This document shows positions 1 to 64,000 of a stretch of DNA of 64,000 nt, piece by piece. The position numbers and the translations under genes were made by a program. Every line of letters starts with the position of its first letter. Within the stretch, counting starts at the first letter, position 1. The notes under the pieces are model-generated. The model made no database searches. It was given only the letters and a program-made list of their open reading frames with translations, and was not told the DNA's origin. The DNA comes from Eledone cirrhosa (taxonomy: Eukaryota), in contig OZ024758.1 of NCBI GenBank assembly GCA_964016885.1, positions 30,876,001 through 30,940,000 on the forward strand. The letters are read 5' to 3'.

Positions 1-1065
1 AATAATAATATGATCACCTTCAGCATAATTTAGTTAAACTACTCTATAGTTAGTACACTTTATGCTTTAAAAGTCTCTCTTGGAAGGTGCACCTCACCAT
101 AGAATTTAGGGTCTATATTGGGACACATTTTAATGGCTAGATATAGAAACCCCAGAGTTACCTCCCCGCATGCATTAACTCCCCTTAGCCACACACACAC
201 TTCCGGTATTCAATGGCGTTTCTCGAAACGTAACAACCTCCTGTATCGAACTAAAGAACACCAGACTACGATCTCTAACTGGATTGTCGTGGATTATGTG
301 AAAGGCATATAATCGAAATATACACTCCCTTGACCATGAAAATGCCGAAGTACATGAATTACTTGACATCCCTGCGCTGTGCATCTCCAATACTTATAAC
401 ACTTTTAATGCTTGCACTATCTTTAATGCTTATAATATTTCTCCACACACAGACTATATCAATCATATAAAGACTTTGCCACCAGATCTACCAACCTAAC
501 ACTCTTATTTACCTACCTAAGTGCCTCTACCACACATATCTCTCTGCCATACTATATAAACAAGACGCACATGCGTGCCACACATATAACATTTGCACTA
601 TATAACCACTTATCTTCATGTTGTACTTTAACCTATATCTTTGATTTTTGATTGTACCTATTAATATAAATGTAATCTCGAAGTGTGTACTGCCACTCTA
701 AATTCTGTAATGAATGTTGACCCACAATGTTTGAATATGTATCAATGTTTGAATATGTATTGGTATGTCTCTCGGCTGAAAAGGAGGTCATATAACTGTC
801 CATGCATTAATAAATTGCTCCGAAGAATCCAAACCTCGGTTTGGAGGAAACAGCTGTAAGCACAATAATGTTTTGAACAGTTCTTTGATTCTTATATTTC
901 ATATAACTGCTCTGTAAATCATCTGATGTTTTTACATTGAGCTACTTAACTTACTGGTAATAAGGTAGTAATACATTATTGCCTACCACTATTTAGGGTG
1001 TGTGTAAAATACTTACAACTGCTTAAGGTTTTGTGTTTACATAACCATAAATAGTATAACTAATA
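1..1065 (+). mobile_element. Decayed 3' part of a Penelope-like element with HHR-like motif, ending at a (TA)n tract
   Basis: Faint endonuclease-like remnant (KEHQTTISNWIV) near 200-400, HHR-like fold at 816-862, junction to (TA)n at about 1066. Confidence 0.45.
816..862 (+). ncRNA. Variant or degenerate type I hammerhead motif
   Basis: TGCT-CCGAAGA-ATCCAAAC CTCG GTTTGGAG-GAAA-CAGCTG-TA-AGCA; 4-bp stem I, 7-bp stem II, palindromic ACAGCTGT; core has U4C. Confidence 0.6.
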
Positions 1066-1095
1066 CTATATATATATATATATTTCCCACTCATC

Positions 1096-1144
<49 letters not shown>

Positions 1145-1154
1145 CCCACTCATC

Positions 1155-1233
<79 letters not shown>

Positions 1234-1443
1234 CCCACTCATCGGTATATATATATATATATATTTCCCACTCATCGGTATATATATAAATATATATATT
1301 TCCCACTCATCGGTATATATATATATATATATATTTCCCACTCATCGGTATATATATAAATATATATATTTCCCACTCATCGGTATATATATAAATATAT
1401 ATATTTCCCACTCATCGGTATATATATATATTTCCCACTCAAC

Positions 1444-1510
<67 letters not shown>

Positions 1511-1784
1511 TTTGAGTATATGTTGGTTATATACCAACACCTCAGTAAGCAGGCAGGAGCACTCGATGAAGTGCGCAGGTTGGTTTGGTTACTCCGGAGT
1601 AATGTAAAATAAAGTTAAATAAAAAGTAAAATGTTTAAAATTTAGCTTCGTTTATAACCGAAGCTAAATTTTAAACATTTGACTTTTTATTTAACTTTAT
1701 TTTATATATATATATATATATATTTCTCACTCAACGGTATATATATATATATATATATATATTTCCCACTCAACGGTATATATA

Positions 1785-1828
<44 letters not shown>

Positions 1829-1840
1829 CTCACTCAACGC
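1066..1840. repeat. Composite minisatellite: TTTCCCACTCA(T/A)CGGTA units separated by variable (TA)n
   Basis: Nine units at 1083-1447 and three variants at 1723-1840. Confidence 0.9.
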
Positions 1841-1972
1841 AGATTATGTAATAACACACAATGCATAGAATCAGTTTCTTTTTCTTGAAAATAATCGAAG
1901 GATTTCTACTTGAAACTTCCTGAAATTTTTCTTGTAGTGTATGAAAGAGGAAGGGTACTATTCATACATCCT

Positions 1973-2070
1973 CTCTTCTTCTTTTTCTTCTTCTTCTTCT
2001 TCTTCTTCTTCTTCTTCTTCTTCTTCTTCTTCTTCTTCTTCTTCTTCTTCTTCTTCTTCTCCTCCTTCTC
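1973..2070. repeat. (TTC)n microsatellite
   Basis: Direct reading; explains the poly-K and poly-F ORFs. Confidence 0.95.
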
Positions 2071-2401
2071 CACCAACTCCTCACTGGTTCTATTTTCCTT
2101 GCTGTCTATCGTAAAAACTGTTCGCTGTCTGTTCAATTTACGGAAATAGATTTAATCGATATTTAGTATTCTGCCGAACAACAGACACATTTTTGCCGAA
2201 GCAATTCGTTTTTAATCGATTCCTGGGGCGATATGTACAACATAGGACAGTGAAATACCCTTATTTCTTCGTTTATATATGTCTATCTAGTTAGAGGTGC
2301 TGCTAGTTGATGTCACACCTATCAGACACTTCTTAATGTCCATCGTAAGTAATTGCATCATTTTGACTATCCAGGGGGTTAGATAGGTAGTATCTATGCA
2401 T

Positions 2402-2604
2402 GTAGGGTCCCACAACTTCTGATGGGGTCGTAGGATGGTCCCACAACTTCTGATGGAGTGGTAGGGTGCCATATTGACATATGGTCCCACAACTTCTGAT
2501 GGGGTCGTAGGATGGTCCCACAACTTCTGATGGAGTCGTAGGGTGCCATATTGACATATGGTCCCACAACTTCTGATGGAGTGGTAGGGTGCCATATTGA
2601 CATA
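2402..2604. repeat. Tandem repeat of alternating 31-bp and 46-bp units (GGTCCCACAACTTCTGATGG core)
   Basis: Five core copies; reverse complement resembles the 3' extension of the SINE-headed elements at 28150-28270 and 28500-28620. Confidence 0.8.
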
Positions 2605-3075
2605 CGGCGTTTCTAAGGAATTTTAATACTTGGCGGTCCTCACCCCTTCTCCATGTCTGAATACAGCAGATTTCTTCCAATGAAGAAAGGAAGTGAAAAA
2701 GAGATATAAAGGAAATATCGACCTCAGTACTAGGCTGGTTCTTTTTTTTTTATCGACCTCAAATGGATGAAAGGCAAAATTGACCTCGGTGGGATTTGAA
2801 CTCAGGGAGCAGAGAGTGGAAATAAATACCATAAAGCATTCTATCCGACGTTCTAATGACTGCCGATTTACCACCTGATATCTATGAATATCGGACAAAA
2901 CTCTTTGCTGGGTTTAATTGTGACTTTCTCCATTCTGAGTTCTAGTCCCGCCGAGATTAACTTTGCTCTTTATTCTTCCGGGGTCAATAAAAAAAAGCAC
3001 ACGTTAAGAAGTGAGATCAATATAATTGATTTTCTCCTTCCCCCAAATTACTGGTCTTGTGCCAGTGTTAGAAAT
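2605..3075. mobile_element. Two diverged tRNA-derived SINE copies in opposite orientations
   Basis: GATGAAAGGCAAAATTGACCTCGGTGGGATTTGAACTCAG at about 2767 (minus) and CTGAGTTCTAGTCCCGCCGAGATTAACTTTGC at about 2935 (plus). Confidence 0.7.
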
Positions 3076-3898
3076 GATTATTCCAACTATCTGAAATGAA
3101 TTTCGTAAGTTTCTCAAGTGCCTGTATTCGTTCAATGACGCTTAGCTGGGTGAAGGACACCGGGCTTAGTTATATATATCGACAAATTGTAACTTACTTT
3201 CTTAATAGTACATATATAACTGAAGATTAGTGGCTAAGAGTCGAAACTGGTTACTAGAATCAGGTTGTATGGTAGATTACCATTTGCTCTATGTATGTAC
3301 GTACGTATGAACCTGTAACTCTTGATGGAGTCGTAGTGATATACAGCCTTTCTTGGGCATTTAAAATAATCTAGTGGAGCCCATCGTATCTCCATAGCTG
3401 AATATGGCTGATTTCTTCCTGAGCAGGAGAGAATGAGAGTGATAAATAGGTAGTGAGAAAGAGATATAGACGAGGTATTGACCCCAGTTCAGATATGGCA
3501 TGTTTTATCGATCTTTATTCGAACATGTTTGCTGCCAAATGTGCAATAGTATGTATTTCGCTTACAATTAATATTCACCGAAATTACCGTTCGTTCTTAA
3601 TGTTTCGCTCAAAATGACCTTGCTAAAAATTAACTTCGCTCAAAATGACTTCGTTTAAAATGAATGGAACCCTTGAAAGGATGGAAGACCTAGTTGATTT
3701 CGGTAGGTTTTAAACTCAAAACGCAGAAAGCTGAAAAGAGTATCTAACATTCTATTCTAAATTCTAACGACTCTGCTAATATGCCGCCTCGCTTGCTCCA
3801 TAAGTCAAACTTCATAAATAATTAGCAATGTTATTTCTTTGATTTCAATGATATCTGTAGTTTGAAGAAGTAACTCCGTCCGTTAATTTTATGGTAGA

Positions 3899-4103
3899 CT
3901 AGACCACCTGTGACCCGTTGGGTACACGTTCACTTAAACATTTTTTTTTAAAAATAACTAACATATACACAGATATACATACATGTATATAATGTAAAAT
4001 GAAATTGGAATGCCCATATATATATATATATATGATTACGAGCTGAGGATCCGCTTCGGTGAAACAATTGTTCTCGGTATGGTGAACTAACTGTTGTGTA
4101 ACC

Positions 4104-4178
<75 letters not shown>

Positions 4179-4233
4179 CAGCATTCAGAGACAGACACAC
4201 ACATACATATATATAAATACGCGCACACACACA

Positions 4234-4305
<72 letters not shown>

Positions 4306-4705
4306 CATATTCACACACATACTCACATATACACACACTTAGAAGCCCTTTCTATTTAACAGGATACAGTAATGCTGTATTCGCTTCTTTGAATTCACCG
4401 GTTGAATTCAACAACACCACCAGCTTTCTCTCCCCCCCCCCCTCTCTCTCTCTTTCTCTCTATGTTTCTCTCTCAATCTACTCTCTCACAACCACTATCT
4501 CGTTCTCTCTCTGTCTCTATTTATGAAGGTACCCAGAAACCCCCATATCTCGGGAGCCTGTGCTCCAATTTATGCGAAACTTGTTTTATTCAATTTGTAT
4601 TCCCATTTCAGGGTCAACTTCCTTTCAAGATATTTTCCCATTATGTACCCTTTTGGTTGTATTACATTACAGACAAGCAATCAATCACAGAGTTTTAGCA
4701 TTATA
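3899..4705 (-). mobile_element. Non-autonomous Helitron-like element
   Basis: CTAG end at 3899-3902 with nearby hairpin GTGACCC GTT GGGTACAC; 4410-4700 is homologous to 5945-6282. Confidence 0.55.
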
Positions 4706-4843
4706 CTAGACCACCCGTGACCCGTTGGGTCACGTTCATTTCAAAATAATTTTTTAAAATCATGTTCACTTAAAAATAATGTTTAAATAATTAAAATATA
4801 CACAGACATGTATATATTGTGAAATGAAACTGGAAGGCCCATA

Positions 4844-4942
<99 letters not shown>

Positions 4943-5623
4943 AATTTCTTTAAGTCGTTTCGAAGCCTCGACAATGCAAATGGGTAAATCTCCGGGTAAC
5001 AAGATCCGGTGGTGGAGAGAGAGATGTAAGTGGGTGTACGTTGAGATGCGTGGCGTGTATAAGACGTGTAGCGGAATGAAGGAAAGAGCGTAAAGGATAA
5101 AAATAAAAATAACAACACGAGAGAGAGTTACCTTGGGAGAGATTTAATTGTCCCTATATATTTCGGATTCACATCCATCAACTGGGGGTTTTTTCCGGGG
5201 TGGGGGAAAATTTTTTCTGTCGGAAAGGTGCGAAACGTTGTTTTGAATATCAAAATATTCAAAGATATTCAAAACAACGAACAGCGGAGGACACGTTTCG
5301 CACCTTTCCGACAGACCCCCCCCCCGGAAAAAACCCCAGTTGATGGATGTGAATCCGAAATATATAGGGACAATTAAATCTCTCCCAAGGTAACTCTCTC
5401 TCGTGTTGTTATTTTTATTTTTATCCTTTACGCTCTTTCCTTCATTCCTCTACACGTCTTATACACGCCACGCATCTCAACGTACACCTACTTACATCTC
5501 TCTCTCCACCACCGGATCTTGTTACCCGGAGATTTACCCATTTGCATTGTCGAGGCTTCCAAACGACTTAAAGAAATTTACCTTATTATTCCACAATGCT
5601 TCAAGCAAACTTCAATACTCTCT

Positions 5624-5654
<31 letters not shown>

Positions 5655-6282
5655 GAAGCCAAATTTTAAATATTTGACTTATTTATTTTATTTTACATTA
5701 CTCCGGAGTAACCAAACCAACCTGCGCACCTCGTCGAGTGCTCCAATCTGCATACTTAGGTGTCGGGAAACAACGAACATATACTCAATATATATATATA
5801 TACGTGTGTGTATGTATTTATATCTATATGTGAGTGTGTGTATATATTATATGGGTTTCCGTGATCTATATGCACTGGTCATAGACACACACACATACCC
5901 ACACACATATATATATACACATACACTCACGTCTGTATATACACAGCAGCACCACCAGCTCTCTTCCATTCCCCTTCTATATCTCTCTTTCAATCTACTC
6001 TCTCACAGCCACTATCTCTTTCTCTCTATCCTTCTCTCTCTCTCTCTCTCTCTCTATCATTCTCTCTCTCTATCCTTCTCTCTCTCCCTATTTATGAAGG
6101 TACCTGGAAAAAAACCCGTATCTCGGGACCCCGTGCTCCGATTTACGCGAAACTTGTTTTATTCCATTTGTATTCCCATTTCAGGGTCAACTTCCTTTCT
6201 AAGTATTCTCCTATTATGCGCCCTTTTGGCTGTATTACATTACAGACAAGCAAGCAATCACAGAGTTTTAGTATGATATAGA
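4706..6282 (-). mobile_element. Second copy of the same Helitron-like family, interrupted by TA-associated inserts
   Basis: CTAG at 4706-4709, hairpin CGTGACCC GTT GGGTCACG, minus-strand 5' TC at 6282-6281. Confidence 0.6.
4935..5586. repeat. Fold-back inverted repeat with arms of about 265 bp, pLTR-like
   Basis: 4935-5198 is the near-perfect reverse complement of 5323-5586; extra internal inverted repeats; duplicated ORF text MLLFLFLSFTLFPSF on both strands. Confidence 0.9.
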
Positions 6283-6351
6283 CTAGCAGAAAAACCACCG
6301 TTCGAGAGGTTTTCTGCTAGCACGTGTAGTGTGTATATTGATATATATTAT

Positions 6352-6870
6352 ATCATCATCATCATCATCATCATTCGTCGACTACTGTCGAGATGGATCT
6401 CACTCTCGTGCCCCAGAATTCCCTGTCCCCCATCGCGGCCCCCAGGTCCTGTCTACTCATTCCCGTATCCCTAGAGATAACGTCAGGGAATGACAGCTTC
6501 CTACTCCTAGTCAGGCTGGAGTCAGGGTTCAAGAGCAAGAGAGCGGATATGATTTCATTGCTGGCACGGTGACAGTGGCCAGCAAATTGAGCTCTCCGGG
6601 ATTTTAGAAGGGCAGAGGCTCGAGGGAGTTTGCCATAGATTTTAGACAAGGTGGGATGTCGTTTCCAGGATAGCTTTTGCACTCTCATTAATCTCCTCTC
6701 AAGTTGTGATGTTAGTGTCCAAGTTTCGGATCCATAAAGTAATATGGGCTTAATGGTTGCTTGGAATATTTCCAGTTTTAGCTTGTTGGTAAGTGGAGAT
6801 GTCCATATGGCGTGCATGTCATTGCACGCTGACCATTCCATACCCTTCCTGGTTAGAAAATCTTTTTTGG
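6352..6870 (-). mobile_element. 5'-truncated RTE-group LINE (RT C-terminus) with (TGA)n tail
   Basis: ORF 6371-6841: ILLYGSETWTLT, SWKRHPT, RRAQFAGHCHR; tail at 6352-6373. Confidence 0.85.
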
Positions 6871-6894
6871 AGGAGGAGATATATGAGCGAAGAT

Positions 6895-8165
6895 ACTATA
6901 TATCCGCTAGCATGTGTAGTGTGTATATTGATATTATACACAAGTATATATACATGTAGATATTATATATCTGCTAGCATGTTTAGTGTGTATATTTATA
7001 ATATACACAAGTATATATACATGTAGATATTATATATCTGCTAGCATGTGTAGTGTGTATATTGATATTATACACAAGTATATATACATGTAGATATTAT
7101 ATATCTGCTAGCATGTGTAGTGTGTATATTGGTTTTATACACAAGTATATATACATGTAGATATTATATATCAGCTAACATGTGTAGTGTGTATATTGAT
7201 ATTATACACAAGTATATATACATGTAGATATTATATATCTGCTAGCACGTGTAGTGTGTATATTGATATTATATACATGTAGATATTATATATCTGCTAG
7301 CAGGTGTAGTGTGTATATTGATATTATACACAAGTATATATACGTGTAGATATTATATATCTGCTAGCATGTGTAGTGTGTATATTGGTTTTATACACAA
7401 GTATATATACATGTATATATACATATAATGATATAATACACAAGTAGATATTATATATCTGCTAGCATGTGTAGTGTGTATATTTATATTATACGCAAGA
7501 ATATATACATGTAGATATTATATATCTGCTAGCATGTGTAGTGTGTATATTTATATTATACACAAGTATATATACATGCATATATTATATATCTGCTAGC
7601 ATGTGTAGTGTGTATAATGATATAATACACAAGTAGATATTATATATCTGCTAGCATGTGTAGTGTGTATATTGATATTATACGCAAGTAGATATTATAT
7701 ATCTGCTAGCATGTGTAGTGTGTATATTGATATTATACACAAGTATATATACATGTAGATATTACATATCTGCTAGCATGTGTACTGTGTATATTGATAT
7801 ATATACACAAGTATATATACATGTAGATATTATATATCTGCTAGCATGTGTAGTGTATATATTGATATTATACGCAGGTATATATACATGTAGATATTAT
7901 ATATCTGCTAGCATGTGTAGTGTATATATTGATATTATACACAAGTATATATACATGTAGATATTATATATATGCTAGCATGTGTAGTGTGTATATTGAT
8001 ATTATACGCAGGTATATATACATGTAGATATTATATATCTGCTAGCATGTGTAGTGTATATATTGATATTATACACAAGTATATATACATGTAGATATTA
8101 TATATATGCTAGCATGTGTAGTGTGTATATTGATATTATACGCAAGTATATATACATGTAGATAT
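6895..8165. repeat. 67-bp minisatellite, about 19 units
   Basis: Unit TATTATATATCTGCTAGCATGTGTAGTGTGTATATTGATATTATACACAAGTATATATACATGTAGA; starts at 6961, 7028, 7095 and onward. Confidence 0.95.
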
Positions 8166-8599
8166 GATACATCAAATAAAACTGTAATTGACAATATACA
8201 CAGAAATTGAACGAAGACTGTGTTACACTGTCTTCTGTAATCAGTAACGTAATCCATGATACATTAAAAAAAGACGATATTTTATATAAACTGTATTCGG
8301 AGAAAATTAGTGACGGAAATATATGCGATTATAAGTGTTATAATATAACGGCCGTTAGCCGGAAGTGATGACATTTGAAAATGTTAAAGAAGTGAATCTC
8401 TAACTAAGCTATAACATATATTTAATCAACAGCCACGAAATTTAGCACATAAATTATGTAATATTCATTCATTATTTATTCAAAATAATCCAACTTATTT
8501 TACAAACGGGGTAAAAAGATATATTGTGGACGCAGTCCCGCACTCCTTTCTTTAATATAGTTAAGATAGATAGATAGATAGATATACAAGAAGACGCTT

Positions 8600-8960
8600 T
8601 TGTTATTTTATTTTATCAACCATGAAATTATGAAAGGCAAAGTTGAATTCAGTGAGATTTGAGAGTGCAGGGAGCCGGAAGAAATAATAATGTCTGATTT
8701 AGGCGCAAGGCCAACAATTTTGGGGGAAGGGGAAAGTCAATTAAATCAATCCCAGTGTGTCACTGATGCTTTATTCTATCGACCCCGTAAGGATGAAAAA
8801 CACCCTAATCTCGGTGGGATTTGAACTCAAAACGAAGCAAGGTATCCGACGCTCTTCAGATATTGCCAATCCACCGCCCTTATAAAAAATATTACTAGAA
8901 AGAAATAATTGTTTCTACTTTAGGCCAGCAATTACCAGTACATTACTGGTACTTTACTGG
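8600..8960 (-). mobile_element. Cluster of tRNA-derived SINE fragments
   Basis: ATCGACCCCGTAAGGATGAAA, GGGATTTGAACTC and TGCCAATCCACCGCCC motifs. Confidence 0.75.
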
Positions 8961-9434
8961 GTTATTACTAGAAAAGAAAAATACAATACAATTTGTCCGA
9001 TGTTGTAACGACTTCATGGCGCAAAGAAATGTGATTAAATACTGCAATACACTTTGTCCGATCTGCACCCGCCATTTCTGGAACATTCTTTCACGAATAC
9101 AAACTATTCATGAAAACAGTTGCTATTTTTGTTTAGTTCTAGGTCAGCCATGACAAAAACAAATATCAAGTCATGACCATACCTGCCTTTATTCGAGCCT
9201 TGCGTGTCAAGAAATATATTATCCAATGTTCCCCACCCTTTTCTTATTTGAGGTAGATTTGATTGCGACTTTTAGTAGGTCGAGTGACCACTTAGAGACT
9301 TTGTCCTAGGAGGCCAGGACCCGACGTTCGACTGATTCTGTCGTTCACATTAACAAACACTAAAACTATTTTCTTACTTTCATTTGGACGAAATAATCTA
9401 AATAATCTAATGCTTTCATATTTTTGTGCAACCG

Positions 9435-9715
9435 CAACCCGGTGCAGTCTGCCACTAACCCGGGTTCTGCTGCACGTCGGGATGAGGAGGCAAACTCCTC
9501 AAATACCGGTCTCTCTCCGACAGGTTTGCGGTTGTACCCTTGGCAGTGGAGACTTCTGGTATCCTCGGCCCCAAGGCTACCTCCTTACTCACCACCATAG
9601 GCGCTGAGCTGGCCAGCCGCAGGCGTGAACCCCGCGAGTTGGAGTGGCTTTTCCAGCGCGACTCCCTTGCCGTCCTCCTGGGAAACGCCTTCGCCATCCT
9701 GTCCGCCGGGGCTGT
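9435..9715 (+). mobile_element. 3' fragment of a CRE-like non-LTR element (restriction-like endonuclease C-terminus)
   Basis: GC-rich island translating to KYRSLSDRFAVVPLAVETSGILG...WLFQRDSLAVLLGNA. Confidence 0.7.
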
Positions 9716-10210
9716 GTGTGTGTGTGGGGGGGGGTCGCATAACATTCCATATTTAAGTATGTGCACTATCATTTGTTATATATATAAATTCATTTTAATA
9801 AAAGTTAATGTAACACCCGGAGTGACCCAGTTGATAAGATATTGAACTATCTGGTTTTGCTTACAATATATACTACATCAAATGATTCCACTTGAATATA
9901 ATCATCCATATAATTTATTCACCTCTATGAACATATATAATTTCATGTTCTTATGAGACACACACACACTTACACGCACATACACACACATACTCACATA
10001 TCATATTCGTTATTATGGCTAAGAGATATGTTTTATTACTCTGCAGTTTCACTTTTATACTCACAGAATCATCAAACAAACTGGTGAAATTCTAAAGTAG
10101 CAAAACTCAGCTCTTAGCCATAAAGATTATTATTAATTTTTACTTCGGCATTGAGTGTTCATTCTCTCGTCGTTAACATCACACGTATTTATATATATAT
10201 ATATATATAT

Positions 10211-12633
10211 TTATTCAGGTTTGATGTTCACCACTGTATAGAGCTGGTCTATTCCGTATGGTCAATCGTAATGTAATAATATAGAGAGTACTCAACGTAA
10301 AGCAGTTCAACCGTCTTTGTTTTTGTAGTTGGTGGTGCTATTACGGAGTTAAATATTATAATGAAATGACAGGAGGCTGGATTTGTGTAAATCCTTGAAA
10401 GGTTTATTATACTATGATCATTTCAATGACCGGGTTCCGTATGAATCCGGTGATATCATCAGGTATTCGAAATATAATACGTGAATGTAATAGATAAAAT
10501 CCATGGGGCTGAAAATCGAGGAACCGAGGGCGACCGCTATCTTGCACCCTCTACCTTAGCCGGTCGCCCTCGAGTGACGTGGCTAAAGCTCACAGTGTGC
10601 TACTACCCGTCAAATAAAGGAAAACAGAAAGGGATGGGAACATAAGTTACCACAAAAAAGAAAGAAAGAAAGGAAGGAGAGAGAAGAAGGGGGAAGGAAG
10701 AAGAAGAGAAGCCAGGGTTAATGTCAGCTATAAGAAGAAAGACAGAAAGAAAGAGGAGGGAAGGTCGGTATTACAGTCAGGCCAGGATTGTCGCGAAGAA
10801 ATTTTTTTAAATTCTATGGGACCCGTATCTAAACAACTACTACTGGTCAGATATAGGCAAACAAAAAGGGGGAAGGAAGATAAGTCTGCGGCAGGAAGAC
10901 AGAAAGAGGGGAGAAAAGAAGGAAGAAAAGGAAGAAGTAGAAGAGTAAGGGTTGATGGCTACAAGAGGGAAGATAGAAAGAAAGAGGAAGAAAGGTCGAT
11001 ATTAATGTCAGACTACAGTCAGGCCAGGAGTGGCGCGAGAAAATGTTCACAGGGACCCGTATCTTAGCAGAGGTGAATATAGTGGGGGTCAGTGTGTTAT
11101 AATGTGTGAGCAGAAGATTGAAACGTTACGTTTTTGTTTAGACTTATAGGATGAAGTCAAAGATTAATAATTAATAATTAATATCAAAGAAATTAGAAAA
11201 TTTAAAGTTAAACAGTTTAACATTTTAAGGTTGATATATCTAATAGTTCTGATTTGATCTGTAGTTTAAAGGTACTATGTGGCGGTTAAAAACCGGCCGC
11301 GCTCCGGGACCCCCGGGGCGAATTAAGCCACCCCGAGTATTTTCATTTACCGAAAGAAGGGGAAATTTATTTTTCCAAGCACTCAAGGTAGGCCCTTGCC
11401 CCAGGGGGCCGGTCGCGCCACCATTAAAACCCACCCAACAGAAAGTCCGACAGAAAGTTGGAACTTTAAAATATAGTTTAAATTTATAGGATGAAGTTGA
11501 AGGAATTCAGAATAACATTATAAAATTAAAGAGTAAGAAGAGAGAGAATTGCACAAATAGAAAATTGAAAATCAAACATTTAAGAAAAACTTCTATAAGG
11601 TTTTGGGTTGCGGGGTTTAGTTAAAGAGAGTCTTTTATGAAGAAACGTTAATTGTATTATGTAGATCTATAATTTATCCTAGTGGGATGTAGAGTACGGG
11701 ATATAGCCGGGTAATATTTATTTTTGTTCTCAGGGGGAGACATTCTAGTGTCGTGTGCTAAGTGAGCAAAAGTCCCAATAGGAGGAGTAGAAATACATGG
11801 ATACATCGAAGTGGAATACGTGGAAGAGCACATTGATAAAGCAAAGGTATAAATATATAAATATATCAATATATAAATATAAATATGTAAATAAACCAAC
11901 AAGAGTGGTGTTGGAGTAAGATGGAGAAAACAAGACATAGTAGAAGTACAATATAGTTCAGGTTGCAGTATTAATGTTCCCGGGGGGAGACATACCAGTG
12001 TCGTGTGCTAAGGGTACACGCGAATAAAAGTCCGAATAAGGGAAGTAAAAGTACATGGATGTATAGAGGTAGAATACGTGGAAAAGCATTAATACAGCAA
12101 ATAAATATATAAAGATATAAATAAACAAACAAGAGTCGGGTAAATGGATAGTTCAAGACACAGGAGAAATACAATATAGTTCAAGTTGCAGTCAGATAAT
12201 GCATATAGATGTGGAAATTGTGTCAGTGTGTGTTCGAATTCAGTGTGAGTTATATATGCCCCGAAGTATAGGGTAGCTAATTTAGTTGATACAGTGCAGT
12301 ACAATAATGTTATGGTATAATCCGTAGAGTTTCGTCGTGGTCCGAATATTCTGAGAGGGAAGTAGCAATGGGCCAGGTTGGCGGTAGGCGAAAACACCGA
12401 GTAGCCACAGTCCGAATAGTGGTTAGATATATTCAGTCCCATGCCGCTGTTCATTATTACATTTGGAAGTGCTCAACATTTCAGGAGCATTATTTATTCA
12501 GGTTTGAGGTTCACCACTGTATAGAGCTAGTCTATTCCGTATGGTCAATCGTAATGTAATAATATAGAGAGTACACAACGTAAAGCAGTTCAACCGTCTC
12601 TGTTTTTGTAGTTGGTGGTGCTATTACGGAGTT
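10211..12633 (-). mobile_element. Non-coding or decayed PLE-like element with terminal direct repeat and HHR
   Basis: 10211-10350 repeated at 12494-12632; HHR at 10409-10466; internal duplications (10700-11060, 11730-12190); bounded by TA-rich tracts. Confidence 0.6.
10409..10466 (-). ncRNA. Type I hammerhead ribozyme motif
   Basis: Minus strand: ATAC-CTGATGA-TATCACCGGATTC ATACG GAACCCGGTCATT-GAAA-TGATCA-TA-GTAT; palindrome ATGATCAT. Confidence 0.75.
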
Positions 12634-12717
12634 ATAATTATATATATATAGATATATTTGATATATATTTATTCTTATCGAGCCCTCTTTGGATTTAGTC
12701 TTCAAATTTATTATTAT

Positions 12718-12760
<43 letters not shown>

Positions 12761-12933
12761 TTATTATGTGAGTAACTTGTGGTTACTAGCGGCGATGCTG
12801 GTTGTAGCACTCGATGAGGTTACGGGGTCCGTCTCTCGTTGGATTGTGCTCCAGATTTGTGGTTGTTAGCAGAGTGTATATATAGAGTCCCAAAGCTGAC
12901 TTCTTATTCCCCCCCTCTCTCTCTCTCTCCCCT

Positions 12934-13002
<69 letters not shown>

Positions 13003-14068
13003 TTATATGAATTCTTATGGCATTTTACGCAGTTTATATTCTATTGTATTATATATATATATCTATTTCAAAGTTGCATATGGCTAATTTATATAGTTTT
13101 ATTCTACTTGTCTACTTGTCTACTTTTGCTATTTAATGGTACCTGCATTATATAAACTAGACTTGAATACGGTTTTATAAAATATTACCTCCTTACAACC
13201 TTCTTATTCAGTTGATTGAACTCAAAGAAATGAGAGTAACTGTAATAAGATACGTTAGCAAAAATATATCTATTCGAAAGAACGAAGTCTTCAACTTCGG
13301 AAGCTCAGATATAAACAATATATCCTAGTATTGAGAATTTGACAATTTTAAATTGGTTCTTGAAACAGTATTAAGGGTTAGTATGATGTAGTTCTAGTGA
13401 TGTAAATTGAAATCAGTTTTATAATCACTTACGTAGTTGCCACTTAAAAGCTTTATTGAAAAGAATTCTAGTCCAACAGTTCCTTGTAAGTAAATGTTAA
13501 GTTATTTGGAAGCTAACGCTTTTTAGGGATGAATTTAAATTCTTATATAGCTTTGTAAAGAATAAGAGTACTTAACCACCTGTTGATGCTAAAGTGCTTA
13601 CGACATGGGGAATTTAGTGGCATTTCAACATTTGTCTCAGTGCAACTACACTATGTTATCTTAACATTAAATCATAGATTTGTCATTTTCTTCACCTACG
13701 GAAGGTGCGGGAAAAAAATTAATTAAAAAATCAATAAAGACTAAAATTATTTTCGCTTTTAATAAAATCAAGTTTTATTTGACACATTCCCGTTTATCTC
13801 AATGAGAATGCTTCAGTACTTGAAAATAGATTAACGCGTCTGAAATAGCCAAATCTATAGGCATTGACAACGAGATAATTAAAACCACTGATTAAGGGCT
13901 TGTAGAAATGAACAGTCCAGGAAGAATTCAAAAGTATTTAATATATGGCATGTGAAGAGTATTTAATGCTCAATGCAATTTAGTTCCGCAGAATATAATC
14001 TCACATGGGCTTGTCAGTGAAGGACAATTGATTCAAAAGAACCTAGTACTTGAACATCATCCTTCTTC

Positions 14069-14153
14069 TAAGGCAATACGTATACTGTATTAGTATAAAT
14101 ATTTGATTAGGGTTATATATATATATATAGATATATATATATATGGGGGGGGG

Positions 14154-14191
<38 letters not shown>

Positions 14192-14264
14192 TTGTGTGTG
14201 CGCGTGTATGTGTATATAACCCTAAGCAAATATTTATACTAATACAGTATACGTCATTGCTTTA
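14069..14264. repeat. Inverted repeat of about 50 bp enclosing TA/TG microsatellite
   Basis: ACGTATACTGTATTAGTATAAATATTTG...TAGGGTTATA and its reverse complement. Confidence 0.85.
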
Positions 14265-14524
14265 GGGTCATTGTGTTAGCTGGCTAGTTATCCAACTAAC
14301 CGAGAACGAAGGACAACCATGGAGAAATATATGAACTCTCCTCTCTAAATGTTAAAACTAATAATTTTTCTTCCCCTTTTTATTATTCGTATAAATATGC
14401 AACGTAACTGCATTATGCACATCCGCAGTTGAAAAGCATATAATGCTGAAACCGGTGCCACTATTAAATGCGGAAATATCCACTTCATAAATATTTTGAT
14501 ATTATACTGAAAAATCTCTCCAGC

Positions 14525-14840
14525 AGTCAGTGCACGATGTTTGGGGAAGTATGTGGGAAGTCAGTGCACGATCCTTGAGCTCTTGCCGTTTCAACTGACA
14601 CAGAGGAGACTGAGGTTAGCTGGACATGCTCACCGACATCCAGAGTTGACATTGCACTCAGTGCTCCTGTGGGAGTCCCTACATGGATACACTGGAAGAG
14701 GAAGACCAAGGTTAACGTATGTTGATGCCCTAAGGACGGACAGACACTGGTCTGTTGGAGACGCAGGACATGGCAGCGATAATGAGGGACAGAGACCGCT
14801 GGAGAGAACTCGTCCATGGATCTCGCGAATTTTACCCACC
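14525..14840 (+). mobile_element. RTE-group LINE 3' fragment
   Basis: RRLRLAGHAHRHPEL...LLWESLHGYTGRGRPRLTYVDAL. Confidence 0.8.
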
Positions 14841-14984
14841 CTAGATATATATATATATGTATTTTATATTATAGATATATCATATGTATATTATATTATA
14901 TACATATATACATTATATATATATATAAATACATATGTATAATATATATATATATTATATACATAAATATCATCAATCATCTCT

Positions 14985-15155
14985 ATTATGTGACGTCATC
15001 ACTCCTTCCTCAGTCATCTCTAGTATGTGACGTCATCACCCCTTCCTTCTTCAGTCATCTCTAGTGCGTGACGTCATCACCCCTTCCTTCCTCAGTCATC
15101 TCTAGTGTGTGACGTCATCACCTCTTCCTTCCTCAGTCCTCTTTAGTGTGTGACG
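14985..15155. repeat. Minisatellite of about 41 bp containing TGACGTCA
   Basis: GTGACGTCATCACCCCTTCCTTCCTCAGTCATCTCTAGT four times plus a partial unit. Confidence 0.9.
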
Positions 15156-15471
15156 GAAGGGCGGACGGTCGGATGTCGCTCACATTTATATATAACTTGA
15201 ATGAGATCCAAGATATTATTGGTAGGGGGAGTTCATAAAATATCGGGATGTTCGACTGATGTCAGGTGATTTTATTTGTTTTCTTTTCTGTTTTTTTCTT
15301 TTTTTAATTTTTATTCATTTTTTATTTTTTATTCAAAAATTATATATTTCATAAAGTTACGCTGATCGATGATAAAAATCCCATAAAATCGATGTTAAGC
15401 GATCTTGAAACAATTCTTCAAATTATAATTTATAATTTGTAGTAATTTACTCAGCCACAGCTCTAGATAAA

Positions 15472-15651
15472 TAATTGTTTCTACTTTGGCACAAGGCCAG
15501 CAATTACTCAGTACATTACTGGTACTTTATTTTATCGACCTCGTAAGGATGAAAGTCAAAGTTAACCTCGGCGGGATTTGAACTCAGAATGGCAAGGGGC
15601 GTAACTCTATGCGTCAAAGCATGGCGTCCGTCTCTCTACCGATACTGCCAA
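15472..15651 (-). mobile_element. tRNA-derived SINE
   Basis: Near full match to the copies at 43632-44027. Confidence 0.85.
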
Positions 15652-17053
15652 AATGCAATAACAAAGCTTATGTAGTTGAACATGATGGTATGACTGATAC
15701 TATAAAAAATGACCTAGTGTATCACTGACTATTGATGTATATGTTGATATTGAAGAGCTCAAATCTCCCTTACTTATGATTTGTTATACGGTACTATTGT
15801 GGGGGAAAACCCAGAACACCCCCGCATAACTAAAAGTGGACTAGGCGAAAAGTCTATCAATAATAACTGAAGTGAAACTGTCAGGTAGACTATGTGTAAG
15901 GAGTCTCGTTGTAGTCTCACGTTGGTAGTTTGGAATTACGCCTGGTGAATATTTGGGTTTACCATCGTTTCGTACATGTATCCTAAACAGGTGCGTCACA
16001 CCATCATAGCAGCTACAAATAATCTCTGAAAATGACGTATCTCTCGGCTGTTAGATACCGTGTAATAGAGGATAAGCAATTGCTGCATAGAAATACACTC
16101 GTTTTGTCTTTTTAAGTTAATATTGACTGGAGCTACAACAGATTAAGATTGATAGCTATAAGACTTCAGCAAGTATTGCTAAAATTATGATACGAGTATA
16201 GTTAAATATGTGAGCATGCCTTACGTATATTTATTGCGGATGACTGGTTTAGATTAGAATGTATTTTGCTCCATTTCATCTGATCTCGAATGAGTTAACT
16301 TCTTCTATTTGAAACAAGCTTTCAAACGAATTTAACAGACTAGTAACTTGCGAAACAATGTTATTACTTATAATAGTGGAACTTATTTATAAGTGAGAAA
16401 ATAACTCTGTGGTAGGTGAATTATTGGGAAAAACAACAGTGTAGAAATTGAGCGTGTAAGTGCGAATTTATGACAATAAATTATCTCTATTGTTTTCAAT
16501 TCCGGAAACCATCAAATTTGAAGAAGTGAACACCGAAGGAAGCTTTTAAAATATGCTACAAGCTGGCTTTCGTAAATATGCCATTAAAGGTTACATACAT
16601 TTTGAAATTAAGCAAGAGCAATGGAATTCAATGACATATATGACAGAGTAAGGAAATATAGTTTTGTATCGAGAAGATAAATGGCATTTATTTCTATAAA
16701 ACAATTCCTGTTTACAACTGCAAGAACTAAACATCATTAAGTTAATCTATAAATGTGTTTTCTAGATAAGCAGGAAAACCACAACAAAGAGGGATAAATC
16801 ATGTTTCAAGCTTCTTCAAATGAAATGCTAATATAATTTTTATAACTCTACACGGGGTCAAAACAGTGAAAATGAACAGAGATTTTACACAAAATCACTT
16901 CTCTGCTACAATACATTTGTTATTTGTGTTACTCTACTTAAGTAGAAATCATCATCATCATCAATATTATTATTATTATTATTATTATTTGCATTTATCT
17001 TGCTTTATGTTTATACGACTTATCACCAAGTCACAACCAGTGACCTCAAGAGA

Positions 17054-17131
<78 letters not shown>

Positions 17132-17137
17132 TATTAT

Positions 17138-20100
17138 TGTGGATTGGGGAGAAGGGTGCAAGAGCCTCACCAACCTGCTCAGACGTTTTGAACTGTCTGA
17201 CAGGTATCGACTGGATCACCCGAATGTGCCAATGTGGACATGGACAAACCGCATCGGGTCATCCAGATCGTATCTCGATAAGGTATTCTGCAGAGAACTA
17301 GATAAGGCTAGTACAAGTTGTCCACAATTTAAAATAGTCGAATACACAGGCCACAAATTTGTGATCTGTGAGATCGATATAGACAGACTTCATAGACAAG
17401 GGCCCGGTTACTGGAAGCTGAACGCGTCTTTCCCGGCGCGCAAAGCCTACAGAGACCGGATTAGCGTATTAGTTAAGCGGGCGTTGACGGGAGCGGTCGT
17501 CAACAACAGGTGGTGGTTCGCCCTGATAAGGGCAATTAAAGTAGAGTCGATTAGGTTTAGCAAAAGACTAGTGATAGAGGAAAATAGAGTAGAGGGAGAG
17601 TTAGTTAGAAAGCCAGAAGAGGCGTTTAGGACAGGCATCGCAACCGACGTGCTTGCGGCGAGATTGGCACTCGACCAATTCTTCAACGCAAAACACGAAG
17701 GCTGCGATGTCAGAGCTAGAGCGCGTGCTCTGAAACACGTGGCGACAAAAGCCGTCCAATGCCGGGTGGCAGAGGCGCGACGTGGCAACAAAGCCACAAT
17801 TCGGTCTTTGTCTGACCAAAACGGGTGCGTGTTGCTCGAACCCGAGCAGATGTGTGAAGCTTTTCAGCAGCACTTTGCTGAACTGTTCGGGAGCAGCGGC
17901 GGCCCGGATCGGGCATGGACTTCAGTGCATGCCTCGACGGCTGCCTCGGCTCTCGACGACCGCAGCATAGTGTTGCGAAAAGCCAATAACAGGCGGTGAA
18001 ATACGGGAAGCGATGGCTAACTGCTCGAGGGGTAAATCGCCAGGTTTGGATGGTCTGCCCTACGTGCTTTATGCATGTACGCCAGACTTGTTCGGTGACC
18101 TCTTGTTCGGTGACCTACTGCAACTGGCAGCAGAACGGGAGCATTTCCAGTTTTGTGAGCCGGGGAGCAGTGGCGCTGCTGAGAAAAGACCCGAACAAGG
18201 GGGATGTTATCGATAATTTCAGGCCCTTAACCCTGCTAAACGCAGAGTTCAAGATTTTGGCCAAGGTGTTAGCAACGAGGTTGGCGCTTGTCGTCAAGGG
18301 TCTGGTGGGAGAGGTGCAGACATGCGCCATTCCGGACAGATCGATACACGACAACCTCCACCTCACCTCATGGGATACATCATAGAGAGGGTGGTTAAGG
18401 AACCTGGCACGGGTGGGGCCATGATCAACTTGGATCAACCCAAAGCATTCGATAGGGTCGACCATCGGTACTTGGCGGCGGTCCTAGAGGCAGCCGGTTT
18501 CGGGCCCGTTTTCAGGGATTGGATCGCTACGATGTACAGCGACATCTGCTCAGTTGTGAGGGTGAACGGTCACCTGTCGCAGCCGTTCAGCATCATGCAC
18601 CCAGTCCGCTAGGGTTGTCCCCTCTCGTCCCTATTCTACGTATTGGCTCTCGAGCCGTTACTGCACAAACTGGAGGCGATGAGAGGCGTCCCACGCGAAC
18701 TAGGATGCGGGAAATCCGAGTCGGCTTACGCCGACGATGTCACCGTATTGGTGTCAAACACCAGACACGTCCAGATGTTCGGCACCGCTCTCAAGGAATA
18801 CGAAGCAGTGACAGGAGCAAAGATAAATCAGGAAAAGTCGGTGGGCTTGCAGCTCGGCACCTGGAGAGGCAAGTCCATACCGACCGACAGCGTCGTGGGC
18901 CGTTGGACGAACGGACCGGTTAAATTGCTCGGGGTCTGGTTCGGACCGGACCTCCAGATGGAGAAAAACTGAAACGAGGTGACGAGCAGGGTGGCCTCCC
19001 TCACCCAGAAATGGTCCGAGGGGAAGCTGTCCCTGAAAGGCCGGGCGGAGGTGGCGAATGCGTACATCGCATCCGTCATCTGCTACCGCCTCACCGTCGT
19101 CCCTTGCCCCGGCCCAACTCTCACCAAAATGGAGGGCCTCCTCTTCCGCTTTTTGTGGAAGGGACGCGCTCCCATGGTCAGACGATCCATCTGCTGTCAA
19201 CACCCGTTGCGTGGAGGACTGGGCATGCCATGGCTGATGATGCGCAAACATGCGCTGAGGCTGCGACACATCTGGTGCTTCCTTGACGGTGAACAGGTGT
19301 GGTCGCCGTTCGCCAGGCACGTTTTCCCACAGCTCGTCTCCTTGACGGAGCTGCAGTCCTGGGTCAGAAAAAACTGAGGGATAGCGCTTGGAAACTGGAA
19401 TGTCTCAAGGGGCTCACTGCCTTCTGCCAGCTGGGCACCAGTATCGGTGGAACATCCACCTCGGCGTTCTATAGAGGACTAGTGGAGGGGAAGAGCGATG
19501 ACGTTCTCGGAGAGATCCTGGGGGTCGAAGAAGATCAGCTGTTTGCTCTCTTCCGGAGAACTTTCAGCCCAGGGCCTATGGATAACTTCCAAAAATCCCT
19601 GGCCTGGCAGTGCTACCGGGGAGCGCTGTCGGTTCGAGATAAGCTCTACAGGCACGGAAGTGCCGTCAGCCGAGCCTGTCCGAGATGCGTGCAGAGCGAC
19701 GAAACCGTCGTGCACGCACTCGTTCAGTGCCTGAGCATTGCTGACTTGTGGAGCTATGTCGAACCGTTGCTGTCGCGTGTAGGACTGATCCGGTTATCGA
19801 CTGAGTCAATTGTGCAGATGGTCAAGCCGTCTTCCTTCAAGGAGGAAGGGCAGGCGGTTTTCATCTTCCTGGTGGCCATGGCGAAAGAGATTGTGTGGTG
19901 GACAAGGTTGAAAGGGTTAAAGACAGATACTTTTCTCTTCGGCGAATCCCTAATTAACTTTTTCAAGTTTCACTTGAAGAGGAAAATCAGGGTGGAGAGG
20001 CAAGTGCTGCTTTCTAGCAAGTTTGTTGAAAGGTGGCTGAATGTAGCGAGAATGGTCCGAGTGAATATACGCCTGTAGTTTGAGAAATGGAAATATTGAG

Positions 20101-20378
20101 AGAGGGCGCTTGACCTGGTGGTCAGCGTGGCCGTGGTCTTTTGTGTGGTTTTCGCCACGAGTAACCCTCGGAGGTTTCCCCCCTATTGGGGAATTTTTCA
20201 TTGTTTCAATTTTCATTTTTATTGTTTATATATATGTTTCTATGACCTTTTTTTAATTTTCTTATATAAATAATAAAAATCTTTATACGCACAAAACCCA
20301 CATCGTACCGTCCTGTACCGTCCTGTGCCGTATGTGATGTTTTTCTTGATGTCAGCCCTTGTGACCAATAAAGAAATC
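17138..20378 (+). mobile_element. 5'-truncated degenerate Tx1/L1-group non-LTR retrotransposon (ORF2: APE C-terminus, RT, Cys-rich C-terminus)
   Basis: SYLDKVF, GPGYWKLN, KSPGLDGLP, NFRPLTLLNAEFKILAKVL, DQPKAFDRVDH, YADD, GGLG, CPRC..ETVVHALVQC across frameshifts and stops; AATAAA near 20367. Confidence 0.9.
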
Positions 20379-20395
20379 ATTATTATTCTTTATTA

Positions 20396-20592
20396 TGGTG
20401 ATGAATTGGCAGTATCGGTAGAGGGTTGGACGCCATGCTTCCTAGCATAGTTACGTCCCTTTACAATCTGAGTTCAAATCCCGCCGAGGTTAACTTTGCC
20501 TTTCATCCTTACGGGGTCGATAAAATAAAGTACCAGTAATGTACTGGTTAATTGCTGGCCTTGTGCCTAAAGTAGAAACAATTATTATTATT
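20396..20592 (+). mobile_element. tRNA-derived SINE with (ATT)n tail
   Basis: A-box-like TGGCAGTATCGG, B-box-like GAGTTCAAATCC, tail GGCCTTGTGCCTAAAGTAGAAACAATTATT. Confidence 0.88.
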
Positions 20593-23500
20593 CTTTGAGT
20601 CTCAGTCATTGATGTTAGTTAACTGGAAAGTTTGTTGAAATGAATATCAAGCCACTATCTGCAGCCTCAGATATTCAGGACGTATCGGAGAGTTCTTGCT
20701 GTTCCCAGCAAGCATGCCTTTTGAAGTGTTCCAAAAAGCAGGGCGCGGCCAATTTTCTTTAACCATCCCTGGAAACTTTTTAAGATAGTACCTAGTGCGC
20801 CTATGACAATCGGGACCATTTTCACTTCATGGCAGTTCCAAATCCTTTTTACCTCCCACTTTAAGTCCTGGTATCGGTTAATTTTCTCCCTCTCCTTCTC
20901 TTGCACTCTCGTGTGGAATGGGCAGGCCACATCCACAACCAGGCACCGTCTTTTTTCCTTGTCCAAAACCACCAGTGTTCCAGTTTCTTGTCCGTCTGTA
21001 TCCTAAAATCCCACAGCACCTTCACCTGATAGTTTTCTATCACCGAATATGGCTTATGCTCATACCACTTCTCAGAATGTGGTAAATTTTTTACTTTGCA
21101 TAGATGCCAGTCGATCACCCTGCCCTTCACATAATGTCTCCAGCCTTTATAGTGAGTCTGGGCTAGGTGTCTACACTCGGATACAATGTGAGCCACAGTC
21201 TCCTCTCTTTCTCCACAGATCCTGCACAGTGGGCTAGCCTCCTCCTTGTAAATATGGTGTTTCAGTCACTTCGTTTTGAGGGCCTGCTCTTGCGCAGCCA
21301 TTAGCATTCCTTCTGTAGCCTTTTTAAGGTCTCCTCTTCTCAACCAGTTCCATGTCTGTGGATATCTAAATTCAGTTTTCTCAAAGAAGGTACTATGAAG
21401 GGACTTTTCATGAAGGTTGCTCTTTCTCCTCGTTGATATTTCCTCCTTGGACATCCCCTGGTCTACTGTCCTCTTCTTCAGTACAATTCTGAGCATTGGC
21501 TCCTTACTATCGGTCACGTATTTGTGTAGGTTGTTTTTCTCCATCTGAACACAGTCCTCTATGCTGATAAGACCTCTTCCACCTTCAGATCTCCTTAAGT
21601 AGAGTCTATCGACATCACTCCTCTTGTGGAACATGTTGTAGATAGTCAATAGTTTCCTAGTCTTCCTATCCATTTCTTTTTGTTCAGCAACATTCCATCT
21701 CAGAATTCCCGCACTGTACCTAAGAATAGACACAGCTCGGGAATTTACTGCACTTATGGCATTCCTACTGTTCAGATGTGACTTTAATACGCTCCTTATT
21801 CTCCGAATGTATTCATATCTTATCAATTCCTTCATTTTTTTGTTCTTGATGTCATCAGCCTCCAGAATACCCAAATACTTGTATCCTTCTTCAGTGTCAA
21901 TTTCCTTTATCATCTCACCTGTTGGTACCTGGATTCCGTTGCTTCTGCTCAATTTACCCCTCTTCATCACAAGGACTCCACACTTACTAATTAAAAATTG
22001 CATACATATATCATTGCTGAAAATACGGACACATCCAACTCCTTCTCGCTCTTCCCGAAGAGCTTAAGATCGTCCATGAAGAGGAGGTGATTGATGGTAA
22101 GCTCTCCCTTTCCCAACTTGTATCCTGCTCTCACTTTTCCCAGTATAATGGGCAAGGACAAACAACAGAGGGGACAGACTATCTCCCTGGAAGTTACCTC
22201 TCTTGATCTTCACGCCTCCCAAGGATTTTCCAGCTGATGTTAACTCTGTTTTCCAGGACTTCATACTTTTGCCCAACAACTGTCTGATGTTATCTGCCAC
22301 CTTGAAGATCTCTAGGCTTTTGGTGATCCAAGAATGAGGCACCATGTCAAATACCTTTTTGTAGTCTATCCATCCCATGGCAAGACCAGTGTGTCTCCTA
22401 TTGCAATTCCTCATTACCATCTTATCAATAAGTAACTGGTCCTTTGTACCACCGGACTTCTTTCGGCATCCTTTCTGTTCGTCCGGTAACAAGTTGTTTG
22501 TGTGGAGGTGATGGTAGATTTCCTCAGACACAATGCTTGTCAACAGTTTCCACATTACGGACAGACATGTGATAGGTCTATAGTTGGTAACATCATTACA
22601 CTTGATTCGGTCTTTCATTACCAGAACTGTTGTACCTTTTGTCAACCACTCTGGTACCTCACCTGACATCAAGCAGACATTGAACATGGTTGTCAGTTTC
22701 GGGTGGAGGGATGTTATATTTCTAATCCAATACCCCTGCACACCATCTGGGCCTGGTTATTTCCAGTTGGTTAGTTTTTTGGCCTGCCCCTTAAGAGTTT
22801 CAACTGTGATACTCAAATCAGTTTGTTGGTGTGCCTGTTCACTAATCTCCTTTTGTACTGTCTCAATCCACACTGCCTGGTCATTATGTTTAACATCCTG
22901 CTCCCATATTCCTCTCCAGAATGTCTTAGTTTGTTCCGCTTCAGGGATCAAATCGTTGCCTCTTTCTTTCTCTTCAAGCTGTCCAAACAACATCTTCTGG
23001 TTGTTTGCTTCAATGCGTTGCTTCAGTTCCTCTATGATAATATTTAGCTTTTTCCTCCTAGTTTTGTACTTTATTTCCAGTCTATTTTTAGTGGCCCATT
23101 CAGTAGGGACTCAAGCTTTCCAATGTCATTTCTCATTACTCTGATTTGACCATTCAGTTGTTTCTTCCACCAAGGTTCTGATCTTTCTTGTTTGTTGTTT
23201 CCTCTCGCTTTTATGCCAAGTAATTTCCTCACCGCATTTGCTGTTGCCTTGAGGATATTGTTGCACTGGTGAAGGCTCCTCGCCTCAAGGTATGGGATGA
23301 CTTTGTTTACCTTAGCTGTTGTTTCTTTTAACTTTTTCCTGTCTACAAATCTTAGGTTCATAGGTTTCCCACTATCATTGTTCAATTCATCTACCACTAA
23401 GTTTAGGATATCAACCAAATCTTGTCCTAGCCCGTCAGCATTCATCTCCTCAGTGGCCGTATCTCTGTTCCAGGTATTATTTATTTCAGCATTCAGATCA

Positions 23501-24000
23501 TTGTCTACTTCGGATCGTTCCTCCGTTCTCTCGACCTCTTCACTTTTATTTCCCACTGGCTCGTTTGCCTGGCATACTCCACTCTCCATTTCCAACCTAA
23601 TCAGTTCCTCCAGTTCCAGCTCGCTTATCCACCCATTAGTTCTTATCACCCGAGCCTGCCCGGCCAATTCTGTTCATCTAATTTAAATAGACCAATCTCG
23701 TTCCAGATGCTATGCATCCGTTTCCTATAGCCTTTCTCCTTGGGGTTACTCTTTATGTAACATTGCATAACAGTTCTATTCAATTCTTTCGTCCAGTTGG
23801 TTCTGGTCCCTTTCCTTCTTCTTCTTCCTCCGACACCAGCAGTATTTGGTTGACATCCAGGTCCCTGCTGCTGGGCCAGGGAGCACTTGCTGGGTGAGAG
23901 TCTGTCACATGACATTCCAGTCTCCACTTCCCCGTTATTCGAACTGTTTAGGTTCGACATTTAAACACTCTTGTCGAGGATTGGTGAATGTATGGTTACA
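20593..24000 (-). mobile_element. Near full-length degenerate R4/Dong-like non-LTR retrotransposon (RT plus restriction-like endonuclease)
   Basis: N-terminal WTKELN..GYRKRMHSIW; RT NYRPITCL, WIDYKKVFDMVPH, QGDSLSPLLF, YKYLG; zinc knuckle and RLE VLWDF, VDVACP, KINRYQDL; several frameshifts; (AAT)n tail. Confidence 0.9.
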
Positions 24001-24201
24001 TAACCACCGGTGATTTCATCACCCCCGGTGATTTTAGTGTGGCCCTATCACGCTGTAGACGAACATAAATAAACAAACAAAGAAATAGGTAAAAACCCCC
24101 CAAAAAAGAATAAGCATAAGTTTCATTGTAATGTAATGTTTGAATGTCTGACTTAGTTTTTTTTTCTTCTCTGTCTGTCTGTTTGTTATTATTATTATTA
24201 T

Positions 24202-24320
24202 TCATCCTTACGGGGTCGATAAAATAAAGTACCAGTAATACACTGGGTAATTGCTGGCCTTGTGCCTAACGTAGAAACAATTATTATTATTATTATTATT
24301 ATTATTATTGTTATTGTTAT
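24202..24320 (+). mobile_element. 5'-truncated SINE with (ATT)n tail
   Basis: TCATCCTTACGGGGTCGATAAAATAAAGTACC...GTAGAAACAATTATT. Confidence 0.8.
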
Positions 24321-25823
24321 TCCTTGAATCTCAGTCATTGATGTTGGTTAACTGGAAAGTCCGTTGGATTGAATATCAAGCCACTACCTGCAGCCTCAGA
24401 TATTCAGGACGTATCGGAGGGTTCTTGCCGTTCCAAGCAAGCATGCCTTTTGAAGCGTTCCAAAAAGCGTGAAGGGGCCGATTTTCTTTAACCATCCCTG
24501 GAAACCTTTGGAGATAGTCCCCAGTGCGCCTATGACAATCGGGATCACTTTGACTTCATGGCAGTTCCAAATCCTTTTCACCTCCCACTTTAGGTCCTGG
24601 TATCGGTTAATTTTCTCCCTCTCCTTCTCTTGCACTCTCGTGTCGAACGGGCAGGCCACATCCACAATCAGGCACGATCTTTTTTCTTTGTCCACAACCA
24701 CCAGGTCAGGTCTATTGTGTTCCAGTTTTTTGTCCGTCTGTATCCTAAAATCCCACAGCACCTTCACCTGACTGTTCTCCATCACCGCCTCTGGCCTATG
24801 CTCATACCATTTCTCAGAATGTGGTAGATTGTTTACTTTGCACAGGTGCCAGTGGATCACCCTGCCCATCACATCGTGTCTCCAGCCCTTATAGTGGGTC
24901 TGGGCTAGGTGTTTACACTCGGACACAATGTGAGCCACAGTCTCCTCTCTCTCTCCACAGATCCTGCACAGTGGGCTAGCCTCCTCCTTGTAGATATGGT
25001 GCTTCAACCACTTCGTTTTGAGGGCCTGCTCCTGCGCAGCCATTAGCATTCCTTCTGTAGCCTTTTTGAGGTCTCCTCTTCTCAACCAGTTCCATGTCTG
25101 TGGATCTCTAAATTCAGTTTTCTCAAAGAAGGTACTATGAAGGGATTTTCCCTTAAGGCTGCTCTTCCTCCTTGATGTTATTTCCTCCTTGGGTATCCCC
25201 TGGCCTACTGTCCCCTCCTTCAGTACAGCTCTGAGCATTGGCTCCTTACTATAGGTCACGTATTTGTATAGGTTGTTTTTCTCCATCTGAACACAGTCCT
25301 CTATGCTGATAAGACCTCTTCCACCCTCAGATCTCCTTAGGTAGAGTCTATCGACATCACTCCTCTTGTGGAACATGTTGTAGATAGTCAATAGCTTCCT
25401 AGTCTTCCTATCCATTTCTTTTTGTTCAGCAACATTCCATCTCAGAATTCCCGCACTGTACCTAATAATAGACACAGCTCGGGAATTTACTGCGCTTATG
25501 GCATTTCTGCTGTTCAGATGTGACTTCAATACGCTCCTTACTCTCCGAATGTATTCAGTTCTTAACAATTCCTTCATTTTTTTGTTCTTTATGCCATCAG
25601 CCTCCAGAACGCCCAAATACTTGTATCCTTCCTCAGAGTCAATTTCCTTTATCATCTCACCTGTTGGTATCTGGATCCCGTTACTTCTGCTCAACCTACC
25701 CCTCCTCATCACAATGACTCCACATTTACCAATACCAAACTGCATACATATATCACTGCTGAAAATACGGACAGTGTCAACAAGCACATCCAACTCCTTC
25801 TCACTTTTCCCGAAGAGCTTAAG
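24321..25823 (-). mobile_element. 5'-truncated R4/Dong-like copy with uninterrupted reading frame
   Basis: ORF 24396-25919 after the poly-N run: LKLFGKS, YKYLG, CRIC..ETVAHIVSEC, RHD, RPDLVVVD, DVACP; (AAT)n on both sides. Confidence 0.92.
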
Positions 25824-25880
<57 letters not shown>

Positions 25881-25881
25881 A

Positions 25882-26080
25882 GGGCGGTGGATTAGCAGTA
25901 TCGGTAGAGCGTCGAACACTATGCTTCATAGCATATAATTACGGCCCTTTACGGTCTGAGTTCAAATCCCGCCAAGGTTAACTCTGCCTTTCATCCTTAC
26001 AGGGTCGATAAAATAAAGTACCAGTAATGTACTGGGTAATTGCTGGCCTTGTGCCTAAATTAGAAACAATTATTATTATT
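25882..26080 (+). mobile_element. Full-length tRNA-derived SINE
   Basis: GGGCGGTGGATTAGCAGTATCGG through TAGAAACAATTATTATT. Confidence 0.88.
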
Positions 26081-26238
26081 CTTTGAGTCTCAGTCATGGA
26101 TGTTAGTTAACTGGAAAGTTTGTTGAAATGAATATCAAGCCACTACCTGCAGCCTCAGATATTCAGGACGTATCGGAGAGTTCTTGCTGTTCCCAGCAAG
26201 CATGCCTTTTGAAGCATTCCAAAAAGTGTGGCGGGGCC
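26081..26238 (-). mobile_element. Short 3' end of the R4/Dong-like element
   Basis: Nearly identical to 20593-20750. Confidence 0.88.
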
Positions 26239-26415
26239 AAATAAAGTACCATTAAAGTACCAAATAAAGTACCATTAAAGTACCATTAAAGTACCATTAA
26301 AGTACCATTAAAGTACCAAATAAAGTACCAAACAAAGTACCAAATAAAGTACCATTAAAGTACCATTAAAGTACCATTAAAGTACCAAATAAAGTACCAA
26401 ATAAAGTACCATTAA
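26239..26415. repeat. 11/12-bp tandem repeat (ATTAAAGTACC / AAATAAAGTACC)
   Basis: About 15 units; matches the SINE-internal AAATAAAGTACC. Confidence 0.9.
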
Positions 26416-26864
26416 TGCACTGGAGTCGATTTGATCGATTTTCCCCTCCTCCAAAATTCTTGGCCTTAACTGTTGAATGTGCCACCTCAGTCCGCTGGTT
26501 GGGGACAGTTTCTACTTTAGATACAAGGCCAGCAATTTTGGGGGAAGGGGCCACTCTTGTCACACTCACCAACCTTTCAGCAAATGTATTGCGGGGGCAG
26601 CACTTTTCTCTCCACCCTCACCTTCCTTTCCAATAATAATAGTGATTTTTAGTATAGGCACAAGGCCGGTAATTTGGGGGGAGGGAGGGGAAAGTCGATT
26701 AAATCGACCCCAGTATGTTACTGGTACTTTATTTTATCTACCCCGTAAGGATGAAAGGCAAAGTTAACCTCGGCGTGATTTTAACTCATAACGTAAATGG
26801 CCACAACTCTCTGCCACAAAGCATAGGGTCCAACCCTCTACCGATACTGCCAATCCACCCCCTA

Positions 26865-26906
<42 letters not shown>

Positions 26907-27195
26907 TGTTTCTACTTTTGGCACAAGGCCAGCAAATACCCAGTACATTACTGGTACTTTATTTTATCGACCCCGTAAGGATGAAAGGCAAAGTTAACTT
27001 CTGCGGGATTTGAACTCAGTCCGTAAAAGGACGTAACTCTGCTGCAAAGCATGGCGTCCGACCTTCTACCGATACTGCCAAAATAGTAATAATTGTTTCT
27101 ACTTTTGGCACAAGGCCAGCAAATACCCAGTGTATTACTGGTACTTTATTTTATCGACCCCGTAAGGATGATAGGCAAAGTTAACCTCGGCGTAA
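26415..27195. mobile_element. Cluster of SINE copies, mostly minus strand, with (AAT)n tails
   Basis: Copies at about 26640-26862, 26903-27080 and 27090-27193. Confidence 0.85.
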
Positions 27196-27929
27196 TAATA
27201 GTAATAATAATAATTTGTTTATTGATTGGTGATAATAACTGCTATAATAACTGCTATAATGACTGCGATAATAACTGCTATAATGACTGCTATCTATTGC
27301 TGTTTAAAGAACATTTACATTCAGCTCAATACAGACGACTTGGAATTTTACTGACTATTTTATATTCCCTGTTTGGGAAAAGCCATGGAATGCTATAAGT
27401 GTTAAAACATAATCAAGATATTTAACAAAAATCTCATTTCCTTATCAAAATGTTATTTTTATCGTAGATCAATACGATAAAGATCTGATCGTAATTGATA
27501 TTTATTTAACTATCATCAGACCAAATATTGATATTTTGGAACATTTGAAGTTTCACAGGAATTATTTAAAGCCATATATATAATTTTGGTTTAAAAATAA
27601 ATTTGCACAGAAGTATAAATGAATATTCAATAATTTGAATATTTATTTTTCTTTCGATACCAAGTTAGATATAAAATATAAATTGTTTATTTTTGAGAGT
27701 GTTTGTTCTAGGTTTAATATGTTTAAAGCTAGACGTTAAATACTAACATTTCCAGTTTTATTTAATTCTAAGCGACGATAAATGAAGTTATTCCAATAAA
27801 CACAATTAACAAATCAACAAATCAATCGATCATACTAATACCAAACACATAATAATTTGTTCAACTTCTCTTAGATAAGTTCTAACGACGTCGGAATATT
27901 TCCTACTCTTTAAGGCTTACCTTTGTTTT

Positions 27930-28620
27930 AAGGCAGAAAATTAGCAAGATGTTAGAACGTCGGATAGAACGTCGGATAGAATTTTTGACGGTATTCATTC
28001 CGGCTCTCTGCTCCCTGAGTTCAATCCCACCGGGGGTGAACTTTGCCTTTCATCCTTCCGAGGTTGATAAAAAATGTAGCAGTCAAGTACTGGGCTCAAC
28101 TCTTCCTCTACATCTTTCTCATTTCTTTTCTCTCACTTTCTATATTTCTCTGGAAGAAATCTGCTGTACTCTGGCCTGGAAAGGGAAGGGCTCCGCCAGG
28201 CTTCAAATGCCCAAGAAATGCTGTATGTCAACACGGCGCCCCTACAACTCTAGCAGGAGTTACGGGGCCATTCATATAAACTTTGTTTTGAGGTGGCTAA
28301 TTGGCAGGCTTGTTAGGCCGTCGGATAGAATGTTCTGCGGTATTCATTTCAGCTCTCTGCTCTCTGAGTTGAAATCTCCCTGAGTTAACTTTGCCTTTCA
28401 TCCATTCAAACTCGATAAAAAAAAGTACCAGTCAAGTACTGGGGCCGATTCGACTTCCATATCACTTTCTTACTTCCATTCTCTCACCCTCTATCCTTCT
28501 CTGGAAGAAATCTGTTGTATTCAGACCTGAAGATGGGCTCCTCCAGGTTTTAAAAATGTCCTAGAAACGCCGTATATCAAGAGGGCGCCCCTACGACTGC
28601 CTGAGGAGTTACGGGTTAAT
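27930..28620 (+). mobile_element. Two tandem diverged SINE-headed elements with longer 3' extension
   Basis: CTGAGTTCAATCCCACCGGGGTGAACTTTGCCTTTCATCC head plus TGGAAGAAATCTG...CGCCCCTAC..GGAGTTACGGG tail, twice. Confidence 0.7.
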
Positions 28621-28822
28621 GGAAGAAAAAATACTTTGTTTGGGGCACTCTAACTCGTCCCTATTACCTTCTTACACTTTGTTTACAGTAACCTCTTTAC
28701 CTGTATTTTTGTATTTACTGCTGTGACCTCTCTACCTGTTTTTCTCGATTTGTCGTCCCACCACGCTTTCATATCGACTCTCTCCTTCTCTCTCTCTTCT
28801 CTCTCTCTCTCTCCTTCTCTCT

Positions 28823-28875
<53 letters not shown>

Positions 28876-29379
28876 ATCCATCTGCTCGTTTTCGGCCTGG
28901 TCACACACATGTTGTAAACCCCTTTTGGATTAACTCCCTTTCCTTTCTCCTCCCCGCACGTGCCAATGTCCTGTGTTCCCACTTCTATTCGGTATGTTTA
29001 CTTCGTTTTTCCTTTTTCCCTTGTTTCTCCCTTCCTTTCTCTTCACTATCATTTCTTTCCCCCATGGCCTTTTGATGGATAAAAGGCCTCGGGCGCGCTG
29101 CGGATCGATGTCCTTTATTAAGTGCCGAAAATCTATGATCCGCAGTAAACATCTGATGAAGTCGCAACTTTTCTTCTCTTGTTTACGTCCCTATTACCTT
29201 CTTACACTATATATATACATATCTGCTCTTTTACCTGTTCCATCCATCCGACCGAGGACCTTGTTGTTATACGTTCTATATCGAGCCTGCGTTGGCTGGC
29301 CATTGGTGTAGGAGAGAGTTCGTTGCTGTTGCTCTTAGCTTACCTTCGTTCCGTGCTGTGAACTCATCTGCGATCCTGT

Positions 29380-29610
29380 ATTGCAGAGTGTCAAGATGTT
29401 TCTTGAAAACATCCTCATCCACACTATGCAGTTCTCTTAAATTTCTTGGCAGCTTATTGAAGGGCTGAACCCCAGGCTATTGCAATATCTGGTCTTTATT
29501 CTAGATTTGAAAGACGGGACATTTGGCACCACACAATGGCGTCCTGTTCGAGGGTTGATCCAGCCCTGAATGCCAAAGTTTGGTGCTAGTACCTCCAGTA
29601 TCTTCCATAT
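29380..29610 (-). mobile_element. CR1-group LINE C-terminal fragment
   Basis: [32 protein letters not shown]. Confidence 0.65.
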
Positions 29611-29640
29611 AAATATATAAATATATATATATATATATAT

Positions 29641-29695
29641 ATGTAAGTATGTATGTATACGTACATACATATATGTATACAGACGTACAGTAGCA

Positions 29696-29736
<41 letters not shown>

Positions 29737-30073
29737 GCATACAGGTACACATACATATATGCACGCATCAGTTTAGCCTACGTTTATTATAACGCCGGCC
29801 GCTTTGTTCGTTTGTTTGTCAACAAAGCGAACAGCCTGAATTTATGCCATACGGTGTTAAGGCAACCACGTCACCTTTTTGTTCAACACTGACACAGGAA
29901 CGATGTACTAGTTTCAAGCTTGTTAGCTATCATCAGCACCGTTTACCCATCTGCCAGATAGTTGAACGTTCGAAAGTATATACTTTCCTTATGAAAATTA
30001 ACGGCTGAGCAGCCTAATTTGCATACTGAGTGAGTTAAATCGGTCATTTTTTCGTTTTCATTTTTTTTCAACT
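29641..30073 (-). mobile_element. Retrozyme-like HHR element, family A (inverted part plus short plus-strand 3' stub)
   Basis: Reverse complement of 36410-36810; HHR at 29900-29942; (TA)n flanks. Confidence 0.75.
29900..29942 (-). ncRNA. Type I hammerhead ribozyme, family A
   Basis: ACGGTG-CTGATGA-TAGCT AACA AGCTT-GAAA-CTAG-TA-CATCGT. Confidence 0.85.
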
Positions 30074-30228
30074 ATATATATATATATATATATATATGCA
30101 AAAGTTCTATTTAAATTGTTGGGATACAACAAGCAAATATTTTTAGAGCTGCTATAAAGCACTCAACAATTATTTTGAGTAAACATACGATATTAACAAA
30201 TGGAAACTATATTTATAAAACCATATTT

Positions 30229-30291
30229 ATTTCATTATACATATTTCAAGGACACCAAGTTAAATTATGGTGTGCTATCATCAGACAAAAT
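30229..30291 (-). ncRNA. Type I hammerhead ribozyme, family C
   Basis: ATTTTGT-CTGATGA-TAGCACACCA..TGGTGTCCTT-GAAA-TATGTA-TA-ATGAAAT. Confidence 0.75.
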
Positions 30292-30412
30292 ATAATATAG
30301 ATCAGTTTTATAAATAAATATTGACATACTCCTTATCCGGGAGCTTCCAACAGTAATGGTTGCATCTTTTAAGGGTATGTCAATATTTATTTATAAAAGT
30401 GATCTATATTAT

Positions 30413-30475
30413 ATTTTGTCTGATGAAAGCACACCATAATTTAATTTGGTGTCCTTGAAATATGTATAATGAAAT
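30413..30475 (+). ncRNA. Type I hammerhead ribozyme, family C
   Basis: ATTTTGT-CTGATGA-AAGCACACCA..TGGTGTCCTT-GAAA-TATGTA-TA-ATGAAAT. Confidence 0.8.
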
Positions 30476-30515
30476 AAATCTGGTTTTATAAATATAGTTT
30501 CCATTTGTTAATATC

Positions 30516-30552
<37 letters not shown>

Positions 30553-30610
30553 TATATATATGCATATATCTATATATATATATAAATATATATATATGCA
30601 TATATATATA

Positions 30611-30680
<70 letters not shown>

Positions 30681-31086
30681 GGAGAGATGACCCCTTAGCC
30701 TTTGTCAAGGCAGAATTCTAGGAGAAGGAAAACTCTGATATAACACCTGCAACCCTGATGGTATCCAATGATGTTGACTTGTTCTTCTTTTTGGTAAATA
30801 TCATCTTGGTCAAGAGAGTGGGACTGGCTTTGTGCAGTGCCTTTGCTCACTATAAAAGCTTCAAGGCACAGGCATTGCTTTATATCAGGAGATCTCTCTG
30901 CACTTGTCGTCACATGGTACCATGGGCCCAGCACTATGTGTCAATAATTGTCACAGATGTAGTGTTTGTACCAGAGTTTTCAAGTCACTGGCTGGACTAA
31001 AAAGTCACACTCGTTCAGCGCATCAGTAGGGGTTCTCCTACATGGATATAAAGTAGTGGCCGTACTCGAAAACGAGTTGGCAGCCA

Positions 31087-31137
<51 letters not shown>

Positions 31138-31559
31138 ATGTATATTCTTGTGTGTATGTATACGCATGTGTGCTGTGTGTTTGTGTATGTGTGCGTGTGT
31201 ATTTGATAAAAACGTTGAGGATTATTTATTTTTATGAAATGGAAATTTATAAAATAGAAAACTGTTAAATAAAGCTAGCAGTTTGAACGAATTTTATAAA
31301 TTATATTTTGTTAAAGATGAACATTAAATTTTAAATACTATGTTTGATTGAGTATTTATTATGCTTCTATTCATTTGTTTCTGTTTACCTTGATTAAATA
31401 AGTTATAATTATATTAAAATATTTTGACAAACCTCCCGCTTAATTAATAGTCTAGGTCACTTAATATTTTATATTTAACATTGTCTAGTAATCTTTTCCA
31501 TCATAGTTTTATTCTAGCTAATTCTTGATTAATGATATCAACCCACGTAGTGGGACATT

Positions 31560-31899
31560 GTAGAAACAAGACGTCGACATACATTGCTAGAGAGAAATAG
31601 TTCGAAAGTATAGTGCTTCACCAATATGCCAAATTAGATCCTAAAGGTTCACTAGAAAACATTCAGATAAATGTTATACCCCCACACCGAACAGAAAACA
31701 ATGCTCAGACAGATTAAGGAAACCACATTTATAACAGACAGGAAACACACCCTCGACAGATGGCATGAATGGATTATCGATAACCCCACAACCTACCAAC
31801 TGATGACAATATAAAGATAGATGATAAACCTAAAAAAAGTGCACGGAGACATAAACCCAACTTAGATAGAATAAAGGTATAGAATAATAACTGCGAAGT

Positions 31900-31900
<1 letters not shown>
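31560..31900 (+). mobile_element. Decayed PLE endonuclease C-terminal fragment related to the element at 62-64 kb
   Basis: VLHQYAK..ENIQI..RQIKETTFI..HEW resembles SVLYEHAR..DNIEI..RQIREASEI..NEW. Confidence 0.45.
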
Positions 31901-31930
<30 letters not shown>

Positions 31931-31934
<4 letters not shown>

Positions 31935-33720
31935 CAATGAAGGAGGGGGTGGAGCCGATCAAGCGTTGAAGGTGAATTCTATACAGCAAATTCTAAGGAA
32001 TGCGGAAGAAATTAGGCTAGCTAGAAAGCAGGCGAAAAAAGAATTCTGGAGGAATCTGAGAGTGGGAAGTTATAAAATTAAAAAGTTAATAAATAAAAAT
32101 TAAAAAGTTAAAAAATAATAAATAATAATAATAATAATATAAACAAATTAAATAATGAAAAATAAAAAAAAAACAGCTGCTATATTTTTAGCTGGTATTG
32201 CGTATTCGGCCAATGCTATATAGAATTTACTGGGGGGGGGGGGGGGTACTGAGACTACAAAAGCCCGAAGGGCTTACCCTCAGAGTAAGCGAAAGAGGAG
32301 AGAGAGTGGAAGGAAGTGAGAAGAAGAGATAAAAGGAACTGGGGTTTCCCCTATCTTGTTCGGCAAGTGGGGAAAAGAAGGATGTTACAGCCATTGTCTA
32401 CCCACCCGGGTCATGAGGGGGTTTGAGGGTGAGGTAAGTCCTATGCAATCAGTGTTTACATGCGGTTACAAGTTTGTCTTTTTTGTTTAGGAGTTGGTCC
32501 TTCGTAAACAGCATTTGTATTGTTCCTCCGAGCATAAGTTACACGGACGGCGTCCTCCCGTGTAGCATTTAGCCCTAGAAAGTAAGCTCCAAGTAAGATG
32601 GCATGTGATGTTATTATCTTGGAGGTCCCAGATGTGGCCCGAAAATGTAGTGGCATGTCACCGGGCTGGGTTTCTGAACGTATGTCGGTGTTGGTAGAGC
32701 CGGGTCTTAAAGTCACAGGCGGTTAATCCTATATAGGCTTTGTTGGAGTTTTCCGTCCTCACGTTGCATTGGTAGATCAAATTACGTTCTCGGCACATAT
32801 GTTGTTGAGGGGGCACATAGATCTATCAGGGCAGTTACACATCCTGGTCGGCTCTCCACTAATGTCTAGGTTGTTTCTTCCATAGGAGTTGAGCTTCTTG
32901 TTGTTTGAGGAGGCGATGTTTTGTGCGAAATTGGGTGTGGTGCTGTAGGAGAGTTTGATAGTGTTTTTGTTGATTATGTTGTGGTAGCGGTGTTGTGGTG
33001 GGAAGTGTTTTTCGAGAAGCCTAAAGTAGATTTTCCCGATTGGTGTTGCAACCTTGGCATTGTGGGGAGGGTTGAACCACATTACGTGACGTGAGCTGCA
33101 ACGTGGCCTGCTGGTTCCACTAAGGAACCTGGGTAAAAGGAGATTTCTTCCCGAAAGCTGCTTTGCTTGAGGGCCTGGTTGTAATAAGGCGCATGTTCAT
33201 CGAATATCTGGTCATTAGCGGACAAACGAGATATACGGAGGGAGATGTTTTTAACCAGGTTATTGGTGATATTTCTAAGATGGTTAGAGCGTTGGTGGAT
33301 GTAGTGAAGGTTGTCGTTTGGTGTCCTGTATAGGTAGTACAGATCATTTTCGAGGTTGAGGGTAACGTCCAGGAAATTGACTCGGGTTAGGGACGTGTGT
33401 AGGGTGATTTTAAATCCCCAGTCCTGGAAGAAGTTGATTAGGCCTTTACGGAACCGGTCCGTACTACTGGGGTTGTAGCCTTTGAGAGTAAGGAGTCAAT
33501 TGTCTCGGTACAATCCACCGCCGAATGCAGGAAACATTTCGGTGAGTTTATGTAGTAGGAATAATCCTATAAGATAGGTCACCTCCACTCTCAGATTCCT
33601 CCAGAATTCTTTTTTCGCCTGCTTTCTAGCTAGCCTAATTTCTTCCGCACTCCTTAGAATTTGCTGTATAGAATTCATTTTCAACGCTTGATCGGCTCCA
33701 CCCTCTCCTTCATTGTTCTA
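31931..33720 (-). mobile_element. 5'-truncated Penelope-like element (RT C-terminal half plus GIY-YIG) with inverted terminal copy
   Basis: GGLYRDN, VNFLDVTL, WFNPP, KHFP, CNC..CPL..C, LIYQCNV..AYIGLT, CNLC..CKH; 31931-32065 inverted at 33585-33720. Confidence 0.88.
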
Positions 33721-33959
33721 CAGGCAAGTTCAGCCACCCCACCTCCCACCCACCACCATGAAAGATTTGATTGTGTTTACAAGAAATTTTGACCAATCCT
33801 TTTGACAACTACAATCTTCCCATATAAGGAATTACCCCTTGAAAAGTTCGGCTATTTATTACCACGCTAAAAATTTAATTTAGTCCAGAAATAGCCGTCG
33901 TAACGGCTTGAGCTCTGCCGTCGGGGTCTTGAACATTTCCCTATATATATATATATATA

Positions 33960-35465
33960 TGGGATAGTTATCGTTTTATGTAATCCAATTAGAGGCTGTG
34001 AGTACTCTGTATTATGGATAGTTTTAACTTACGGCGTTGTTTGACTCAACAAGAGGTTTCCTTAGTTAGGTAGCGAGTTTACGAGAATTCCCATGCAGGT
34101 ATTCGTAGAGTAATAGTAGTGAAAGAGTGAAGTATAACATGGTTGGCTGTACAAAAAGGGTTTAATTTACAGTATGAACAATTGTTTCATTAATCAGGTA
34201 AATCTAAAAGCCGCTAATCACTCGAAGTTGCATCACTCGACCTTAAATACGGAGAATCAACACAATAACATCAATAATCAAAGATAATAATACAGAAGTT
34301 AGAATGAAAATGATAAAGATTTTTTAAAAAAAGCAAACAATAAATAGGTACAGAATACGATTTCTGATAATAGTAGTGGTGGTGGTGGTAGTTGAAGTTA
34401 TAGTGGTGAGTAAGTGGATGTGTAAAATAGTGATGACGGTAAAGATAAAGATAAAGATAACAATAACATGAAAAGAAATACGAAATACATATGTAGTATA
34501 AATGCAAGAGGTATAATCAAATATCAGAGGATTAAATTAAAAATAAAAATTAAAAAAAAAAAAATACTAAAAAATAAGAGAGGAAGAGATAAGGGACAGG
34601 AGACAGAGAGTGAAGATAAGGATTCGAGGATGAGACATAAGGGGTGGGACTAAGGACGGGAAAAAAAGTAGGTAGATAGATAGAAAATAAAAAGTGAAAG
34701 GGGCAGTGATGATATATGGGGGACTACTGAGAATGAAAGAAAGGTTGGGAGATTTATGATGTTGATTTAATGATTGGTTGGTCAGTTGACAGCTAATAAC
34801 AGTGGGGTGGTGTGGAGCTAGTATTTTTTAAACCCGGGTGGTTCTGCTTGAATTCCGAGATTGCTGGTTCGAATCATGCCGGTTTGAAGTTAGAGAACTT
34901 AGTAGCTGCTTTGTGCCTACAGAAAACTGATCGTTCTATTTTGTTGTTACGCAACATTTTATCATACTTTAAAATATGGAGCAGCTCCATATTGCAAAGT
35001 CCGCAGTGGGAGATTCCACTTTTGTAGGCCCTTGCACTCGATAACTTCAGCCAGTTAATCTCATATTTTACACATCCACTTACTCACCACTATAACTTCA
35101 ACTACCACCACCGCCACTAATATTATCAGCAATCGTATTCTGTACCTATTTATTGTTTGCTTATTTTTTACATCTTTATCATTTTCATTCTAACTTCTTT
35201 ATTATTATCATTTATTATCTATTATTATTGATGTTATTGTTTTCATTCACTTGATTCTTCAATGTATCTATAAATACCAATGCCATGTGTTAAACCCTCC
35301 AGTATTCCGATAATTTGATCAGAGACACACACTGTATTTAAGGTCGAGTGGCGCAACTTCGAGAGATTAGCGGCCTTTAGACTCACCTGATCAATGAAAC
35401 AATTGTTAATACTGGAAATCAACTCCTTTTTATACAGCCGACCATTTTATTCTTCCCTCTTTCAC
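33960..35465 (-). mobile_element. PLE 3' remnant (endonuclease C-terminus) with inverted pLTR copy
   Basis: Minus 35060-34880 reads WLKLSSARAYKSGISHCGLCNMEL...FCRH; 34110-34430 inverted at 35065-35468. Confidence 0.7.
35299..35415 (+). ncRNA. Degenerate hammerhead with long stem II
   Basis: CCAGTATT/AATACTGG stem I, TTGATCAG/CTGATCAA stem II, GAAA-CAATTG-TT; core reads CCGATAA (two substitutions). Confidence 0.55.
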
Positions 35466-35692
35466 TATATATATATATATATATATAGGGCGGTGCCCCA
35501 GCATGGCCTCAGCCGGATGGCTGAAACAGGTAAAAAATATATATATATATATATATAAATTTGGGAATGTGTTTGTTAATTACCGATATGTCAGTATACA
35601 GGGTAGAGCACTCAACGAAGTGCGTAGATGAGTCTGTTAACTCTAGAGTAATTTAAACTCCGAGTAATTTTAACACGGTTTATTCATATTGA

Positions 35693-35746
35693 CTGTTATA
35701 TATATTTCGGTGATAACCATTATTCAATTATAACCTCATCAGAGAG
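35693..35746 (-). ncRNA. Type I hammerhead motif with weakened stem I
   Basis: CTCT-CTGATGA-GGTTATAATT..GGTTATCACC-GAAA-TATATA-TA-ACAG. Confidence 0.55.
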
Positions 35747-35876
35747 CTAGAACTCCAACAGAAAAAAAACAGAAAAATATAATGATTGAACAAAGTTACT
35801 TCTGTTATTTCGATCTTTTGATATGCCAGTCCCTATGTATGGTGTCTCTTTCTCAACATAAACAATATGGAGCACA

Positions 35877-35940
<64 letters not shown>

Positions 35941-35943
<3 letters not shown>

Positions 35944-36866
35944 TATGCATGTATACGTACATACATATATGTATACAGACGTACAGTAGCATGCACATAT
36001 ATATATATATATACATATATACATACATATGCATACAGGTACACATACATATATGCACGTATCAGTTTAGCGGCGCTTATTATAACGTCGCTTTGTTCGT
36101 TTGTAAACAAACTGAACAGCCTGAATTTATGCCATACGGTGTTATGGCATAAATTCAGGCTGTTCAGTTTGTTTACAAACAAACAAAGCGACGTTAGCGC
36201 CGCTAAACTGATACGTGCATATATGTATGTGTACCTGTATGCATATGTATGTATATATGTATATATATATATATATGTGCATGCTACTGTACGTCTGTAT
36301 ACATATATGTATGTACGTATACATGCATATTTACATTTAAGTAAGTGCCATACTAAGAGTGAGAAATGAAATTTCGTTTTCATTTTGTTTCAATTTATCG
36401 TTTTCGGTATGCCTGACCGATTTAACTCACTCAATATGCAAATTAGGCTGCTCAGCCGTTAATTTTCATAAGGAAAGTATATACTTTCGAACGTTCAACT
36501 ATCTGGCAGATGGGTAAACGGTGCTGATGATAGCTAACAAGCTTGAAACTAGTACATCGTTCCTGTGTCAGTGTTGAACAAAAAGGTGACGTGGTTGCCT
36601 TAACACCGTATGGCATAAATTCAGGCTGTTCAGTTTGTTTACAAACGAACAAAGCGACGTTATAATAAGCGCCGCTAAACTGATACGTGCATATATGTAT
36701 GTGTACCTGTATGCATATGTATGTATATATGTATATATATATATATATATGTGCATGCTACTGTACGTCTGTATACATATATGTATGTACGTATACATGC
36801 ATACTTACATTTAAGTAAGTGCCATACTAAGAGTGAGAAATGAAATTTCGTTTTCATTTTGTTTCA

Positions 36867-36870
<4 letters not shown>
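35941..36870 (+). mobile_element. Retrozyme-like HHR element, family A: 1.5 tandem units of about 473 nt plus inverted 5' segment
   Basis: 36143-36396 repeated at 36609-36870; 35941-36136 inverted around 36137-36142; no ORF; (TA)n flanks. Confidence 0.8.
36518..36560 (+). ncRNA. Type I hammerhead ribozyme, family A (predicted cut after GUA, 36554)
   Basis: ACGGTG-CTGATGA-TAGCT AACA AGCTT-GAAA-CTAG-TA-CATCGT; stem I extends via CTGGCA/TGTCAG and GTTCAAC/GTTGAAC. Confidence 0.87.
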
Positions 36871-36904
<34 letters not shown>

Positions 36905-37280
36905 GTATATGTGTATATATTATATGTATATGTATATGTATTTGTATATATTATATGTATGTGTATGTATATGTGTATATATATATGTATATGTGTGTAT
37001 ATGTATATATGTGTATATATATATGTATGTGTGTATATATATGTGTGTATATATATATATAAATATATGTGTATATGTATATGTGTATATATTTGTATAT
37101 GTATGTGTATATATATATATATATGTAATATATGTATATATATATATGTAATATATATATATGTATATATGTATGTATGTATATATATATATATGTGTGT
37201 CCCCCCCCTCACCACCTCAAGAGCGTGAAAGTAATAAACCTTTGTTTGTACTGCCTCTCTGTTTTGTTCCCGTTCCATTT

Positions 37281-37370
<90 letters not shown>
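36871..37370. repeat. Degenerate (TA)/(TG) microsatellite
   Basis: Direct reading. Confidence 0.9.
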
Positions 37371-37371
<1 letters not shown>

Positions 37372-37911
37372 CGGTGCGTTTAATGAATTATGAATTTCGA
37401 ATGTATGTTAGCTTAAAGCTAACTGCTTCAAAGCAGTATCATTTACTATGAAATAATTGTTTCTACTTTTTTGGCACAAGGCCAGCAATATATTAATAGT
37501 CGAATATGTTGGATTATAAATCCCCTTGACCCGAAATTATACCTCTCGTTGCTGGACGGGTGTGCTACCGTTTACACCAAGGTATGCTGACGTATTTCTC
37601 GTTATCTTAATCCGTTTCTATCAGTCAGTGGATGTAAATTTATGTTTCTCGTGCCTCGTTTTAAACCATCGAGCTCAATATCACGAGGCGGGGGGGTCAA
37701 TATTATGCAATCTTACTATTGCGAATGAAATTACATTGACAGGGGTAACAGAAGAGAAAGTTAGATGCTCTCGTTCATTCCACCAGCGTATTTGTGTGTG
37801 TCTTTTTTCTTTTCGTATTCAAGTAGCTACACACACATACATACCACATCCACACACACAGTCATACATACACACACACATATATATGGCTGAGTGTGTG
37901 TGTGAATTTAG

Positions 37912-37996
<85 letters not shown>

Positions 37997-38036
37997 GAAA
38001 TAAAAACAAAGAACAAGTTCCTTATATTAAAAAAAT

Positions 38037-38172
38037 TCATCATTTTACGATCATTTCTGGGATGTATATTTGTGTTGGTATGTATATCATATAGATCTAT
38101 GTAAAAATATTACAAATTATCAGAGGAAATATACATACCTTCACATATACATGCCGTCCTCAGAAATGATGA
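38037..38172 (-). ncRNA. Hammerhead ribozyme in the inverted pLTR
   Basis: Inverted copy of 40974-41105; stem III reads A-TGATCG-T. Confidence 0.7.
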
Positions 38173-40973
38173 GATGTGTTTATTGAAAAAAACCAACAAA
38201 GATTTAATATAAAAGGTCTGTTTGGGATCAGGTTTTGAATTGACCAATCAAAACATAAGACTTATCTTTTTGATTGAAAAAAAATACTTTGGGGATGAAA
38301 AGAAGTCAAGCCAAAAAGATAGTGAAGGGTATACGAAATTTGATGTTATTAAAGACTAACTTTAACTCTAATCCTTCTATAAGGCTTATATGCCCTTCCA
38401 AGTCAGACATTAACATCATTAGTAAAACATTTTTTACATAGAATTATCCCACAATTAAGAAAACCCGTTAACTTACCACTCTGGGAAAACACATCACAAG
38501 TAATTAACTGGTTTACTAATATTAGAAATAAATCATCTGTTTCATTTCTACAATTCAATATAGATGCTTATTATCCCTCTATATCACCCATACTCCTGAA
38601 CAAAGCCTTGATATTTGCCAAAAATAGATCAGACTTAACTATGGATGACATTAATATTATCACGCACGCTAGACAAACACTACTGGAGTTTCAGAAGGAA
38701 TACTGGACCAGAAATACATATAGTAATATCTCTTCGACATAACTATGGGCTTTAGTGATTCCGCCCAAATTACCGATCTTGTTGCCTCTTTCTTCTATTT
38801 AACATTAATTCATCTTTTCCCCACCTTAAAGGTGGTTTATATCGTGATTACTGTGTTCTTCTTTCCACTAATTGAAATTAAAAGAAATTGAAAGAAATAA
38901 AAAACTTGTTAGAACTTTCCTCAAAGACTATTATAATCTCACTATTACATTTGAAAACACCAGTAAAATAGTTAATTTCCTAGATATAACTTTAGACTTA
39001 TCTACGGGTATCTACCAACCTTACCATAAACCTAACCAAAACTTACATTACATACACTCACAATCCAATCACCCTATATCTATCCTTAAAAACGTAGCAT
39101 ATAATATCTCACTCAGAATTTCTAACCTTTCATCTAACCAGGATGCATTCGATAAAAACGCACCCTTTTATAACGAAGCTTTAGCTAGAAGCGGCCACAA
39201 AAACAAATTAATCTACATACCTTGCACCAATAATACTTCAAACATTCAACCCAATATTACCAACAAAAACCAAATGAAAAACCCAGACATGAATGCCACT
39301 CATACTACACATAAAAATACCAACATAAAACTTAATTTCTCTACCTCTTCTCACATAAAATATAATAACTTTCAAAAAACCATTCATCCTAATACTCCAA
39401 TATACGTTAATAACATTATTAACAAAATTCCTAGTAATCAGACTAAAACACCTAAATCAGTTAATCTAACTAAACCTATATATAATAAAGTCACTAATAG
39501 TAACTCTCTTAGTAAACATCCTGATACATCGTATAAATATAAAAAACAGTAATAGACGGGTTACTTGGTATAATGCTCCATTTAATCTACAAATTAAAGA
39601 CAATATCCCTAAAAAATTCTTTGCTATCCTAGAGAAAAACTTCCCACCAAACCATAAATACCATCAAATTTTAAATAGATCAACTATCAAATTTTCCTAT
39701 TCCACTACCAAAAATATACAACAGAATATAAGTACGTATAACGCATATAAGTGTAAAAAACCCCACAAATATACCACCAACACATCAAACCAACCATAAT
39801 ACTAAAATAAACCGCAACAAACCACCATCTCCTTCATCTATAACAAGTCGAGTAAACTCCACACAAAATTTGACTAACTCCCCTGATATAATATTCACGA
39901 ATGGTTGTAACTTTAAAGGGAATTTGTCTTATTAATAACATAGTCTATACATGTAAAATTAGAACTAAGGACTCCACTTTAAAGTAAGATTTAACCCACA
40001 AACACAGTTTTAAAAATGCCGCATTAGCTAATAAAACATCCTTGGCTGAAACAATTAATAATTATAGAAAGAAGAATATCGATTACAACCTGACCTGGAG
40101 CGTGCTCAAAAGGGCCATCCCTTATCAAAATAGCAGATACGAGTGTAGGTTATGCTCCCAGGAACTTTTTGAAATCATGAAATCCAAGGATATCCTATTA
40201 AATAAGCGACAGGAATTAATTATATCTTGAAATCATAGAATTAGAAGAACCTTCAAATATTATAAACCTAATTAATATACACCTTACTCTTATATTGTAC
40301 AATTTATTATAATTGTTTTTTTTTAAATTTAGTTAACCTATAATTAGTATTTTACTACAGAGAACTTCATAATTTTATTTCCTCCTTACAGCTCTCTTTT
40401 CCTAAAATTAATACCTGTAAGCATACCTATACATTAATTTAATTTTCTGATATGTATCTAGATTCCTTGTAGTTTAAATAAGATTGATATTTCTCACTAC
40501 TACCCTTATCCCAAAATGTTACTTTCCTTCGTTTTTAAAAACACTCTTTAATAACATCTAATTCTTATTTATCACATTCATATGAATTAATATAACTTTA
40601 TCCCTATAAGTATACCTATCAATTAATTTAATTTCTTGTTATAGATCTAGATTCCTTGTGGTTTAAATAAGATTGGTATTTCTCACTAATACCCTTACCC
40701 TAAAATTTTATTTTCCTTCGTTTTTAATATTATTCTTTAATAACATCAAATTTTCGTGTACCCTTCACTATCTTCTTGGCTTGACTTCTTTTCATCCCCA
40801 AAGTATTCTTTTCCTTCAAAACATAAGTCTGCACTCCTCTACCCTTAAATTAAATGTCTACTACTGCTATTCTATCAACTTGACCTCTAACTTCTCTATT
40901 GGTCAATTCAAAACATGTTCCCAAACAGACCTTTTATATTAAATCTTTGTTGGTTTTTTTCAATAAACACATC

Positions 40974-41105
40974 TCATCATTTCTGAGGATGGCATGTATA
41001 TGTGAAGGTATGTATATTTCCTCTGATAATTTCTAATATTTTTACATAGATATGATATACATACCAACACACATATACATCCCAGAAACGATCGTAAAAT
41101 GATGA
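40974..41105 (+). ncRNA. Type I hammerhead ribozyme with 95-nt stem-loop II in the PLE 3' pLTR
   Basis: TCATCATTT-CTGAGGA-TGGCATGTATATGTG...CACATATACATCCCA-GAAA-CGATCG-TA-AAATGATGA. Confidence 0.85.
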
Positions 41106-41289
41106 ATTATTCAATATAAGGAACTTGTTCTTTGTTTTTATTTCATTGTTTTTATTAATATATTTTGACTCTGTTTTCCTATGATTTTTATCGAACATTT
41201 TTGAATGCATCTTCTCTTTTCATGATATTTGGATTACATTGAGTTCTTCATGCGGATTGGACACTACCGTATATTTTGGTAGATTTATC

Positions 41290-41325
<36 letters not shown>

Positions 41326-41930
41326 GAGAGAGAGAGAAAGAGAAATAGAAAGAGAGAGAGAGTGAGTAAATATTGGATAGCATCGGACATATATATCGAT
41401 CGGAAATTATCTGAACAGTCGTTCGCTGCTATTTTAACAACTAGTTCTTAACAACGTTGCAAACGGAATGTTATGTTTAATGTTGTATTTGTATTTCCTT
41501 GGACTAAATCTTTTGATTAAGGTAATAGAGTGTTAATGAACACTTGAAAAGAATGACAGCTGGAGAGTTGTTCCTTCCTTTAGTTATAAACCGATAGACT
41601 ATGCTTGATACTCCACCGCCAGGAGCGTTATAGCATCGACATCTCACCACTACCGCAACATGGCGATACCCAACACGTTTGACCGTACAGTACTATGTTC
41701 AGGTGATTTTTATGATTTCGGGTGGCTCTTATATATGTAAAATGTTGAGTAGCAAACCTTCATTCCAAGCGATTATTAAGGTAAAACTCCCTTTAGTTAG
41801 AGATGTTCAACGTTACTAGGTTCCCCTTATTTCTATATACAGTACTCCAAAAAATGTATACACAATTCAGGAAAAAATCTTGTATGGTTATTTAACTTGT
41901 TTAAATCCCTCTCATTCCCCCCCCTCTCTC

Positions 41931-42072
<142 letters not shown>

Positions 42073-42129
42073 TTGGACATCGTTGAGTTTAGCATAATGT
42101 GAGTGGAGAATTATATATATATAAATAAA

Positions 42130-42430
42130 TAAATAAAAATAAAAATGGAGTAGACATTACAATACAACGGGAGGAAACATAATAGTACCACTGATGATGG
42201 CAAAGCTGCGTGATGAAAGAACTTTGATAGGCTATATATATATAGGCTATATATATATATATTTATATCTATATTTTTAACCGTTTGTCAATCAATGATA
42301 AACAGCTAAATTAACTATAGGGATATAAAATATACAGAAGCGAAAACCAATCCAAACCAAACATTGAGTGTGTTTTATTAATATTTCTAGAAATATTATA
42401 ACAATGTGACCCTCCTCAAATATAACAATA
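42130..42430 (+). mobile_element. pLTR fragment related to the 3' end of the PLE at 62-64 kb, with weak HHR at 42186-42229
   Basis: CAGAAGCGAAAACCAATC and GAAAGAACTTTGAT shared with the minus strand at 61990-62200. Confidence 0.55.
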
Positions 42431-42447
42431 TATTTATATATATAACA

Positions 42448-42539
<92 letters not shown>

Positions 42540-43631
42540 CGGAAGTGTGTATACATTTTATTGGCGGAGTCTGTATATTGATCATTCTTTGCCTTGCCAA
42601 ATGAGTAGTTATGCTCGATAGAATCAGTGTAATAAGACAAAGAGATATAGATAAAAATCTAGAACTGGTACTCTTTTATCAACCCCTAACCCTAACCAAC
42701 TCGAAATGATGAAAGACAAAGTTGCCCTCATCGGGACATGAACTCAGAGCGCAGAATACCGCAAAACATCCCATCAGACTTTCTAAATATCTACTGACAT
42801 AAAGTTGTATACTAATGTTTTAATACGGTAAGAAATGTAATTCTCCCTTGTTAATATTTGTCAAAGACAAACTGTTCATAATTAATACAATTCTCTGTTC
42901 AAAATATAATATTAGTGTCGGATTCTTTTTATACATGTTTCAGTACTTCTATATGAACATATATCTCCAGAGATTTTTAACCTGTGTGTAATTTATAAGC
43001 CACATATTAAGTTTATGTAGCGGAAATTACTTTTACGACTTTGATATTAAGAATTTAAAAAAATAGAAATAAATTGGACATTTATTGGATGTCAAAAGTT
43101 TATAGAGAAATACCAAAGAGAAAAAATAACAGTGTTAGAAGAAGACAACACAGCTCGGTTATTAATCTTGTTCTATTTTTATACAATAGAATTACTGTAA
43201 ATACTTGTACCCTTTTTGACGAAACATTGAAGTCAGTGGGGTCAACATTTCCACATTTACTTCACTGTGTCTTTCTTTAATCTCAGAACAATATAAATCG
43301 ATAGATATTTTCTCCTGATACAGCGAATAGTTAATTGATATAAGGTGTTGCGTGTAACCTCACGTTTTAGCTTCTAACCTATTTTTTGATGGCTGCCGCT
43401 ATTCTTAGTACATTTGAAATTATCCATCTGTTGTCAGCATTCTAATAGGCAAACACTAACATTGATAATTACATTATCATAACTGTTGTTGTTGTTACTG
43501 CTGCTGCAGCAGCTGCTGTTGTTATTTCAGCAGAACGTAAAGCTTTCTTCAAAGGCTCGTATGTAAAGAATAAAATGACATAAAAGTCATTTGAAAAAAG
43601 AAATATATTTTGGTCACTTTTATCATTGAAT

Positions 43632-44027
43632 AATTGTTTCTACTTTTGGCACAAGGCCAGCAATTATCCTAGTGCATTACTGTTGCTTTATTCTATCGAC
43701 CCCATAAGGATGAAAGGCAAAGTTAACCTCGGCGGGATTTGAACTCAGACCGTAACGGGGCGCAACATTATGCTTCAAAGCATGGCGTCCGACTCTACAC
43801 CGATACTGCCAATCCACCGCCCTAAAATTTATCATTGAATAATTGTTTCTACTTTAGGCACAAGGCCAGCAATTACCCAGTGCATTACTGGTACTTTATT
43901 TTATCGACCCCGTAAGGATGAAAGGCAAAGTCAACCTCGGCGGGATTTGAACTCAGATCGTAAAGGGACGTAACTATGCTGGAAAGCATGGCGTCCGATC
44001 CTCTACCGATACTGCCAATCCACCGCC
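43632..44027 (-). mobile_element. Two tandem SINE copies sharing one triplicated target site
   Basis: TTTATCATTGAATAAT at 43619, 43828 and 44028. Confidence 0.9.
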
Positions 44028-44296
44028 TTTATCATTGAATAATATTAGAAATGTTGCGTATAAACTGGTATCCCCATTAGCAGAAAAGCAGCCGTCCAGT
44101 ATATATTGATATGTTGGAGTGTATTTACAGCTAACTCCTGGTGGAGAACATACACGTTGTTCAGTGGTGTAAACTCACACCACCAGTCTAGAAAAATACA
44201 TCCCAGCTATTGGTTTCGTTCGGCGTTTGGTTAACTAAAATGGTCGCAGAGGACTGTATTAATAACTTTGTTCTCTTATTTTTCCATTGTGCAACA

Positions 44297-44476
44297 TAAT
44301 TGTTTCTACTTTAGGCACAAGGCCAGCAATTATCCTAGTGCATTACTGGTACTTTATTTTATCGACCCCATAAGGATGAAAGGCAAAGTCAACCTCGGCG
44401 GGATTTGAACTCAGATCGTAAAGGGACGTAACTATGCTGGAAAGCATGGCGTCCGACCCTCTACCGATACTGCCAA
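44297..44476 (-). mobile_element. tRNA-derived SINE
   Basis: Nearly identical to 43841-44018. Confidence 0.88.
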
Positions 44477-44739
44477 ATGCGTTTTATTTTGTAGTTTGAA
44501 TAGTCACTGACATATGAGGTGTGTCGTCGTAACAATGGAGTGGATGGCATGCAGTGTCGAGTGAGGATTCTTATCTCTTATCAACACTACACTGAGTTCT
44601 AAGACAGTTATTATTCCAGAATGCTCATACGCACACATAGACACACACACACATAGACACACACACACATAGACACACACACACACAGACACACACACAG
44701 AGACAGACATACAGACACAGGCACACACACACACATATG

Positions 44740-44774
<35 letters not shown>

Positions 44775-45069
44775 TATTGTTTTGCTTTGTCTCTTTACTC
44801 CATGGACAGCTGTTTGGCTTGTGCTAGACGCCGTAACTGTGGGTGGACCAGTAGTACTGTCGCTAGGGCTTGAAACTGCCAGATGTCCATCACAATGGCT
44901 GAAGAACTTGGAGTTCTGTGTCTTTCGTTTGTATTTTTATCTTTTTAAAATGTTTTAAAGGTTTCCCCTTCAAAAAAATGTCTACTCTTCTTTAATTTCC
45001 CTACGTTTATTATATATATATAAAGTTCCTATAACAGGTGAAGACAGATATTAATAATTATTATTATTT

Positions 45070-45306
45070 TACCTTTCATCCTTACGGGGTCGATAAAATA
45101 AAGTACCAGTAATACACTGGGTAATTGCTGGCCTTGTGCCTAACGTAGAGACAATTATTATTTGACCGCAAAGAGTTACGGCCCTTGTCATTCTAAGTTA
45201 AAATCGCGCCGAGATTAACTTTGCCTTTCATCCTTACGGGGTCGATAAAATAAAGTACCAGTAGTGTACTGGGTAATTTGCCGGCCTTGTGCCAAAAGTA
45301 GAAACA

Positions 45307-45364
<58 letters not shown>

Positions 45365-45797
45365 GGGCGGTGGATTAGCAGTATCGGTAGAGTGTCGGAC
45401 AACTTGTTTTGCGGCATAGAGTTACGGCCCTTTACATGCTGAGTTCAAATCCCACCGATGTTAGCTTTGCCTTTCATCCTTACGGAGTCGATAAAATAAA
45501 GTAGCAGTAATGCACTGGGGTCGATTTAATCGACTTTACCCCTACCCCAAACATTATTGACCTTGTGCCTAAATCAGGAACCATCATTTTTATTATTATT
45601 ATTTCGTGTCTATATGCTTTGTGGCATAAAGTTACGGCCCTTTATGTCCTGAATTCAAATCCCACCGAGGTTAGCTTTGCCTTTCATCCTTACGGGGTCG
45701 ATAAAATAAAGTACCAGTCACGCACTGGGCTCGATTTAATCGACTATCCCCTCCCCCAAAATTACTGACCTTGTGCCTAGATCAGAAATCATTATTC
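45070..45797 (+). mobile_element. Four head-to-tail SINE copies or fragments with (ATT)n tails
   Basis: CTTTCATCCTTACGG(G/A)GTCGATAAAATAAAG four times. Confidence 0.85.
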
Positions 45798-46851
45798 CAT
45801 GCCTGTATCAACTCTTTCCATTATTTCTCAAATGATCCAAGTGACAGGAGGTTTAGGAATCTGGGATTGTTGTTTGTCAGACTAGAAAAAGTTTGGAAAA
45901 TTGAAAATAGTATGAGTACACTTCGCCAAAAATATCTGGCACAGATGCGACGAAAATACTTATGCTGTAACTCCTGTTTAGAGTGCAATGAATATAAAAT
46001 AAATAAATAAGAAAAACTACACTGTAGTAAATGCATATCCAAAACTACTTTAAATCTATTTAAACTTTCACAGACGAAAATAGCTGTCAGAAAACTATTG
46101 CTAATAATATAGACTTTCTTGATTGAGTCGATAAGGTGCGGAAAGAAAAAGACAAAGCTGTCACATGCATTGAGTTGTATTTGAATCTAGAATCAAAGTA
46201 GCCTCATCGACTTGCTAGAGACAGCAGCAAGAGAGAAATTAGAGAGAAATTAGAGAGAAATTAGGGTGACACTCACCCATTTAGAAATAGCAGCTATATT
46301 CAAATCACAACTTACTCACAACTTACTCTCTTATACAGGAGAGCACATACGTGCACGCACATTGGATAACATTGTCTTCGATATACTAAATTGTACTGAG
46401 TCAGGCCTCGGCTAAGCAACAACGTATTAGATAATGTTGCTCTAGATACATTATAGCAGAAGAAGAAAAAAGAATGGAGAAAGGAATGACAGAGGGTATA
46501 TGATAACATGCATGAGCTCGGCTGGTCTCAGTCGGATGAACTGGACATCCGCTGGAAAGTGTGTTTGAGGACTCTGCTCCCATGACCCTCCCAGGAGGAG
46601 GGCGAAGCGGAGAAGAAGAAGAAGCACGCATATTTGGTATGTTTTCCTGTTAGTTATGCATTTCCTTCTAGTTGTTTAGACGAAATATATATCTGTTGAG
46701 AACCTCAAAACGTTTCAAAAATCGGTTAAAGATAGTTATCATCTTTTTCATCAAACAGGGGAAACACGTATATATGGCATGTTTAGATCTCTATATACTA
46801 AACATATGTAAAATTATATTGACATTTATGCAATCTCCCGGTTACCTCTAT

Positions 46852-46931
<80 letters not shown>

Positions 46932-47193
46932 TAATGTAGGAGGTGAGTTTTATTGTAGTACAATAAAGCAATGCAGATATCGGATAACAAGCACTCTACA
47001 GTTTGTAGGACTGGAGTATACATAATATATAAGAACAAAATATGTTGATTTAAAACTGCACTATCCACAAGTGTTTTTTAACCTTCATATCATGTCTTCC
47101 TATTTTATCTGATGAAAACAAATATTATTGATGATATTTGTTTTTGAAATGCGCATAATAAAATACATGGAACTCTTTTAACCATCTTTTGTT

Positions 47194-47200
<7 letters not shown>
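46932..47200. mobile_element. Family D short HHR element with one fold-back arm deleted
   Basis: Collinear with 56921-57345 but lacking the equivalent of about 57025-57175. Confidence 0.75.
47101..47165 (+). ncRNA. Type I hammerhead ribozyme, family D
   Basis: TATTTTAT-CTGATGA-AAACAAATATTA TTGA TGATATTTGTTTTT-GAAA-TGCGCA-TA-ATAAAATA. Confidence 0.75.
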
Positions 47201-47264
<64 letters not shown>

Positions 47265-47523
47265 GGAAAAAATGAAACGAAATTTCATTTCCCACTCTTA
47301 GTACGGCTGTTACTTAAATATAAGTATGTATACGTACATACATATATGTATACAGACATACAGTAGTATATATATATATATATACATGCACTCATAAATA
47401 TATGTACGTATGGATTCACCAAACATTTATTATAATGCTCGGTGTGTTTGTAAACAAACATCCCGTATTAAGCCGTAGTGTCCAGCAACCACCGTTGCTC
47501 GTTTCTTCAACACTGACAAAGCA

Positions 47524-47566
47524 ACACCGTACTAGTTTCAAGCTTGTTAGCTATCGTCAGCAACGT
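47524..47566 (-). ncRNA. Type I hammerhead ribozyme, family A2
   Basis: ACGTTG-CTGACGA-TAGCT AACA AGCTT-GAAA-CTAG-TA-CGGTGT. Confidence 0.82.
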
Positions 47567-48086
47567 ATACCTTCCTGCCAGATAGTTGAACGTCCGAAAG
47601 TATACACTTTCCTTATGCATATTAACGGCTGAGTAGCTCAATTTGCATATCGAGTGGGTTAATCGGCCGGGTGCACCGAAAACGATAAAAGGAAAAGAGT
47701 ACAGCGTTCCTTTGTCAGTGTTGAACAAACGAGCAACGGTGGTTGCTAGACACTACGGCTTAATACGGGATATTTGGTTACAAACACACGGAGCATTATA
47801 ATAAATGTTTGGTGAATCCATACGTACATATATATGTGTGCATGTATATATATATACATACTACTGTATGTCTGTATACATATATGTATGTACGTATAAA
47901 TACTTATATTTAAGTAACATCCGTACTAAGAGTGGGAAATGAAATTTCGTTTCATATTTTCCGTTTATCGTTTTCGGTGCACCCGGCCGATTAACCCACT
48001 CGATATGCAAATTGAGCTACTTAGCCGTTAATATGCATATGGAAAGTATATACTTTCGGACGTTCAACTATCTGGCAGGAAGGTAT

Positions 48087-48129
48087 ACGTTGCTGAAGAT
48101 AGCTAACACGCTTGAAACTAGTACGGTGT
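48087..48129 (+). ncRNA. Type I hammerhead ribozyme, family A2
   Basis: ACGTTG-CTGAAGA-TAGCTAACACGCTT-GAAA-CTAG-TA-CGGTGT. Confidence 0.78.
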
Positions 48130-48338
48130 TCCTTTGTCAGTGTTGAACAAACGAGCAACAATGGTTGCTAGACACTACGGCTTAATACGGGATGTTTGTT
48201 TACAAACACACCGAGCATTATAATAAATGTTTGGTGAATCCATACGTACATATATATATGTGTGCATGTATGTATATATATATATATATATACATACTAC
48301 TGTATGTCTGTATACATATATGTATGTACGTATACATA

Positions 48339-48403
<65 letters not shown>

Positions 48404-48408
<5 letters not shown>

Positions 48409-48507
48409 AACGAGTAGGATCCCGACGGCTGAGATCAAGCCGTTTCTAGTCCAAAATTGCCGTCGAAACGGCTTGAGCTCAGCCGTCGGGGTCCTACTCG
48501 TTCCTAT
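48404..48507. repeat. GC-rich hairpin with arms of about 43 bp at a TA junction
   Basis: ATAGGAACGAGTAGGATCCCGACGGCTGAG...CTCAGCCGTCGGGGTCCTACTCGTTCCTAT; right half also at 33881-33940. Confidence 0.85.
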
Positions 48508-48613
48508 TACCCACTCTACTACCCTAAGTTTTGAGTACTTTGGTGCGTTATGGTCCATCTGGGTCCTTACCACATTTCCTTCGTTATATATATATATATA
48601 TGTATATATATAT

Positions 48614-48649
<36 letters not shown>

Positions 48650-48650
48650 C

Positions 48651-48707
<57 letters not shown>

Positions 48708-48812
48708 AAGTTTTATTTAAATTGTTGGGTTACAACGAGTAAATATTTATAACTGATATAAAAGCACTCAACAAGTATTTGGAGTATATTTACGATATAC
48801 AGTATATATATC

Positions 48813-49825
<1,013 letters not shown>

Positions 49826-49854
49826 ATAACTTGTGTGTTACACCTCTATTCTTT

Positions 49855-49969
<115 letters not shown>

Positions 49970-50156
49970 ATATATATATGTATATATATATATATACATA
50001 TATATATATCATGACTTCCGTAGAGGAACCGAAAGAGACTAGTTAAATAAAGTACTCAATACATTAGTAAGAACATCTGATTGATTTATTTCATATAGAT
50101 GGTGATGTCAGACGAATGAAGCAGTTCTAATCCTGTACATATCTATATGAAATAAA

Positions 50157-50221
<65 letters not shown>

Positions 50222-51096
50222 CGTATGTGTGTGTATGTCTGTGTATGTGTGTGTGTGCATGAGTGCGTAAGTTTGTGTTTGAGTATGCATGTTTGGTTGT
50301 TTGTGTGAGCATTTATTTGATTCGTGTTTTAATTTAACTACAATTTGACTACTATCGTTTTCTCTCAGTTGGTGTGATTAAATTTCGTCAACCTTTGTTA
50401 CCGATACACACGATCTATTGAACATTTCGATCACCTCCGCTTGCAATTAGCAGAAGGCGAAGTAGTATTGTCACTCAGCTCTATTTCTGTTATTAACAAA
50501 CAAGATTGGTTGATCATTAATGCATTTTCGACAAGTTCAGTGCAATGAAAGAAAAGAAAACGCTACGATAACGAAAATATGCGAGAGAAATGTGTATAGG
50601 AGGGTCGAATTGCGAGTATCTATAAATGTCGTGCTTGAAAGGAAGTTAGAAAATAATACCAGATTAATGTTATCCGAGTATTATGATAGATTGGGTGTAC
50701 ACTGACAGAGTTTGGAGGAGGTTAGGTTGGGGCGAAATAAACGAAAAGTATTAGAGAGTAAATAAGACGGGTGCTGAGTATTAGAATAGTCTGGTAGTTA
50801 CATAACAAATTACAAGTAATACAAGTATAATTAATATAATTCGTGTATATATTTACATACAAGCATATGTACTTACTTGCGACTTGTTAGAAAATTACAA
50901 GTACAATCCATTACTGGAAAAGTAAAAATATGTAAAACATTTCAAAAATTCTGCATCTAATAACTGCATGTATACATGTACAGATACAAAGCATATACAC
51001 ATACACACATATAACTCAAAAGATTACACATACATACAATAACATCCATACCTGCACACACATGTATACAGACATACACACACACAGACTGACAAA

Positions 51097-51131
<35 letters not shown>

Positions 51132-51138
51132 TGACAAA

Positions 51139-51217
<79 letters not shown>

Positions 51218-52022
51218 ACACACACACATATATCCGAGAGAAAATAGTACTCAATACCGAAGTAGAGTTAATATTCATTTTAGTAAGGCTGGATAGTGAG
51301 TCCTGTTACTGTGGAGTTCCACCCGTTTATCACAGAGAAGACCGAATCACGTGATCTGTGCCTCGGGCATGAGTGGCAGATAAATGTGCATTTCATTCAG
51401 AATATGATTCCACCTCTAAAACTGTTTCATTACATCATTCTTAATCACTTCAGCGAGTACTGTAAAGTCTATGCTTAGCTGAGGGAATTTAATGAGTTTG
51501 AAACATGTCCCGAGTTGTCTCTCGTATTTGTTAAAATGGTTAAAATCATACCAGCTATTGACTGATTTTGTTCTTTTCCTACAGATTAACTATTTCTAAT
51601 TAGCTGTTTGGTGGTTGCTTCAAACTTCAAAATATGCTAACACTAATTTAACCAACGCAGTAAAGACAGTATATTATTGAGCTATATATTACGAATATCA
51701 CACGACTTGACATCAATTGATGTTAAATACTCTACTATAAATAAACTATTAATAAACAAATACATTTAATGTTTCAACATTTATTTCATTTGAGTATAGA
51801 ACAAATTGTAAGTATACACAGAAAACTGTTGCTGATATTTATACATTTAAGGGGAGATATACAATATTTTTATTTCATGAGTTGGCTTGTAATTTAGAAG
51901 AAAAAGAAGACTTGTAATTTATAAAAATCTCGTATGTGTTTGGAGGAAATAGTTGGTATCAATTTATAACGGAACTGTAATAGAATTTTCAAATTGGTAT
52001 TTGTAAAGGATATTACATTATA

Positions 52023-52878
52023 CTAGCAGAAAAACCACCGTTTGGGTGGTTTCTCTGCTAGTATGTGTAGTGTGTATATTGATATTATATGCAAGTATAT
52101 ATACATGTAGATATGATACATCAAATAAAATTGTAATTGACAATATACACAGAAATTGAACGAAGACTGTTACACTGTCTTATGTAATCAGTAACGTAAT
52201 CCATGATACATTAAAAAAAGACGATATTATATATAAACTGCATTAGGAGAAAATTAGTGACAGAAAATTAGTATGTTTATTTAAGTGATCGCCACCGGAA
52301 GTGTTGACATCACACACTCTCTCTGTCTATAATGGTAGTTGAAGTGCTACTTTGAAAAGAAGTCAATTTTAAATTATTTATTTTTACGAAATTATTTTTG
52401 TTTACGAAATTTAGTAGATAAATTATGTAATATTCATTCATTATTTATTCAAAGTTAGGTGGATTGGCAGTATCGGTAGAGGGTCGGACGCCATGCTTTC
52501 CAGCATAGTTACGTCCCTTTACGATCTGAGTTCAAATCCCGCCGAGGTTGACTTTGCCTTTCATCCTTACAGGGTCGATAAAATAAAGTACCAGTAATGC
52601 ACTGGATAATTGCTGGCCTTGTGCCTAAAGTAGAAACAATTATTTATTCAAAGTTAACCTCGGCGGGATTCTGAGTTCAAATCCCGCCGAGGTTAACTTT
52701 GCCTTTCATCCTTACGGGGTCGATAAAATAAAGTACCAGTAATACACTGGTTAATTGCTGGCCGTGTGCCTAACGTAGAAACAATTATTTATTCAAAGTA
52801 ATCCAACTTATTTTACTAACGGGATAAAAAAAATAAACCGTACGCAGTCCCGCAGACCTTCCTTTATTATAGTTTAGA
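52023..52878 (-). mobile_element. Non-autonomous Helitron-like element with two nested SINE insertions
   Basis: Minus-strand A|TC start and CTAG|T end, terminal hairpin; homologous to 6283-8566; SINEs at 52458-52640 and 52671-52785. Confidence 0.7.
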
Positions 52879-52969
52879 TTACAATACAGTATGACATACC
52901 ATGAAAATCCCCGGCTTCTACGTTATCCTTTGTTTACTGTTTTTACTGGATAAAATTATTCACAGAAAG

Positions 52970-53180
52970 CCTTTTCTTCTTCTGCACCCACTAAAAAACT
53001 CTTTCCAGTGGGTCCTGTCAGAATCAACCGTTTCCAACTGATCCAGTTGAATACCCAAGTGTGACCAGCCTAGCTCATGGATGTTATTAAACTATCTTGC
53101 TTGGGGTCTACCCCTGGGTCTCCTGCGATTCTTTCCTGAGACATTCTAACCACATGCCCATAGTATCGGAGCCTGTTAAT
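52970..53180 (-). mobile_element. RTE-group LINE 3' fragment
   Basis: NRLRYYGHVVRMSQER..RPRGRP, (GAA)n-like tail. Confidence 0.6.
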
Positions 53181-54569
53181 TTTCTTGTATGAAAGCAATA
53201 AATGTATTGTTGATATAACTATGAATTGCTCAAACATTGAGGAAAACAAAGCAGCATTGAATAACCAATATGTACTGGCGTTGATATTTCATTAGATTCA
53301 ATATCATGAATATTTCATTAGATTCAAGGTTTTATTTCAAACTGTTCAATGTAGGAATTTGTTAAAATCTGAAGCTTATTTTTGTAACTAATGTGGTCTT
53401 GTTAGATTACCAACTGTGATATATACAAAGAAGATATTTTGAGAGTTGTTCTAGAAACTACTGAACTAAATAATCTTTAGCAAATTGTCTGTCAAATCAC
53501 CTGTAAAATTCTAGGTTCTATTGATACAACTTATTGAATCAGATTAAAAATAGTGGTTGGAAGGAAACAAATCTTGTAAACTTTCTGTTACCAGGTCATG
53601 TGCATCGTTCAGGAAAATGCTTCGTGATTCTCTATTATCTATAAATTATTGGCAAATTTCCAGGTAATTTTCTCTCTTCTGTAAAGCGTGCAATTCAGGT
53701 GATTTGGCTTACTCCCTGTAACCTTACGGCAATATATTTATATTTTCATCCACATGATTTTCACCAAATAGTCCATAAATCACAAATGTTTAGTCTATGT
53801 ACAAACCAAAAGCATTTTTTTTCTTCTCTTCATTACGTTTAATACAGAGAAAAATATATTGTTTATGTGTAATTTCGTGCCACTATTGACAAGGATTAAG
53901 TTATGCACGTGGAATGTGATTGGTTAACCGACCATTCAGACTTTTTTTAATATCTACATTTTTTGTTGTAGAAACTATATAAATAGAAAATAATATTATA
54001 TTCAGCGCTATTTGCTTCATTCTCAGCTTTGTATCTTTATAAAGAAGTACAATTTTTCGTTATTTGTTTACGAAAGATCCATATATTCTATTTAATGTAT
54101 TTAATAATATATTCAAATAAATACTATCCTATACATAGACTTATATAAAACCATATAAAATGTTTTTGTATAACAATGTACGTAAGCCGTGTTTTCGGAC
54201 TTTAAGCGTTAACAATTTCTACCACCTCAGGTCCTTTTAGTCCGCCTCACCGCTATTTACCCCACTATCGCTCCTCCGCCCTCTCTCCACACTCAGCCCT
54301 CAATCTTGCCAAAATCTCCAAAATGGCGGACTGAATACGCACGGGTGTTTTTTACCCCACTTTTTTCTCATTTTCCCTCGTTCCTTTTTCTTCTCTCTTC
54401 TCACCCTTTATGCTTCTATTTTATCTATTATTTCTAACTCTATCGCCTGATAAGGGATTAGTGTCCGAAACGTTAATGCTGTTTTCCTGCGTTAAACTAA
54501 TATATTTCTTCAATGTACTGTCTCGTTTGCTTTGTTATTTCTGTTTAATTTTACACACACACACACACA

Positions 54570-54682
<113 letters not shown>

Positions 54683-55819
54683 ACTTGTAGAGGGAAGTAC
54701 ACATAGAGATATGTGTTCAATCATAGGGGATCAAAAACCACCAGAGTGACGAACATATCACCTACGGAAGGAATGGTGAATATAAATCAATAAAAAGAAT
54801 ATATTAAAGTATACCAACCATTCGATTATAATAAGAACACCCGGACATGCTCGAATAAGAGAATGTTTTGCTATAATAAGCGAAATGAAACAGGAGCCAA
54901 AATTAAAATAAAAAAATGGAGTTGAAAACTCGCATTAATCTCCTGTGTACTTCTCTCGATATGTTTATTTATAAAGAACCCCGAATATATATTCTGGGCT
55001 CTTTATAATCCCCTGTGATTGAACACATACCTCTATGTGTACTTCTCTCTATGTTTATTTATAAAGAGCCATGTATATATATAGTGGATTAATGTGTGTT
55101 TTGAACTCCGTTTTTTAATTTGAAATATATATATATAAAGGATGATTTATTCAAGGTCATAGATGCTATAAAATAGCTTATAAAGTAGGGTGAAGACCTT
55201 TAAAAGACGGAAAAAGAAGTTACAATAGATAAGTTGTATCATAGCAATCGATGGTAACTTCTTTTCCAGTCTTTAAAGGGTTTTCATTTAATAAGCTATT
55301 TTACATCATCTATGCGCTTGAGCACATTATCCTTTATACGTATATATATATGTATATTTATATATAAAATAAACACACATTGTCTCACTGTGAGTATTTT
55401 AAGCTGGTATAAGCGTTGGATGTGTATTTCAGAATTTCTTAATCCGTCATCACCAGACGCTTACTTACTTCAGGATGCTGAGATAGATGAAGCATATATC
55501 TTTTTATAGATTCTGTAAATAAACTATTTTTGTTCAAATCTTATTTACAAATAGTACAGGCTTGTAAATGTGGTTCAGAATAAAGGTCGTATATGGTTCT
55601 ATATACAACAAGTTTATATATAATAAACCTATGTATTGTCTCATTGTGAGACTAAATAATATGCGTACAAAATATATAAATGAAATACGCTTTGTCTGCA
55701 TCAACATCTCATAGTAAGTAATCGTCTGCTGGTGATGGATTCGTAAGTTTTAAAATACATATGCCCATGTAACAGACTGTACTATATTAAATGTTACTAG
55801 TCCAACACCCTTACCATTA

Positions 55820-56080
55820 GGCGTGGTCAAGTGGTAAGAGTGTTGGACTTACGATCATTAAGTCGTGGGTTTAATTCTCGGGCTAGGTTGCGTGTTGTGC
55901 CCTTGAGCACAACACTTCATTTCACGTCGCTCCAGTATACTCAGCTGAAAATAAGTACCTGCAATAGCTGGTACTTATGTGATGGACTTGATTCCTGCCC
56001 AAAGGGGAGTCTAGTATTCTTAGTCGCTTCACTTCATGAATCCGGGATAAGCTTCGACCTAACGAGCCTATGGCTTAAGA
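55820..56080 (+). mobile_element. Second tRNA-derived SINE family (CORE-like)
   Basis: GGCGTGGTCAAGTGGTAAG head, degenerate B box, GTGCCCTTGAGCACAACACTT central motif. Confidence 0.55.
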
Positions 56081-56532
56081 CATACTTTAGACTCTAGTTC
56101 TCAAAACCTTACAAAAAGAGAGATGTACCTATTCTGACAGTAAACCCCATTGTGTCTAACGCGCAAATAGAATCCAGAGTGAAGTTGCATGTTAGTGAAC
56201 TATTATATAATTGTTTATATGGCTCAAGGCTGGTCATTTGCGAAACGCGTGTTACAAATAAAATACTTTCAATTGAAACTTTGATCTCTCTTCATATATG
56301 CACTCTGCATCATACGCCAAGAACAAGCAAATATCGATATTGTTCCCCACTTTTAATACTGAATATTTAATTCACGTAAAACAGTGGGTATCACTCAACA
56401 ACTATCAAAACTATATATAATTTCAAAGAGGCCCCATGAATAAGTATTTAGAATATTCATCCAAGGACAATGTGAAAAACCAATACAGTATAATCGTACA
56501 TACATACATATATGCATATATATATATATATA

Positions 56533-56594
<62 letters not shown>

Positions 56595-56718
56595 GTAGGA
56601 GGTGAGTTTTATTGTAGCACAATAAAGCAATGCAAATATCGGATAAGTAGCACTCAACAATTTATAGGACTGGAGTATAAATAATATAAACGCATAAGAT
56701 AGTTAAAAGAGTTCCGTG

Positions 56719-56789
56719 TATTTTATTATGCGCATTTCAAAAACAAATATCATCATGGGATGATATTTGCGTTCTCATCAGATAAAATA
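56719..56789 (-). ncRNA. Type I hammerhead ribozyme, family D
   Basis: TATTTTAT-CTGATGA-GAACGCAAATATCATC CCAT GATGATATTTGTTTTT-GAAA-TGCGCA-TA-ATAAAATA. Confidence 0.82.
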
Positions 56790-56828
56790 GGGAGACATGA
56801 TATGAAGCTTAAAAAACACTTGCGAGCA

Positions 56829-56867
<39 letters not shown>

Positions 56868-56872
56868 CAGTT

Positions 56873-56924
<52 letters not shown>

Positions 56925-57045
56925 GGAGGTGAGTTTTATTGTAGTACAATAAAGCAATGCAGATATCGGATAAGAAGCACTCTACAGTTTGTGGGACTGG
57001 AGTATGCATAATATAAGATCAAAAGATGGTTAAAGGAGTTCAATA

Positions 57046-57116
57046 TATTTTATTATGCGCATTTCAAAAACAAACATCATCAAACAATAATATTTGTGTT
57101 TTCATCAGATAAAACA
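57046..57116 (-). ncRNA. Type I hammerhead ribozyme, family D
   Basis: Mirror of 57237-57307. Confidence 0.8.
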
Positions 57117-57236
57117 GGAGAACATGATATGAAGGCTAAAAAAACACTTGTTGATAGTGCAGTTTTAAATCAACATATGTTGATTTAAAACTGCACTATC
57201 AACAAGTGTTTTTTTAGCCTTCATATCATGTTCTCC

Positions 57237-57307
57237 TGTTTTATCTGATGAAAACACAAATATTATTGTTTGATGATGTTTGTTTTTGAAATGCGCATAA
57301 TAAAATA
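57237..57307 (+). ncRNA. Type I hammerhead ribozyme, family D
   Basis: TGTTTTAT-CTGATGA-AAACACAAATATTATT GTTT GATGATGTTTGTTTTT-GAAA-TGCGCA-TA-ATAAAATA. Confidence 0.8.
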
Positions 57308-57369
57308 TATTGAACTCCTTTAACCATCTTTTGATCTTATATTATATATATATATACATACAGTATATG

Positions 57370-57403
<34 letters not shown>

Positions 57404-57933
57404 TAAATATATGAGTGTGAATGAGAGTGAGTGTATGTGTGTGTGCGTTTGTGTGTGTGCGCGCAGCTCCCGAGTGAAGACATCACAATTTATAGAAATA
57501 CCTCCTACGGGACTAGAACTGTTTCGTTCGAATGAAATCATCAGGAATGCATTCTATATAATATATATACATATATATATATAAACATATAAATTAGCAA
57601 CTAGATATGTAACGGGTGCAGTTGGCGACGTAACTGGCAACACATCCGAGTTATCTGGTAGCATGTCTGCATATTCAGAACTTCAAAAGATGAGATCGGT
57701 AGTGGACAGTAATTTACTGTCATTTGATATACCAAGTACTTACATACTACAGGAAGATTCTGGATTAAGTGAAAGAAACTAGATTTTGTATAATGGAAGT
57801 TAGAAGTAGGTGGGTCTGAAAATACTTTAGTAATGAAATTCTCGTATTGTAATTGTTATATACCACTTATGAATTGTCATATTTACATATGTTCACACAT
57901 ACATATAAATGTACAGCTCCTTTTATATATATA

Positions 57934-58981
57934 CTAGCATTAAAGCCCGGCGTTGCTCGGGGTCAGTAAGTTACCAAAGTTAGGTTGCACCACCCATTTT
58001 ATGGCAGCACTTTTTTTGTCTGCCAGGCACTGGCAGACCTGGACTGCCGAAGCAAGGGCTGCGCCAGCAGTGACAATTGTAGTTTCACCTATGGATATTA
58101 TCTCTGTGCAAAGAAGTGTTGAAATTTATTGTTTCACAGTACTTGCGCAACACGCGCGTAGACGATGCCAGCCGAATAACAAAGCTGCGATGGAGTTGTT
58201 CTGTATGGTTGTCTAATGTGTGTTTTCTAAATTTAAGACAGTGGGGAGGGGTGTGATATGGGGGGAGAGTTACCTGCTGTTTCTAGCAGGTTTAGTGACC
58301 TCATGGAGGATATGTGGTTTCTAAATTTAAGACAGTAGGAAGGGGTGTGTTATGGGAGGAAAGTTACCTGCTGTTTCTAGCAACTTTAGTGACCTCATAG
58401 AGGATATTATTGTGTATATTAAATAAACTGATACTTCTTTCTTCCGCGTTCGTTGAGAGATGTTTTAAAAAAGATTTATCGCTATTTTTGTTGTTGTTGA
58501 ATAAATTTATCTGTTGCTTTTGAATAATTGTTGTTTCGTATGAAATGTAATAAGTACTCTTCGTTGTCATTGAAGTAAATAAATGTTTTACTGTTCCACA
58601 CACAAAAACAAACGTTCTCTCTCTCTAACACTCTCTTCTCTCTCTCTCTTTCCTTCATTTATTTCTCTCTTCTTTCTTCGAAGTTTGTAAGTTTAAGCGT
58701 ATATAAGAGAAAGTTGCAGCATGTATGTAGTTTTATCGAATTTTATCGAATAAGGGGAGTTGAGAGAAGAAATCAGATTATATTAGAGGGTAAAGCGTCA
58801 TGTATTTAGTTTTATCGATTATTTCCGTAATTTGGGGTGGGTTTGAAATAAATAAATAGTCGTCGACCTAAGTTGCACCATTTACAACATTCTTACAGAC
58901 TTTGAGTCGAATCGGTTTGAAATTGTGCAAATGTATAAACATGGAACACACACAGAACAACAACAATCTGCCTTTTATAGA
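57934..58981 (-). mobile_element. Non-autonomous Helitron-like element
   Basis: Minus strand starts A|TCTATAAAAGG and ends CCCGAGCAACGCCGGG hairpin plus CTAG|T; internal duplication 58222-58405; inverted partial copy at 59154-59480. Confidence 0.72.
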
Positions 58982-59170
58982 TAATGATATATGATATATA
59001 TATATATATAGTATGCTAGGGAATATATATACATATATATACATATATAAACACACACATATATATATATATATATATGTTTTATAAATATAGTTTCCAT
59101 TTATTTAATATCGTATATATATATATATATATATCATATATATATCATATATCATTATCTATAAAAGGCA

Positions 59171-59344
59171 AGTGGTGGATTGGCAGTATCGGTAGAGGGT
59201 CGGACGCCATGCTTTGACGGCCCTTGCCATTCTGAGTTCAAATCCCGCCGAGGTTAACTTTGCCTTTCATCTTACGGGGTCGATAAAATAAAGTACCAGT
59301 AATACACTGGTTAATTGCTTGCCTTGTGCCAAAAAGTAGAAACA
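59171..59344 (+). mobile_element. SINE with 17-bp target-site duplication
   Basis: ATTATCT(A/G)TAAAAGGCA at 59154-59170 and 59345-59361. Confidence 0.9.
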
Positions 59345-59480
59345 ATTATCTGTAAAAGGCAGATTGTTGTTGTGTGTGTTCCATGTTTATACATTTGCAC
59401 AATTTCTAACGGAATCGGCTCAAAGTCTGTAAGAATGTTGTAGATGGTGTAACTTAGGTTAAGGACTATTTATTTATTTC

Positions 59481-59530
<50 letters not shown>

Positions 59531-59994
59531 TTGATTACAGAGTCGGGCCAAATCGATGCAGATCGAACCTTCAGCTGATCAATCGTGAAATGCCTCACAC
59601 ATCAATAAATTTAATGAAGATCTAACACTTCGTCCATTTTATTATTAGTATTAAACTCTGCTTAGTACAACACCAACATACTTACTGTAAACTACGCATT
59701 GAGTGCTCACTCTGGTAAACCTACAGTAACTGGACGTTACAATCCCTATATATATATATATATATATATAAACAATTAAGTTAAAAATGTACATCCATAT
59801 ATGTATACTGAAATACTAGTATGCATATGAATACACACACGTATACATATGTAGATGTACCAAGTCTTTCACTGGTTACTTTACTGTGAGTATCCAGCTA
59901 TTCTGTATGTAAACACACAGACAAACCGGTTTTTAGAGTCATACTGGTTTTTGAGGAAACACCTTTCCTCTATTCTCCAGAAAGCCAGACAAGG

Positions 59995-60039
59995 AATATT
60001 GAACTAGTTTCGTTGCTGTTACAACTCATCAGCAATATT
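59995..60039 (-). ncRNA. Type I hammerhead ribozyme, family B
   Basis: AATATTG-CTGATGA-GTTG TAACAG CAAC-GAAA-CTAG-TT-CAATATT. Confidence 0.9.
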
Positions 60040-60643
60040 TACCTATCTACCGGCCTTTCTGGAGAATCGTAAAAGCACATATCGTTATATGCTTTTTCTA
60101 TGAAAATTAGTAGTGGGCAGACTAATTTGCATAGAATGTGAGTACGTACCGGTTCAACGGAGACGATAAAAACAAATAACGAAACGAAATTAAATTTCGT
60201 TTCGTTTGTAACTCACTTTTGTATGACTGACGCTTAAACAATTAAGTTAAAAATGTACATCCATATATGTATACTGAAATACTAGTATGCATATGAATAC
60301 ACACACGTATACATATGTAGATGTACCAAGTCTTTCACTGGTTACTTTACTGTGAGTATCCAGCTATTCTGTATGTAAACACACAGACAAACCGGTTTTT
60401 AGAGTCATACTGGTTTTTGAGGAAACACCTTTTTAACTTAATTGTTTAAGCGTCAGTCATACAAAAGTGAGTTACAAACGAAACGAAATTTAATTTCGTT
60501 TCGTTATTTGTTTTTATCGTCTCCGTTGAACCGGTACGTACTCACACTCTATGCAAATTAGTCTGCCCACTACTAATTTTCATAGAAAAAGCATATAACG
60601 ATATGTGCTTTTACGATTCTCCAGAAAGGCCGGTAGATAGGTA

Positions 60644-60688
60644 AATATTGCTGATGAGTTGTAACAACAACGAAACTAGTTCAATATT
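60644..60688 (+). ncRNA. Type I hammerhead ribozyme, family B (predicted cut after GUU, 60681)
   Basis: AATATTG-CTGATGA-GTTG TAACAA CAAC-GAAA-CTAG-TT-CAATATT; outer stem ATTCTCCAGAAA/TTTCTGGAGAAT. Confidence 0.9.
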
Positions 60689-61043
60689 CCTTGTCTGGCT
60701 TTCTGGAGAATAGAGGAAAGGTGTTTCCTCAAAAACCAGTATGACTCTAAAAACCGGTTTGTCTGTGTGTTTACATACAGAATAGCTGGATACTCACAGT
60801 AAAGTAACCAGTGAAAGACTTGGTACATCTACATATGTATACGTGTGTGTATTCATATGCATACTAGTATTTCAGTATACATATATGGATGTACATTTTT
60901 AACTTAATTGTTTAAGCATCAGTCATACAAAAGTGAGTTACAAGCGAAACGAAATTTAATTTCGTTTCGTTATTTGTTTTTATATATATATATATATATC
61001 GATAATATTAATAAATGGAAAATAACTTTATAAAACCATATTT

Positions 61044-61102
61044 ATTAAATTATACGTATTTCAAGGGTACTAATATTTTAGTACGCTTTCGTCAGATAAA
61101 AT
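61044..61102 (-). ncRNA. Hammerhead motif, diverged family C copy
   Basis: CTGACGA-AAGCGTACTAA AATA TTAGTACCCTT-GAAA-TACGTA-TA; stem I partly mismatched. Confidence 0.65.
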
Positions 61103-61163
61103 ATAATAATTGGTGTAAAGATAGTGACATATCTTCATGTGCTTCATGTTATAAATTCAGTGA

Positions 61164-61213
<50 letters not shown>

Positions 61214-61254
61214 GATATTAAATAAATGGAAACTATATTTATAAAACCATATTT

Positions 61255-61317
61255 ATTTCATTATACATATTTCAGGGATACTAAATTAAAATATGGTATG
61301 CCTTCATCAGACAAAAT
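61255..61317 (-). ncRNA. Type I hammerhead ribozyme, family C
   Basis: ATTTTGT-CTGATGA-AGGCATACCA..TAGTATCCCT-GAAA-TATGTA-TA-ATGAAAT. Confidence 0.75.
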
Positions 61318-61785
61318 ACAATATATAAACAGTTTTATAAATAATTTTGACGTACCCTATTAGAAGCGACCATTACTTTTGGAAGCTGTCTGGATAGTGA
61401 TATGTTTATAATTATTTTATTACTTGTAGTGTTAAGCACAGTTAGAAAAAAGACGGAGAGAAAAGAAAAACGGAGATAAAGAAGGAGAAAGAAAAAAGAA
61501 GGAGAGAGAGAAAAGGAAGATATATATAAAAATAGATAGGAGGAATTGAAAAAGAAAGAAACAAGAAAGGTTTTTATATATATCTTCCTTTTCTCTCTCT
61601 CCTTCTTTTTTCTTTCTCCTTCTTTATCTCCGTTTTTCTTTTCTCTCCGTCTTTTTTCTAACTGTGCTTAACACTTCAAGTAATAAAATAATTATAAACA
61701 TATCACTATCCAGACAGCTTCCAAAAGTAATGGTCGCTTCTAATAGGGTACGTCAAAATTATTTATAAAACTGTTTATATATTGT

Positions 61786-61848
61786 ATTTTGTCTGATGAA
61801 GGCATACCATATTTTAATTTGGTATCCCTGAAATATGTATAATGAAAT
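61786..61848 (+). ncRNA. Type I hammerhead ribozyme, family C
   Basis: ATTTTGT-CTGATGA-AGGCATACCA..TGGTATCCCT-GAAA-TATGTA-TA-ATGAAAT. Confidence 0.82.
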
Positions 61849-61979
61849 AAATATGGTTTTATAAATATAGTTTCCATTTATTTAATATCGTATATCTACT
61901 CCAAAAACTTGTCGAGTGCTTTATATCAGTTATAAAATATTTACTTGTTGAATCCCAACAATTTTAAATAAATAATATA

Positions 61980-62438
61980 TATACTGTATATAGGGAGGGT
62001 CATATTTGTGTAATAATATTGCCAGAATTAATAACAGAACACACTCACTGTTTGATTGGTTTTCGCTTCTGTGCCTTTTATATCGGTTAATTTAATTTAT
62101 TCGGTCCTCAATGTTGCCATTGACTGACCAACGGTCAACAATACAGATACAATATAGACACAAACACATATATATAGTCGATCAAAGTTCTTTCGTTGCA
62201 CATCTGCAACATTGTCAGTAGTGCTATTATGTTTCCTCCCGTTGCATTGTATGCTTACGCCATCTTTATTTAGTCTGTTTATTTATTTATTTATTTGTTT
62301 ATTGTTTTTCTCTTCTCTGCGCATGCGTTTGCGTGTGTGTATACTGTTTTGTTTGATGTGTGTTCTTGTTTGGGTGACTGTGTACTGGTTAATGTATTCT
62401 ATCTTAGTTTACTAGTGTGTGTTTATATGTGTATGTAT

Positions 62439-62477
<39 letters not shown>

Positions 62478-64000
62478 TACTTCTCTTAGGTCAGTGTTGT
62501 TTGTTTGGGTGTTGTTGTTATTCCATTCATTTTTTCTGTTTAGCCTTGGCCTTCCAAGTTCTATTTCGCTGGCCTCTCTGATTTGCCTATCTGCTGGGTC
62601 ATTTCTATGTTTAGATATTCTAATTTCTATGTTGTCTATGTTACCGTTGTGTTGTCTGGCATGTTCGTATAGTACTGAACCGTTTTTCGTCCTTTTAGCC
62701 CCCCCCCCCCCCCCCAGTGTTGGTCTATCCTTTCACCTATGCTACGAGCTGTCTCGCCTATGTATGTTGTCATGTTTCTGCAAGTACCCTCTGTACATCT
62801 TATGCTATAGACTACGTTTCTAGTTTTACAGTTTATCCGGGGGTTTACTCTACATATGATACATTTCCTATCAGTACAGTGGGTTTTCTTAAAAGGGTAG
62901 GTTTTGCTGATCAGGGATTTTTTGGTGGTTCCTGGCTTTTCTACCACCTTAATCTTTAAGTGGGTCTTGTCAGGGCCTTTCTACACTGGTTAGCTAATTT
63001 CCCTCCAGGGGTAGCGTCCACAAACATGACACTCTGGTATCTCTGGTTGTCGTATCATGATGTGGCCTTCCCTATCTTATGTCTAGCCCTATCTAAGCTA
63101 TTCCATGATTTGCTCCTGTATAATGGGAAAATTACTTTCATGTCCAGTTCTATGAGGTTCTTATATTTCTCCGTGGCTCCTTCGTATACTCTGATTCTGT
63201 CTCTTTGGTTGTAGCCAGAGAACTGCATGCGGTTGATGAAGTGTTGGATGTGTCTTTCCATTTCTGTTGGGTCGCACATGCGGGACACGTTCTTCATCAC
63301 TCGTACCAAGTCTGCGATTAGAATATTATACTTAGCACTACTGGACATTGCTGAGTTTTTGAGTATCAGGTATTTGGAGGCCATGGGTTTAGCATAGTGT
63401 GAGTGGAGAATTTGGGCTCTCTCGTCTATAGTGTTAATCCAGAGTTCCGTGTCTAATACAGGTAGTCTATTGTTAGGGGGTTTGGAAGGGTAGTCGATAG
63501 TTACAGTTATACTCTGGTGTATGGAATTAGCTATCTGCTGGATGCTTTCCATCGTGCTACGTTCTAAATCAAACTTGTTAGTGCTCTCTTGTGGGGATGT
63601 CCTTATTACTATATTGATGTCATCTACGTAGCGAGAGTACATGATGAGGTCTATGGAGCTTTCATCAAGGAGATCTTTGAGTCTCCTTTCCTACCATACC
63701 ATAAAAAGGTTGGCAACGTCACCAGCTATGCTGACGCCAATGGCTGCTCCCTCATTTTGGGTGTAGATCTTCTCGTTGAACTTGAATATGTGGCCCTTTA
63801 GGGTAGTTTTGAAACTAGCTCCTATTGCATGTGCGACCATTTTTCTTACCTGATCATTGTTTTGGGGGTCCGTATAGCTTTGGTCCACCCAATCCACCTT
63901 CACATGGGAGTCCTTTTTGCCATTCAGGATATGGGGGGGGGGGGGGTCTACCTCTTATGGGTCTACTGGGGCAAAAACGTCTAAAGTCATGGCTGTCTAG
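61980..64000 (-). mobile_element. Degenerate Penelope-like element (RT plus C-terminal GIY-YIG), runs off the window end; different lineage from the 32k and 38k copies
   Basis: FKFNEKIYTQNEGAAIG, RYVDDI, LPVLDTEL, HYAKPMAS, FSGYN, C..CIIC, VVYSIRC..YIGETARSIGERIDQH. Confidence 0.88.

Follow-up and report, generated by a model that had tools for sequence, protein, structure and literature searches.

Introduction

The metazoan non-LTR retrozymes described in the accessible text of PMC7229834 include those of corals, mussel units of 350-390 bp, axolotl units of 330 and 350 bp and newt satellite 2. The axolotl hammerheads have a one-pair palindromic stem III and a U.U at the base of stem II and cleave well only as dimers, and Penelope-like elements are named there as likely mobilisers of retrozymes. 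An inverted and tandem layout (Figure 2 legend), a one-sided tail of 30-40 bp and a microsatellite bias are given as typical of Penelope-like elements in PMC8557442, and consensus hammerhead families rich in compensatory changes have already been described in the available part of PMC4209133. A preprint (bioRxiv 10.64898/2026.07.22.740005) presents non-LTR retrozymes as non-autonomous derivatives of Penelope-like elements, with units of 51-972 bp and common monomers, and its available text reports that 8 of 9 tested dimers remained uncleaved in vitro.

We analysed a 64,000-nt window of the Eledone cirrhosa genome (contig OZ024758.1, positions 30,876,001 to 30,940,000). A first-pass annotation had described, at 47261-48342, a family of repeats (A2) that diverged from a sister family (A) and whose hammerhead varies mainly where hammerheads tolerate change, and it had suggested that ribozyme structure was selected, while allowing that the position 7 pattern of so few copies could be chance. 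By its sequence features A2 is an additional member of the non-LTR retrozymes, with a predicted dimer-type hammerhead, and the A2 locus is very likely one ageing insertion of a high-copy, non-coding, non-autonomous Penelope-type retrozyme of this group. The conclusion on selection was partly supported, since it holds for the families and not for the letters that had been cited.

Results

Anatomy of the A2 insertion

The A2 locus consists of three unit copies between two microsatellite flanks:

47196..47261, no strand, (TA)n microsatellite, left target flank
47261..47696, minus strand, inverted unit copy that starts ~8-10 nt upstream of the unit start, its ~60-nt tail abutting the left (TA)n
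47698..47968, plus strand, 5'-truncated direct copy that starts 4 nt ahead of the cleavage-equivalent site 47702
47969..48342, plus strand, direct copy from the unit start, without tail, stopping at the right (TA)n
48342..48406, no strand, (TA)n microsatellite, right target flank

The unit measured 422 nt between the cleavage-equivalent sites 47702 and 48124, which agrees with the ~422 nt annotated before. In the truncated direct copy the stem I 3' strand is CAGCGT, as in the family, and the copy ends in a tail (~47905-47968) with a hairpin, and the head-to-tail junction lies at 47968/47969. Junctions of this kind, free of any reading frame, were present in 3 of 4 loci. The same plan was found at three other loci of A, A2 or the third related family, B:

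35940-36872, family A
59770-60983, family B
~29630-30075, family A, in which the inverted part is merely the last ~28 nt of the tail

Altogether, the features of a Penelope-type insertion, namely an inverted 5'-truncated copy, a partial tandem, a tail at one end only and a microsatellite target with (TA)n on both sides of the inverted and direct parts, were shared by 4/4 related loci in the window.

Public sequencing runs were compared with 47900-48250, which yielded 7767 contigs from run X1, 44832 raw reads from X21, 18 records from X5 and 0 records from X4. These runs may come from a relative and not from the individual or species of the window (best share 0.54 of 37 words). The tail end of the unit ran into (TA)n in 39 contigs of X1. 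Among the joints listed out of 40 in the contigs and reads of this region, 11 of 15 connected opposite strands; the inversion joints listed had ends near the cleavage site (48101-48141) and others at 47993-48084 and 48197-48202. As no joint among those listed fell exactly at the cleavage site, 5' truncation at the ribozyme cut was rejected as a rule. If the template was a mixed dimer, the direct strand begins 4 nt away from where a sound hammerhead would be cleaved and continues through a crippled one, which could record an RNA cleaved at the former and left intact at the latter; we consider this reading unlikely because the joints listed were not exactly at the cut site.

The A2 unit has no frame of 120 aa except for microsatellite read-through, and no reverse transcriptase or GIY-YIG frame. 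Its G+C content is low (137 of the 351 bases compared, 47900-48250), so that it shares with non-LTR retrozyme units the non-coding nature, a length within ~150-450 bp, a GC below 50% and one type I hammerhead per unit. Head-to-tail junctions (A2, A and B) and a high copy number, with thousands of contigs and reads, were found as well. When the monomer was folded as a circle, the z-scores were -5.5 for A2 and -7.0 for A (60 shuffles), to which self-pairing (TA) runs contribute. The locus itself is an offspring copy: it holds one whole hammerhead per strand, and not the two consecutive whole units by which the preprint defines an active element.

The A2 hammerhead and its letters

Two type I hammerheads and an extended domain were delimited:

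48087..48129, plus strand, type I hammerhead: stem I 48087-48092/48124-48129, core 48093-48099 and 48114-48117, stem III palindrome 48117-48122
47524..47566, minus strand, type I hammerhead: core CTGACGA...GAAA, palindromic stem III, predicted cleavage after 47530, stem I locally weakened
48062..48148, plus strand, extended ribozyme domain: distal stem I helices with bulges around the hammerhead

The features of a type I hammerhead (core CUGANGA, GAAA, a UH at the three-way junction and an open stem I) were all present. The 6-bp stem I is lengthened by bulged helices, the 4-bp stem II has a U.U at its base, stem III is a single pair closing a palindromic tetraloop, and the cut is predicted after GUA. 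In the plus-strand hammerhead cleavage is predicted after 48123, with private changes at 48097 and 48109 and local changes at 48125 and 48127. A descriptor of this kind (cuganga/gaaa) appears in the methods of PMC8557442. The Rfam search of the whole window gave 0 matches at the gathering score, and the 150 of 346 matches listed at the E-value threshold included no hammerhead for A or A2; family B matched Hammerhead_HH9 (RF02275) with E-values of 3e-6 and 4e-5, below the gathering score.

Position 7 of the hammerhead core, in the residue numbering that we take to apply to these sequences, is free to vary. The letters annotated before were correct: the core reads CTGAAGA at 48093 (plus), CTGACGA at 47560 (minus) and CTGATGA in family A (36524 plus, 29936 minus), and stem I reads ACGGTG/CATCGT in A and ACGTTG/CGGTGT in both full A2 copies. 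The invariance attributed to GAAACTAGTA extended to 4/4 A and A2 copies, but the last letter is T in family B and in one loose end of run X5. Similarly, stem I was said to stay paired through G-U, which is formally true; however, according to the energy evaluation the CGGTGT strand creates three wobble pairs without a stable helix (+0.4 kcal/mol for the 6-bp helix, versus -5.2 with CAGCGT and -5.0 in family A), and the helix is absent from the RNAfold prediction. Both full A2 copies therefore lack a stable stem I, which is a property of these copies and not of the family. As for the claim that variation falls mainly where it is tolerated, the differences between the A and A2 families do avoid the core, whereas both full copies carry private changes that break pairs: in the plus copy 48109, which lies in stem II, and in the minus copy the equivalents of 48131 and 48148.

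Private and family variation

The read comparison separated the letters of the family from those of the insertion. In these data X1 contigs drop rare variants, X21 is a reduced-representation run, variants are unphased, reads of family A are mixed in, and the variant positions considered were the best 40 of 242 listed. At position 7 (48097), C accounted for 87.9% and T for 11.9% of X1 depth, and for 47% and 52% of X21 reads, respectively; any other letter, A included, reached at most 0.15% of X1 depth and 1.1% of X21 reads. In stem I, 48125 was A in 99.9% of X1 depth and 99.3% of X21 reads (G at most 0.07% and 0.75%), and 48127 was C in 98.8% and 96.4%, indicating that the stem I 3' strand of family A2 is CAGCGT, where A has CATCGT. 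Position 48109 was A in 99.4% of X1 depth and 98.7% of X21 reads. Common read variants also occurred at loop II (48107) and at a bulge (48069), and the letters for the equivalents of 48131 and 48148 in the minus copy were not among the 40 of 242 variant positions listed.

CGGTGT and the A at position 7 are thus local to the A2 insertion, and the latter is private to one copy. As evidence of selection, which they had been taken for, they largely fail, and both A2 copies belong to a single insertion and cannot be counted as independent. Within the 89-nt domain six local events were counted: three disrupt pairs, two reduce pairs to wobbles and one lies at position 7, a pattern that has the look of neutral decay. 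The two full copies differ at 10/282 sites; over 128 sites they show 5 differences between them, and 7 and 8 when compared to the partial copy. Besides CGGTGT, they have in common the minor letters at 48015 and 48232. Sequencing error was rejected as the source of CGGTGT because the strand is present in two copies of opposite orientation. That both full copies share CGGTGT and the partial copy does not may reflect a mixed-dimer template with both strands primed in its second unit, or conversion that homogenised the inverted arms.

Conservation of the ribozyme structure between families

Families A and A2 differ at 53/280 aligned sites when the microsatellite part is left out. Once the local changes were removed, 8/89 sites of the extended ribozyme differed:

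48079 and 48086, bulges
48097, position 7
48090 with 48126, pair changed from G.U to U.G
48080 with 48134, pair changed from U.G to A-U
48081, pair changed from G.U to A-U

None of these differences touched the core and stem III (0/15 positions) and no hammerhead pair was broken. When 8 changes were placed at random, the core was avoided and no pair broken with p 0.029-0.050 for 10 core-fixed pairs and p 0.001-0.005 for 23 pairs; these stricter sets replaced a hand-drawn 27-pair test (p 0.0002-0.003). As a blind control we took the structure that RNAfold itself gives for A, not a hammerhead, in which the same 8 differences broke 2/26 pairs. Core sparing alone was not significant, either for the 8 differences (p 0.21) or in the reads, in which the 15 sites of the core and stem III contained 0/29 common-variant positions (p 0.27; from 38 positions among the best 40 of 242 variants listed, 9 private ones had been removed beforehand). 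The ribozyme domain was less diverged than the rest of the unit (8/89 versus 41/191, Fisher p 0.011), and with the local changes kept the comparison gave 12/89 versus 41/191 (p 0.14).

Further comparison with family B showed that 186/301 positions are identical between A and B, yet B has retained every one of the 15 letters of the core and stem III. Across A, A2 and B, 7/19 pairs change on both sides and 94.7% of 95 cells are paired, as opposed to 35-54% in slid controls, a count that covers three lineages only and uses a structure drawn by hand with the sequences known. Specifically, two-sided change affected 3/6 pairs of stem I and 3/5 pairs of stem II among the three lineages, as expected of covarying stems. 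The first-pass annotation had proposed to compare core with flank mutation and to look for covariation; the second of these gave the two-sided changes, while core sparing by itself stayed at p ~0.21-0.27. Altogether, the unbroken pairs and the two-sided changes support purifying selection on the ribozyme structure during family divergence, whereas the letters originally cited for it are largely local decay. Few copies in one window cannot separate selection from decay.

Octamer and tail hairpin

An octamer lies upstream of the ribozyme in 6/6 full units of A, A2 and B:

48005..48012, plus strand, ATGCAAAT in the A2 direct copy, upstream of the ribozyme
47641..47648, minus strand, ATGCAAAT in the A2 inverted copy
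36436, 30024, 60551 and 60132, ATGCAAAT in the other units

The window contains 10 matches of it versus ~4 expected, and a TATA-like palindromic hairpin is located ~40 nt downstream of the octamer. Its sparing among the common variants listed gave p 0.50, and its identity between A and B p ~0.02, the latter post hoc. The snRNA-type promoter of newt satellite 2 includes an octamer, and the octamer of these families is a lead as a candidate promoter element. The newt promoter is treated in the available part of PMC2220036.

A hairpin was also observed inside the one-sided tail of all three families (47905-47968, 36808-36871 and 60915-60983). It is a possible recognition signal for reverse transcriptase.

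Other elements in the window

The window is AT-rich, with many (TA)n and other microsatellites. A descriptor scan found 14 type I hammerhead motifs of about five families, and broken coding remnants were located:

36524 plus and 29936 minus, hammerhead motifs of A
48093 plus and 47560 minus, hammerhead motifs of A2
60651 plus and 60032 minus, hammerhead motifs of B, to which two further groups are added
22064-22756, LINE remnant with RVT_1
62690-63690 (minus), 32480-33495 (minus) and 38872-39552 (plus), broken Penelope-like coding remnants recognised by eye

Family B (59770-60983) is a sister of A and A2 (56-62% identical) with the same inverted, tandem and tail layout. It has a G-C at the base of stem II and a GUU cleavage site, and its copies are near identical (332/334). 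From these sequence features, B appears to be the best candidate for an active ribozyme in the window. Two or three more hammerhead repeat families are at 30284-30420, 61310-61793, 47109, 56781-57245 and ~61093; their stem II is long and their stem III is a 6-nt palindrome, they often occur as inverted pairs next to (TA)n, and one has C at position 7.

The remnant at 62690-63690 has a CX4CX2C ahead of a GIY-YIG-like stretch, an arrangement that we take to be that of Neptune elements. Pfam gave no match for five Penelope-like pieces, and the Atlas returned HTH_animal on 39% of one cluster, a weak lead. By their sequence, these remnants are candidate mobilisers. Other repeats were observed in the window as well: near-perfect 100-nt hairpins adjoining (TA)n, either MITE-like or foldback inserts (48408-48505 and 49576-49673); a short GC-rich stretch ending in (GAA)n, possibly a LINE or SINE 3' end (46510-46625); and a SINE-like repeat ending in (ATT)n with at least 10 copies (2901-3047, 20402-20586, 25890-26074, 45127-45761, 52460-52789 and 59215-59289).

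Discussion

The findings presented here suggest the following cycle for the retrozyme that very likely gave rise to the A2 locus. Head-to-tail source copies would be transcribed, perhaps from an internal promoter with the octamer. With two hammerheads in one RNA, the palindromic stems III would pair and cuts after GUA would release 422-nt monomers, which may circularise. An autonomous Penelope-like reverse transcriptase/GIY-YIG enzyme would nick (TA)n, and copying of the RNA from two positions ~60 nt apart would produce an insert in which an inverted part stands head to head with tandem copies and a tail is present on one side only. Spread would continue only from sources whose ribozyme works, while the inserted copies decay at random, so that differences between families would respect the structure. 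The A2 locus is probably inactive, because with one whole hammerhead per strand it lacks a dimer partner, and also because stem I is weak.

Whether CGGTGT and an A or C at position 7 could instead be selected, tolerated variants of an active A2 lineage was considered. The strand and the minor letters 48015 and 48232 are common to both full copies, which would allow for a small source lineage; all six stem I positions are formally pairable, and A2 commonly has C at position 7 (88% of X1 depth). However, G at 48125 and A at position 7 are as rare in the runs as given above (at most 0.07% and 0.15% of X1 depth, and 0.75% and 1.1% of X21 reads), the helix is unfavourable (+0.4 kcal/mol), the change at 48127 is a CpG transition and CAGCGT is found in the insertion's own partial copy. 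This reading is very improbable, and for CGGTGT and the A at position 7 it is largely refuted. Amplification at the DNA level, as a foldback, MITE or satellite in which the hammerhead is an inherited passenger without selection, would fit a large inverted repeat in microsatellite-rich DNA and a core whose sparing between A and A2, taken by itself, is not significant. It would not predict variable 5' truncation combined with two fixed 3' ends, nor the two-sided changes in stems I and II, nor a less diverged ribozyme domain (p 0.011, or p 0.14 with the local changes kept), and we give it very little credence. The units might also be pseudo-LTR remnants of a 5'-truncated autonomous Penelope-like element and not an independent non-autonomous unit, given the identical layout, the Penelope-like remnants nearby and the fact that Penelope-like hammerheads are often single motifs or close opposite-strand pairs in the available text of PMC4209133. 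Yet at 3/4 loci the same short unit begins again directly after the tail, without an intervening coding body, and the hammerhead is of canonical size (6-bp stem I, 4-bp stem II) and not of the minimal type, which leaves this origin scarcely probable.

A non-autonomous Penelope-type retrozyme remains the preferred explanation for A2. The parts of a Penelope-like integration signature in A, A2 and B are two fixed 3' ends ~60 nt apart, head-to-head strands and a (TA)n target. We tentatively propose, at somewhat less than an even chance, that the A/A2/B superfamily combines the full signature with an octamer kept through ~40% divergence, as expected of an snRNA-type internal promoter. No autonomous element with the same 3' end was found in the window, in which the profile search returned only A, A2 and B units, and exact pattern scans of metagenome contigs and of viral contigs yielded 0 stretches each.

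That animal repeats contain conserved hammerheads with compensatory changes is already well documented, and the A2 letters initially flagged are mostly local decay. Through its anatomy, the A2 insertion connects a retrozyme family with Penelope-type integration, a connection that the available text of the preprint argues from co-occurrence and pLTR phylogeny, mainly in vertebrates. If the Penelope-like signature is read correctly, it would be anatomical evidence on who mobilises animal retrozymes, and the conserved octamer is a testable promoter candidate. In the literature covered, which leaves out most subscription papers, we found no published description of the A/A2/B family or of such elements in the octopus lineage.

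Compared to the non-LTR retrozymes in the accessible text of PMC7229834, A2 is similar in its non-coding, low-GC unit of a few hundred bases with one canonical type I hammerhead, high copy number, head-to-tail junctions and predicted self-paired circular fold. Its palindromic minimal stem III resembles that of HHR_Amex1 and the U.U at the base of stem II that of HHR_Amex2. It differs from the retrozymes described there in forming dispersed inserts of 1-2.5 units with an inverted part in (TA)n and not long arrays, and in unit length (422 nt in A2, 466 in A). With the Penelope-like elements, as far as they are presented in PMC4209133 and PMC8557442, A2 shares an inverted 5'-truncated copy beside tandem copies, a tail at one end and a microsatellite target, for which the Neptune clade is the Penelope-like comparison group, and the hammerheads of A2 and of Penelope-like pseudo-LTRs are both type I with a palindromic stem III. 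In contrast to the Penelope-like elements presented in these texts, A2 has no reading frame, a tail of ~60 nt instead of 30-40, and a hammerhead that is canonical and not minimal.

What the first reader, a model, noticed from the sequence alone, without database searches (positions are those of the whole stretch)
59770..60981. Family B: young 466-nt ORF-less monomer with a canonical hammerhead, integrated as more-than-unit-length tandem and inverted copies (candidate non-LTR retrozyme / circRNA)
Seen: the period is 466 nt on both strands (59770/60236 and 60433/60899), and each full unit has one HHR with all core residues, a 7-bp stem I extended by a 12-bp outer stem, a G-C closed stem II and palindromic ACUAGU stem III. 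The copies differ at only a few positions. Known: metazoan non-LTR retrozymes are short tandem HHR-bearing repeats that yield circular RNAs and are thought to use PLE machinery. Inference: both arms exceed one unit and run through the predicted cleavage site (60681), which fits reverse transcription around a circular or multimeric RNA. I cannot tell whether this family is already described.
Basis: partly seen in the sequence, partly recalled or inferred. Interest (0 to 1): 0.88.

Follow-up and report, generated by a model that had tools for sequence, protein, structure and literature searches.

The report
Two-armed hammerhead retrozyme, edited circle template
This is one of more than two thousand young genomic insertions of a 466-base non-coding repeat that carries a hammerhead ribozyme motif; it is a new member of a known kind of animal RNA parasite (retrozyme), and the shape of its copies suggests that a borrowed Penelope-type enzyme likely copies one small, probably circular and edited RNA outwards from both ends of a DNA break, although cutting and circles are untested.

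Summary
Observation confirmed: 59770-60983 is two head-to-head arms (1.42 and 1.18 units) of a 466-nt ORF-less unit with one type I hammerhead, set in (TA)n. The genome holds 5,256 exact hammerhead-core matches and 2,093 exact copies of one end junction. In 114 stretches, 193 of 202 arms end at one of two internal sites about 70 nt apart, not at the cleavage site; 71 of 72 inverted pairs have one arm from each site. This is the Penelope (PLE) 'tail' footprint, shared by two coding PLE families here. No arm is the terminal repeat of those PLEs; the partner enzyme is unidentified. Young arrays are uniform across both arms, several with haplotypes found in no other long array. Changes fixed across an insertion are A>G-biased on the ribozyme strand (20 of 47, against 10 of 129 single-unit changes). 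This favours repeated copying of one edited monomer, probably a circle, but DNA-level duplication also occurs and no RNA run was listed. This copy has one ribozyme per arm and could not release a monomer itself. New member of a known kind. The scan noted the same before on this genome and others.

The parts
59770..60432 (-). Left arm, 1.42 units; 3' end (ribozyme sense) at the first internal site (unit position 14-16), 5'-truncated at unit position 285
60433..60983 (+). Right arm, 1.18 units; 3' end at the second internal site (unit position 83-85), 5'-truncated at the inversion junction
60433..60898 (+). One 466-nt period used as reference (unit position 1 = 60433); the predicted monomer would run from position 250 round to 249
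   Evidence: circular fold -150.4 kcal/mol, z -9.9 against 60 shuffles
60633..60704 (+). Type I hammerhead motif; core 60651-60657 and 60672-60675, stem III 60675-60680, predicted cut after 60681
59979..60050 (-). Type I hammerhead motif of the left arm; predicted cut after 60002 (minus strand)
60915..60983 (+). PLE-type 'tail': about 70 nt between the two end sites, with a 29-nt hairpin; present at the end of only one arm
   Evidence: concept from PMC8557442 and PMC11167929
60551..60558 (+). Octamer motif ATGCAAAT, kept in the 60%-identical sister family; possible snRNA-type promoter element (function recalled, untested)
59748..59769 (.). (TA)n target tract, left
60984..61000 (.). (TA)n target tract, right

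Best explanation
This is one insertion of an abundant non-coding 466-nt hammerhead repeat (a non-LTR retrozyme) that lands in TA microsatellites as two back-to-back arms ending at two fixed internal sites, and is likely written there by a borrowed Penelope-type reverse transcriptase/endonuclease that likely copies one probably circular, likely edited monomer RNA from both ends of the break. Steps: (1) inferred: loci with two or more ribozymes are transcribed and cut, probably as double hammerheads because stem III is short and palindromic, and the monomer is ligated to a circle; (2) inferred from the A>G strand bias: the structured RNA is A-to-I edited; (3) footprint shown, enzyme inferred: both strands of a (TA)n tract are cut and each 3' end primes at one of two internal sites (unit positions 85 and 11-16); (4) shown in DNA: each cDNA runs through the cleavage site without a scar, for up to 28 rounds in the longest arm seen; (5) shown: the two truncated ends are joined, mostly over a few shared bases. 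The window copy stopped after 1.2-1.4 rounds and is likely a dead end.
For: Family size: 5,256 exact core matches, control 0; 2,093 exact site-85/TA junctions, control 0. Ends: 193 of 202 arms at the two sites; 71 of 72 head-to-head pairs with two canonical ends have one of each; 148 of 159 canonical ends abut TA-rich DNA. Two coding PLE families show the same footprint with 60- and 80-nt tails. PMC11167929 shows two internal RT start sites bounding the tail in a PLE. 5' ends do not pile up at the cut site: 8 of 202, 8.2 expected; 1 indel in 584 crossings of it. Uniform young arrays: 18 of 18, 24 of 24, 13 of 13 and 12 of 12 full units identical in substitutions across both arms. Haplotypes with no long source array in the assembly: L124 (16 units; the six other carriers are single units of other backgrounds), L126 (15 units; only other carrier 2.5 units), L199 and L204. 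L204 repeats 8 extra A>G changes in 14 of 14 full units. Spectrum: A>G 20 and T>C 7 of 47 rare locus-fixed changes, against 10 and 21 of 129 single-unit changes (Fisher p 4e-7 for A>G share, 0.002 for A>G vs T>C). A207G is fixed in 11 of 13 carrier loci on two subfamilies and several backgrounds. A compensatory stem II change (227/238) marks one subfamily and the core is kept in a 60%-identical sister family.
Against: No cleavage or RNA was observed. In PMC11167929 the ribozyme was not needed and unprocessed RNA was the main substrate in vitro; 8 of 9 Xenopus retrozyme dimers did not cleave. U at the cut position and a 2-bp stem III predict weak cutting (recalled; stem III point also). Arrays also change at DNA level: block duplications and arm-to-arm sharing in L092, L118, L120, L125, L210 and the C1:56.39 Mb array. 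Three haplotype searches did not give privacy: the triple A>G haplotype is in 69 units at 7 loci, A207G in 59 units at 13 loci, A125G in 58 units at 10 loci. Recurrence could come from template switching, which is seen (L107, L121, L214, C24 array). ADAR context is weak: 16 of 21 A>G sites paired against 89 of 149 A's, no 5'-G depletion. One assembly may lack source arrays. Loci were not sampled at random. No PLE with matching tail sequence was found.
Confidence: 0.62

Rival explanations
1. Same PLE-driven two-site priming, but the template is a long uncut linear transcript of an existing array; the ribozyme is slow or irrelevant to mobility.
For: [quoted passage not shown] Scar-free crossings and even 5' ends fit this equally. 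One subfamily has an 18-unit arm that could template its shorter sisters. L032 shares one change in the last unit of both arms.
Against: Needs a long uniform source for each haplotype; none in the assembly for L124, L126, L199, L204. Editing of a multimer should differ from unit to unit, yet 8 A>G changes recur in 14 of 14 units. Some one-unit-to-many step is still needed.
Confidence: 0.2
2. PLE inserts only 1-2 units per arm from a single (linear or circular) edited RNA; long uniform arrays arise afterwards by slippage or unequal exchange.
For: Periodic block patterns prove some DNA-level duplication. Median arm is about 1.4 units. Explains fixed A>G marks too.
Against: The longest two-arm arrays are the least mutated, and both arms are long and identical together; arm lengths correlate (rho 0.40, p 0.002, confounded by sampling); mid-arm switches between subfamilies look like RT events.
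Confidence: 0.12
3. The unit is the terminal repeat (pLTR) of an undetected coding PLE and the copies are its short truncated products.
For: Retrozymes resemble pLTRs in Xenopus; only 114 stretches of more than 2,000 loci were read, and only two PLE proteins were used as probes.
Against: 0 of 42 free 5' ends have a PLE RT or endonuclease end upstream; arms continue as unit after unit; longest Met-started frame 50 codons; no extended match to pLTRs of the PLE families examined.
Confidence: 0.04

Closest known systems
Metazoan non-LTR retrozymes (Cervera and de la Pena 2020, PMC7229834, parts 2-4 of 6 read; Li, Clavereau and Pollet 2026, 10.64898/2026.07.22.740005, parts 1-3 of 5 read)
   Same: Short, low-GC, non-coding tandem unit with one type I hammerhead; thousands of copies; co-occurs with PLEs; strongly self-paired; stem III like axolotl HHR_Amex1 (palindromic, dimer-acting).
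   Different: Slightly longer than the 150-450 bp first described (inside the 51-972 bp of the preprint). The parts read describe no two-armed inversion, fixed internal end sites, (TA)n targeting or editing marks, and propose the circle as RT template without genomic evidence. Expression and cleavage were shown there and are not shown here.
EN+ Penelope-like elements (Craig et al. 2021, PMC8557442, 12 passages read; Frangieh et al. 2024, PMC11167929, parts 1-2 of 4 read)
   Same: Partial tandems, inverted 5'-truncated copy, tail at one end, two internal start sites, AT-rich or (TA)n targets, type I hammerhead.
   Different: No ORF; tail about 70 nt rather than 30-40; arms of up to 28 units; no extended sequence match to the PLEs examined.
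PLE hammerhead and circular-intermediate hypothesis (Cervera and de la Pena 2014, PMC4209133, 12 passages read)
   Same: Proposes ligation of cut RNA to circles that template more-than-unit reverse transcription.
   Different: A proposal there; here supported by haplotype uniformity and A>G bias across sister copies.
Non-autonomous Chlamys elements such as MRC1 (passage in PMC8557442)
   Same: Non-autonomous PLE passengers with multicopy head-to-tail insertions.
   Different: Those share 3'-end sequence with autonomous partners and the clade lacks canonical hammerheads; here no partner match was found.

Membership tests
Non-LTR retrozyme | Short tandem unit of a few hundred bases, dispersed at many loci | tested here: met
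   Period 465-470 at many loci; 5,256 core matches; 2,093 end junctions
Non-LTR retrozyme | One type I hammerhead per unit with intact core | tested here: met
   All core positions present; Rfam HH9 E 4e-8 but below gathering score
Non-LTR retrozyme | Non-coding, GC below 50%, no LTR structure | tested here: met
   GC 35%, longest Met-started frame 50 codons; PBS and PPT were not searched for separately
Non-LTR retrozyme | Highly self-paired monomer | tested here: met
   Circular MFE -150.4, shuffles -92.6 +/- 5.8, z -9.9; antisense -132.7
Non-LTR retrozyme | At least two ribozymes in tandem at the locus ('active' by Li et al.) | tested here: not met
   Not met by the window copy (one per arm); met by many sister loci
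Non-LTR retrozyme | Self-cleavage in vitro | not testable with these tools
   Only indirect: compensatory stem II change and conserved core
Non-LTR retrozyme | Expressed as linear and circular monomer RNA | not testable with these tools
   No RNA run available for laying; indirect genomic evidence only
Non-LTR retrozyme | Target-site duplication, when present | tested here: inconclusive
   Ends lie in (TA)n, where a duplication cannot be read
PLE-type insertion | Partial tandem plus inverted 5'-truncated copy | tested here: met
   80 head-to-head pairs in 114 stretches; 9 further short opposite arms among 42 unpaired arms
PLE-type insertion | Tail at one end only, bounded by two internal start sites | tested here: met
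   193 of 202 ends at two sites; 71 of 72 pairs one of each
Autonomous PLE | ORF with RT and GIY-YIG endonuclease between pLTRs | tested here: not met
   No ORF; 0 of 42 free 5' ends joined to a PLE ORF end
Derivative of a named PLE family | Sequence homology to the pLTR or tail of an autonomous partner | tested here: inconclusive
   Only short matches (10-19 nt) to the two families read in full and to 53 flanking segments of others; PLE families not surveyed exhaustively

The most novel reading that the evidence does not exclude
The family is a genomic record of rolling-circle target-primed reverse transcription: a PLE dimer primes both ends of a staggered (TA)n break at two sites of ONE ADAR-edited RNA circle and laps it up to tens of times, so RNA editing drives the element's sequence evolution, and the same route would explain the tandem, inverted and tailed insertions of coding PLEs.
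Probability: 0.4. Interest if true: 0.8.

Novelty: new member of a known kind. Interest (0 to 1): 0.57.

Why it matters
Two questions are stated as open in the papers read: whether retrozyme circles are the real templates for new insertions, and how PLEs make tandem, inverted, tailed insertions. This family gives exact start sites, target and a one-arm-per-site rule for an in vitro PLE assay, and its editing-like marks act as single-molecule barcodes that separate circle from multimer templates. If true it shows RNA edits being written back into an animal genome at scale. The element class itself is known, and this particular copy is an ordinary short member.

Tried and rejected
Sequencing runs: no RNA holder listed. 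Four runs of unknown kind were laid: X1 shows many variant contigs; X4, X5 and X6 (three other organism codes) hold near-identical pieces; the single X4 contig is 496 nt (period plus 30), which tandem DNA and a circle would both give, so it was not used. Linear cleaved monomer as template (ends at the cut site, or jump scars): rejected, 8 of 202 5' ends near it, 1 of 202 3' ends at 248, 1 indel in 584 crossings. 'Within-locus distance below nearest other locus' as a general test: only 18 of 51, uninformative for older loci. Private status of the C1:30.83 Mb haplotype, A207G and A125G: not private. Ribozyme conservation among sampled copies (0 of 13 core positions with a fixed change, p 0.17): not significant, and part of the sample was picked by an exact core match. 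ADAR neighbour and pairing preference: not shown. Dimer circles caused by a dead ribozyme: rejected for L092 (pattern does not continue), only suggestive for L128. Partner PLE: not found. Pfam gave one weak RVT_1 hit in 6 PLE fragments. Rfam found nothing at the variant ribozyme of the second PLE. Rfam sraA and miRNA hits are hairpin noise. Literature searches that returned no description of this family or of editing-marked retrozyme insertions, judged from listings: (newt promoter) returned none, so the octamer reading is recalled. Dfam and Repbase could not be searched; supplements were not read and may list such families.

Full report
Observation. The stretch 59770-60983 is two arms of one 466-nt unit between TA tracts. 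Numbering the unit from 60433, the right arm reads 1-466 then 1-85 on the plus strand; the left arm reads 285-466, 1-466, 1-16 on the minus strand. Four substitutions separate the copies. Each arm has one type I hammerhead with every core residue, a 7-bp stem I, a 5-bp stem II, the palindromic stem III and a predicted cut after unit position 249 (60681). Rfam HH9 matches both below its gathering score. The unit is 35% GC, has no Met-started frame above 50 codons and folds as a circle far more stably than shuffles (z -9.9). With one ribozyme per arm, this locus could not release a monomer by two cuts in one strand.

Family. A 23-mer of the ribozyme core occurs 5,256 times in G000 (3.0 Gb; control 0), and the exact junction of position 85 with TATAT 2,093 times, so there are at least about 2,000 insertions. 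I aligned 114 stretches, chosen by likeness to the window unit, by order along contig C1, by likeness to a young subfamily and by single variants; duplicates were dropped, arms under 60 nt were not counted, and four stretches were read but left out of the tallies. The sample is therefore not random.

Insertion anatomy. Of 202 arms, 101 end (ribozyme sense) at positions 80-86 (92 at 85), 92 at positions 2-18 (43 at 16, 29 at 11) and 9 elsewhere, two of these at assembly gaps. Of 80 head-to-head pairs, 72 have two canonical ends and 71 of these have one of each. In the earlier set, 148 of 159 canonical ends abut TA-rich DNA and junctions mostly overlap by a few bases. Nine of the 42 unpaired arms have a short opposite arm from the other site. 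Craig et al. describe partial tandems, an inverted truncated copy, a tail at one end and (TA)n targets for PLEs (passages); Frangieh et al. show that a PLE starts reverse transcription at two internal sites that bound the tail. Two coding PLE families of this genome have the same footprint: a 1,238-aa RT/GIY-YIG element with a 60-nt tail and a hammerhead and a very young 3,531-nt element with an 80-nt tail and multi-unit arms. Neither shares more than short words with the unit, so the partner is unnamed. None of the 42 free 5' ends has an RT or endonuclease end of either protein within 1.5 kb upstream, so in this sample the unit is not a pLTR.

What was the template? Ends ignore the cut site: 8 of 202 5' ends lie within 240-258 (8.2 expected) and 584 crossings show one indel. 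A cut linear monomer is therefore excluded, leaving a seamless circle or an uncut multimer. The youngest arrays are uniform across both arms: 18 of 18, 24 of 24, 13 of 13, 12 of 12 and 14 of 15 full units identical in substitutions. I searched the whole assembly for five haplotype markers. Two were informative directly: G281T (16 units in L124; the six other carriers are lone units of other backgrounds) and C361T (15 units in L126; one other carrier of 2.5 units). Three were not private: the 119/123/124 triple A>G (69 units, 7 loci), A207G (59 units, 13 loci) and A125G (58 units, 10 loci). Reading those carriers showed A207G fixed in 11 of 13 loci on two subfamilies and several backgrounds, and two more arrays whose full haplotype has no other carrier in that list: L199 (8 full units, both arms) and L204 (14 of 14 units, one arm, eight extra A>G plus two T>C). 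In 85 of 94 loci (9 chimeric or double stretches dropped; the 20 loci picked for A>G markers not included), rare changes fixed across an insertion were A>G in 20 and T>C in 7 of 47, whereas changes in a single unit were A>G in 10 and T>C in 21 of 129; polarity rests on the majority letter, and fixed changes were counted once per site. An earlier within-subfamily count was weaker (8 of 21 against 8 of 58, p 0.03). A strand-specific excess that is absent from DNA-level mutations points to the RNA stage, most simply A-to-I editing (inference; pairing and neighbour preferences were not significant, and RT or transcription-linked bias is not excluded). The same edits in every unit are what repeated reading of one monomer would give.

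Against. Nothing was seen at RNA level. The anole PLE inserted from unprocessed RNA without ribozyme activity, and 8 of 9 Xenopus dimers did not cut. Periodic blocks and arm-to-arm sharing in six arrays show duplication and conversion after insertion, so long uniform arms could partly be DNA-made. Mid-arm switches between subfamilies (L107, L121, L214, C24 array) mean variants can move between backgrounds without recurring. One assembly may lack source arrays. I put the full circle model at 0.62, uncut multimer at 0.20, later DNA expansion at 0.12; that the element is a PLE-mobilised non-autonomous hammerhead repeat I put at about 0.9.

Comparison and novelty. It meets the sequence criteria of non-LTR retrozymes (preprint); cleavage and circles could not be tested. 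The circle as template is proposed in PMC4209133 and PMC7229834. In the nine searches made no listing pointed to this family, to the one-arm-per-site rule in a retrozyme, or to editing marks as evidence of the template; supplements, Dfam and Repbase were not seen. Earlier notes of this scan, read after my analysis, report the same anatomy and, for what is probably this family, the editing marks (a sequence look-up returned nothing); they are not independent support. Verdict: new member of a known kind with an unusually informative footprint; interest 0.57.

Noticed in passing
window 47262-48340: Sister retrozyme: about 422-nt unit, about 60% identical over the aligned length, two head-to-head arms in (TA)n, same ACUAGU stem III, octamer and homologous end sites.
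   Followed up: partly
window 61205-61898, 56781-57290, 46930-47200, 30420: At least two other families with type I hammerhead motifs (long stem II, palindromic stem III), in tandem or inverted copies next to TA tracts.
   Followed up: no
L184 5770-5865 (G000 C1:437.21 Mb): The very young 3,531-nt PLE (784-codon frame, identical tandem copies, 80-nt tail) has by eye a type I hammerhead with the U3-A8 core variant, 18 nt upstream of its first end site; Rfam misses it (variant described in PMC4209133).
   Followed up: partly
L159 4325-8041 (-), L160 2353-6066 (+); window 62500-64000 (-): High-copy PLE with a 1,238-aa frame, long Asn/Thr-rich insert, C-terminal GIY-YIG, hammerhead in the pLTR and 60-nt tail; a broken relative lies at the window's right end.
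   Followed up: partly
L107, L121, L214, G000 C24:19.45 Mb: Arms that switch from one subfamily to another in mid-array; in L214 the second arm belongs to the subfamily switched to, suggesting two RNAs at one insertion or later conversion.
   Followed up: partly
L128 1693-8376: 14-unit arm with an approximate two-unit period in which alternate units lose the G10.1 base of the ribozyme; a dimer template or later duplication.
   Followed up: partly
L081, L102-L107: A 7-locus subfamily whose three A>G changes destroy the octamer motif yet has some of the longest arrays, so the octamer is not strictly needed or a single source reads through.
   Followed up: partly
L053 1204-1766: One insertion sits in a (CAT)n tract instead of (TA)n.
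   Followed up: no
runs X4, X5, X6: Near-identical pieces of the unit in three other organism codes; kind of run unknown.
   Followed up: partly
window 16824-25925: Several broken non-LTR retrotransposon reading frames (endonuclease- and RT-like by eye).
   Followed up: no
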